A stretch of 62,892 nt of DNA, the filler included, from Choristocarpus tenellus KU-1152 (taxonomy: Eukaryota; Protista; Phaeophyceae), in assembly GCA_964200185.2 (NCBI GenBank). It is 9 parts of 9 records of this genome, joined end to end, with 100 filler letters (N's around TTAATTAATTAA, not from the genome) between each part and the next. Parts side by side here need not be neighbours in the genome. Positions count along the whole stretch, not along the records: positions 48,511 to 60,044 come from CAXNAD020002273.1; 8 more parts are not named here. One strand, 5' to 3'. The notes beneath the pieces are model-generated. The model ran no database searches. It saw nothing but the letters and a program-made list of their open reading frames with translations, and had not been told where the DNA came from. Below, in pieces: positions 1-62,892 of this stretch. The position numbers and the translations under genes were made by a program. Each line of letters opens with the position of its first letter. The stretch's first letter is position 1.

Positions 1-728
1 CCCCCCAGATACTTTGACCCTACTAACGCATAACTTCGTTTCTACTCCCCAGTAAAACCTCTTTTACTATTGACCCTTCCAGGCCGGCAAGTAACAACCA
101 CAATACAATAGCAAACATTCTACACTCCTTGTTCTAAGAGCTGCTAAATATCATCCAGACTCAATGAAAGACAAATGCAGCAATGACAAACCAAGCACCG
201 TGCAATATAGAAACAAAAATAAATACACAGGGAAAGAGCGAACAAGAGGCATGCCTCCCGCAGTTGTTCACCCTCCTGTGCTCATTGTTGCTGCTTGCTG
301 TGCACACTGATAATAATGGCACACAACACACTACGGATTTACATTGCGCTGCTGCAGAGTTGCAGAGCAGGACGTGGGATAGGTAGGGGGAGAATGTGAG
401 CTTGGGGCAGAATTAAAGCTCCCGCAGCACACAGGCAAAGAGAAGTGGGTAGTAGTAGATCGTGTTTTCGAAGAAGGTGCTATGTTGGGGATGTATCGAA
501 AAGGCATGTGATAGAGTAAACGACATCCAACCACGAGGTCAGCAATTGCCATGGACTGACAGAATTCAGTCCAATACCTGGAAAGAAGAACATCTAAAAA
601 TGATCAATAGGAAGGAACCATCTCTTTGAAGGACAGGTTGCCTTCCTTCATCTTACTAGTAATCTCCAAGGGCCAACAGTTCGTTACTGCAACGACACAT
701 TGCAGTGGCAGGATAGAGAAGAACTGCA

Positions 729-906
729 AGACTCAAAGTATCTGGGGGAGGGGGGCGGTCTACACCAGGGTGTCCATTTGGACCATGAACAGGAAAGTAC
801 ACTTACATTATCCATCTAATACATGCAACCAAATCATCAAAACATTGAGTTATGAAAAAATAGGCCCCAGATGGACAGTCACCAGCCCCCCCAGATACTT
901 CGAGGC
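729..906. mobile_element. MITE family B (~180 bp), full copy
   Basis: TIRs (GA)CTCAAAGTATCTGGGGG...CCCCCCCAGATACTT(C)GAG, non-coding. The same interior (TACACCAGGGTGTCCATT...ATGGACAG) recurs at 6478-6658 and 48632-48815. Partial copies at 1-20, 7560-7629, 11010-11088, 26873-26919, 27020-27130, 34358-34403, 48511-48605. Confidence 0.85.
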
Positions 907-1019
907 GCAACAATGTGCTCACCTGATTGCCATCATCACCTGGAGCCCCAAATCCTCAGGAGGGGCATCCCTGTCGAGGGGCTGGGGGGTGAAGTATCTC
1001 TATATTCTAACCGCAGTCT

Positions 1020-2140
1020 TCGTCAAGGTCAACAAGATCTTTCGAAGGCACTAGCCACAAAAAAATAATGCTGCAAGAAATACCACACAGACCAGACTGA
1101 CTATCGATATTTGATGGTGATGTGACCAGAGTTGAGGTTTTACACACTGAACACAGGAAATCATGCTTGGCGTTGTCGCCTCCTCGATTGAGGACAAGGA
1201 CTTGATCCCCTCTTCCCAGGATGGATAGTCATCATGCTCGCCTTTCATAATCAATTTGTTAATCTGCAATAGATGAGCAGTATATAAGGGTTGGTGAAGG
1301 GTGGCTGGCCACAGGTGGTGATGACAGGGATAGCTCACAAGGCCGCCCATGGCCAATCCCCCACATGAGCACAATATTGTGGTTTGAAGTAGGTAGTCTA
1401 CACTCAACACACACACAGGTCTGTATTTAGCGTATCAACTTTGAGTTTTACCAGCAGACCTAACGATGAATATGTAGCCACAGCAGAGCAACAACATGCA
1501 GTGGCATATCGACCCTAGTCCAGTCTTTGTAGCCCCTGCAACAAACTATGTCCAGCCCCTGACAACATGCACTCCATGGGTGTTAAGTGATGTTTTGTAC
1601 TCCACATCACGTGTGACCGTTCTAAACTTGGCATCTGGCCACCAATTGCTTAAAGATATTGAGAGTGTGTTCAAGTTGACCCACAGTTTTGTCGTGCTGG
1701 GACTGCCAAGAAGACAAGGGGAGTGTTTGAGGCAGTGACAATCACACTGGTCACGTGCTCATCTCTTCCTCATGACTGGTTTGTACTTCTCCACAATGGC
1801 CAGGTCAACATTCTCCACTTCAGAGACAGGATCATTGCACTCAGCAATAAGCATGCGGAAGGCTCGCTTGACATTGGCCTGCTGCCTAGTGTAGATAATT
1901 GCTATTGTCACATGAGCAGCCGCATGTGATGTTTCGTATGGTGTACCAGCCGATGTACAGGTGTGTTGTTGAGTGCGGTGAGTATTGTCACGGTAGAAAG
2001 TGGGACCACAGCACTCTGTACCAAGGTGTACAAAGTATGTTGTGTACAGGCAAGCTTTGGCCATTTCCGCTGGCTTTCGAATACTGTGCTTCTATTTTCA
2101 GAAGTCTTTCAATGCTTAATCCGTCATTGTGCGTGTAGGG
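1020..2140 (-). pseudogene. Highly decayed non-LTR (LINE-like) reverse transcriptase remnant
   Basis: Minus strand near 1380-1430 reads KYRPVCVLSVDYLLQTTIL, resembling the LINE RT YRPISLLNVDYKIL motif. Multiple stops and frameshifts; boundaries approximate. Confidence 0.4.
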
Positions 2141-3579
2141 AACCATTTGTTCCAACCTTTGGTGGGTCTAGCTAGACCTTCTTGAAGGAGACTCTTGGGA
2201 AAGATCAAGCAAATATATTTTCTGGAGCGCTTACACATGGATATTACCTTGCAATTCTATTTGACTAGAAGGCTTACGCCTTCAATTAAGATGCTTGGAA
2301 CAGCCGAACAAACTTGAACCAAAGTGTGATGCAACTCGAGCAACGTATACTATTCTTGCGTGTGGAACGCAGAGCGATTGTTTTGTACTACAGTGTTCTG
2401 ATGGTAATTGACGTAGTGATGATGAACTTGTGACAGTAACGACCGGAGCGTAAGAGACCAATTACCAGTGTTGACTGGTGGAACTGTACCCTATATCAAC
2501 GAACAAACAGATGAGTAGGCTATGTTTGAACACCTACATCCCGTGCCTTGCCACCCATCGACCTTTCACCAGCTCCAGGCACAGAAGCAACGAGAAATTC
2601 AATCGGTCGCTACTCAGATGCTGAGTTTTCTATACCATCAACATATCCAAAAGGGATGGATAGGTGATCGAAGGAGACATAATGATTTGCTTCAGAGCGT
2701 TTCTGGAGCTTGATACACACATGTGCAAGATGGGGCATGTTTGACGGGGCAGTTCCCAAGAAGTAGTTGACCTCACACCATAATCCGGAGTATATGACAA
2801 GGCCTTGGATCAGCAGGAACATCAGCAGGGGAACGCGTTTTAGTGATTGGTCTAGGGAAGACGGCTGAAGGAACTCTAATTGGGGGGGATCATGGCTATC
2901 TCGTAGGTCGCTGAACACGTTCGTCCCTACACCTGGGGCAGTAGTTTTACCCTGATCACTGATCCCTTCGCTCTCGTGTGGCCCTGTGTAAGAGTCGTAT
3001 AGTCGTAGTGTTGAGCTCCCCAGGTGGGCTCTTCGCCCTACGGACTAGGATGTGGAGGTCGAGGTGTTGGGTCGGTGTAAGGACCAACTACCATATGCGC
3101 TACCACAACCCTCTCCCTTGGCTACATACACAAGGTTTTGACAGTGGTATCTCCTTTCTTGAGACGACCAATCTGATGGCAGCCTCAGGACATACAGGGG
3201 GGCTAGTGAAGAGTAGTGAGGAGCCTCCCTAAGGAGGTGAGAAACTACAAGTATAATGAACGGAACTGTAAGTATTTCATGTACTTCTCGTGCAGATAGC
3301 TTAGATTATGAAATAATGAGGAAATCGAATATACTTGATAAAAAATAGAAGAGATATCATTTCTGCCAGAGTTATTTCAATCAAACAATCAATCCCATCG
3401 TGCAAAGATAGTAGATACATTTTGTGTCTGATAGTGTGCACTCTTTACTGATTGCAATATTGTGTCTACATGCTTTTCATTATTTTTATTAAGTCGACTG
3501 CTCCTGTCACAATCTAACACAAACTTGCTTGGTCTGCTTCACGCTCTCAGGGTCAGCTCTTGCTGAGATAATACTTTTT

Positions 3580-3835
3580 GAGTTAAAGTATCTTAGAGGG
3601 TATGAGTTTTGCCCTGTTTGTCCGTTTGGGACTTGGCTTCCCTTACATTTTCCTTTCCGAAATGTTTCGGAGTAGGTAAAATGTGTACGTTTTTGGAGTA
3701 GGTGTGAAAAGGCGTGTCCGGAACAAGGATATTGACACCTCCTAACAAACACAACAGCCAAAATTACGTCAAAATCGCAACATTGGATTTTCATCCCCAA
3801 ACGTACGCGGGTTTTCCCTCTAAGATACTTGACTC
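3580..3835. mobile_element. MITE family A (~255 bp)
   Basis: TIRs GAGTTAAAGTATCTTAGAGGG...CCCTCTAAGATACTTGACTC. Interior shared with 5051-5310, 21531-21762, 27465-27782, 50377-50635. Confidence 0.9.
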
Positions 3836-3948
3836 TTTGTAATCGAATATGACATAGTCAAATAAATGTCACGGCTTGCCCTTTTCCGTTCACTACATCA
3901 CACGTAATACGTTGTGAGATACGAAAATATATATATATTAGAAAGGTT

Positions 3949-4165
3949 TGTGATAGCCACCTTCATGCCAGGGTATACCTCCGAAGCGCCCTCCCTCTAC
4001 AAGATATTCCTCAGAGCCTGTTCCCTCTGATGACACCAGCACTCCCTCCTGATGGCATCAACATCAGGATGTTGAGTGGATTTTACAAGTCCCACTCGTT
4101 CACTTCCCCTGTCACTTCTCTTCTGAGTAACCCTCTTAGACATGACTACCCCTTCTCCTCCCTCT
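3949..4165 (+). mobile_element. Truncated LTR copy (TGTGATAGCCACC family)
   Basis: Starts TGTGATAGCCACC like 4185 and aligns with 4586-4790 (CTGATGACA..CACTCCCTCCTG..CAAGTCCCACTCGTT..CATGACTACCC). Confidence 0.65.
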
Positions 4166-4184
4166 TTATATTGATTAGAGGGAT

Positions 4185-5011
4185 TGTGATAGCCACCTGT
4201 TGAAGTATTCCATACTGGATTCGCGGTTGATCAATCGCATGGCTTAGTAGAGGACAGGTTGGTGTGAATATATAATGTTACAAGGGGCTTTTGGTCTCAA
4301 TTCCGTCTCAATTCCATTGGTGGAACTCATGGGGTGAAACAGGTGTAGTCAACCGTGTGGGATTTGCAACGTCCACGTGGATAATAAAAAACAATACTAC
4401 TATCACTGGATCATAAGTACCAGTATGATACACGAACGGATAATTTACAATCAGGTCTCTGCAATACATGAACCGGGGGTAGAGCTAAGCTGGAAATGTA
4501 TGGAAACAAGTAACTGGCTTATACGATTTCCTAGTCCACTCCTCTAGTGGTGTCTGTAATGTATCAGCAGCAATACCAACTAACACCACCATCATGCCAA
4601 ATTGTACCTCCGAAACTCCCTTCTTTATGGGGTATACCACAGATTCTATTCCGTCTGATGACATCAACACTCCCTCCTGGTGGGATCAACATCAGGGTGT
4701 TGAGGGGGCTTCCAAGTCCCACTCGTTCCCTTCCCTTGTAACTTCTCCTCTGAATGACCTTCTAGGGCATGACTACCCTTCTTTCTTGTCTCTCTCCTTT
4801 CGACATCCTCCTGTTGGTCTTCCCGCTCCCCTTCGTTCTGAAGAACATTTCTGCTAATTTCTGCTTATTCCACAGGTTCTGATATATAATTCCACACGAG
4901 GAAATTAATCATTCTACGATCTCTCCAATCTGGAAAGTGGAGACTGCACATTTGGCTCCATTGATCTACTTTGAGCATAGAACGAGATGATATTTAAAGT
5001 GTACTGTCACA
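4185..5011 (+). mobile_element. LTR (TGTGATAG...CTGTCACA) interrupted by a nested solo LTR
   Basis: Inverted termini TGTGATAG/CTGTCACA, preceded by a purine-rich AGAGGGA. About 430 bp once the 4198-4585 insert is removed. Confidence 0.6.
4198..4585. mobile_element. Solo LTR (388 bp) with 5-bp target-site duplication
   Basis: Begins TGTTG and ends TAACA, flanked by a perfect CCACC duplication (4193-4197 and 4586-4590). Removing it restores colinearity with the uninterrupted copy at 3949. Confidence 0.8.
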
Positions 5012-5050
5012 GATGTGATGGATACCATACCTAATATAGTGGGATGATCC

Positions 5051-5310
5051 GAGTGAATTATCTTAGAGGGTACGAATGTTTGCCCTGTTTGTTTGTTTGG
5101 GGCTTGGCTTCTCATGAGTTATTTACGACATTTTCCTACTCCGCAATGTTTCGGAGTAGGTAAAATGCATACGTTAGCAAAAGGTGTGTTCGGAACAAGG
5201 AATGTTAACACTTCCTAACAAAAACGATAGTCAAAATTACATCAAAATGAGAACATTGGAGGATTTTGACCTCCAAATGGATGCGGCTTTACATTCTCAG
5301 GTCCTTTGAC
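5051..5310. mobile_element. MITE family A, degenerate copy
   Basis: TATCTTAGAGGGTACGAATGTTTGCCCTGTTTG... colinear with 3580-3835; right TIR eroded. Confidence 0.75.
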
Positions 5311-6477
5311 GAATTTTGATACCCTTAGTTACGGAGGTAGGTTATCTTCAGCACTAAAGTATCTACATGCACGAAAAACAAGAGTAGAGCACTTACGGTG
5401 TTTTTTTTTTGTACAACATAGGTGCAAGGAGTACATACCCATAGACCATTGTGCAGACATGCTGCAGTAGGCCATTTTATGTTCGATCTAAGTCAGGACT
5501 TACATGTTGAGGACTCATGTATTCCATGCACCCCAGCTACTTCACCTCTCCAACACTTGAGCTTGCCCTTGTGCATTTGCTTTGCATGTCTCCAGTTTGT
5601 TGGCAAGCTCTGTCGATCTCTCCTATAATTCACAGAGTGCAGGGTCATGAATAATCAGGAACCAAAGATCCACAAGAAGAGAAGGTACAAAGGCGGTGAG
5701 ATTACCAGAACCTGTGGCTTTTACGCAGATATCCTGTCCTTCAAAAGCCCCACCCCACGTCCTCTGTATCCAACAAATTGTAGACTTGGAGGAGATTTAT
5801 CATGCTGTTATACCTTGCACTCACCAATTTGGCTGACTCAAAAAATGTTATATGGAGGAGGTCCATACCTCAGGCGCTCTTAGCATCACTGACATGTCTT
5901 CCAGTTTTGAAGTCAAGCGCTCCCTTTGGGGAGAAAGACCAGAGAAATGAAACAAGATTAAATTGGTGGAGTAGAGGTTAGAGTAAGCAGTCCAGAGCCT
6001 CATGGCAATGTATTAGGGCTACACATTTTTCAACCATCGACCAGGCACACAGTGGCAAATTGAATGTGGAATATCATCAGGAATAATCAAAGCATTGTAA
6101 TGCCGACCTCATGCCGCCCATTAGTGAGAAGCTCATCGGCGATGAGCAGGTCCATTTCCAGGACTCCCAATACCTTCCTTGTTGATGTAATCTGTCGCCA
6201 CTGGTTAAGCAGAAGCTGCTGCACTTGGGGCCTCCTGGCACCTGCATGTTGTATGTTTCAAAAGGGAGGGCCATGAGCATGTATTTGCCAATGAGTGCAT
6301 TGCCAGTTGAATCAACATTATTTCTCCAATGGGGGTTCAAAACTACATGCCCTGTGTGGGACGTACTCACATTGCTAAAACCATAACCTGAATATGGATT
6401 TGAAGTATCTGGAGGGAAAATGAATGCATTGAGGAGATGCTTGAGTAGGATATATAACGTCCACCTAGCTCTTCATT

Positions 6478-6658
6478 GGTCTAAAGGTATCTGAGGGGGG
6501 GCGGGGCGGTCTATACCAAGGTGTTCATTCCACCCTGACCTGGAAAAGTGCACTTACATTATCCATCCGATGCACGCAAACAAATCACACAAAAATCGCG
6601 TCATGGAAAAATGGACCCCGAATGGACAGCCGCCACCCCCCCCCAGATACTTTGAGCC
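6478..6658. mobile_element. MITE family B, full copy
   Basis: GGTCTAAAGGTATCTGAGGGGGG...CCCCCCCAGATACTTTGAGCC; colinear with 729-906. Confidence 0.85.
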
Positions 6659-7629
6659 TTGAGTCAATACCTCTGCAAAATACCATGATCATGGCAATGC
6701 TACATGGGGGCTGGGAGAACCGAAGTAGTGAGGAAATATCCCTGCAACTGCTTCTACTTTACATGCGAATTATGACAAAGTAGTGATGCACTTCTTGGGC
6801 AAGAGGGTGATCATGCGTTGAAGGGATTCCCAAGGGTGTCACATCACAAGTAATATAAAATGTGTTTTCTACAGCACTATTCCAAGTGACTGTGCCTGGT
6901 TCAAAATGCCACAGACGGAAGACATGGGTATCCAGGTACATAGCGCAGGAAGTAGGTCACACAGACACAAAGTAATGACCCCCAGAGATATTTGAGAAGT
7001 GTGGAAGCCCAATGATGCAGAGAGTATACCTATTTCTTGTGGAGGGAAAGGAGCTGAAGTACTGGTGGTGTGAGTTTATACCTGAGTATAGATCGATACT
7101 GTCTTTGTACTTGAATCAGCAAACTGTGTTCTTGAAGCTTAAGACATTATGGCACAAGACAGTTCATCAAGCATGGTTGGCTCAAATTCAAGAGTAATTC
7201 CAATTGGCTCGGAAGCCACACATACGAATAAAATGACAATGGTGTGCAGGGTTAAACGTCCGAGCCAAGGCGTGTGTGAGAGCTGCAGGACTTGATGAGG
7301 CGGTTCCACTGAATATGGCATGTTGCTCGCCTTGGCGGGTCTTCCCCAAATGGAGAGGGCGGCTTCTTCAGGACAAATTGATATGCACTCCCAGTGGGGC
7401 TCTGGAAAAATAGTCCATGTACCATTGAGACCCTTCTGCTCGCAAGGTTTGCGGGGACCACAGAAGAGCTTGCCCAACAATCATCGTATTACCACTCTTA
7501 TGCGCCGAATCTGTGAGTAGATGGTGAGAACACTTGGGTCAGGCAGAGTGAGTAATGGGGAGACCCAAAGTATCTGGGGGGGGGTGGCGGCTGTCCATTT
7601 GGGGCCAATTTTTCCATGTCGCGATTCTT

Positions 7630-7729
7630 NNNNNNNNNNNNNNNNNNNNNNNNNNNNNNNNNNNNNNNNNNNNTTAATTAATTAANNNNNNNNNNNNNNN
7701 NNNNNNNNNNNNNNNNNNNNNNNNNNNNN
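7630..7729. other. Artificial contig-joining spacer (one of eight)
   Basis: 44 N + TTAATTAATTAA + 44 N. Identical spacers at 10910, 21763, 26920, 34258, 37285, 48411, 60045. Confidence 0.98.
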
Positions 7730-8770
7730 AAACATTCGTTTTCCCCACACTTACCAGGAGCATTGCTGCTCGGAGAGTCCTCAGTGGCGACCAGTAGTGC
7801 GTATCGCTGGTTGTTGCCGCAGCTGGTGGTACCTTCCACAGTAATGTGGGAAGGATTCGCCTCAATCTTGATCTCTCCTTCCCAGACTGCACCGTAGTCA
7901 AGAACACCGAAGTGCATGTTGTAGCATCATGGGCATGTCCACCACATTTGGTGCAAATGCGGTTTGGGCAAGCTGACTTCTCATGTCCATGCTTACCGCA
8001 TCTCTCACAAGGAATCTTCTCAGAACGTTTTGGGTTGGAATTAGAACCATGTTTCTTTCTTCCACCATTAAATTTACGTTCGGTACCGTGATCTTGGCTG
8101 TTGCGATGAGAATGACGCTTCCCTTGCGATGAGCTGTTAACGACCAAAGCATGGCTGCTCTTGTGTCTTGAGTCCTTCCCCTGATGAAGGGAAGCATATC
8201 GCTCTCTAGTAGTTTTCTCTATGTCTGCTCGATATAGTGTTCTCTGTGAGGCCATCATGCATATCTCGGTATCGTAATCTGATCCGAGAGCACTCAGGAA
8301 TTGTAGGAGCAGCAGCTTGTCCGAGATGACCAGGTCCATTGATAGCATCCTCCCCCGTAGCTTTTCCAGGTGGTTTAAGGTCAGGATCGTATTCGTCCCC
8401 TTCTCCACCTTTGAAGTGAAAAACTCACGGAACAAATGTTGGCTATTACCCACTGTATTAAGCATGAACCAATCATCTATTGCTCGGAAAAGCTCGCTCG
8501 GGCTTTGGTACGTATAGCATAGTGCCCTGTTGGTAGGTGCGACGAGAGTAACAGTATGTGCGTGATAGCCCTCTTTGGCCATCCAGATATCATTCGCACT
8601 GAAGCCGTCCGAGAGAAGTTCCTCGTAGGAGCGTTCTTGGTTGACTGATCTTTCACTTGTCAACGCATCCAAGCAGTGAGTATATTTGCAATGCACGATG
8701 AAACGCCTCCGCCAGTCCCGGTAATCCGAGTCGTCCAATAGTTTCGGTGGTTGGGTTCTTGATCTCTTTG
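7730..8770 (-). mobile_element. Ty1/Copia gag (truncated by assembly gap)
   Basis: ORF 7674-8738: Copia gag N-terminus (DDSDYRDWRRRF), UBN2-like QFLSALGSDYD, and two CCHC knuckles CERCGKHGHEKSAC and CTKCGGHAHDATTC. Confidence 0.85.
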
Positions 8771-8812
8771 TCGTAGGGCTAGCAATATGTGTGCCTGTGT
8801 CGAATAACCTAG

Positions 8813-8939
8813 TGTTATCCTTACGTTATCTGTGTTGATCCAAGTAAACAACATAGCTTATATGTACGTTGATCTTCAGTTCAGTACAATACAAGGTAGT
8901 AACGTACACAGCGGTATGTTATGGTAAGTTCGTGGAACA
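8813..8939 (-). mobile_element. Putative short 5' LTR (127 bp) of the minus-strand Copia, followed by a PBS-like GGTTAT motif
   Basis: Minus strand reads TGTTCCAC...GGATAACA then CTA GGTTATTCGAC, just upstream of gag. GGTTAT-type PBS is typical of Copia. Confidence 0.55.
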
Positions 8940-9152
8940 TTACAAATGGTATAGTGGGACCATAGCATCAAGTGGACAATACCTTACGGACAATAAATAA
9001 TTCAGTGTGTGCTTTACCATGTAATTCAACTGCTAGCTTCCGGCGACGAGCCTTACGTGCGCCAAACTTCTCAACTCGCTTAAGTGCCTAATACAAACTC
9101 TAGCTAGGGGAGGCGCAGCCGGACTGGTTTTGAACTTGGTTTTGCATCACTC

Positions 9153-10909
9153 ATGGCTACTGATGGGTTTCACACCAAACTCCTTCAACTTACTGACAAC
9201 AACTATGCTGATTGGTTTGCTACAACCTGGGCATTTTTGGGGGCGAAGGGGGACATTGACGAAGCATTAGAGTACAGGGAGGAACCCATCAAGGTGGGTG
9301 ATATTGATTTCGTCAAGCCGGAAGATGTGAATGAAGAAGAGATCACCAAGGCTAGCGTTCGAGAGCTACTAGACAACAAGCTGCTCGTTCGCGCTATTTC
9401 TCACTTCAACGAGAAATAGGAGATCGCGGAGAGCCTGGGAGTGCTCTGGCCGCGAGGACCGTGAAATAGGCTGGCCGAGGTGGCAGCCGTGATACGACTG
9501 GTCCCCGTATTGACCCTGGGACGACAGGATCCCGTTCCAGGGGGCTTACCAAGGCTTGAGAGACTTGTGATATGTGTGGATTGGTTAAGCATTTCAGTTC
9601 CTGTACATTCAGTGGATCGTGTTACAGCTGCGGAAAGATTGGCCACCCGCAAGCTGTTTGTCCTCAGAGGAGGGCAAGCCTTCAGAGGAGGGCAAGCCCT
9701 CAGAGGAGGGCAAGACCACCAAAGTCGGTTGTAAGTTCATATTGCCAGAGGGCGAACCCGTTAGGGTCAGCGGGAGTACTAGCTGGATCAGAGGAACCGA
9801 CTAAAACTGGAAGGAAGTTCAAGACCATGTTAGCCACTGTGGCTGATAATGGCAAGGTGAGATTGAATGCTTTGGAAACGTGGAGTTTTGATTCGGGTGC
9901 TTCCAACAGTGTGACGAAAGACTCACAGTACATGTATGACTTCACCACATGTCCACAAGGCCACAACATGACCGTGGCTGACGGCACATCACTACCCACT
10001 ATGGGGTGTGGCAAGATTGATTTAAATATCAATGTTGGCCGCGATGAGTGCGTGTATGTTACTCTCACATCTGTTGCATTTGTCCCGAAAGTAGCTTTCA
10101 ATCTTCTCTCTTCACATTCTGCTAGTAGGGCTAAGGAAGTGAATATGAAATTGATTGGTGATGCATATCATATCTGTGATGGGGAGGGTTTTCCGCTCGT
10201 TTTCAAGTGGAATGGATCCATGTACGCAGCTAATGCCGAAAGGTAACCACCCCGAGGAGAAACACCTTTGGCCGCAACTGTCTCTACAACACCCATGCAC
10301 ATCACTTTTTTTCATTGCATCCTCAACCATGCTGGTGAGAAAATTCTTCGACACACAGCTAAGGAACAAGGGATCACACTGACAGGAAACTTAGCGTGAA
10401 CAAAGTGCATAGGGTGCGCAAAAGGGATTAGGATAAAATAGTCTGTCCCAAAATCCACCACTGCACGAGTTAGGGGACCCTTCACTCGCGTCTTTATTGA
10501 CCTCACAGGACCGAAGAAAGTTAAATCACTCGGTGGGGCTGAGTACGCCCTGGCAATCGTCGATGATGCAACTCGCTTCACCTGGATACGACTACTCTTG
10601 AAGAAGAGCTATGCAGCCAAGGTTATTGGGCGATGGTTTAAGACTGAGATACTTCCAAGTGGGCGATGCATTAAATATATTCGACATGATTCTGGGGGTG
10701 AGAGGCAGAGTGAGGAATTCTAGGAATTGGTTATGGAAACGAGTTCAGTACAGGAAATGACCAGGACAAGTGAACCCCAGTATAATGGTGTGGTCGAACA
10801 TCGCATCGCGCAAGTGGATAGTGGTGCCAGGGCCAGCATTTATTCTGCAGGATTGGAGGACAAAATGTGGTTATGGGGAGAGGCATACAACCATTCAGCT
10901 TACATCCTC
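9153..10909 (+). mobile_element. Ty1/Copia gag-pol pseudogene (gag, protease, integrase), truncated by gap
   Basis: LTDNNYADW gag start; CYSCGKIGHPQAVC knuckle; protease WSFDSGAS; integrase motifs IDLTGP, IVDDATRFTW, IRHDSGGE, PQYNGVVEHR, LWGEA. Internal stops and frameshifts. Confidence 0.92.
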
Positions 10910-11269
10910 NNNNNNNNNNNNNNNNNNNNNNNNNNNNNNNNNNNNNNNNNNNNTTAATTAATTAANNNNNNNNNNNNNNNNNNNNNNNNNNNNNNNNNNN
11001 NNNNNNNNNAAATGCACTTTTCCTGGTCAGGGCCCAAATGGACACCCAGGTGTAGACCTCCCCTCCCCCCCCCCAGATACTTTGAGCCAACAGTGAGGCG
11101 TGATTCTACATGGAACAGTTACCCTGATGTTTCGGTTCATTTTTCAAAGAGGTGGTACACATGGGAACCTAAGGGATACACGAAGAAGCAGGTGATTCAA
11201 ATCAACCAAAGTTGGTTATTTTGTGATTACGATACGTTTAATATATATATATAAATATGGGATCTTGCT

Positions 11270-12110
11270 GCAAGGAGGGGCAATTCATCACCATTCCCCC
11301 TCAGGTGGTTGACCTCCGCCTGAGGCAAAATGGTTGTTTGTCTCACTTGTTGAGGACAGAACAAAAGGGTGCAAGATAACCATGGAATGCATGTAACAAG
11401 ATAGAAACAGAGATGCTAAAGGGAAACGCCTCCTCGAGGTAGAGGGCATGCCTGGATGTTCCACTACAACAACCCTTCCAGGCAGGCATGTAGATTCATC
11501 TATCCTTGATCATCCCTTTGGCAAGAAGGATTAGAGCTTGTCACCTTCCCAGCTGAAGAAGTTAAGTATGGTAGGTGTCCGTCCCCCTCATAACACCTGC
11601 CAGACCACACCCTTACTATGCGTAGCCACCTACATGTTGTGTGAACGTGGACATGTGCTACAAACTAACCAACATTGTTAAATTATGGCTGTGTTAACTT
11701 TTTTTCGAAAATGAGGAGCTTTGTCACATGGAGAGAGACTATTCAAAACAATTCCCCTTCAGGCGGTTTACGTCTGCCTGTGGAACAACAGTTGTCCGCC
11801 TCACTCTTCGATGACAACAAAAAAGAAATGGTACAAAATGACCATCAAATCTACACTACAACAACCTTTCCATGTAGGCAGGCTAGCAGGTCCATCTGTC
11901 TTTGGCCTCCCTTCACAACTACCTGCTTTTTCGTAAAATCACAGAGAGCTTGCCAAGTCACAGAGGGAGTGCGGACGCCACACTCCTTCGTTGTTTCCAA
12001 CCTGAAAAAAGAGGGGGAATGCTAGCTAGACGAGCTGCAGCAGGTTTCCGTCCCCCCGTGCAAACTTGCTTCCCAGGCCACACCCCTGCTGCGTGTGATT
12101 AGATAACTAC
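11270..12110. repeat. Diverged tandem duplication, period ~460 bp
   Basis: ATTCCCCCTCAGGTGGTTGACCTCCGCCTG (~11293) matches ATTCCCCTTCAGGCGGTTTACGTCTGCCTG (~11751). CACTACAACAACC occurs at ~11462 and ~11855; CCGTCCCCC..CCACACCC at ~11580 and ~12050. Confidence 0.6.
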
Positions 12111-13491
12111 AAACGCAGGTATTGTTGGTTCTATTAGAACGGTATTGTAGGTGATTGGTTGTCATAGCACGGAACGTCCCCCTCGTACCTGACAGATGGA
12201 CAGTCAAGGAAGGGCGATGAAAATGTCAGGGTGGAAAGTGGGGGGTGACTAGGGCTAGGGTCCGGGCAATGCCAAGACAAACAATAATAGTAGTATTGAG
12301 GGATGTGAACAGAGAATTTTGCAGGGCAGTTCATCTTATTGGTGTCATTACCTTTTTGTAAAATATTGAACCTCACTATCAATGATAACAAGATTGGCAG
12401 GGCAAGGATGGCTAAGACTTGAGTGTTACTTTGTAAAACAGGTGTCCCTGATACGATGTGTCTGCCCACCTATTGAGCAATGTACCTTACACACATAGCC
12501 CTAGTGCAAGTTTCCCCTTGTGGGCTATTCAAAATATTATATTAAGCTGCAAAAACACCCAACTCTTATTCCTGTCAGTAAAACAAGCTTTCATGCATTA
12601 CTCAGACAGGGTGTTCATAATGCTACATACTGACTTGTTGAAGTATCCAGGGCACTTCGGACGACCAATACTGTATACCTTTGATGGAGTGATACTTCAC
12701 AGTAGAAGGAAGGATGTGTATTCTAACCCTATCATGGGCACAGTCATTATGGATGCAGAGCTTCAAAGCAGTCGCACTTCAAAGCAGATTTAGATGTAGG
12801 AGTAGATCGTATTGAATTTTTTCCATGAAAGAAGAAAACATATATGCACGCAGTATGGATGTGTCTAATATTGTAGATATGCTCTGGATATGTCATCCAG
12901 GCAAGGCCCTACGGTTCACTACCTCTACAATTGACTTATGAGTCATATTGCCACGTTTGCTACAAATACACAAACGCGTTGTGGGCTGACTCCGTTGTCA
13001 CCACCCAAGAATTGGAGGCTAACAAGGTGCAATATCTGGTCAGTTACATAATCTGAAGCACCGTAAGTGGCTGGAGGTTTTTAATAGGATGCCTCGGCTG
13101 TTAGCCTTTTACTTTATGAAACTATAAAACGATCAAAATACACCTTCTGAGCAAGCAAAGCCATATACTATCTTTGAGTAGGTCTTGGATGAACTCAACA
13201 AGTCAGTAAACGCGATAGTTGGGAGCACAATCAGATATCCTCACCCCAAGGACGGCACTGACGGTTCGTTTTTGAAGGGAACTACTTCAAAGTAATGGCA
13301 TAGAATAAATCCCCACTAGGGGGTGCACAATACAATACGCATTCCACACATCCTTGGGGCTTCTTAAGGCACGATAATAGCCATGACATACCGTTTATGA
13401 CATACCGTTTCCAATGCTAAGTACTATTCTTGGCATTTCACGGTACACACAAAAGAGCACTAGGATATGATAGTTGCTGTAACAAACAATG

Positions 13492-16400
13492 CTAAGGCAA
13501 GGATGATGGGAGGAAATGCGGTAATACTGATAATAGTAGACATCTACACGTGGTGTGCCCCACCAGCAATTTACAAGAGTTGGAAGAGAGGAAACAAGAT
13601 ACCATACATTTGTGCTGTGGGGTCAGATGGGGAAGATCGAGGATTTCTGGGGAACCAAGGATGAAGGGATTGGGGGGGGGGGTAAATTCCCACCAGGCAT
13701 GGGCAGGGGATGTAGCATTCTTGTGAAGGTATTCATGAACCATTCCCTGCGCTCCACGCATACGAGCAAGATCATTCTCCAATGTATGGGCAAAGCGAGT
13801 CTTTACCTGTGCAGGGATATCAACAATGGAGAGGTCATGACGATGGAGCAACAAAAGGCGAACTGAGGTGGACTGGGGGATGTTTAGGGGAATAGGCTGT
13901 ATGTGTACAGCAGAATTAGTAGCGCATTTTGAGGTCAAGAGGGGAAACACAAAAGACTCTAATGAGTTCATGGAGCTTTTTCAAAGCTATAGTTGGGTAC
14001 AAGAAACTAATGCGGACCTTAAAATATCAGTGCAAACAATTGCTTTCTCCTACTCTTTCTACTGATCTATCAGTCTATCTCGAAAATAGAAAGAAACAGA
14101 AGCTGTGATATACAAAAATGCCGTTCTTTGGCTGCCACATTGCCTCCTAACTCCAACATGAGTGAGGTGGGAATCAAGGGGTCTATTCAACAAAATATTG
14201 GAAAGCGCTTTAAAATGTGCGCTCTCAATTGCTTATTTTCCTTTGCAATGTTGCCCACACACTTGCCTACCCTCTCGGTCAACTGCAAGTCCCCAAATAA
14301 TCCCTATCCCTGGACCCATCCAGTTTCAGGAGGGAGTACCTTGCGGAACATCTGCACACCAGCTTGATAGAGAATCATGTCCATCTTTGTCAATGATTTG
14401 ATCTCTTCTATAACCTTGGGCAGCAGGGAGCAGTTAGGGAGGCAGAGTCTTTTTTTGGTTCGGTTGTGGTGCAGTGTGGGGGATAATGAAGAACTGCTCA
14501 TGCTATCTGTAATGTAGCACCACTTGTGAGAGTAAAGGACATGAAATGAGGGGGAAGAACCGAAATGTGGAGTATTACACGGTATAAACATCAAGCTGTT
14601 TGCTTGTCATTAGTGCATATTGATATTCCAATGCAATCCTCAAACTGTACCACTATGACACAGCAACTAACTCACACTACTACTAGAAATACAGCAGAGG
14701 AGAGGAGGTGGTTGAGTACCACCACCGGTAAGAATCAAATCGATTTCTTGATAGTATTATTATATCGACCTAGATGTAGAGATTAATGCAACACGGTGCA
14801 AGAAAACCCTTTAGTATATCATGTCTGAATCAAGAGAGGGGATGGAAAGAAGGGGAAAGAGCGTTGAGAAATATTTGCCCTACCTCTACTGGAATTTCTG
14901 ATATTTTTGGAACATCAACAAGGTCCTTGCCGTCATAGCGCTGTTCTCCCTTCTTTGTCTCGACCACCCTGCATGCAGCGAGTGTATAGGTTGTTTCAAG
15001 TTTGGCCTGGTAGCTGTATAGTTTTTTTCCTGCTAGTTGGACCAGTCTTGTTCTGTTCAATAAAATCTTCTTGGTGCATGGGCGGGAGGTTTATCCAGAT
15101 GTGTGTAAACCTTGGACTTCTGGTTTGTCCACCTTTGTAACATTTCGAGTTTGTCACTAAGTGTAACGATAGAGAGTGCGCATTTGAAGTGGCATATCAC
15201 CGTAGTCACACGCAAAGGCAGGGCCAGCCTAAGATGCCGAGGTACTGTAGAGCAATAATCAGGGGTCTACCCACACGGATCTAAGGTGATTGGGGTTTGC
15301 ATCTCGATTTATTTTGTTGTCTCATCCATTCCTGCCACAACTGCACTTCCCACCTCGTCAACTCCCGAATCAATGCTCCTAGCTCAGTGGGTCAACGATA
15401 GCTCTGGCCACTGAACTCTTCAACATACTCAATGCTCACCTGCAGTATGTCATATCAATAGGATCCCAGTTGAACATTCGCATGAAGAGGGCTAAGCTTT
15501 CGTCAAAGAACTCCGTTAGCAGAACCTGCAGAAATTGGAGGGAAAGGGAGAGGGGGGGAGGGGGGTTGGAGGATCAAGAAACATTGATACCAGCGAAGTT
15601 GGCCAATAAAGCACAAGGAAAAATAACACGCCAAGAGGCTTTTCTGAAGGAGTAGGAGGTTGGGGGAAGGCATATTTAGTACGCAACTAATCTTGATGAA
15701 GTCAAGAAGAAGAGTGTGCAACAATTTAGTGAGATGTGCTATAGTATGTGGGATGAAGAGTGCATGTGAGTAGCACCAGGTTATGGAGGGTGGCAGGAAA
15801 AACTGTTTCTCCCCCAAGGATCCACCCACCATCTTAAAGTGAGGTAGGGAGTCCCTGATGAACATTCCTAGCTCATCAATGGTCCTGATGCCAAACTCTG
15901 CTGAGAGAGGATTGTAGAGGATGTGGGTATTCTCCAGACCTCGATGCAGCTCAATATACTCGGCGATTGACAGCTGCGCCATCATGAGAGCCGTGGGCGG
16001 GTAAACAGACAAAGGCAAGCCAACAAATATGCAGATGCGGGAAGAAAATATCAAGGGACCGAACTGGAAAGGGCAGATTAAAGCGAGCAAGACAGCAGGT
16101 GAATCCAGTAGACTTCAAAGTGTGGCGTTGCGATTACAAAATATGCCATTCTCATCAACGGAATACTTGGTCATTACTATTATGTTTTTGCTTCATTTTC
16201 ATGACCTTTTCTCTTGTCATTCCAAAACGAGTCCGTGTAAAACCTCCGCCATTCAATCCTCTTGCTTTCCATCCCAACTCCCCAAATTCTCGGCAATATT
16301 TTTCTCTCCACTTTTCCCAAAACATTGCTGCCCTCAACGCCCTGCAATTTGTAGACAACCAAGGCCAAGTCTACCCAAGTACTGTAGCTATCAGAAAAAA

Positions 16401-19011
16401 AAGAAGTCAACCTCGTCCTTCCTCTCGCAGTCTCTCAAAGCAAACTCCAGTGGGGCACTGCTCACCCCATTGCTTGGCTGAATGAAATAGTAGTAGTACG
16501 ATAAGAAATGAGACACCGGTTCACGAAGGACAGTAACAAAGTTGATCCGAGATGGATCAGTCATAATTTGTGCATAGCTCTCCTCTGCCTCGGCCCAGGT
16601 TCCCTTATAGTAGCCGTTCCAGGCGTAGTGATAGTGCATTAGATCTACTCGGCGACCGGACTTTGTGACCTGTGGTGTAGGGCACCACAACAAGAGGCGG
16701 ACGAGGTCAGATTGAAATGTTTTGTGTCTGTTGGTAAGTCAAGAGCAATGGATTATTCCCGCAAGAGAGGGGTACTTGTGCGGTCTTTCTTCTTTGCTGC
16801 CAGTTGAGGACATGTTATTAATGTTTTTCGTGTTATTCATGTTCTTCATGCATTCGTGTTTTTCATTCCGGAGTAGGAATGTGCAAGGCAAGAAATCCTC
16901 GCCCCCCCTACCACATTCAAACACACACAAAGGCAGCCACATGCACATGCTCATACAAAGCACCCTCAACAGCGGGTGTTGATGTGTGGTTCTTCCTGTT
17001 GTCTACTTGTTAAGGAAATTGATTGGGCAAGGAAGAAATGGTGGGGAGAGAATAGGTAATTGGCGTTTTCTCCCACCTCTTTGCTTTGGTGTTTCTTCAG
17101 GACTAATGAGCAAGCTGGAAGACAAAGCATGTAGCACTCACTATAAGAGAAAGAGCATTGATAATAAATCGTGCATGTGGCTTGTCATTACAAAAAACTC
17201 AAAAACGCTGGTAAGGCACTGAACTAGGCGTTTGTCACAATTGCAATGAAATCTGCTTCTCCTTTCTAAATGCATTCAATTGCATTGTTTTGCATGTCTG
17301 TATCAGCATTTCTTGACACACACTGATACAACTCTACATGCTTCAACCAGGGACTGTTGAGCTGACTATACTTGGAGAAAGCAAGCAAAAAAAGAAAAGA
17401 TGGCGGAACAGATAATCCAAAAATGAATAATGAATTAAGACAAATTTACCTGCTCAACTGCCTCCTCAAGGGGTATGGTTGTGTGATGATCAGTGAAGTT
17501 TGCAATAACAAAATCATGCCGTTTGGCATAGCGGTACAGGATTGTAGCCATGGTGGTAGATGCTGTCTTGTGGGTCTTCACAAACGCGATGTTGCATGTC
17601 TGTGATTGAGTTGGTTGGGCACCATGATTTGTGAGGTCAAACACACACTGTATCCAATGAAATGTTGCATATCTGTGGATAAACTAAATTGACGTCAATG
17701 ACGAATAAATCCCAAAAGTACTGTGATCGGAAGATGGTTTGTGCTGTGCCCCTCGTCTTGGTCATGCTATTTTGCTGTGAATACACCAACCTCTTGCTCC
17801 TCCAATGATCATATTGCAGCAGTATAATTTTCCTTGCTCAAGTTAGCACATTTTAACCTTATCTCTACTACTCCTTTACTAAGTACACTAGTTGCATGTG
17901 GTGACAACTGTAATGAAGACGGACAAAGCAGGTGCTGTGTAAGACAAAACCATACCTGGGTTTGGCTGACACTAGCAGAGGAATCAACAAGGTGGTTCAG
18001 AAAATCTCGCAAAGATCCTTCTCCTCTCCACATGGCTGAGTAGGCATCACTCCCTGCTTGCTTCTTGAAATGTCTTTTATAGGGAGCCCTACCGTCTGTC
18101 CCCTCCCATCCCTTAATCTTTTCTTGCAGCTCAGCATCTCTCGCCACCCGTGCCTCCTCCTCCATTTCCTCTTCCCAGTCCTCCTGATCTTCCTCACTCC
18201 TCCACTGCTCTATTCGTTCCCGTTTCAAATCTTCATCAGCCTCAGGCATGGACAAAACAGGCCAATACCCTGCCTTACCCGCATTGACTTTCGTGGGGGC
18301 TTCTGTTGCCTCGCCAAGTATTTCAATCATGGACCTAACACCATTTCTATCGTTATCGAGTTTCTCCTCAAGATGAAACTGCTCTGAAGGTACGTGATCC
18401 TGGTCCCGAAGCCCTCTTCCAGGATGCCTACGCCCATTGACTCTCAGGTGCGGTGTTGTGAGTGGCAAAGAGTCTATGTGAAGGTCGCCTGAGGGGTGAT
18501 TGGGAGGAGGGCAAAATATATTTTGTTATCTTGACTAAACAAAGTGCTGCAAGTTACGTGGATGGCAATGCATCTAGGATTCAAATATGTTGGGTAGGTC
18601 CTACAAGATTTACAATTGTTGGAACTCAGTCTGTCAGGGTTCTGGCAGCTTGAGAGCGGATATGTCACTGGAATCGTGGGTGGTGCTGCGTATACTGTGG
18701 TAGATCTTGTGAAATGTGTTAGAATATGGAAGGATATCGTTGCTCTTTTGTCAGGAACGGATTACACAAAGTCACACCGATTAATAATCAAATTACGGCA
18801 CCCTGACCCAGCTATGCCATAGTAAGTTCTCGAGGAGCACAGCTTGGCTACCTGGAGATTGGCTCCTCTCGCTGTTTATCCCGAGTACATGGTCGACCCC
18901 ACAGACCGAGATAGACGAGAGAGACGGAATAGCCACCCAGCAGAGGGACGTGAGAACGGTAGCGTCGATTACTCTACGGATCGGCCGAGACCTGAGAAGG
19001 TCGGCCCGCAT
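13492..19011 (-). CDS. Galactose-3-O-sulfotransferase (GAL3ST)-family Golgi-type sulfotransferase, 9 exons
   Basis: Phase-consistent GT-AG exons: 19011-18852, 18473-17956, 17599-17450, 16669-16466, 15973-15830, 15525-15440, 14968-14884, 14414-14340, 13806-(13492; 3' end uncertain). Motifs: 5'-PSB IAFVKTHKTASTT, 3'-PB FVTVLREPVSHFLSYYYY, VLLTEFFDESL, DMILY. Exon 1 carries a hydrophobic anchor-like segment and is less certain. Confidence 0.88.
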
Positions 19012-19719
19012 CGTGCCTTTCTCGTTCCCTTGTCGAGGTGGCCGCTTGATCTAGACAACTATCCCAGTTCTTCTGGTTAGTCAGTGAACGGATATTTGGA
19101 CAATATGCCTGGGGCAGTGAGGCGAGGCAAACGTGTCAGATGCTGGTTGGTTTGCGCAATACTTCGCGCGACATGATACCGCAGATACGAAACTAGCTCG
19201 AAGCAAGATCGCAGACAGAAGTTCTTGAACGAGTGCTCTGCTTGAAGTACGCAAGAAGAATCTGCGGGCATAGAGTATTGACAACTCCAATGACCCACCA
19301 ATCAGTGAAGGGCTTCCCTGAAAATGAAGACCTGAGCCGCAATTCCCTGGTCACTCTTCGTTAGGGCTGACTTGTTAGGGATCTGTGGGTGCACTCACCG
19401 ACAAGGGCAAAATGGTTCTGCCTTCTATACATCCTGATCGTCGGTTTCAGATCTTCCCGACTTCACTAAATACTTCGAAGATACCTAACACTAAACACAT
19501 TCCACCTTTCTTCCATACATATATCACCAATCAATAACAATGACCAATCGTCTACAAAGAGGCCAATACCAAGGCCAGACCCATCCCCGCATCACACGTG
19601 ACAACGATGCCGTCATGTGTTTGCGTTCATTTCCCCACGACTCGAATATCGCTTCGAATCTATCTACCAGTAAAATACTCCGAAGTATTCCTGTTATTGT
19701 CATATTTCTAGCATCTCCA

Positions 19720-19831
19720 TATGAATCGTTTGATTCTGTGGCGGCGTAGTTCACTCAGAAGGGTGGTGAAGAGAATCACAGAGCGAGACGGACCCGGACC
19801 AAGACGAACTGTATCCGAGAGGACGAGGATC
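19720..19831 (-). mobile_element. Fragment of the LTR family seen at 37221 and 52537 (3' end, no tRNA attached)
   Basis: TATGAATCGTTTGATTCTGTGGCGGCGTAGTTCACTCAGAAGGGTGGTGAAGAGAATCAC matches 37221-37284 and 52537-52600. Confidence 0.8.
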
Positions 19832-19995
19832 TTCCATGAGAATGAATCCATGGAATCTCTTCAAGAGACCAGTTCCACACATATTGCACTGGTCTTCATT
19901 CAGAGTTGTCAAATATGCAAGATTCACTTCGTTTTCACTTCTTGACCTTTCTGATGATCCTCTCTCACTAGATCCTCAGTCTGTCTGTCCCTATA

Positions 19996-20312
19996 GTTTT
20001 TGTACAACGCAAGTGGCACTGTCCAGACATGTCATGCGTTTTAAACTGGGATCACCAGAGAGATGGGCAAGGAGGGTTTTGTTGAATTCTTGGGATGTCT
20101 CCCTAGCTCCTCACGCAAGGGTGCAGGAACACGTAGATTGGAGGCACAGAAAGGCAGTGGTACAACGTGGTAGTGAAACAACAAATAGATTAGTGTTTCT
20201 CACATTTGTGACATATTTTACTTCTTTAGGATTTATACTGACATGTGAATAGTTTTCATTGGTTTTTCCCCTGAAACAAAATCCAAAATGTGAGAGTGCA
20301 TAATAATACACT
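19996..20312 (+). mobile_element. 3' end of CRE-like non-LTR retrotransposon
   Basis: Encodes TTQVALSRHVMRFK then 3' UTR ending ATAATAATA. Colinear with the reverse complement of 50972-51290. A short related terminus lies at 22105-22170. Confidence 0.75.
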
Positions 20313-20318
20313 CCTACG

Positions 20319-20351
<33 letters not shown>

Positions 20352-20361
20352 TATATATATT
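20319..20361. repeat. (TA)n microsatellite
   Basis: Direct reading. Confidence 0.95.
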
Positions 20362-21530
20362 ATTAATCAACTAGATATGTTTTGATGAAGTTTATGTGTT
20401 GTGTGTCACAATCCTACCTTGAAGGGTCAAGATTTTCAAGTATTTCGAAGTGCGAGCTGCAAGTAGTGGAACATTATCTGTTAGTTGCCTTGCTCAAGAG
20501 ACATGAAGGAGTCGTGTTTCAGGACAAAGTATGAGGTGAAGGGAGGGAAACACAACAGTGACACCAACGTAAATATAAGTTTGCTTGCCTGCGCCACACC
20601 ACCACCAACTAACCTACCATCATCTGTACTCTCAAATAGATACATGGTGGTAGGCATGCATGAGAGAGAGTCATGAGGACTCGGCCATTCATCCTACAAC
20701 CAGCATCTCCATTTCCCGCTCACTCACAGGTTATCCTTCACCAAGGAAAGGTGTCCATGCACCTCTACGTGAGCGACAACAGGCATCATCATCGATAAGC
20801 TTGTTGATTGAACATACCCGTGGTGTCGCACGATTACTACGATCAAGATTCTAACTTGTATCACCCTTCTCCTTGACTGTGGCAGACAGTGTGCTGAAAG
20901 GTATGATGCTGGAGTACCTTGGATCTTTTTTGTGGGTTGTCAAGGTCAAAAAAGGAGAGACATGCTCAGTCGAAGTTGGTGCTCCTCGTCTACCAGAGCC
21001 AACAGCAAAAGAGGGGTCAGTCTCTTAGCTCCATTAGGGTATTATACATTCTCGACTCTGAAATCTCCTGTATGAGACCCCATTCCTAAATTGATAATAC
21101 CTTGAAATGCACAATACCTACCCCCCCTTAAGAGGCTGTGACAGACTGTACACGAGAAGACAAATATTTGTCTACACATACAAATGAGAGTAAAGTTACC
21201 CTATAGCGCAGCAGAACCCCTTGTACCAGAAGGGGATCATGAGTGCCTAAAATACTCATCGACTCCCTCTGAGATAAGATACCTCAAGGACCATGATCAG
21301 ACTATGTGCACGTGTTGCTTGGGGGAGAGACCCAGAGAGTGACTCTTCAGGGTGAGACTTCAAGAGCGCCAAAGTTCACACCAACCACCGGACAAATTCG
21401 GAGGAATCACCTGAATAACTAGAGATGCAATACACTTAATTTCCAACTGATAACATGGAAAAGAAGCAATTGTTGAAATCGATGACAAAGAAACGTGACA
21501 ATAACTAAAAGCTGCATCATAAATAGCTAC

Positions 21531-21762
21531 GAGCGAAAGTATGTTAGAGGGTAGAGCCGCGTCCATTTGGGGACACAATCCAATGTTGCCATTTTGATGT
21601 AATTTTGGCCATGGTGTTTGTTAGGAAGTGTCAACATCCTTGTTCCGGATACACATTTCATGACGTACACATTTTACCTACTCCGAGATATTTGGGAGTA
21701 GGAAAATGTCATAAAAAAAAACCATGGGAAGCCAAGCCCCAAATGGACAAACAAGGCAAAAC
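21531..21762. mobile_element. MITE family A, truncated by gap
   Basis: GAGCGAAAGTATGTTAGAGGGTAGAGCCGCGTCCATTTGG...GGACAAACAAGGCAAAAC then N-run. Confidence 0.85.
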
Positions 21763-22556
21763 NNNNNNNNNNNNNNNNNNNNNNNNNNNNNNNNNNNNNN
21801 NNNNNNTTAATTAATTAANNNNNNNNNNNNNNNNNNNNNNNNNNNNNNNNNNNNNNNNNNNNCGAGGTCGCTTCCAAATCGTTTCGGTGCCCTCCACAAG
21901 CACCGAAATAGTTTTGAACAAAATATATATCCCGCTCAAAAAGGGGCCCATAAAAAGTGCCGCAACATTTACAAAAAAAAACATATCGACACCCTATCCA
22001 GGACAATTTTGGGTCAAACCCATCCTCCATAGTATGCTCCATCCTCAATTTTGGAAATACGCTGTTTTCTGTAAAATTTCAGAGAGCATGATACTAAAAA
22101 TATTATAATGGGAATTTTCATTGGTTTTTCCTCTGACACATATGGAAAATATCAGAGGTGACAATACTATATAGATAAAACAATAGGAAGGAATAAAACA
22201 AGAGTTCCTCCACACTAACTGCTCTCTTGAATGGTTTTGTGATGATTGGAATGTAGACCTACCATTTCTAGTTTTGTTTCATGTGAACAACATGAATCGA
22301 TCTGTCGTAATAAAGGCGTGTATATGACAATATTATCGGACCAATATTGATCGATAAAAATATCATCGATCGATTTTGATGTGTGTGAATTATATAATAT
22401 TGTTGAAGGACGACGACATCACCTCACTAAATTATCTACTATACAAATGACCTTTCTTTGAGATATTGATTTAGGCGGTGTCGTAATTGTATTAAGATCT
22501 ACAAATGAACAGACCAAACATCACAATGGGGTTTCATTATTGTTCCACGCAGCAAC

Positions 22557-25452
22557 ATGACAATTGCACACTTATTTACAGCGAAAGGACGGCACTGCAC
22601 TATGGGTACCCTAGGTAACGCATTCTCCAAAACCATTGGAGTATTTCGTCAACTTGGTGGAGTTCATTCGGGTACCGGTCCTCTATCTGCGGATGGCCCC
22701 ACTTCATCTTTAGCCAAGACGGAGAATATTATGCTTCGCGATGACCTTGGAAAATTCATGACAACAACACACCATCTCAAGTCGGTACCGGGCAAAAATA
22801 AGCGAGCGGCAAATCTTCTTGCGAGCGGGGCAATCGCCTTCGCGCAACATTCATTGCCCAGGTGCTAGTCTTGGAAGCAATTTTCACCCAGTGTGAGGGC
22901 AGTCCATAATGTGCTTCATCACTGATGGCACGGATCGATGATGTTCTAAGATTGAACGCTAATATATTGTGCAGGCTGGAAGTAGTGTGGGAAGGGTGCC
23001 TCGAGGTGACCAGGTGTTGGAAATAGTTCCAGTTGGTATCCTCTAAAGGAGTCTAAAAAGGTTTGCTTCTATCGAACGTCTTAGCCCTTGCAGCGCAGAA
23101 CGTAAGTTCTTTGTACTCTTTGAGCTTACTTGCTAGAACCGCAATCTCCAACCTCTCCAGTGACGAGAAGCACTCGTGCCAGGTGACGCAAAAAGACTCG
23201 GAATCAACAGCCCGAGATTGGTCCAGCAAACAGTTTTTCTTCAGGAGGGCGCAAGGAAGGAAGGCCTATTCTATCGACCTGGGTGTGAAGCATGATTGTG
23301 TTACAACAAAAACTGAAGTGAGAGGTGGAGATCAGAGAGAAGAGACTGTGAACATCGCTAAAGCGAAGGAGGTCGGGGGCGAGCTAGAGCAAAAGACAAA
23401 GCCTACGACATGCGCAGATAGGCCAGGGCAAGTGCTATTGGAGGGAATGGTCGCAAGGCCTATCTGGGCAGTGGATGAAAGTTGTCGACCTTCAACTGTT
23501 CCTTCTAGGCGCCGGCATAGCATAATGGGCATACCCTGGAGTCGTTCAGGACAGGCCACACAGATGAAAGGTGATCTAATATTCCTAGGTGGGCAATGTC
23601 CTGTTCGAGAGAGGCTCGGCAAAGACTTGGGTGTCCCTCCAGCTAGCTCTGGAGAGAAGAAACATAGATATAGTAGTGAGGAGACAAGCCTGAGGAGAGA
23701 GTTGAGGCGCCTGCCAACCATTGAGACGGATGCGACTCAAACCCAATCCATGTTGCATAAGATGGCATCTTCCGTCAACGAAATGTCAAGCCTTTCTACT
23801 CCTGCGAACAGAGCTACTGTCAATGACTACACTGTTGGAAGAGGACAAAATGAGAGCATCAGGAAGGGAGGCGATAAGAGGGCTGACTTCCGGCGAGGTG
23901 TTGGTAGGAGGACTGGACCGATGCAGGAAAAGAGTAGGGAGGAGGCTGTAGTAGCACGAAATTCTGGAGAGAGTAGTAAGCAGGGTCTAGAGAAGGGGAA
24001 GAAACGCGGTACAATTCAAGGGGGCAGAAACAAGTCTGTAATGATATGGTCTGAGCTGCAATACGGAGGCTGGTCAAGACCAGGTGGTTACAATGAGTCC
24101 CAGGAGGTCAAGATAAGACCTGCAACTCGAAATGGGGCAATAAGTGGAGCAGAATGGGGAGGAGAGAGCCAGGTCAGTACTGCCCAAGTTTGTACTATTT
24201 GTCCTCCGTGGGTGATACTACCTCGAATTCTTAGTCTTGGTCTAGACTACACAGTCAATGATTGTCAACACTCTTGTCATTCCTACAATTGTTTCTTTTG
24301 GTCTGTTCCATCGCTGAGTATGACATGTATTGCATGTGCTCCTTAGCAGACTTAATGCATTTCTTAGCAGATTGCTATGAGATTCGAGGAAAAATCACTC
24401 ATGAGGCGATTTGTTTGCCAAACTTTCCGCTCAACAAGACCCTGAATTTCTCATTCATATCTATGTTGTAGAGAGTTATATCTACACACAAGGGAAGTTG
24501 TACAAGGGACAAAATATTCCAGACTTGATAGCAACAATCTCCTTTGTCAAAAGGGTGATAAAACTATTATGATGCAATTGGCTCCCCACTCTCCATCTAG
24601 TTTTCAACCCTCTTAGGCTGCTTGCACCTGCAAGACACAGAGCAGCGCAGCAGATTTCACCAAGAGCCATCAAAGCACCCACCAACACACCAAAATACTA
24701 CAACTGACTGTATCAGATAGATGCGGTGGTAAGTGCTCATGGCTGCACAGGAGGAAGACATCACGGCTTCAACCTGAACGCGAAACGCCCTGACAGCAGG
24801 GAGGCTTTTTATTTGAATCCGATGTCTACCATTGCAGGCTTTCACCCATGTGTACTGTGCTTTGATGCTCTCATGTGCCATCTAGTTGGTAAGTAAAATA
24901 TGTCAAGCTGGGAGGAGAGGGAATGCTATTGATCCCACCGCAAACTTGATGGCATGTCCAAGGCCAGCAGTGAATAGGAAGTCATGTGCAGGAATCTCTA
25001 TTCTACCCTGTAGTCCCAAGCACTGTGATTGAAGCACTATGTCATTTGTTTGCTCTCTACTTTATTATGAGCTCTCTATTCGTACTAGTCCACTCTAATA
25101 ACCTCTTCGCCTCAACTCTATCCCTATCCCACCCTGAACCTGAATCCGGATCCTAACTTTGGCTATTGTCACACGTAATAAGGAGAGATCACTAGCATGA
25201 GGCATAAATCTCTTGGTCCTTTCACACCCCTTTGGCTGTGGATCATGAATCCACCAGCCACAAAGCCATGATTTCCAATCTTTCATCGAGTTATCCCTCC
25301 CACCTCATGATCTTTTCCCTTTCGCTGATGTAACCTTACTGGGATCCACATTTTGTCTTGGTGAACGGACTAGATGGGACTGCGGGAGAAGTGCTTGGCC
25401 AAAATACGCTTAGGAAATTTCCGCTGGATGACTTGGTACCATTATTCGTGAG
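22557..25452 (+). CDS. Hypothetical multi-exon protein of unknown function
   Basis: ATG-initiated 103-aa ORF at 22557 ending near CAG|GTGC; 427-aa open frame 23063-24346 (S/R/G/E-rich, with CAG|GTCAGT near 24172); further exon-like piece at 25358-25452 ending AG|GTATGT. No family recognised and exon chain not resolved. Confidence 0.45.
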
Positions 25453-26406
25453 GTATGTGCGTGCCGTTTCACGTGGAAACCAGCCACCTGTACGGTTGTC
25501 CCTGGACTTCTTTTTGAGAGGTAAAACCCAACGGACTGTTTTTGCAGTGGTCATTTCTTGGTTTGTAAGTTTCATACTTTTCTACCATCGAAACACTCTT
25601 TTGCTCTGAAACATACTGCTATCTGGTTAGCATCTATCAACTTGGAGGTCCTACACAGGGTGTGTTGATACAGTTGTCTCTTCAAAGTTTTCACAATCCA
25701 AAGGTATACATAGCTTCAGTAGTAATCATTGTTATTATTGGGCTATTCCAACTTTTCGATCAGGACTATAACAGGGGATTAAATTGATAAGTTGACTGAT
25801 CAACAAATGCCTAGGAAGAGGGATGGTGCAAGCTATAACAAATTCCCATCCCTAGGAGTTGAGACAATATTATTTTGCACAGACTAAACGCTTGTCCCAT
25901 GCCGTGACTTCGTTTCGATCATGGACTTGGGAAACATTGGTTGTTCCCATGTTAAGAAAGAAAAAACTGTAGAGCAAGAAAAAAAGTATGGAGGGATAGT
26001 CTACAACCATGATACATCAATGTCAGCATGCGGCCAATCCCAAGACTACCACCCACCAAACCATTCACAAGCCCACACCCAACCCTTGTTCATAGAAATA
26101 CCCATCCAAACCTTGTTGACTGTTGACTTGGAGCGAACGAAACCCGAACACATGTTCTTTCCAGCAGGTGGGAAGCACTGGATAAAGACCTTCGCAGATA
26201 CACACCCCGTGGTTTCATTGGGAGCTTTACCCCTAAGCCGTTTCGCGCTGCTCTTGCAGAGTATGCAGTTCGTGCTGCCAGCAATGACCGTAAGCTGTGG
26301 GGGTTGTACTGGACAGAGCTCCCTGATGCAAGGTACTCTGGAAAATGTATGACCTTCTATGTCACCCTCACAGGTCATACACTGTAAGCACTCTGATGGC
26401 TTGTTT

Positions 26407-26666
26407 GAGTCAAAGTAAGCAAGAGGTACCCAGAGTTTCATTTTAAGGATGCTAAAAAATATGTCCAAGATTCGGCTTTTTTTTACAAATGCATTTGGGA
26501 TCTTTTCTGAATTCTGTCAAAACGTCTTGAACGATAGAGAAATCGATGCTCTCAAGTCAAACTTGGCAACTTCATCCATGAAAATATGGGTGAATTGCAC
26601 AAGATTGAAAAACCGGCTTATAATGCTAAACGGTCAAGACCTGGGGCCTGTTGCTTACTTTGACTA
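26407..26666. mobile_element. MITE family C (~260 bp)
   Basis: TIRs GAGTCAAAGTAAGCAA...TTGCTTACTTTGACT; colinear with 43418-43675. Confidence 0.88.
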
Positions 26667-27464
26667 TTTTGTCTTCTGGATGGGTACTTTTCTGCTTGTA
26701 TGTATGATTGTACACACCACATGCAAGTTTGTTCGTGATTTACGAACGAGGTGACAGCAGTGAGGCATGCGGCTGCCGCATTCAAAATTCTCGCGCAACA
26801 ATAGTCAGTGCAGTTCTATAGATACATATAAAAGCAACCTCATAAAGGTAAGCATCGCATTCCAACAACTTAGAGACCCAAAGTATCTGGGAGGGGGGGG
26901 GGGGCTACACCAGGGGGTCNNNNNNNNNNNNNNNNNNNNNNNNNNNNNNNNNNNNNNNNNNNNTTAATTAATTAANNNNNNNNNNNNNNNNNNNNNNNNN
27001 NNNNNNNNNNNNNNNNNNNCTCTCCCAACCCCCAAAGGCCAGCCGCCCCCCCCCCCCCCAACCGTAAGGCAGGGTCAAAAACGGACCCCGGCCCCCCCCC
27101 CCCCCCCCCCCCCCCCAGATACTTTGACCCAAGTGTCGGATTTCGAGTCTGTTCAAACTGGACTATTGGTTTATGTATGTGGTCGTGCAGTTACGATAAA
27201 GATTAAGAGATATGGGTTAGGTTGTTCCAGGGCTGGATATTGGTTTGTTTGGTTGTATGAGTGGGATTTATTTGACATGTAAAGGTTGTCGGTTAGGGTG
27301 TGTTTTCCCACTGCTGGATGAGGAATTGCAAAAAAGAATATGGGTTGTTGGGAGGTTGTTTTTTTCATTTATTTGCTTGCATGAGTCGTGCCCGGTGTGT
27401 ACTGAAAGAGGACTGTCAGTTTGGGCATGTTCTCCTGGTGTGTGCACGACGAACAAAAAATATA

Positions 27465-27782
27465 GAGTCAAAGTATCTTAGAGGGTAGAGCGCTGTCCAT
27501 TTGGGGGTCAAAATCCAATGTTGTGACTTTGATGTAATTTTATGTATCGTGTTTGTTAGGAAGTGTCAATTATCCAATGTTGTGATTTTGATGTAATTTT
27601 ACCTATTGTGTTCGTTAGGAAGTGCCGATATCCTTGTTCCAGACACACCTTTCCATATCATACACATTTTACCTACTCCAAAACATTTTCGAGTAGGAAA
27701 ATGTAATAAAAAAACCCATGAGGAGCCAAGCACCAAAGGGACAAACAGGGCAAAACTCCTACCCTCTAAGATACTTTCACTC
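27465..27782. mobile_element. MITE family A with internal ~60-bp duplication
   Basis: GAGTCAAAGTATCTTAGAGGGTAG...CTACCCTCTAAGATACTTTCACTC; flanks TATA/TACA; the ATCCAATGTTGTG...GTTAGGAAGTG segment occurs twice. Confidence 0.92.
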
Positions 27783-28649
27783 TACAGTATGTACAGCAGT
27801 TTAAATGTAATACTTCGTTTATTTGCGTGCATGTGTTGGATTTAGTATGTAATAAGATGTGGTTGTCGCTGAGGGTGTTAAGGTTGAAATTGTTGGTATG
27901 AAGGAAGGGGAAAAGGTCAGGTTTTGTTTTCGGGTTAATGCATTATATCTCTCATGTAAGGTGTGGACGGAATCTGGAGGTGTATACGAGCGGTTATTGG
28001 TCAAGGTCTATTGTCTTACGTTTTTCTGAAAGTAGTTCAAGGTGCACTTCCAGAGGTCCTGGGTTGGTGCTGTGCTTAGGAGCATCGTTCGTGGACTTCG
28101 ATATATGATCCTCCAAGATTCGAAGGAGGACGAGATCGGTTCTAGTTTGTTGACACTTGGACAAAGCATGAGATGGTGCGTAGAGTATTGAGAAGAAGGG
28201 GGGAGGTGCGTCATAGTGTTCAAGGAATAAATAGCTGCTTTGAGAAGGACAGGGTACCCATCGCTCGGCCTGGCGAATTGTTTGGAAAGGTTATTTGAGA
28301 AGATGGAGAAGAATTGTTTGATGTATTATATTTTAGTTGTCTTAACCTTGTAGAAGACACGTTATTTTAAAGTAAGAATAACACAGGTCTAATCCTCAAC
28401 GTGAGCATGATACATAATATGCTGACGACGACTCTGACTGGTAGCAATGTATCCGTTACCACTGTCAAAATGCGTAACTCATCGAATGGGAAGTGCAGGA
28501 ACGTTGTACTCGGACACAAAGTTACAGGTACACTGATTTGAGCATCAATGTACCTGCAACTCTACCCGTACTTCAACAAAAAACTGAAACGTCTGAATCC
28601 CTATTTCAATTGGTGGGTGGACTCGAAATTGCATTCGTCACCCTTCTCC

Positions 28650-30082
28650 CACCACTCTGTGAGCTTAGGGTATGCGATTGGCAAGAAGGTGCCATAGGTT
28701 TAGGCGTGTGGAGTATCTGGCGTTCCAAGGTTCGGGCCTCACGAGGCTCAAGAAGATAGCCTTCCTCGCCTGGAGTGCTTCCACATGCTCGGGACGCAAC
28801 GTGTTACCTGGCTTCCCTCCACGATCGCCGAGTTTAACTTGTGTGGGCTTGTGGACGTAGCATTCATCCCCGAAAACAAGAGAATCCGCCCCTTTACCAG
28901 CCTTGCTGATCCGGAACCCGTGGTCGTATATGACCTGGTTGACTATTTGAGTCTGCACTCGATATTGTGCAGAAGCAGGTTTCGTTGCCGATCGTAGGAG
29001 CTCGGTAACGCACGCCTCCATGAAGGCTTCGGTGATCCCCACATCGGATGCATCGCTGGAGTCGGCCGCGTCCTGTGTGACGCAATCGTCATTACCATGA
29101 GATGATCTTTCGTCGTCATGGTCGTACCTCGATGTAGACGAAGGCATATTTATCGCGTATCTGCCCATTTTGGTGGGAGCGGAGGCGTCTGTGAAGAAGG
29201 CAGGTTCCAAAGAGCGCTCAAATCAGTACCACGAGGCTGTCTGAATGGTCTCGTCCGTCTAGCACCTTCTCTCATCCTCTTCTTCCTATCTAGAATGCTT
29301 TTCCCCTCCCCTTTGCCCTTCTTGGAAGGCCTGTCCCTCGGGGTTGGGGTGGGATGGCCATGGGCACGGTTCTCACTTCGCCTCACAGTATGGTTGTAGG
29401 TCTGCCTCGGCACTTGGGACTCGTCACCGCCGCTGCCCACCGAATGGGTGTTTGGGGACATTCTAGGGTCACTTCCCCAAGGTGTGGACTCTTGAGTCTA
29501 CGCCTGAACGCCCACTCACATCCTCCTCTATAAGTTCCTCTGGAGCTGAGAAAGCTTGGGAAAAAGTTGGTCCCCATCGTCTTTGGAATCTTCTATCACA
29601 AAAACACCCCGTGGTCTGTGTCCAGGTTGCCATTGGCAATGTAGTTTTCAAGTAGCTCCCTAGGGTGTACAGTAGAGGGCACGTTTACCCTGCGCATGTC
29701 GATGTTGAAGTCGCTTGTGGTTTTCCATCTCAAGCACAGTGAAAACGGTTGCCCACTCAGCATCCCCGCAAGCCTATCGGCGGCGACCTGTGGGTCCGGC
29801 CCCAGCTTCGGCAACATGGACTCCACTCGTTGTTAAAAAGGTTCGCGTTGTACCTCTGTGTCAAGAAGTCAGATGTGATGAGGTCCATCGTACACGTCGC
29901 ACTGAGGTTAGAGGTGACCAGGTCTGTGGTCTTGTGGCGTTCATTATTTTTTGGCCTGTGACCGGCTGTCTGTGAAGGTAGAGGGGGAAATGTTAGGACA
30001 ACGGTTTCAGCTAAGGAGAAGGATATAGACGTGGGGTGGAAGCTATTGTTAGCCCAGCACAGGAAGGGTGTATTTGTACAAA
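28650..30082 (-). pseudogene. Disrupted gene of unknown family (paralog 1 of an inverted pair)
   Basis: ESMLPKLGPDPQVAADRLAGMLSGQPFSLCLRWKT...DMRRVNVPS, preceded by an intron acceptor. Further open frames at 28665-29461; frameshift near 29830. Confidence 0.55.
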
Positions 30083-30323
30083 CAGTGATGGACTATGTGA
30101 TTAATGGTGACGGGATCTGTACGGAGTGCAAGGTTTGTGTCCATGCGTGGGCTATGCAAACGTGATATGAAAAGGGCATAGCGATGCTGTGGACATGAGG
30201 ACGGCATAGCGCTTTCTTTGAAGGACGCTATTTGCTAATATATATCGAACGGTAAACCCGGTCGACATGGGATGAATATTGAATATGAGAACGCACCAAT
30301 ACCGTACGCAGATGGGAAGGACT

Positions 30324-30785
30324 TACACGCCGACCAAGGTAACCTGTAGAGAGAGGGCAATCATGCACAGGTTTGTGCTTGACATAGGGCAGATAGTAAT
30401 GAATGAATTTGATGTGTTCAGTTGAACGGTAAAGGCCATCAATTTCCAAAGCGCGGCAAGATGGTTGGGGGTGTGTGTGTCGATCTGAAATAGTAATCCT
30501 GAGCAGGAAAACATTACGTCGAATCTCGAAAGTGAAGGATGAAGATGAGAGGAATTTACACGCCGACCCGGGTTAGATGTCGGGAGGGCAACCATGCATA
30601 GGTTTATGCTTGACATGGGGCAGACAGTAGTGAATTGATTTGATGTGTTCTGTCGAATGGTAAAGGCCATCAATTTCCAAAGCGCGGCAAGACGGTTGGG
30701 GGGTGTGTATTTCAATTTGAAACAAGAATCCTGAGCAGAAAAACAGTGCGCCGAACCGCAGAAGTGAAAGCATGAATGCACCAGT
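30324..30785. repeat. Tandem repeat, 233-bp period, 2 copies plus partials
   Basis: Units start TACACGCCGACC at 30324 and 30557. The core TTTGATGTGTTC..GGTAAAGGCCATCAATTTCCAAAG recurs partially at ~30828-30872 and 33043-33115. Confidence 0.9.
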
Positions 30786-31292
30786 TTGATACGTACATGT
30801 CGATTTTGGAACGTACTTCTAAGCGCAAATTTGCTATGTTCTGTCGGTCGGTAGAAGCGATCAACTTCTAAGTTTAGGGTTAGCGGGGTTTTTGGACTAA
30901 GATACGCGCGCGTGATAATACCATTGTTCGAGTTGTATCGAGATTGCATTTCCAGGCGATACGAACCTTATCGGAAAGGTTCCAATGGTATCGGAGCCCT
31001 TACACATGCGTATCAAAGGTGTCACCACGTCACCCTGGTCAGACGGATGTTGTTGTGCGTGTAATTGCATCGTGGAAATCTTGCTTCTATTTCGGATCAG
31101 TTTCTGATTACTCCCAACATATGTGACTGCAACACATGTTCCAATTTCGGAAAAAGGCTTGGTCAAATTCGCTGTAATCAATTCAGATGAAAGCCGCTGA
31201 ATTGATTCTATGTTGACATGTTCGATGCAAGGTGAAATCTGTAAAGTGGCGGATTGGGATCAGTGTTCGAAATGTAGGCAATTTATTTGGTG

Positions 31293-32350
31293 CTTGTACA
31301 AAAACACCCTTGCTGTGCTCGCCTAACAATAGTATCCACCCCTACGTTGATATCCTTCTCCTTTGCTGATACCATTGTCCTAACATTTTCCCCCCTACCT
31401 TTACAGGCAGTTGGCTGAAGGACCAAGGAATCATGAAGACCAGAAGACGACAGACTTGATTACGTCAAACCTCAGCGCACGTACAATGGACCTGGCCACA
31501 TCTGACTTCTTGTCACAGAGGTACAACACCAAACTTCTTGACAACGGTAGAGTGGAGTCTATGTTCTCAAAGCTGGGGCCGGACAAACAAGTTTCTGCCG
31601 ATAGGCTTGCGGGGATCCTGAGTGGGCAACCTTTTTCACTGTGCTCGAGATGGCTAACCATAAGCAACTTCAAAGCCGACATGCGCAGGGCAAACGTGCC
31701 CTCTAGTGTGCCCGATGGCGAACTACTTGCAAACTACATCGTCAACGGTAACCCGATGTAAACGAGAATGGCAACGATAGGGAGAACGGCGACAATGACA
31801 ACCTCTTATTTTGCCTGAATGGACAACACAGCATAATAGTGCTGAGGACAATCGAATGTGTCGCGAAGGAGGATAATGTCCCATGTGGCATCAACCTTCC
31901 AGCCCATGTCACAACGTGATGGGCCTTGGACGTCGGAGCCAACCTCCAGATTGGTGATCATAGGAACTTCATGTGGAAGATCTATCCACACTGCAGCCGC
32001 GAAAAGGCTGAATCTATTTCGATAGGAGAGAGTGTGGTGGCCAGTAGGTCGCATGGGCCCAATATTCTCGACATATTCCACTGGATGGTGTCTTGGGTTG
32101 CCACTATTCTGGAGTATAGGCGCGATTTCAGTTGCGACAGGTCCCACCCCTACATCCGGGAAACGGAAGAGGACTCTGATTGTTTCAAGCGCATGGCGAC
32201 ATTGGTCTCCAGGTGCAACCAATACTGTCTAGGACACATTGACTTCCGGAGTGCCGACACCGCGTTACATACGGCTTTTAAGAGGAGGGTAGCTGCCAAG
32301 ATAAAGGCATTTCTCAAAGAAGCTTGGGAGGACACACATGGAAGCAGGGG
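31293..32350 (+). pseudogene. Disrupted gene of unknown family (paralog 2 of an inverted pair)
   Basis: Branch point/acceptor CTAAC...TTTACAG, then ESMFSKLGPDKQVSADRLAGILSGQPFSLCSRWLT...DMRRANVPS. Next open frame 31926-32350 ends at a GTGAGT donor. Confidence 0.55.
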
Positions 32351-33941
32351 TGAGTAGACTCACCGACCAAACCTCCGTCCAGTTCTTCAACGTGATCACC
32401 ACCCTTGTCTACATATGCGCAGGAGAAGGTGGGATTCTCACGACTCCTTCCACAAGAAACAATTCGTGAAATGATTGTGAAGCATCGCCTACTTTTCGTC
32501 GCCCATACCCATATTAATTCCGCTTCAATGATCCAACCAACCCGATCCCTTTCTTCCCCTCACTGTTTTCCACCAGAGACAAAACAACTGGAGGAGATCC
32601 TTCTCGGTGTGTGGAGAGAGCACAAGAAGTGCGACGGGTCAAGTGTAAGCGTGGTGCAGCCATCCCTACATTTGTACATCCAATACCCCATCACTAACGG
32701 TCCAACAATACCGTAGTAACCCCTGCCTTCACATACTGAGCTTGAATTGACATTTTATACATGTGTATTGCTATCGACCTTATGACATACGCCATTAGCC
32801 AACAGACCCACTCCCACTCCCACGTTCTTCTGTCCTGATCATGCGACCTTATCCTCCACACACCGAACGCGCACCTGACTAGGACAATTTTGACTTTAGA
32901 GCGGTTCACATGTTCACTGTGCTGTGGTACGCTAACCTGGACCCCGACATTGAACCCCTCAAGAACAGCGGGGGGTTCACACATACCTACAAGTTGAAGG
33001 TGGATTAACATTCCAACTATATTGTCCCCACACGACGCCACACTTGACATCGGGCAGACAGTAATGAAGGAATTTGATGTGTTCTGTCGAACGGTAAAGG
33101 CCATCAGTTTCCAAAGAACTCTAAGTCCATAGGGTTCTGCTGTGTCACGCGCATCCCCTGGTAACCCTTCTCTGATCGATTCACTGTTAACCCTAAATCC
33201 TCCACATCCTCAAAGCTTGTTCTTTACCGGTCTCCTAACGACACAACCTCGCACATTTGATGTACATGTAGCTCACAGACGAGGTCAAAGGGCAGTATTT
33301 TGCGTGCACTGATGTCCTCGCTGGAGCCGACTTAGCCATCCTCAGAGGGGAGACCCCTCAAGACCATCGCTGGCGCGACGTTGTCGAGGTGACTGCCCAC
33401 GTCTTCTCATAACAGGCTGCCAAAAAATTGCCTACTGACGCGCTCTCGTTGACGTATGTTGTTGGGACGGAGACATTTCCAGAGGAATGGGTAAGTCAGT
33501 CTTTGACCGTAACGATTCAACTAACGTATGGATATATATGCATATACCCCCCTGCTGACCCTGCAATAGTCGCAATGTTTACCATCTAGTTCGTGCCTTG
33601 CGAGACAGACACCCATGTCATGCATGTGACTTACCGTTCCACTACCCATGTGCTTCTCCATGACAGTTCTCCTACACTCTAAGCGGCGTCTGGGACAAAC
33701 AGCCCCCAGCCGACCAGGACAAAGGAAAGAAAAAGACAAGAGGAAAACAGACCAGGGGTCAGCGACCCAGACCCTGCGTCTGCCACCCGGACCGAGGAGG
33801 AGTGAGCATCCCAACCATGGAAAGTCCAATTGGCATATACATAAGACGTATGCACACGAAGAATGTCCTCATTAAGAGGGCTGTCCTGGAGTTCGTCATA
33901 CAAGTCATGAACCCTGACCAGGAAAAGTGCATTTATATTAT

Positions 33942-33998
33942 GAGTCAAAGTATCTTAGAGGGTAGAGCCGCGTCCATTTGGGGAAAAAATCCAATGTT
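33942..33998. mobile_element. MITE family A left end only
   Basis: GAGTCAAAGTATCTTAGAGGGTAGAGCCGCGTCCATTTGGGG, then switches to a different repeat. Confidence 0.8.
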
Positions 33999-34577
33999 CC
34001 GATATCTCTTATTCTTCATCGTAGCTGCACGACCAACATACATAAACCAATAATCCAGTTTGAACAGATTCGAAATCCGATAAATGCAAACGTCTAAACT
34101 CCTAACCAAACCCAAATAAATAGTGGCATATATTCCCATTCCTCTTGCGTACACAAGGACAGAAAGGAACCTAATCAACAGTCTTCTCTTTTTTGCTGAC
34201 ATTTCAAATCCGACACGTGCGACCAAATCACACCAAAAAGTGAAAATCGAAAAAAGGNNNNNNNNNNNNNNNNNNNNNNNNNNNNNNNNNNNNNNNNNNN
34301 NTTAATTAATTAANNNNNNNNNNNNNNNNNNNNNNNNNNNNNNNNNNNNNNNNNNNNACCCCAAATGGACAGCCGCCACACCCCCTCCCAGATATTTTGA
34401 GCCTGTTACATGTCCTGCTTGTGGCAACTCTTGGTATGCTTACCTTGAATGTTTACCGTGTTGGGTCTTATTTACTCTCTCTACTACATCTGAGGCTGCC
34501 CTGCACAACAATTCCCTAGCTTCTTCTTGAACTCTTATCCCTACAATGTCCGGGGAACCAGATTCTGCAAGGCACCC

Positions 34578-36253
34578 CTATTTCTGCCCGATCCTAGTTC
34601 GTTTCTCCCCGGGTTCAGGGTGGTCTTGGGAGTCCTTTGACGTCGACTGCATTTGATGTGAAGACTCTGTTAGTCGTGAGGTTATGGGAGACACCAACTG
34701 GTTAAATGACTTGTCCGTATCTTGATTTCGGCGGTCTCTTCTGGTCAGATGTTCACGGGTCTTCCTGGAGGGGTGGTAATTGTTGCCCTCAGGATTGTTC
34801 GAACAGTCCTCCGTCGCATGTTCCCTCTTTGATCTTGCACTACACCCTTCGAATTCACATACTGGGCGGGTATCAGCGGGCTCGGGGAAGGTTTGGGAAA
34901 ATGTTTGCGGAGGTTTGTCAGGCCCATTTGTTCGTCTTTTCACTTTCAGGTGTCGGATTTCGGCATTGGCCCTTTCTAGCTCGCCTGCGAGGGTCTTTGC
35001 TACTGTCAATAGCGGGGCCAGGTCAGAGGGTCGTAAGTCTGTTGGGTGTAAATTTCCCTAGTTAAACTCGACATTGCAGATGCTTGGCCAACCGCTGCAT
35101 CAACTAATTCCGCGAAATTTTCGTAACGCTGAGGATTCGATTGCAAAGCTCCTAGAATAGCAGGTAAAACACCGACGTTGAACACGCAGTATCGGAGTCT
35201 GTCCGTCAGAAGGGAAATCAGGGTGGTGGGGGTCAGGTCAATAGGATCGAGGTCACCTCTGTCATGTGGGTGGACTCTCAACTCACGTACAAAGGAATCG
35301 ATTGACTCAATTACCCGTCTTGCAAATGCCCGAACATTCTCCTTCGGTTCCTGCCGAATATCAATCAAATCGTGAAACGTTCTGTCTAGCGGATTTGGTA
35401 CAGAAAATTCCTTCAGGCTTGCCGCAACAAATTCCTCCCAAGAGGCTGCATTCAATGTTTCATAAAACAAACGAACACTTGCTTGGTCGGGACTGGTACC
35501 TCTAGGAATTTGATGTTGGAACAGGCACATGCGCATATCTCCAAGAATTTGTTCGTATGTGGGAATTTGGTTTGCTTCTATGGACGATTTATTCACCATA
35601 GCAATAGCGCCTACTCGATTTTTGAAAATCATGAGCAACTTTCCGAAATTGGCTACGGGGGGACAACCTTGTTCCTGAACGTCCCAAAAATGCATGGGGG
35701 GTAAGTCTTTATGTGAAGGATACTTCACAACCAAGGGGTTACCGTGGGGGTGGTCAGAAACAGGCGTGTTGTTTGAATCTGCACATGTATTACTCATCTT
35801 CATGTTTAATGTCTGCATTGCCGCAGCCACCAAACCTTGGTCGTGTGGGGTCCCCTCCATAGCTTCATCCACGATCTTCTTGGCGTAGACAAGCTGGCGG
35901 TTCATGTACGTTTGGATATCAAACGTCGCCACCGCACTGTCTTCGACTTACTCTTCTTGGTCCTCACCCAGCACGCTGTACCGGTTCAGGCCCGGATTAC
36001 GGGCAGGGCCTTCCCTCAGCCTCTGCGCCGCCATCCCTTCCTGCTCTGGCGGGTCACCAGGGATGCCTCTGTCTACAGAAATAGACACGGGACTCGGTTG
36101 AGGTTGGGTGTTTATACTACCCCCCTCATTACCTCCTTCGGTTGTTGGCGTTGCATGGGTCGTCTTCTTCTTCCCGTTGCGAGTTGCGGATTTCTCTTTG
36201 GTATTGCTGGTGGTGTGTGATGTTGCAGCAGGTGTGGGGGTAGTAGTGTCCAT
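34578..36253 (-). mobile_element. Ty3/Gypsy-like retrotransposon gag, disrupted
   Basis: ORF 35006-35932 has a retrotransposon-gag signature (SWEEFVAASLKEFS...DIRQEPKENVRAFARR). Upstream low-complexity ORF 35948-36253 and downstream frameshifted ORF with a C-X4-C-X7-H-X4-C knuckle. Confidence 0.75.
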
Positions 36254-36359
36254 AACGTGGCGTGAGTTAGCTCCCCTTCAACACTAGGCGTGAGTACCAC
36301 TGTGGATGTGTCAAAGGTGCCAAGTTCTCTGCTCAAGGGCGCAATCACAATCACCAGAA

Positions 36360-36710
36360 TGAAACTCCTTCACCTCAGAGGTTGGGACCGAGTTTCAAGG
36401 TCTTGGCTCTAATCTCAGATCAGTAAATCCAGAACAAAACAACACCTTCAGAACACGACAGATGTTCCAGAATGACTGAGCAACGTCACAGCAAAGAAAT
36501 GGATTTGTCAGAATCGGAATGGTTCTTCGTTCTGAGGGTCCATTTTGGCTGTTTGGTAAAATCCGGATCTCATGGGTGTGATTGTTTCTTTGGACTGGTA
36601 GGTATGGATGAGCTCAAATGACGTGTTTGGCATGCGCTATTGTATATGACCGTGCGTCTTATACATAACGTGTGTGTCGGAGATCCCCAAAAAGGAATCT
36701 GTCCCTGACA
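36360..36710 (-). mobile_element. Possible 5' LTR of the Gypsy-like gag element
   Basis: Minus strand begins TGTCAGGGACAGATTCC (related motif at ~41855-41880) and ends GTTTCA, followed by TTC TGGTGA (PBS-like). Confidence 0.35.
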
Positions 36711-37166
36711 TTACAATTGTTCTCGCATCGCTTTGTAAAATATATAACCTGAAAAAATGGCCACGGCAGTATTGCTTTCCTTGCTGTTTGTTCTAATATA
36801 TAATGCAATTATGCCAATAATCTTTTTGCAAGATGTTACTTTAAACTAAATCATCGGAATACAATGGAAAAATCAGTAATACACATATATAAAGAAATGT
36901 ATTTCATGCCCTCTGCTAAAATACTAAGAGCTGATAGTAGAAAACATATCATTTAGTTAATAAATTTTACAGGCATTAGTGTCAAGTGTATTGGTACCAG
37001 ACTTAGCAAAATGATCAGTTGAAAAACTATAATCGAATTTTGTACATATTAGGTATTTTGATTTTTCCTGTATTTTTTACTCTGGAAATGATTTTGTTTC
37101 TATTATGTTCAGTCCATGCTCATTAACCACAGACCAAAATCTGTTCCGTTCACGAATTGCTCTATA

Positions 37167-37219
37167 TGCTAAGTTTGTGTGCTTTGCACACGTGAGTTCG
37201 AATCTCAACGGTGTCGCCA
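37167..37219 (+). pseudogene. 3' two-thirds of a tRNA-Ser(GCT) with encoded CCA, fused to an antisense LTR
   Basis: TGCTAA anticodon loop, GTTTG stem, variable arm GTGC-TTT-GCAC, T-arm GTGAG-TTCGAAT-CTCAA, acceptor CGGTGTC-G-CCA. Confidence 0.85.
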
Positions 37220-37220
37220 A

Positions 37221-37284
37221 TGTGAATCATGTGATTCTGTGGCGGCGTGGTTCACTCAGGCAAGGGTGGTGAAGAGAATCACCG
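37221..37284 (-). mobile_element. LTR 3' end (…GATTCACA), truncated by gap
   Basis: Minus strand reads ...GATTCACA T TGGCGACACCG, a canonical LTR-PBS junction; same family as 52537-52930. Confidence 0.8.
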
Positions 37285-37931
37285 NNNNNNNNNNNNNNNN
37301 NNNNNNNNNNNNNNNNNNNNNNNNNNNNTTAATTAATTAANNNNNNNNNNNNNNNNNNNNNNNNNNNNNNNNNNNNNNNNNNNNGGGGGGGGGGGGGTGA
37401 GTGTGGTTGGGTCTGGGGGGGTGGGGGGGGGGGGGAGTATTTTATTGTTCTAGTATTTGAACAGCTACTTACGTAATAAACAAAAGGAGATGGTGGTGTG
37501 ATTGAGTAGAATGTATTCAAGGTGGATAGATGAGGTGTGGCAACTTTCAGTTGCTCAGACTACTGCTTTTGGCACTTGAAAAAATCATGTGAAGGTTGAA
37601 ACTTATTTAAGTGTATTACCTATAGAGTTAGACCCGCACTCTTATCATCCTTGCTACTGTTGTGTGCATGAAAAAAATGGTCTTTCTTGTGCAAGTAGTG
37701 GCATGGGGGGGAGCATTGGAGAGATGCAACAAGGTGTGCTGACTTACTGTCTGCAGTGCATGTACTTGCTTGGACATTTTGGTTTCATTTTGTGGGTGGC
37801 AGGGGGGGTGCTACTAGATTGACTTTTGCCTTGTTTTCGAAAAGTGCATGCAGATGCTGATTCTCAGTTTTCATATTGTGTACAGCAGTGCAGCAGTAGT
37901 GGTTCACATACACCTTACCTGTTGTTAACAG

Positions 37932-39470
37932 GAGACATTGGAGGACGTGGTCCTAGCCTTTTCAAGAGACCCCTGGGTGCTGAAGAACAGTGAGATTCAG
38001 GTGCATGCCCTCATCCCGATGCCTCCCACAGGGGGAGCCTCAGGGGTAGGTGGGGAGGAGATGGGGACAGAGTACTTCGGGGCATATTGTCCTCCCTGTG
38101 GCATTCAGGTGAAGTAAGTACATGCACTTTCATCATCCTTTCAACAAAGATGGTTTAATGTTGACTAATCGCATTCAAATACACCAAACAACACCATGCC
38201 CTGAAGTATGGGGTGTGCCCAGTGCTTTCACCAATGTCATCGAAATGCCCTGTCCTATGTAGGCTAGATGGTCATGGATCACAATGATACACATTCTATC
38301 CCACCCCCCTCTCCACCTCCCCCTACCTCACAAAATAGAGAGTAGGATAGATCTCGCCCTATTGGTCAGGTACTGGGAACAAGTTTTTATGGTCACCCAA
38401 AAGTATTGTAGATTTATCCTCATTGTGGATGGAATCCGTGGGATTTGGGGGTTGTCCCATTGGAAAATCGCCCCATTTCAATGATAACCTTCAGGAAATA
38501 TATTGGTGTTAGTCAGAAGGTACGGCAGTGTAAATGGAATTGTTGATAGTTGTGCCAATCAGTTACTTCCATGATTACACCGCCCACCCCACCAGTCAAA
38601 CTTCCCCACCTTTGCAAATGCTACTCCTGATCAATACCTCCTGGTCTCCTCCTATTGTCTGAGCTGTATCTATGGCACTCATATAATGATAATTTTTACC
38701 ATCATAGTGTCTGGCCTGCCACCTTATTTTTTCGTGGTGGCAATGATTGAAATTGGATTATTCTCTGGCGGGGCTTCCCCAGAGTACCCCTGATTCCAAG
38801 TTTGATGAGGATGCATATACCTTATACTCTGCACCTACATGTTACTTTCTGTAGCATTTGCTGCCCTGAAGAACCTGTTCTCCACCCCTTACATACATCT
38901 TGTAGATCTGCAAAGACGCACAGGATTCTATTGTGTGGATTATGCTGGGGTGTTATTGCACCATGCCATTGATAGATACAGGGCACTGGTTGTGGCAACC
39001 TCTTTTGTGAGGTCTATTTGTGTCCATCACCTGCTGGGTATGATACACCCAAGTTGATTCGAGTCTTGGTGGAACACCCAGAATCTCAAGGAAGTGCAAA
39101 ACTAGTGTGAATATCCCAAGATCTATCATAATCATGCTAGGATCCTCAATCCTCCAACTTAGTGTCTCATTTCTCTCCCATTTGCCTACTTCCACAAATT
39201 CATGCTCCATTTGTTGTCGTGAATGGATTCACCTGATCTACCCTCTGTGTTCCCTTACTCCTACCACCCTATTCTGACCTACATCGGGTTTTTTATTATC
39301 TGAAGCCTTTTCGAGGCATGGTCAATTATGCAGCTATGCTATGCTTTCTGTTTGAGCAGCGGGAGGCAGTATACTATGCCATGAGGGCCATGTTTGCACA
39401 ACATTGGTGCCATCTCAACACCATTTGCTCCAGGCGGGGAAGTCTTCTGTACCTCCTTAAGCTATTTGAG
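37932..39470 (+). CDS. TBC1D19: TBC1 domain family member 19-like protein, two internal exons
   Basis: AG/GT-bounded phase-0 exons 37932-38108 (ETLEDVVLAFSRDPWVL...YCPPCGIQ) and 39306-39470 (PFRGMVNYAAMLCFLFEQ...HWCHLNTICS...LLKLFE). They recall the TBC1D19 FSRD / PPNGVIPF / LCFLY / LFE motif series. Not shown in the ORF track; other exons not found. Confidence 0.75.
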
Positions 39471-41025
39471 GTGAGAGATTAAATACAAGAGACAAAATGT
39501 TCACAGTCAACAAGGTGTTATAATTCTGCTTTACAGGTATGCTGCTTTTACTGCAAGTGCAATTGTATTTTGCTGTATCTATGTACACTTAGCACTTCTT
39601 GGATATGTAAGCAGAGTCATGAATCGAACCCTTTTGTCACTTCTATGTCTCATTGGCTCAAAATGTGTTGATAAACTCAAATGTATCAGTGCGTTCACAT
39701 AGCACACACAGGGTCAAGAGGAACCCCCTAGGCTGGTGAGGGACCGAGTTATAGGTGGGAGTTTTTCTTTTGCTCTCGGTTGTCTGTTTGTTCCCACTAG
39801 GTTTTTTACTGTACACATGATCTTGTCATATATGAGACAGACTTCTATTCTAACACACAGTTTGCTCAAGGGTCGAAGGGTTGTGAAGACAACAGGAAAA
39901 TTTATGAGTGCAAAATTGTTTTGTTCCAATGATCATTTTCTTTATTTTGGGATACACATTGCTCCTGTGGCTGTACTGCAGTCTTAAGGTGGTAACTGTG
40001 TTTTTCCCATCCTAGGTAGCCTGTCACTCATCCACACTTAGCCAAGTATTGCGCTGGAAGACAAGGGGCGGCATGTTGTGGGGGGTGCAGCTTGTTTCGT
40101 GTAGCTGTGCAACCTTCCCAGGTGTAGAGAACATACACTGGTTGTGTAGCAGGCAGGGTCAAATCACGTCACACAATATACAAAATGATCAAGCGCAGAA
40201 AGCCTGGAACCCATTCCCACCACTATTTGAGCGACTTGTTGAAAATGCCACTGCCATCCACTATTGTATGTATGCCCTCTTACCCTTTTTTTTGGATGAC
40301 ACCAACCTAGATTGTGCCGCCTGCTGCACAAACTCCCTGATCATGACCCCGCCTCCCCACCAACAGCACCGGGATTGCCAACATACACTGCAAGCAAAGA
40401 TTCAGTTTTCAACCCTTTTGTCTGTTTGACTGGGGCTGTCACTCTGAGTCTGAACTTTGCCGAAGTTCCTGTTTTGTATACTTATGGAGCATATTACCAC
40501 ATTAGGTAGTTTCCCCATGATGTGAAGCTTGAAGTTTCACAAATTAGGGCCCTCGACCCATGAGATTTCATTGTTGGTCACTCCTGGATACATTTTTATC
40601 TCTTCTTCTGGGTGGTGAGCTCAACATCAGGCTCTTCATTTTCATCTTGTTTCCATTTTCCTTCTTTGTCTTCTTGTCGCCGTCCTCCTTGTGTGGGGAA
40701 GCATACCCAGTGGACGGATACACCTTGTGCTGATCTACTGTTGGTACTCATCCCTAAAGTCTCCAGGGGCGCCAGACATACTCATAGTCGTGGACATGCC
40801 ATTGTATCTCGAATTTTCGTGCCTACAGATTAGTCTAAAATGGAAAAATGACCGACTAATTGAATATTTCAATTATGATATTCTTATTGTTTTATCAAAT
40901 GAATCGGTGTGATTGAACAGCTTCTGGTTCGCTGCCCTGATATGGACAAAGTGTTTTTAAGCAGATCTGTATTGGGTCGTTCTATTTATCATTTTAATTA
41001 TGTTTTGTTTTGCTCGCGAATTCTG

Positions 41026-41050
41026 TATTATTATTATTATTATTATTATT
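41026..41050. repeat. (TAT)n microsatellite
   Basis: Direct reading. Confidence 0.9.
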
Positions 41051-43417
41051 TTATTCTATGTTTGCATTCCTCCCTATTCCCTTTCCTCCCCACATTCTAT
41101 CAACCCTTGTGACCAACCAGTGCGACCCCTTTCGCTACTGATTTCCGGTCACTACCACACCCTTCAACCTCACACCACTCAACACCACTCCACAATAATC
41201 CAAGAACACCCCTTCATCATCCCCTTAGTACCGTGCCTTTGAGCTAGAAGACATCTACCCCGCCCAAACTTGACCTCCCCTCCCACCCTGAGATCCAAGT
41301 CGGTTGTGAGAAAGCGAAAGGGCGGGTGGGCGAGAAAGCTTCTTCGGGGGTCCTCTTGATCTAGCCCTCCTCGTCTTGTCCCCCAGCCTCAGGTTTCCTC
41401 ATTTGATTCAATACTGTTCGTTCCTTCTCCCCTTGTGCCTCCGTCTGCCACCTATTTTCTTAACCACTCAATCTTAACTCTTCATTCCCTCCTTAATACT
41501 TATATTTTTTTTCTGTCCCCTTCCTTGCCCTGTGCCCCCAACCAACCAGAATTCTTCCGCCCACAAAACTCAGATTACTTCATAAACTTTCCCATTTATT
41601 TTCGCACACACGCTATTAATGCGCGCAGTTGGCTTTGGTAGACCAGAAGAGAACCAAATTGGATTGAGTAGACAGGAAAAAAAACAAAACAAATTCAACA
41701 TGATGGAAAATAATAAAAAAGCGGGGAGTATTCTACACCTTGCTTGGGAGGTTTTTAAACGTATGAGACATCAAAATTGGTCATACCCTATGTGGCCTTT
41801 CCTACGTCTTACTTTTACGTAGCTACGTAAAGATTTTTGATGTGCTGCCATAGGGACCCCCAAACAAGATCCGTCCCTGATCTGAGTAGTGACTATTGGG
41901 TATGTTTGTTCTCACACAAAGTATCACACGATGACGATCTGCGCGATCTCCTCACTTTTCCAATCCTTTCCCCAATACACATTTTTTTTTACCATTTTGC
42001 TAATATCTGCAAACACTTCGTGAGTTCCCATCCCATCAATTCCAGAATTGTTTGCATTTTTGGAGGTAGAAGGGAAGGGAGGGAGTGTCTGACTATAATT
42101 ACAGGCATCCATGGCTCCATATTATGGCTCTATATGTGGGGATAGCTACTTGTACGACATATTTGAGAAATAAATGCTGTGAAGTATTCTAATTTAGTCA
42201 CGGAACTGCTTGTTAGGGAGGAATGGAGACCGCTTGGTCGTTTTTTTACGGGGTTGTTACAAGCAAGAGAGTATAGGGAACCCTAAACGAAATTCATCTT
42301 GCTGTCGGGTGGGTGGGTGGGTATGGTTGTTTTAGTGCAGTGTATTGCACAACAGTGGTCTGCCGCCTGATCTCTTCACATTCCCACCATGGTACTCATC
42401 AGAGGTTTTGTCTCGATACACTTCATTATAGTTTAGTGGTGTTGTTTTTGTGCTACTAAGCGTATTCTAGGCTGATGGTCGTGTTGTGTTTTTAGTGTTC
42501 TTTTGTATGAGTCAATCTGTGTGTGGACTTGATGCATGTCCACGAAGGGCTGATTCATGCTTACAAGTTGTCAATTCGAATAGAAATGATGATGCCTGTA
42601 GATAAAGGGATTTTCACAAGACAAAATATCATCAGAATACTGTCAACATTTAGAAAATCATGATCACCAGCCCATCACCGTGTACGGAATCACAAGTTGA
42701 TGCACCCCCCCTATACCACAAAAAACATACACATCTAGCTGAGCACTTTCTTAGACCTACATTTCTTGACATATGTTCATCAGGTCATGCCATTGACCCT
42801 TTAGCAGCACTACAGTGGTCGATATTACATGTCACATCTCCAAGGTACGTTTTATGCACGAACTCGGGCTGAAACAGCTGTGTTAGGTGGAAAAAATGAG
42901 GAAAAGGCGAACATCTGCCAATAAACAGCTACAGTGTTCGAGCAGCACCACGAGAAAAGTCACAGGGGAGGATGTTCTGGGCTGTGCCTGGTGGAAAAGG
43001 GAGAATCTCCCAGCAGGAACATATCTCCAGATGCACCAGGAGGAGGGCACCAGTGGGGGGCTGTACCTGGGTAGAAGAGTTGTGGCAGGGGGTGGTCTGT
43101 GCTAATCTGTAAAAAATCGACGATCAGCCTAGTATTCAGTGTACATATATTTCTAACTGTACGGTGCACTTAGCTTTGACCTAATAATGGAGACATCACC
43201 GAACAGGACCCTGCAAGACAGCATCAAAACAGATCACTTTTTGGGGTAACCACCCTCTCAATTGTTTTACACAACATTATCGAACTCCAGGTACAAGATA
43301 AGGTTAAGGGTTAAAAGGAAAGGGGGAGGTGTCTGATAGTTACAAATATCCATCTCTTTGTGTGTAGCAATATGTAGTGCAGCGCCGAGTCCTGTTTTAA
43401 GATTTGCGGTAAACAGT

Positions 43418-43675
43418 GAGTCAAAGTAAGCGAGAGGGATCCAGAGTTGCATTTTAAGGATGCTGACAAATGTGTGCAAAATCCGATCTTTTTTACAAAT
43501 GGATAAAGGATATTTTTTATTTCTGTCCAAAAGTTAATAATAATAGAGAAATTAACGCTCTCAAGTCAAACTTAACACTTCATCCATACAGATATGGGTA
43601 AAATTCAAAAGATTGAAACAGTGACTTAAAACGCAAAACGATCAAAACCTGGGCACCTTTCATTTACTTTGACTC
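43418..43675. mobile_element. MITE family C
   Basis: GAGTCAAAGTAAGCG...TTACTTTGACTC; colinear with 26407-26666. Confidence 0.88.
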
Positions 43676-45401
43676 ATGTCGCCAACCAAAAAAAAGTGCT
43701 GGTACGCTTAGCTACTGTGGTTATTATTGATAGTATGAAGTAGGAGAAGAGGTGGAGGTAAATGAGTGCGATTACGAAAGGAACTAGTTAGCAGGAATGA
43801 AAACGTGGTTTCTAGATCACTTTGTTCATTTTTTTATTTTTTAGCCAAAAATTCATTTTGTATCACTTTTCACTTCATCACTGTTGAAGCCCCTTGCAAT
43901 ATACCAATGCTGCTTGGTTCAGTGGCTGGATCAGAATTTTGGCAATATAATTTTTGTCTTTGGAGGGGTCCTGGTGCATAATGGTGCCTAGAAGTTTAGA
44001 GGTCGATTTGGAGATTGACCGATTGGGTTGGGAATAATCCCGAGTTGATGGCGTCCAAATAAGCATTGGAATTCTTCCGTGTGGTAGCTGGAGCTGTGTG
44101 TGGCACCCCAATAGTTTCAGATTTACACAGTTCAAGTCTTTCATGATGTACAGCAAGTGGTTCGTAGAGGGATGTCAAAACAATTATTGGGGTTCTGAGG
44201 ACTTTGCAACAGGCTGGATCAAGGGGAAGCTCAAACTTGGAAAGAACATGAACAGGGAGTAGAATTGCAGGGAAGGGGAAAATCACAAAGGGCCAAGTTG
44301 CTCTCTTACTTAATGGAGGTGCCAAATGTGGCTCGGTGAAGAAGTTGAAGCTAAGCAACCGAGGAGGATGAAGAGAGCAGACTGAGGGAGGAGAACCTCA
44401 CTCATTGCTCACTCTGGAACTACTGAGGATGACATCCTCTTCTGGAGTGCTAGAAATCGAGGACTATGTGTAGAAGAAATGATGAAGATCAGAAGGAGGA
44501 ATGAAGAGGTGGATGGAGATGAGCATGGCATCCCGCGAAGAGATACAAAAGAAACAATGAGCCAGTGTGGTAAGCACAAAAAATGATTCAATGCTTCAAT
44601 TCTTTGTTGACTCAAACATCAATGAAAAACAAGGCATGAAAGGCAAGCTCAATATCGTGACATGCAGAGATACATAATGCATTGTTTAGTATCTCCCATG
44701 ACCAGAATGTACCGGGTGTGTGTGGTCTTTGCCTTTTCTTCATGCCTTGTGTGCCAAATCCTTTCAATCACTTAATAATGACTAATGCTGTATTTGTCAA
44801 ATCCTTTATCACTTCCAACGCCACCAATTATCTGTACCATGACCCACACACTAACCATCTTTAAATATCACTCTACACCATATTCTACCCCATTCCAAAC
44901 AGTGCCAAAATCCCTACAATAATAGCTTCAAATAAATTATACGTACTTACTACCTGTCGAAATCCATTATTTTCTATTCATACCGCCAAATTCCCTTGCC
45001 CTGCAGTTTCACCTCATACATATTTTAATCTCATTTGGGGCAGACTTCCAAATCCAATGGTGATTTAGGAGATGGTAACAAAATAGTGTCTTCAACGTGG
45101 TACCATTTATTTTCTATAATATACTCAATACTATAACCCAACCAATCCTGTACAGTGTTTGATTAACATAGACTAGGCATCATGTAAGCGTCAGTCCAAC
45201 TCACTCTTCGGCTAACAGGCCTTGTAGAGCTTCGTGTCTTCTGGCATCCCACCTTTCGGTTAATTGAGAACAATTGACGGGTGATTAGAGAAGGTTTTGA
45301 TAGAGCGACAAGTAATGGAACAGGTATTCTAGAGCGCCCAGAGTAGGTGGTACATCATTATACAAACCAACTTCACATCACAAGTTGTCGTAGGAGAAGG
45401 C

Positions 45402-47096
45402 ATGTCGGGCATCTACGACTTTGACACGCTGTTGGTGTCAACTCCAGGACCACCTGGAGCCCCTGGCGTTCTTCACGTCCAACTTAACCGTCCAAATAAG
45501 CGCAATGCCATGAACGCAAAGTTCTGGACAGAATTTCGGGAGTGCTTTATGCGTGTTGCAGAGGACGCCGATGTCAGAGCAGTGGTTGTCAGCGGCGTAG
45601 GTGCACGATTTTAGTATCTGTTGACGCTGAGTGCTGGTTTTCAACTAATAGCTTGTGATTGCGGTTCTTCTTAGGCCCCTCCAAGTCAATTACCCCGCTT
45701 TTGTATCTGAGATGTGAGACGTGTAAATGGTTCATCCTACAGGAAATCACTTGTCAGCAGGGTTGGACCTGACAGACTCCTCTTCGATGAAGGAAATCAT
45801 GGCAACCAAAGATGTGGCTCGACGAGCATTCCGTTTGAGAAAGCTGGCCCTATCCATGCAGGTGACACTGGCACGAAAGGTTCTGTGCAAACATCATTAT
45901 GAAGTCCTGATAGACATACATCATGGACATACACATTTCTTCCTACCTACCAAAGAAGATCAACACATACTGAGGAAGACACGCCGCAATTTCAGGAATC
46001 ATTCACTGCTGTTGAGCGCTGCCCACAGCCTGTGGTTGCCGCAGTCAGTGGATCCTGCATAGGGGCAGGCGTTGATCTGATTTGCGCCTGCGACATTAGA
46101 TTGTGCGCCAAAGATGCTATCTTTTCCATTGCAGAGGTGAAAGTTGGGCTTGCGGCAGATGTGGGGACCCTGCAGCGCATGCCTAAGGTAATTTTGACAA
46201 AGCTGGCCAACTTGCAATAGAATCTACTCCAAAAACATGCATCAGCCTTAATGAGAAGCCTTGTATTGGTATGCAAATATTTGCTCGAATGTAAGAGTAA
46301 ATTGCATGTGTGGTTTTGGGTGTGTATGAGTGTTTGTATGATTCAAATGTCATGCATCTCCACCCTCCGTCACTCTGCCAATGCTTGATAAACAAGGGCA
46401 TCTGTACAAGTGAAACATCAAATATAGGGCACAATAATAGTGATCCATACTGTACAGAAGTTCAAGTCATTGCATCCTTGACAAGTCCCTCTGCTGGGAT
46501 GTGGGACTGCCATGTGTTCTCAATGGGGATCCATCGTTCCTTCCTTGTTCCATCGATGTGCTCCATTCCCATCATGTAGGAGTGTCGGGACACAAGTGTT
46601 GACTGTTTTTGGGTTACCACAGCTATAAGCGACTGCAAATACTGTTGTCCTTGATACTTGCTATAGCACACATGCTTAATCCAAGGTGGATGTTATCAGA
46701 GACCCTTTCCCTCCCACTCCCGTGCACCACTTCACCGACCAGATCATTGGCAACAGCTCTCTCTTCAGGGAGTTGGCATACACTGGAAGGACATTTGGAG
46801 CAGAGGAGGCTGAAAAAATGGGTCTGGTATCTCATGTGTGTGACAACAATACCAATGGTGTGGTAGGGGCAGCATTGGATATTGCTGCTGAAATTGCGCA
46901 GCAAAGCCCTGTGGCTGTGTTCGGGACCAAGCGTAATATCACTTTTAGCCTTGATCATGGGGTTGCAAGTGGACTAGAGTATGCTGCGTCATGGAGTGGG
47001 GCTGCCCTCCAAACCAAGGATATCGAGCTGTTGTGGAAGAATAAACTCTCGCCTAAAGAGGGGAAGGGTGAACCTCCAAGGTTCTCCAAGTTGTAG
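45402..47096 (+). CDS. ECH1: Peroxisomal delta3,5-delta2,4-dienoyl-CoA isomerase (crotonase superfamily), 4 exons, 287 aa
   Basis: Exons 45402-45600, 45743-45861, 45996-46187, 46743-47096 splice in frame. Motifs LNRPNKRNAMN, SAGLDL, CIGAGVDLICACDIR, EVKVGLAADVGTLQRMPK; C-terminal SKL (PTS1). Confidence 0.95.
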
Positions 47097-48631
47097 ATAC
47101 AAGCAAGAGGAAGCAGCTGTATCCCAATTGACAATCTTTGTTTTTTGCTTGCAGAGCAGAATACTCATGGACTTTTACTTTGGAGGGGAACGCCTTTTAT
47201 CACTGTTTCATTGAACCCTGTTGGTCTTGTATCCACAAGATCCATTGTTCTTGCCCCTATATAATCCTGGGACCTGGTCAAGGTGGGACCTAAGGTGCAC
47301 CTTGCCATAGGACAGATACGAAGGGGTGCAAAAGGTTGTTGATGTGAGACTCCTGGATGAATGCACTTCTTTATGCTGTTCGGGATATTATCCCCAAGGT
47401 TAAGGAAGGGGTTGAGGTCATTTCACATGTATGGTGTAGTGAAGATGCATTGTTGGGGATCATGACTCAGGGATCATTCTAGAGTCTCGCACTAGGTATG
47501 CTCATGTAGGAAAACCTACTCTTTTTGCCCAAAAGGATAAATCTGGACACATGCAGGTGTTGTGGTTGTCATCTCAGATACAAACCCATGACACTGTTAT
47601 TTGTATAGGAGGAACACCAAAACCACACACCATTGCCCCTTGAGAAGACCCTGACATGCTTAGCCATCATTGCTTCCTGTAGGTGGCTCCATTGTCCGAG
47701 GTTCAATTTGAACTTGTCATTTGCCTTCAGTTAATGGCAACATCAACTTTCTCACCTCATTAGCCCACAAGAGTTGAGCAAAGATGGACTAGTTCGATTC
47801 TATAGGTAGGGAATTCCTCAAACTAGTCAACCTGTGACTCGAGCCAAGACCTACACTAGTACCTTGCCAAACGGTATCATGCCTGTGACCGTGGGCCCTG
47901 CAACTATCCATCCTGTCACTTCATTGATCACAGTGCATACCCATGACTTTTTTGGTCCTGGGAAAGACTGGGTGCATCTTTCTACGATATCATACATCAA
48001 GCATCTTCAAATTCTCGAAAGGGAGTCAACTCTGACAGGTTGAAGTCACTCTGTTCAATAGCAGTCATATCATGCTAGGGCTTTACATTGCAGCAGCCTT
48101 CAGATGGTTTCACAGAAAGCCAGTGGCGTAACTACCGTATCTACAGCAACCTCAATTGGGTAGCCTTAGTCTAAACAAGTTGAGTGGTCGATGCCCTCTT
48201 TGTAAGCATCACATGCTTTACTAAGCCAAGGAGAGGCCTACTCTACATGAACTGCTTAAAACAAGGAAGACCTTACAGCCGCCTGCAACAACCCCATACT
48301 AGTGTAGCAGCATGACACCTCCAACACAATGAGCACGACATACCCACAACAGCCTTTCTATACATATTACTCCCCCCCCCCTACTTGATGGTTATGGGTG
48401 TATCAGGTAANNNNNNNNNNNNNNNNNNNNNNNNNNNNNNNNNNNNNNNNNNNNTTAATTAATTAANNNNNNNNNNNNNNNNNNNNNNNNNNNNNNNNNN
48501 NNNNNNNNNNACGTCGGATGGATACTGTAAATGCACTTTTTCTTTTTTTGGCCCAAATGGACACCCTGGTGTAGCCCCCCCCCCCCCTCCCAGATACTTT
48601 GGGTCACCATGCGACTGTGAGCCTCCCATCT

Positions 48632-48815
48632 GGCTCAAAGTATCTTGGGGAGGGGGGCGGGGTCTACACCAGGGTGTCCATTCGGCCCCTGAATAGGAGA
48701 AGTACGCTTACATTTTCTATCCAACGAATGCAACCAAATTCGCCAAAAAATCACGACATGGAAAAATGGATCTTGAATGGACAACCGTCACCCCCCCCCC
48801 CAGATACTTTGCGCG
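48632..48815. mobile_element. MITE family B, full copy next to a partial copy at 48511-48605
   Basis: GGCTCAAAGTATCTTGGGG...CCCCCCAGATACTTTG. Confidence 0.85.
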
Positions 48816-48849
48816 TCTCCTTCCTTTCCTGACCCCTATCCTCATCAAG

Positions 48850-50300
48850 ACCTTATTTCTTTCACAAATAGAGCTCTACAGAGTATATCTGCATAATGCT
48901 AATGTGGGCAATCGTACCACTACCCTCCCAGTGCTCACATCTGCAGAGATAGTCAAACTTAACTGTGAAGTACTGAAAAAGTATGTGTTGATAGATGAGA
49001 GGCGAAAGCAACTTGTGAACTTTATACTAGTCAAGGATCTTAATGAACTGAGATACCCAGGGACTGGAATGCCTCTGTTGCCCTTGACAAAGTGGAAATC
49101 CAAGCTAAGCTGCTAGAGGTGGAGAGGAAAGGTGGATCAGGAGGCAACCGGGAGGATACAGCATACTGCATGCAAGGGAGATAGACTTAGTGACGCCACA
49201 AAAGCTGTTGGCAGTAGAGGGCAACCAAGCTCTGTCCCTCAGATGCACTAACAACCAGTCGATATGGTCAAACACAAGACTCCTGGCCACCTTCAGAACT
49301 ACTAGTCCGAGAGAAGGTCAACGTGAAGTGAATCATGGATAGTTTCAGGAAGCTTCATCATAGCCAGCAATTATGAGCCCAGGCCTTTGAAATTTCACCT
49401 CAGCCTTTAGCCGTCAATACCAGCCTTGTGCGATATTGATACAAGATGGGACTGTCCAATTCCCCCCTAGGAGGACGTAGTCATACATGCGACGCCCACT
49501 ATTGCCACACCAGTGATTCAGCACGTTCAGGGGGATGATAAATTCGACCCTGCAACCTGAATAGTCACAAGGGACAAGACACCAGCAGCAATAGAAAGGG
49601 AAGAGGAGGGGACAGGGCTGATCCGGGATGGTGATAGCACGATCTGCATCACCAGTGGCAAGGATGGAAGAAGCAGGACTTAACCCAGTACATGTGTTGC
49701 TTGTGCAGGCCAAAAGCACTTTGCATACTGTTTTGCCTCAATTAATTTTTTTGGGAACCGTATCCAGAGCAGAAGCAGCTCTGCACAATTATTTCTTGGT
49801 CACTACACAAACCTGCGGCAAAGATTTCCAGGGCAAGACCAACTTGCCAAAGGTGTGAACATGTAAGGTACAAACCACTATCACTCTGGAGGAAATCATC
49901 GAGGTAGAGATGCTCTGGGTCGCACATGAAGATGATCTGTACCTAAAGAGGATTGGCAGGTCTCTAATTACCCAACCTGGCTGTGCAACCACTTTGTTCC
50001 CATGTGCACATGTACACAAGGCATGGCTGTAATTTGGGCATCTGTGTGCACCCAGTCCAACAATCGATCATACAAATCGCCATGTACATAATTAAGCTTC
50101 TCAAACGAACACTGTCTCTTCTCTGCAATCAAGTCCATGCCCATTTGCCCTTGATTTTTTCGCACTGCTTTCCTACACGACCTTCACTGTGTTTAGCTAT
50201 GCCTCTCCTTCCACAAATCCTACCAACAACAACAATGGGGATGAAAAGGAGCAAGAAAAGATCTCGTCTTTGCAGATTTCCTCTTTAGAAATTGGGAATC
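48850..50300 (-). pseudogene. Decayed LINE reverse transcriptase
   Basis: Minus-strand fragments in RT order: LKVARSLVFDHIDW (~D..KAFD.V.W), RGIPVPGYLS (~GVPQG.PLSP), HYADIL (~YADD). Confidence 0.55.
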
Positions 50301-50376
50301 GCGAATCATGAACTCCACAGCTCAGCACGTAAGTGTACCAATCACTATTGATATAATAGTACAAATATTATCAATA

Positions 50377-50635
50377 GAATCAAGGTATCTTAGAGGGTAG
50401 AGCCGCGTCCATTTGGCGACCAAAATCCAATGTTACAATTTTGATGTAATTTTGACTATCGTGTTCGTTAGGAGATGTCAATATCCTTGTTCTGGACACT
50501 TCTTTTCATAACGTACACATTTTACCTACTCCGAAAAATTTTGGAGCAGGTAAAATGTCGTCAAAAACCCGTTGGAAGCAAAGCCCCAAATGGACAAACA
50601 GGGCGAAATTCGTACCCTCTAAGATACTTTCACTC
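50377..50635. mobile_element. MITE family A with 4-bp TSD
   Basis: GAATCAAGGTATCTTAGAGGGTAG...TACCCTCTAAGATACTTTCACTC; flanked by AATA on both sides. Confidence 0.92.
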
Positions 50636-50971
50636 AATAGGATCAGCAGATAAAAATATCATACGATCCCTGGTGCTCTATTATAGTTTTTTCTTTTTGC
50701 ATCACCAGCACACCAGGATGGAATTGCTTCTCCCCTTGCATTGAGCTTCCTCAGTGATGCACTGGTTGAAGCAAGCTAGTCACCTAACCCACGCATCACT
50801 AGGACCAGCAGGTCCCTTCCTCCCTTATCAAACCATTGCCTCTAACCCCTTGTTCTGTTTCCACAGTCAATTGTTACTCTACGCGCGAAACAAACACACC
50901 TCTTGAAGAGGTTCCTGTGTCATAGGGGTTATGGCACACCCTCCCTTGCTTGGTCACTGAGACGCTACTTG

Positions 50972-51790
50972 TATTATACATTATTATGACCTCTGGCATT
51001 TTGCAGATGTGCCAGGGGGAAAACTAATGAAAATTATTAACAGGTCTGAAAAATGCCTAAAGAACTAACAGTTGTCACAAAAGTGAAAAACGTGAATCTA
51101 TTTCCTATTTTACTACTACATATCTATGTTGTACTACTGCCTTCCTGTGTCTCAAACCTATTACTGTATCCCAGGGCGAGGAGCTAGGGAAGCATCCCAT
51201 GAATCTAATAAACCCCTCCTTGCCCAACTCCATGGTGACTCCATTTAAAACGCATGACCCGTCTAGCTAGGGCTACTTGCGTTGTGACTGAGACTATCTG
51301 GCTTAGGCGGGATTTGACGGCACCTTCCTGCTGTAGCCCCCAATTCCTCTCCCCCCTACTGCTTGTGTAGCTAGCCCATCCAGGAAACGTTCTGCTTGCT
51401 TGCCGAGATGCCCAAAACTTTCCACCACGAGGGTGTTGAGGATATAATTACGAGGGTCAAAAGAGCCCTCGTAGTGGGTGTACTTTCATGCCTCAGCTGC
51501 AGCAGCAGCAGCACCATTGCTGGTGGATGAGTATGGGAGGGGAGAGGTTGCTTGTACTTCCGCGAACATAACATCAAGTAGAAGGACCTTGTCCCGGTAG
51601 GGGGCTGATCCCGCGTCTGCAAGGGTCCCTGCATGGAAGACTAGATCCATGCAGAAATTCCTGTCGACTGTGAAGGGGTTACCATCCTCCGTAGTGCAAG
51701 GGAAGCCAATCCCCTTGCATAATTAGCTGAGGCGTTTCACCATAGAGGGTGTGTTGTTGCACCTGGCCTCCTGCCCTGGGGAGGGTGTAG
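50972..51790 (-). mobile_element. 5'-truncated CRE/R2-group non-LTR retrotransposon (restriction-like endonuclease domain plus 3' UTR)
   Basis: Minus frame reads GNPFTVDRNFCMDLV...VLLLDVMF...EA*KYTHY...LVVESFGHLG...SVTTQVALARRVMRFK, the RLE PD..D..K..Y..ESFG pattern. 3' tail ATAATAAT; premature stop present. Confidence 0.8.
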
Positions 51791-51996
51791 GCATGTCTGG
51801 TATCGACACAAACCACTGAACAGACCAACAACAAAAAATAGGGACTAACCTGTATCTTTTTTGAGTAATACGTACGTACAAGTCTCAGTCTGTGTTACAT
51901 GTTTTCAGCATTGAGTGACAAGAAACTCTTCATGCAGGGTTTGCCCATGACGATATAACTCTTGTGGGAGTGTTCAGTGACAAAAAAATCACCCTA

Positions 51997-52426
51997 TGTG
52001 GAATGCAGGTTGTCTCTTATCATCTCATTATTGCCACATATGTCATATACCATCATACCGATTTAGGTTATTTTCTGAGAACTCCGGTTTAACTATGTGG
52101 AGGATCTTCGGAAGGATAGGTTTCCGTGACTTCCCGTAACGTCTCTTCACGAACACATTTTTCCGAAGGCTATTCTCATATATCTGAATGGTTTCTTTTC
52201 TGAAACCCATCCGAACCATGATCCTCTCCACTTCCCCAGTCTCTCCACAATTTTCTGCATTTCCATGCAGTCTTCCACTTGTCCAGCCTTAATCTTGTCC
52301 TCCATGTTACGGTTCATCTTGGTTCATCTTGGTTCATCTTGGCTCATCTGGTCCGTCTTGCCTGATGATTCTCTTCACCACTCTTGTCTAAGTGAACCAC
52401 ACCCCCACAGATTCATACGATTCATA
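51997..52426 (+). mobile_element. LTR-like left arm of a large inverted repeat
   Basis: TGTGGAAT...GATTCATA followed by T TGGGGACACCG (PBS-like). Reverse complement of 52537-52930; contains a GGTTCATCTT tandem expansion. Confidence 0.85.
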
Positions 52427-52431
52427 TTGGG

Positions 52432-52535
52432 GACACCGTAACCAGGTGGTTAAGGTACAAGCTTGTTGAAGGTACAAGCTTGTTAAGTTTGTGTGATTCG
52501 CGTGTGAGGGAGTTCGAATCTCATCGGTGTCGCCA
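52432..52535 (+). pseudogene. Full-length degenerate tRNA-Ser-derived sequence with encoded CCA
   Basis: Acceptor GACACCG/CGGTGTC-G-CCA, D-loop GTGGTTAAGG, T-loop GTTCGAATC. Internal ~17-nt duplication (AAGGTACAAGCTTGTT); anticodon reads GTT here versus GCT at 37168. Confidence 0.85.
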
Positions 52536-52536
52536 A

Positions 52537-52930
52537 TATGAATCATATGAATCTGTGGTGGCTTGGTTCACTTAGACAAGAGTGGTAAGAGAATCACCAG
52601 GCAAGACGAACCATAACCGAGAATGACGAGATTAGGTTGAACAAGTGCAAGACTGCAAGGAATTACAAAATATTGTGGAGAGACTGAGGGAGTGGAGAGA
52701 ATCACTGTTCAGATGGGTTTCAGAAAAGAAACCCTTCAGAGATCGGAGATCCGCCTTCGGAAAAAAGTGTTCATGAAGAGACGTTACGGGAAGTCACGGA
52801 AAAATATCCTTCTGAAGATCCTTCACATAGTTGATCCGAAGTTCTCAGAACCTAAGAACCTAAATCGGTAGGACGCTATATGGCATATATGGAAATAATG
52901 ACATGATAACAGATAGCCCTGCTCTCCACA
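52537..52930 (-). mobile_element. LTR-like right arm of the inverted repeat
   Basis: Minus strand reads TGTGGAGAGCAGGG...GATTCATA T TGGCGACACCG. Confidence 0.85.
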
Positions 52931-55900
52931 CTTGCAGCAATTGATCGAGTAGTTTAAAAATGGAGGGAAACGCAGCATAAATGCGGAGGAGGCTGCTGCC
53001 TGTATGAATATTATGTGTTTGAACTTATTCTTCTCTTCATAGAAACCTGTTTTCGATTATCCAATCCTGTATGGCGACCATAGCCTATTATACACAACCT
53101 ATACTATCCCATCATATCTGTCAATATGCCACAAAAAACGTCAACAATAAGACGTCAACGCCAATAGGCGACTCTACCGCAAGATTCGAGGGAGGAAGGG
53201 ACCAACGAGGGATGGGACCATGGCATCTTCATGTACAGCCCATTCATTTGACTGCCTCAGAAGCACTGCCACTCCTTACATGGCAAGAGTTGCCAGGAGG
53301 GTGGTGTGCAAGTGACCAAGCTTGAGCGAATCTCCTGGAAGCCTGGGAGTAGCAGGAAATGGCATTGAGATGGGAGCATGGCATCTTCATCCACAGTCGA
53401 TTTGTTGTTGAAAGCTGCCTCAGAAAAACTGCTACCACTGCAATGGATTGAATTACCAGAAGGATGGGGGTGGGGAGGGAACAAGCTCAAGCAAATTTCC
53501 TGGAAGCTTGGGAGGAGCAGGAAAGGGCATGGAAAAAACTGCACAAACATCTCTAAAACTTCCTTTTCAAGAAGGTGTTGAGGGTGCCTGGCAAACAGCT
53601 CAAACGGGTGAGGGCATCCGTCATACAGCTCTTTGAAACCGAAACCAGGAAGATGGAACACTGTCTAGGGATCAAACTGGTTTCTACCAACAACTCGTGA
53701 AAGGGCTTTTGAGATAGAAAGGATAAGACAGAGTTAGTTCCTTTGAAACATCCACGACAAATCTGGCAGGCTACGGATGGAGCTAGCAATCATCAAGAAA
53801 CAGTGGAGGCGATACATTGGTGTGCTCCATAATGACAAGTTGGTCAACGTCAACCCCCGTATGTTGCAGCCCTCGACCAACGATCTACTTGCATTAATAC
53901 TTATGTTTCTTCTTCTCATCATTAGTCTGAGGGTCCCAGACCTGTGGTCCAAAGGCAGTCAGAAGAAAAAGGGCAATACCACATAGGAGGCGATCAATAG
54001 GGGGTGGGGCAACACTTGAGCAGCTTTTGTAGGGTAGCATTTCTGCTGAAGATGCAGGCATTGTGTCCAAGACCCAATGAGGTTTGTTCAGGACGATGGT
54101 GGTAATTGTGAAAGTGGCCTCATCTTTGAACTGATCGTGTTGGAGCTGATTGTGGAGACCCTGTCCTTTGACCTCCCAATACGTTCGAAGACATTATGCA
54201 GTTCCGGGCTTTGGGCTATCACTAAAAGAACACTGGCACATTTGTTTACTTTGGAGTCACCGTAAGTGATGAAGTTGCAATAATATCACTTGAGCTGATT
54301 CTAATGCTCAAGATCGAAGTGCCTGAGGTTCTGTCATATGGGTTTGTGACATGAACACTCTGCCAGGTCCACCAGCTCAGGCACTTCGCTCCCACCATTT
54401 CAAATTCCTTCTATGCCACATCGAATTTCTCAAACAGGAACACCCCAATCACACCTTGTCCTAAAAGGATGCCTTTGAGAAGACTGGGTGTGAGAGTATG
54501 CAGGTGATTGTGCAAAAACAGAGACTCCTATTTGCAGGGTGAGTTACATGGATAGTGGATGAGCGACTTCCAAAGGTATTGATGTTTGGGGAGTTTGCTG
54601 ATGGAGAGCGGAAGAAGGCAAGCAGGAGAAGAACATCCACCATGGTGGAGGTGCCTGCAAGACAACCTCGCGAAATTTGGTACCACAGTTGAGGGATGGG
54701 GCACAAAGGGTACCAAACCAACACAGATGTTATGAGTGTGTGGTTGAAAGAACAATGAGCTTCATGAGCAAGTGGCATATTCGAAGGGGAAGCTATGATA
54801 GGTGATGTATGACATTGCTCAAGCAGCACCTGAGGCAGCCCAAGCAGATCAAGGCACAACATACATACTCACCAGTCTGCTGAATGGCGCTTTCTCATTA
54901 TCTTTCTCTTTTTGGGTTGATTTTCTTATGCCCCTCTCTCCTTTCCTTTCTTCTCTCTTTGTGTGACATGTGACTTACGAGTGGTGTTTGGACTGGATGG
55001 ATGTGATGTGACACTAACGTTTTTTCTTTTCCCCGTTTCCCTAAGGATCTGACTATGTGTGACAGTGCTATGGAGGTCCTATCTCAAGTATTTTTTGACA
55101 GTGCTTTTCATCGAGTTTCTCTTCACTACCCTTTTTTAATACAGCCACCCCAATCTCTTATTTCCTCTTTTCTCTTCTATAGTCTTGCTATTTTCTCAGG
55201 CAGTGCGTACTGCCTTCCTCTGACAACCCCTGCAGCGAATGTGAAGAACAAAAATATTTTTTTTACTTCCAATTAAATATTCTTCACAATCGTGTTGCGT
55301 TTATAAACGATAACATCTGCACTGTGTTCTCGAGCATTATTGTATCATGCGTCGAACTTAATATTAACATTAATTTGCAGAAATCAACCAATGGATAGTC
55401 TACGCTGTACGATTTGGATTTCACGGAATGGACATGAATAGGGATGGGAGCATGATGTTCAATTTTTCGGAATGATGGTAATGTCCACTGTGCAGATCAT
55501 TTGAGGATGTGGTGACAGTCACTGTTCTGGAGAAGGAACAATGTACTATGGCTAAGATATGATGTTCCCAAGCATTTTCTGGACAGCGGACATAATACAG
55601 CAATTGTGCTGAGCATTGCCATTACAACACGCAATACATGCAAGGCTACACATGCTTGTACAGCAAATGGACTCAGGTGTTACATGGACAAAGGTTCTCC
55701 AAACGCTGTCCTGATAAAAGAATGTTACAGAGCAAATCGGCCCTAACCTTGTCCTTGGATGCTATTAGTAACAGACATTATGGGAAAATTTTAGCTGAAT
55801 GTCCCAAGGTAGTAGGTGGGGTGGAAACATATTTAAAGTATCGCAGATTCCTGACAGATGCAAGATCAATGTCCCCTCATTATAACAATTTCAGCGTGAA

Positions 55901-56461
55901 AAACCACCCACTATCCTTGTAGCATCTACACAGATAATAACCACTCTATGTAACCATCCAATATGACAGTGACATATGAAGTAGCAGCTGTCTTAGAGAG
56001 ATACTTCTCCCAGTCAGCTTCACCTCCCCCTTCCGCCATAAATGCTCTTTCAGCACAGTGGAACAGGGTCATTCCTCCACATTACTTATCTCTCCATGAC
56101 TGGCAGTGTGTAGTGCAGGAACAGTTGCAATGTGGAGTGGACGCAAGTTCAAAGTAGAGATCATCTACCCTCCTGCACCACATGCTCAACTCATTTCACT
56201 ACAGTTCAACTTTGGAGAACCCACAGTCAACAATTTCTGCCACAGAAGAATATAAACGGTTCTAAGGAATCCTACAAGTGAGCATGATTGTTCCTCTACA
56301 TATTTTCAATGAATCAAGAGTAGCTCACTGGACAGGTGCATGTGGCAGTGAAGTACATGGTCAATAATGCACATAAAAAGTCCAAAGGATGAAAGTAACC
56401 ACACAATTTTTCAGAGCAGAAAGCAGCTGATAACCCACTCAGTCCTTGCACAGGTCACAGA

Positions 56462-56465
<4 letters not shown>

Positions 56466-56498
<33 letters not shown>

Positions 56499-56574
56499 GC
56501 GTGTGCGTGTGTGTGTGTGCGTGTGTGCATGTGTGTTTGTTTGTGCGTGTGCGTGTGCGTGTGTGCATGTGTGT
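56466..56574. repeat. (TG)n/(TGCG) compound microsatellite just 3' of the glyoxalase stop codon
   Basis: Direct reading. Confidence 0.95.
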
Positions 56575-56597
56575 AAATGGACTGAAACATTGAAGGG

Positions 56598-59500
56598 TCA
56601 CGAAGTCTCCAGCACAGCTCCCCGGAGTATCAGTTGCACATGGTACCCATCAGGGTCACGAAACCGAAGGACTTTCCCATCAGGCATCCCTGGCTCTGCC
56701 AACTCTTCACAACCTCGTTCCCTCAATGTATTGGCAATACCTTCAATGTCATCCACAATAAAACCGACATGCCCAAAGCCCTGTTGAGAGCAGATTGCAT
56801 GGGGGCATGGGGGAATAGAAAGGGCTGATCTTGTGGGCCTTGTGGGCAAAAAATGAAGGCTACTTACTGGGGTTTCATCCTTGACAATCCAGAGTACTTC
56901 GAAGAAGCATAGCAAAAAAGGAGGGTGATGACATTGCAGGTTGTAACCATGGCACAAGAAATTCCTACAATAAGGACGTGTTAGGTTGCTTTCACAACAA
57001 GGGCACCATACAAGTACTCCAAGAAAACTGAAGTCAGCATTGCATCATTTGCAGAGACAGGAGAAACATCCTCGATAAAACATTATGGTACTTGCAACAC
57101 TTGTTAACTGCATTGCACCAGAAACGAGGAACAGCTTACCTTGTATGGGACAATTTAGCTGAAACCTCACGTGAATTCTAGTGGTAGGAAATCTTCACCT
57201 ATCAAGGAAAAATAGTTAGCCCTTTCCGTATTTTGAATATCTACCGCAAAACTACCAAAACCCCAGAAGCATGTACACTTATATTTAGTGTATGTGATTA
57301 ACTCCCCTGTACTCCTTAGTCCTTACACTTACAAAGCACACCAAGCATTCGTTAAGCATGTTTCCTATACAAAAATCATAAAGGTACTCTGTTTTCAGTT
57401 GAGATGCTGGCTCACCAAGGGTTCCGAGTTTCCATCATGGTACATAAAGTCTGGCTGGTTTTCTGTCCCATGATTGTGGGTCAGCTCCAGTACAGGTGCA
57501 AATGAACACGTCATCTGCTCATAAGCCTCGGTAGATGCTGGCAAAGGCCAGGTTGCCCGTTCCTCAGGTGAGAGGGACTGGAGGAAGTACAGAGAGAAGT
57601 CACTGAAGTGTTTCTCACAAACCTGGAAGAAATAGAGATAAGGAGAGGACATAAAATGGTCATATTCGCGTATCTTCTTTAAAAAACATATCCATCATAT
57701 CACTCTGACTAAAAAACATTCCATTAGAGGCTTAGGCATTGGCTTTCAAATATTTGTAGTCCTAGTGTTGTGCGAGACAAATTGAGTCAGAGGTGACCTA
57801 CATAGCAGCCCATCGGTTCACGTTAACACTATGTACCACAGACATGGGCTAAACGTATTTGAGAAGGTCATGACATACCCAACACCTCATGTAACATGTA
57901 GTGGGCACAGATACATACAACCTATCTCCACCATCCATCTCAAGTGTGCCCCCAGGAACTTACCAAGGTCATACCCAGACCTGCAGGCCCAGTATAGAAG
58001 TCCAAGGAGGTCCTGAAGTCCTTGACTCTGAGCATTGTCTGGCCTAGGTGATAAGGCTCAGAGTGCCCAGCCGCGGCATCTCGGGATACGATCTCTATCC
58101 AGTAGCCATCAGGGTCATATGCAAAGGCAAGTCCTTTCATCCGGCCCTCATCTTTATATGCACAAAATTGAGGTGCAAGGTGCCATTGGAGAGAGAGGAC
58201 AGAGTAGACACAGCAAAAGGACAATTACGTTAGTCAACTTTGCCAACACCTAGCTAGACATGGATCCTGCAATAGTTTCCGTCCTGTAATACCCACAAGC
58301 AAGCGCACTTCTGTGTTCAGCACAAAACCATATCTCAACAGGGCAATCCAAACACAAGAGGAGGTCTCAAGGTCAGCTCTTGAAAGGCGTATGTGCTTAA
58401 TATCCTGTGTGTACTCTATGACTACTACCACTATCTCAACCCCCCCAAAAAGCAATTCAAAGTGGACCCAACCATTCAGTCCATGGATACAAATAACAAC
58501 TGACAATGTCAACACCCAGCCCCTTCAATGATTCCATACTTCAAAATCAGAAACAGCCTCTGGACTCTGTAATAATATACACTACTCACAGAAATGTTGC
58601 AACAGTCAATACTAATCACCCTACCACCTGTTGTTGACACTATCAGTCACCTTGACCACAATCAGGAAAGCTCAATTCCACCTGACACCCTGAATGTTTG
58701 TCCCACCCTCTCCCCCTTTTAGGCATGTTGTTTCCATATACTGGTGGTGTGCATCCTACCTGGTTTCTTCTTGAACTCCACTCTTGCATTCTCCAGAATC
58801 GCACTTGCTGCATAGACATCGTCTGTCAAAAAGGCCAGGTGGCCAAATCCTCGCTTTGGTTCATCATTACCGCTGGAGTAGCGCAGGTCAGGGTCTTTCT
58901 CCACCCCATGAGTGTGCTGGAGCTCAATGCATGAATACTTCATGTCAAAGAGAAGCTTGTGGGCCTGTTGGATCAGGCAATGAGCTACAGTCAATGCAAT
59001 ATGCGGGATTGATTGGGTCGTCGACTGGATACGAAGGACACCGAGGCGTAACTTTGTGGTCAAACAGGGCATGAGGAAGTCAAATCAAAGGTGAGATACA
59101 CCCAGATAAGCCTCAACAACAGCAGCAACACGTACATTGTAACACAGCAAGCAGTCATAGCAACACCTGTGAAAAGGTTATCTCTCTCAAATTTCCTCCC
59201 CGGATCACCCCAGAACACCTCTGCGGTTCCCGGTGTAGGCCATGTATCTCCCTCCCTTAACGAGGCGACGTAGTAATTACTTCGACCCAAGGCTGGGAGG
59301 TGGTAGAAGTCGACCAGTTGCATACCATAGTTCTCCTCGTAATACCTCAAACTGGCAGATGGATCCTGTCGATGAATGCAGAATCATGGGCAATGTTACA
59401 AGATTGTGTAGTCCTAAGATGTACGAGTTTGACTCTAAACACAGGAAATTTCGGGAGGCCTTTTGGGTTGTATGTTTCATGACCCGTTCACAATCAGCAA

Positions 59501-59964
59501 CACAATCTGCAGAAAAATTATGCGATTATCGACTCTGACTCTGAACGCCTCCCCACTATAATAGACCAGGATTTGAAGTTTGGTTACTCAACACCCTTGG
59601 CAACGAATCAACAACCGATTTGATGACATCAACGCAGTGAATACAGGGTAGCACATAGAAACAAAGAAAAGCAGAGACGAAAGGATATTCTCTGACCAGA
59701 TCTCAGTTAACACATAGCATGAGTTTAATACCCCATCACCTTAACACGTATCATGGAGCGGTGCCATCTGCAACCGAAAGGGTTATTGTCATCCCTGTCA
59801 GAAGCAGATAGGGGTAGGTTTCTTGATGCTCCATTGAACTTAGTCCCTGCAAAAAGTGGAGATTCCATGTTAAACACGAAAGAAACAGTGATCTCCAGTC
59901 GATTGGCCAAGAAAAGGGCAGCAATCGTGGTGAGGGCACCCACTCTTGAAGAAGGAGCCATCAA
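56598..59964 (-). CDS. GLO1: Lactoylglutathione lyase (glyoxalase I), two-domain monomeric type, 6 exons, 384 aa, with N-terminal targeting leader
   Basis: Exons 59964-59740, 59365-59219, 58964-58760, 58151-57964, 57622-57416, 56780-56598 splice in frame. Motifs [70 protein letters not shown], DPDGY. Confidence 0.95.
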
Positions 59965-60000
59965 CAGTGGAGCAAGTGTCCTTCACTTTCAATAAGTGAA

Positions 60001-60044
60001 TGTATGTATGTATGTATGTATGTATGTATGTATGTATGTATGTA
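60001..60044. repeat. (TGTA)n microsatellite at contig end
   Basis: Direct reading. Confidence 0.95.
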
Positions 60045-61861
60045 NNNNNNNNNNNNNNNNNNNNNNNNNNNNNNNNNNNNNNNNNNNNTTAATTAATTAA
60101 NNNNNNNNNNNNNNNNNNNNNNNNNNNNNNNNNNNNNNNNNNNNACCCTCTTTCCCCCCACGCCCCTCTTCCACTCTCTCCAAACCCAACTATCACCCCC
60201 CCCTCTTTGTCCACATACCCCCCCCCCCCCCCCCAGAGCGCTCAATATACCAAACACCTTGTCCGGTTTGTGCAATTCGAAGAACATGGTCGTCCCAGGC
60301 GGTATGGCAGAGGTGCCCAAGGCATACGGCATTCCAGGTACATCAAAGTTCCATCCAAGCAGGTGAGCCAGGCCATACAAGAGCTCCCTGTGTGTAAATT
60401 GTATGCAACCAAACAGACAACATTTGTCTGCATATGTTGAGCATCAAAGGGTACATCTGAATCCTCCTTGCATGTATGTGTTGTGCTTAGTAGTGTCTGT
60501 GTGTCTGTGAACGCCTGAATATTTATTGATTGGCAGTGTGTCACAGTGTGTTGACCAGGGCCCTGGGGACAGCATGTGAGTGCTGACACACACACACACA
60601 CACACGCACACACACACAAAACACACTGAATATATGCACCTTGAGTTAAATCCTAGAAAGGTTGAAAAACGATGGATACGGATATGTGTCGCAGAACAAA
60701 AATGATGGATATGGATACATGGTCCCTATGTTTGCACTCCTGGGGGAGACTACTGCATCCCCGAGAACTTTGGAGCCGAACTGTTCTACACGGGAACTAC
60801 TCAGTCCTGCAAATCTCAATGTCTTCAAGAAAAAAACGAAAAATCTCAAGAGTGCACCAACAAAATAATAATAATAATAGTAATAATAATGTTCATGCAA
60901 AAATCAAAGTACGTACACTGGGTTATTGGTAGGGTTGCAAGAGACTATGTCAATCACGCTGAAAAAAATACTCGTAACATTCCTATGGCTACATTGGCAT
61001 ACCCGGTGCATTACCTTCAACAACCACAACAACAGCCAAGGATTAAGTTCAGCTCGTCAGAAGAAAAGAGCCCCTACCTGGTCTCTTTCACCTCACATCC
61101 CACACAACTTCAATTTGACAAAAGACAGTACACCCTTCCTCGACAAACAAACAAAAAATTCGCACAGGACTACGCCTTCAAAGTGCCTTCCAAGAAATTT
61201 TTATTAAGACTAAGGGAAAGAATCAGACAAGTGGAAAAAGGGAGAAAAAAAAAGATTGCAGGACAAGGTTGCAAACACAACCCTAAAAACTTTCAAAGAA
61301 CAATGGGATCAACCTTGGGTGGGAGAGGGGAGGAGGGCGTCCTTGTAACTTCATGGTATTATTGGGAGGTGTAATTGGGAGGGTAAGGAAAGGACAACAA
61401 CTTGCTACTACACCCAAACCCAAATATATATATATATATCAAATGATACAAATGCTGACATTGATAGGCTCTGGGCTATGTAAGGGCTAGGGATACAGGT
61501 ATAATTGGATGGGGAAGAGACAAGAAGAGGTATGGATTGGGTTGTCTTGCATCGCCACAGCTACAATGGTAGCATGTTAAACCCTCCCACCTGTGTCCAT
61601 GGTAGCTAATGTATCTTGTTGTGAGGGGCGTGCTGCTGTCGGCCCAATCCTTGACGGCTGTATCTTCAAGGTTTTGCAATATATGCCCAGGCATATCTCC
61701 AGTCCAGTATGTCACCTGAGCAAGAGACAAGAGTCGGTACAAAGTTGGGGGGGTAGATTTATGGGAGTATTTGGGGCGGGGGACTTAGGGGACCTGAGAA
61801 TGCTACTGTGAAGGGAGATTGATTTTGAAACATATGGCTCAAGCTTCAGAGGTGGTAACCT

Positions 61862-62057
61862 ACTCAAGGACAACTCAAGGACAACTCAAGGACAACTCAA
61901 GGACAACAGTACTATCTTTTACACCGCTCTGATGCTACTACATTTTCTTTTTCAAGTGCTTCATGTTGAATTACTTCATGTTGAATTACTTCATGTTGAA
62001 TTACCTCAGTCGCGCTTCGTAATATAGCACTATTCATTTTCAATATAGCACTATTCA
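61862..62057. repeat. Cluster of short tandem repeats
   Basis: ACTCAAGGACA x4 (61862-61905), CTTCATGTTGAATTA x3 (61959-62003), AATATAGCACTATTCA x2. Confidence 0.9.
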
Positions 62058-62892
62058 GATTACATCATCACACATTGAAGACACAAGATATACAAGTGAA
62101 CACATTGTATTTTCTTCTTGAACAACACACTTGTCGTAAGGGGTCACAAAAGTTCCAAGGAGATGAAAAAAAAAGTAGCACAGAAGAAAAACAAATCAGG
62201 GCCAAAACTAAATCTGCATTAATATTATATACCTCCATTCTCAATCCAATCCTAACCCTAACACTCTGAGTAGAAACAAAAATAAACCAAACCAAACCTC
62301 CTTCTGTACCTGATCCTAGCCCTTTCCCCATGTAGCTACACAATTCAGAGCACCAAGCACACAGTATCCTATTTTAAAACCTTCACCATAGAGATCCCCA
62401 GCTTTGAGTCATAACAAGTATTCAAGCTCTGAATGCCATGGCTTCAGCAATATATATCAAACCCTCAGCAGCTTTCTAGATGCAGCACGAATCATCCTAC
62501 CTGTTCTGGTCTAGTGTAGTACCTCTCCTGTAGCAGCTGGAATGCCAGTTGGGTAAGGTTGGAGTGCGCCTCTTCATCCATTAGCTCAAGTGAAACAAGA
62601 CCCTTGTGCCATAATATTCACCAAGTCGTATGTCACACACAGTTCGCGGCAAGGGGAGTTTGTTTTTGTTTTTTTGGGGGGGGGCAACTGAATGATCCAA
62701 TCTGTTCAACATGCCTTCAAGCCAGTTCTCATGCGTACATCTCCTCAATCAATTGATGGCATGAGGACACATCATGGTATGAGGTGGAGGCTAATTAAAT
62801 AACTTAGAGCTATTTAAAAAAAAAAAATCCCATGCAACACAAACCAGGCGCAAGCGGCAAACCCAACCCCCCCCCCCCCTCGCGCCCGGAAG

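Follow-up and report, generated by a model that had tools for sequence, protein, structure and literature searches.

A palindromic unit with LTR-like arms around a CCA-bearing tRNA copy in Choristocarpus tenellus: a candidate relic of aberrant reverse transcription

A 934-bp non-coding palindromic unit was found at positions 51997-52930 of a 62,892-nucleotide stretch of DNA (the window) from Choristocarpus tenellus KU-1152, within the part that comes from CAXNAD020002273.1 (hereafter the piece). Two diverged, LTR-like arms lie in opposite orientation on either side of a tRNA-like sequence that carries a CCA tail, and the homology between the two sides ends exactly where the tRNA acceptor stem ends. 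With about even confidence, we consider the unit to be the decayed remains of a product of aberrant reverse transcription, made by a tRNA-primed LTR retroelement. Its present function, if any, is not indicated by the data.

Structure of the palindromic unit

The unit comprises the following features:

51997..52426, + strand (read 5'->3'): left arm, LTR-like repeat; starts TGTGG; possible ends CCACA at 52405-52409 or CA at 52423-52424; summed contig depth 500-1150 vs ~20 in the unique flanks
52311..52360, + strand: 10-nt tandem repeat GGTTCATCTT x5; left arm only; accounts for the 38-nt difference in arm length
52410..52427, + strand: 9-nt unit twice (GATTCATAC GATTCATAT); inner end of the left arm, mirrored at 52536-52553
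52428..52438, + strand: left PBS-like core TGG-G-GACACCG; 52432-52438 double as the tRNA 5' acceptor strand; 10/11 bases match the right-side PBS
52432..52532, + strand: tRNA-like spacer, class II type; Ser-like D-loop GGTGGTTAAGG, T-loop GTTCGAATC, discriminator G; RF00005 34.1 bits
52452..52484, + strand: perfect 17-nt tandem duplication (100% matches) in the anticodon arm of the tRNA copy
52533..52535, + strand: CCA tail of the tRNA copy, following the discriminator G
52518..52535, - strand: 18-nt primer-binding-site equivalent TGGCGACACCGATGAGAT, adjoining the inner end of the right arm
52537..52930, - strand (read 5'->3'): right arm, LTR-like repeat; closes the unit as ...CTCCACA on the + strand; summed contig depth 430-1600 vs ~22 in the flank

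A repeat search returned four collinear inverted-repeat blocks that tile the unit (52008-52072/52854-52918, 52068-52289/52634-52855, 52349-52375/52587-52613 and 52377-52438/52525-52586), and the two arms proved to be reverse complements of each other, with 86% identity over the aligned bases plus a 38-nt gap. Once the right arm was reverse-complemented, its MAFFT alignment with the left arm contained 345 matches, 28 transitions and 29 transversions, as well as 44 gap columns, most of which belong to the single 38-nt gap opposite the (GGTTCATCTT)x5 stretch of the left arm. The near equality of transitions and transversions is unusual for plain neutral decay. Both arms open with TGTGGA, and their inner ends read ...CCACAGATTCATA(C/T)GATTCATAT or, in a longer form, ...CCACA GATTCATA(C/T) GATTCATAT, followed in both arms by TGG-(G/C)-GACACCG. 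These results bear out the sequence-only reading, made before the present analysis, in which the arms were described as diverged reverse complements with TGTGGA starts and TGG(G/C)GACACCG beyond their inner ends. When folded as single-stranded DNA, the 934 nt formed one long hairpin of -330 kcal/mol, against -100 +/- 7 kcal/mol for shuffled sequences (z = -34.6).

The earlier caveat that no target-site duplication is evident was confirmed as well: the unit is flanked by CCCTA on one side and CTTGC on the other, so that the 4-6 bp duplication typical of an LTR element is absent and an integrase-type insertion is unsupported. The unit has no coding capacity, and the ORFs in and around it gave no Pfam hit for a recombinase or reverse transcriptase (RT). 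The ten nearby ORFs contained no gag, RT or integrase in the Pfam search, which detected a glyoxalase domain only, and a protein search with a 62-aa ORF of the left arm for ORFs on other copies gave no candidate. Two further classes of origin were considered. A DIRS-like origin was set aside since the unit holds neither an internal complementary region (no CCACA-TGTGG junction) nor a recombinase or RT remnant detectable with Pfam, and a Penelope-type pLTR (pseudo-LTR) is not indicated, since the Rfam search of the whole piece found no hammerhead or other RNA in the arms.

Support for the unit in short-read contigs

Palindromes are a known class of artefact, and a chimeric fold-back read that entered the library or the assembly could in principle have generated such a structure. 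The unit was therefore compared with Logan contigs from two runs of the same study, which may share their source with the assembly and thus provide sequence support rather than independent biological replication. Short-read contigs from both runs spanned the two arm-tRNA junctions (52197-52539 and 52513-52736) with 0 differences, and further contigs (51752-52132 and 52714-54000) ran from unique flank into arm. In addition, the arms differ by 14% and by a 38-nt indel, whereas a fold-back read would not yield such divergence. Taken together, the mismatch-free contigs across the junctions and the divergence of the arms exclude a fold-back artefact of reads or assembly, the residual probability of which we regard as negligible. 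The inverted repeat at 51997-52930 is real and old.

Repeat status and common origin of the arms

In run X1, the summed contig depth was ~20-36 in the unique flanks (51808-52009 and 52919-53221) and 430-1600 in the arm bins, with a mirror-symmetric profile; the same ratios were obtained with run X2. The arm depth thus amounts to 25-80 times the depth of the unique flanks, and where the inverted repeat ends on either outer side it drops back to the unique level. Diverged contigs of other arm copies also exist, such as a 547-nt contig that is 84% identical over 52683-52913 and then continues into other sequence. The arm is a bounded, dispersed repeat present in tens of copies, and such a repeat with TG...CA ends is in line with the sequence-only reading.

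Comparison with the other copies revealed the relation of the two arms to each other. Two mirrored sites, 52382/52581 and 52390/52573, have T and A (arm strand) in both arms, where over 90% of the contig depth of the other copies has C and G. At 52236 and 52365, the left arm alone departs from the majority base and the right arm keeps it. Minority bases shared by both arms, together with departures confined to one of them, imply that both arms were made from one template in one event and decayed separately afterwards; the arms are sister copies from a single event.

The repeat status of the arms leads to the question of whether the unit belongs to a foldback/MITE-like or other non-autonomous family, in which long terminal inverted repeats around a tRNA-derived module were moved or copied as a unit. 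Several observations are in line with such a family: terminal inverted repeats are present, the unit lacks coding capacity, the arms occur in tens of copies, and the limits of the family coincide with the ends of the inverted repeat. The bin that covers most of the spacer (52414-52514) reached a depth of 806 vs ~20 in unique sequence, but this bin includes 25 nt of arm end plus the PBS-like sequence, which may account for the value, and the per-site depth close to the arm ends ranges from 260 to 1400; for this reason, the depth of 806 is not taken as proof of a multi-copy spacer. One variant contig, with a joint from 52410 to 52542, contains the arm end with an apparently single 9-nt unit, the PBS and ~8 nt beyond the 18-nt PBS; it hints at a second arm-tRNA junction, although it is too short to rely on. 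On the other side, a target-site duplication is absent, the minority bases common to both arms suit a single, private event of origin better than copying from a master element, and the CCA/TGG inside the palindrome would be left unexplained. We hold a mobile family of this kind to be unlikely, though worth keeping in mind. Contig joints between opposite strands, which could be taken for new junctions, turned out to be alignments of other arm copies switching between the two arms.

A sensitive BLASTN search found no further copy of the unit in the rest of the piece. When the pattern of arm end plus PBS was searched for in metagenome and viral contigs, 50 loci were returned, all of them chance matches of 21-26 nt.

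The tRNA-like spacer

The spacer at 52432-52532 matched the Rfam tRNA model RF00005 over its full length with a score above the gathering score (34.1 bits vs 29; E = 4e-4 for the whole piece on both strands and 6e-6 locally). ARAGORN called no tRNA in the spacer, probably because the perfect 17-nt tandem duplication sits in the anticodon arm. Since this duplication is perfect while the arms are 14% diverged, it points to a later slippage event. The spacer is directly followed by CCA, which by established knowledge is not encoded in nuclear tRNA genes. A sequence that scores as a tRNA and also carries CCA implies an RNA-derived copy of a mature tRNA, and the proposal that the spacer is a complete, CCA-bearing tRNA copy is borne out by the Rfam match and by the position of the CCA.

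As to the isotype, the D-loop, the long variable region, the T-loop and the discriminator G all fit tRNA-Ser, as judged from what is generally known of eukaryotic tRNAs. The anticodon loop, closed by CAAGC/GTTTG, reads TTGTTAA and gives the anticodon GTT, which is not that of Ser. The corresponding loop of Ser-GCU, which we take to be CTGCTAA, is two C>T changes away. The earlier assignment to tRNA-Ser is consistent with the D-loop, the long variable arm and the discriminator, but not with the anticodon; a Ser isotype is plausible, and the primer was probably a tRNA-Ser(GCU)-like molecule.

Arm-tRNA junctions and geometry of the primer-binding site

The two junctions form an unbroken palindrome of the order arm - ATAT - TGG - N - GACACCG ... 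CGGTGTC - N - CCA - ATAT - arm. Read on the - strand, the arm is followed by TAT, TGG C GACACCG ATGAGATTCGAAC and the remainder of the full tRNA complement as far as CGGTGTC, and then by C, CCA, ATA and the inverted arm. As the sequence-only reading had stated, the left PBS core is at the same time the 5' acceptor strand of the tRNA, and on the right the sequence complements the tRNA 3' end exactly. Homology between left and right ends directly past the 7-bp acceptor stem, where the left side continues with TAACCAGG and the right side with ATGAGATT. Such a limit is expected if a 3' end reading ...CGGTGTC annealed to GACACCG in a PBS and was then extended, and it agrees with the idea, already put forward from the sequence, that the halves were joined by way of the acceptor stem, which is self-complementary. 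Had two LTR-PBS ends been ligated instead, 18 nt of PBS would stand on both sides; this is not seen, and the explanation was rejected.

The sole mismatch between the left and right PBS cores lies at 52431, the discriminator position, which is non-palindromic in that G occupies both 52431 and 52532. A G on both sides calls either for a substitution at a later time, which arms 14% diverged make likely enough, or for a base added without template where the tRNA copy ends.

The ends of the arms are consistent with LTRs. Each arm starts with TG (51997-51998 in the left arm) and has CA (52423-52424) 3 nt ahead of TGG, which is the usual LTR-PBS geometry, and the right arm mirrors this arrangement. 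A PBS lies near the arm end, in that TGGCGACACCGATGAGAT (52535-52518, - strand) follows the arm after TAT; there is some circularity in the match of this PBS to the tRNA, which is given by construction, the complement being supplied by the tRNA copy next to it. Taking CCACA (52405-52409) as the alternative end would give a clean TGTGG/CCACA terminal inverted repeat, but would place TGG 18 nt away, which is far for a PBS. On these end motifs and the repeat status, the arms are regarded as putative LTRs.

The geometry of the junctions also bears on whether the repeat inserted twice, independently and in opposite orientation, on the two sides of a tRNA gene or pseudogene, a caveat that had been raised from the sequence. 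LTR elements that target tRNA genes do occur in yeasts and Dictyostelium (PMC5006619), which lends the idea some precedent. Such elements land tens of base pairs from the gene, however, and not flush with it, and two separate insertions are opposed by the CCA, by the base-exact symmetry of the junctions and by the private variants common to both arms. We consider this origin very improbable.

A model for the origin of the unit

An aberrant course of reverse transcription could account for the features described above. Plus-strand strong-stop DNA would be primed at the polypurine tract and would copy U3-R-U5, followed by the first 18 nt of its tRNA primer. Instead of stopping there, synthesis may have run past the 18 nt and copied the primer tRNA all the way to base 1, its 5' end. 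The 3' terminus made in this way, ...CGGTGTC, would then be complementary to GACACCG in its own PBS, since the acceptor stem of a tRNA is self-complementary. This end could fold back, or anneal to a second such molecule, and be extended through TGG and the whole LTR, yielding a product of the form LTR - tRNA copy - inverted LTR, in which each outer end coincides with the LTR's first base (TG). The product would have entered the chromosome without a target-site duplication, and the arms would subsequently have drifted to ~14% divergence. On primer tRNAs, plus-strand synthesis is normally halted by m1A58 and then by m5Um54 as a second stop, and read-through of both stops gives a cDNA that is a dead end for normal strand transfer (PMC8599865). 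The missing target-site duplication suggests capture by repair rather than by integrase, or a later loss of the flanks.

Host DNA repair could instead have made the palindrome. An earlier tRNA-CCA-arm retro-insert (a strong-stop-type cDNA) could have suffered a nearby break, after which the 3' strand folded on the inverted repeat of the acceptor stem and was extended by repair. Short inverted repeats next to breaks can give palindromes, as is well established; the geometry of the junctions would be the same as under self-priming during reverse transcription, and the absent target-site duplication fits an origin by repair. What such a fold-back would not lead one to expect is a stop exactly at the boundary of the repeat family, and yet both arms end at TGTGG, where the depth drops to the unique level. 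Fold-back by host repair is in our judgement decidedly unlikely.

Comparison with known systems

Circular DNA of murine leukemia virus (MLV) that carries a reverse-transcribed tRNA between its LTRs has been described (Colicelli and Goff 1986, J Virol 57:674, as recounted in PMC12220202). According to that account, RT can copy a full tRNA in vivo. The likeness to the Choristocarpus unit lies in a whole primer-type tRNA that was copied by RT and retained beside LTR ends; the MLV circles have direct LTRs and are unintegrated products of a mutant virus in culture, whereas the unit has inverted arms and is chromosomal and old.

For the second step, snap-back DNAs offer a parallel. Minus-strand strong-stop DNA of HIV-1 self-primes on the TAR hairpin, and cauliflower mosaic virus forms hairpin DNAs, likewise by snap-back. 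As proposed for the unit, the nascent cDNA 3' end folds onto a complementary stretch of its own strand and gives an extended hairpin, but folding in these cases takes place at the R/TAR end or at the 5' end of the template, whereas in the unit it would have occurred at the acceptor stem within the PBS, and the result is fixed in the genome.

A strong-stop-DNA model for the origin of tRNA-derived SINEs was reportedly put forward by Ohshima, Okada and colleagues (PNAS, 1993). In the unit, the right half has the order of parts that this model proposes, with the tRNA followed by CCA and the complement of the LTR 3' region. Unlike the proposed structure, the unit has a mirrored upstream arm and is devoid of a LINE-type tail, a simple-repeat tail and a T-run terminator. 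DIRS-like elements and foldback/MITE families resemble the unit in their long inverted terminal repeats, and DIRS elements also insert without a target-site duplication; these families, however, have no CCA-tailed tRNA at the axis and no TGG adjoining the arm end, and the unit for its part has no recombinase or RT remnant. Our literature search found no description of an LTR-tRNA-inverted LTR structure, and the matches to the PBS string that it returned were unrelated primers.

If the proposed origin is correct, the locus would be a genomic fossil of two RT errors, namely read-through of a whole primer tRNA and self-priming of strong-stop DNA, for which the evidence otherwise comes mostly from cultured cells or in vitro experiments. 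It would indicate that such products can reach the germ line, and would document in nature the tRNA-CCA-LTR intermediate from which tRNA-derived SINEs have been proposed to originate. Palindromes of this length and type are potential sources of hairpin RNA as well as fragile sites, and the unit, if transcribed, would yield a long hairpin RNA. Since it is one decayed copy and shows no sign of function, its biological weight is small at present. The idea of a propagating non-autonomous element or an siRNA source, raised from the sequence, is conjectural. A bolder extension is that hairpins of the type LTR > whole tRNA < LTR are a recurrent product of this retroelement family, arising each time RT fails to stop on a primer tRNA that is under-modified and then self-primes at the acceptor stem, and that they make up an undescribed, dead-on-arrival class of retro-insertions supplying long-hairpin RNA and siRNA against the parent element; we rate this extension as doubtful and speculative.

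Sequence surroundings of the unit

Upstream of the unit, the region 51000-51800 was found to be a hyper-abundant repeat, with a summed depth of up to ~176,000 vs ~20 for unique sequence in run X1, which corresponds to thousands of copies. This repeat showed 80-90% likeness to sequences of a second organism (run X3) and had no Rfam or Pfam match. Within the unit, the inner 80 nt of the left arm (52331-52413), comprising part of the 10-nt repeat and the stretch before CCACA, also matched a hyper-abundant repeat (depth 40,000-100,000), whereas their mirror in the right arm had a depth of only ~300. In one contig, an end resembling 52385 is linked to sequence resembling 51000, and 52331-52413 may be part of the abundant upstream family.

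Downstream, the region 53211-53533 is a tandem duplication with a period of ~160 bp, in which three collinear pairs are 72-85% identical and the depth is 170-335 vs ~20. A (GT)n/(GCGT)n microsatellite lies at 56453-56582, and an (ATGT)n run lies at the right edge of the piece (59992-60043). Between them, an intron-containing glyoxalase I/VOC-family gene was identified on the - strand (56598-59350); its exon ORFs carry PF00903, and their best database matches are 60-74% identical. Two of its exons are common to metagenome contigs of distant relatives, with ~68% DNA identity and a shorter intron there. At the left edge of the piece, 48512-48726 is an inverted repeat rich in G/C homopolymers, with 81-nt arms that are 77% complementary and nested 32-nt arms; it gave weak, sub-threshold matches to the miRNA hairpin models mir-4433 and mir-4716. 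CpG is depleted over the piece as a whole (observed/expected 0.43), which points to a eukaryotic genome with methylation.
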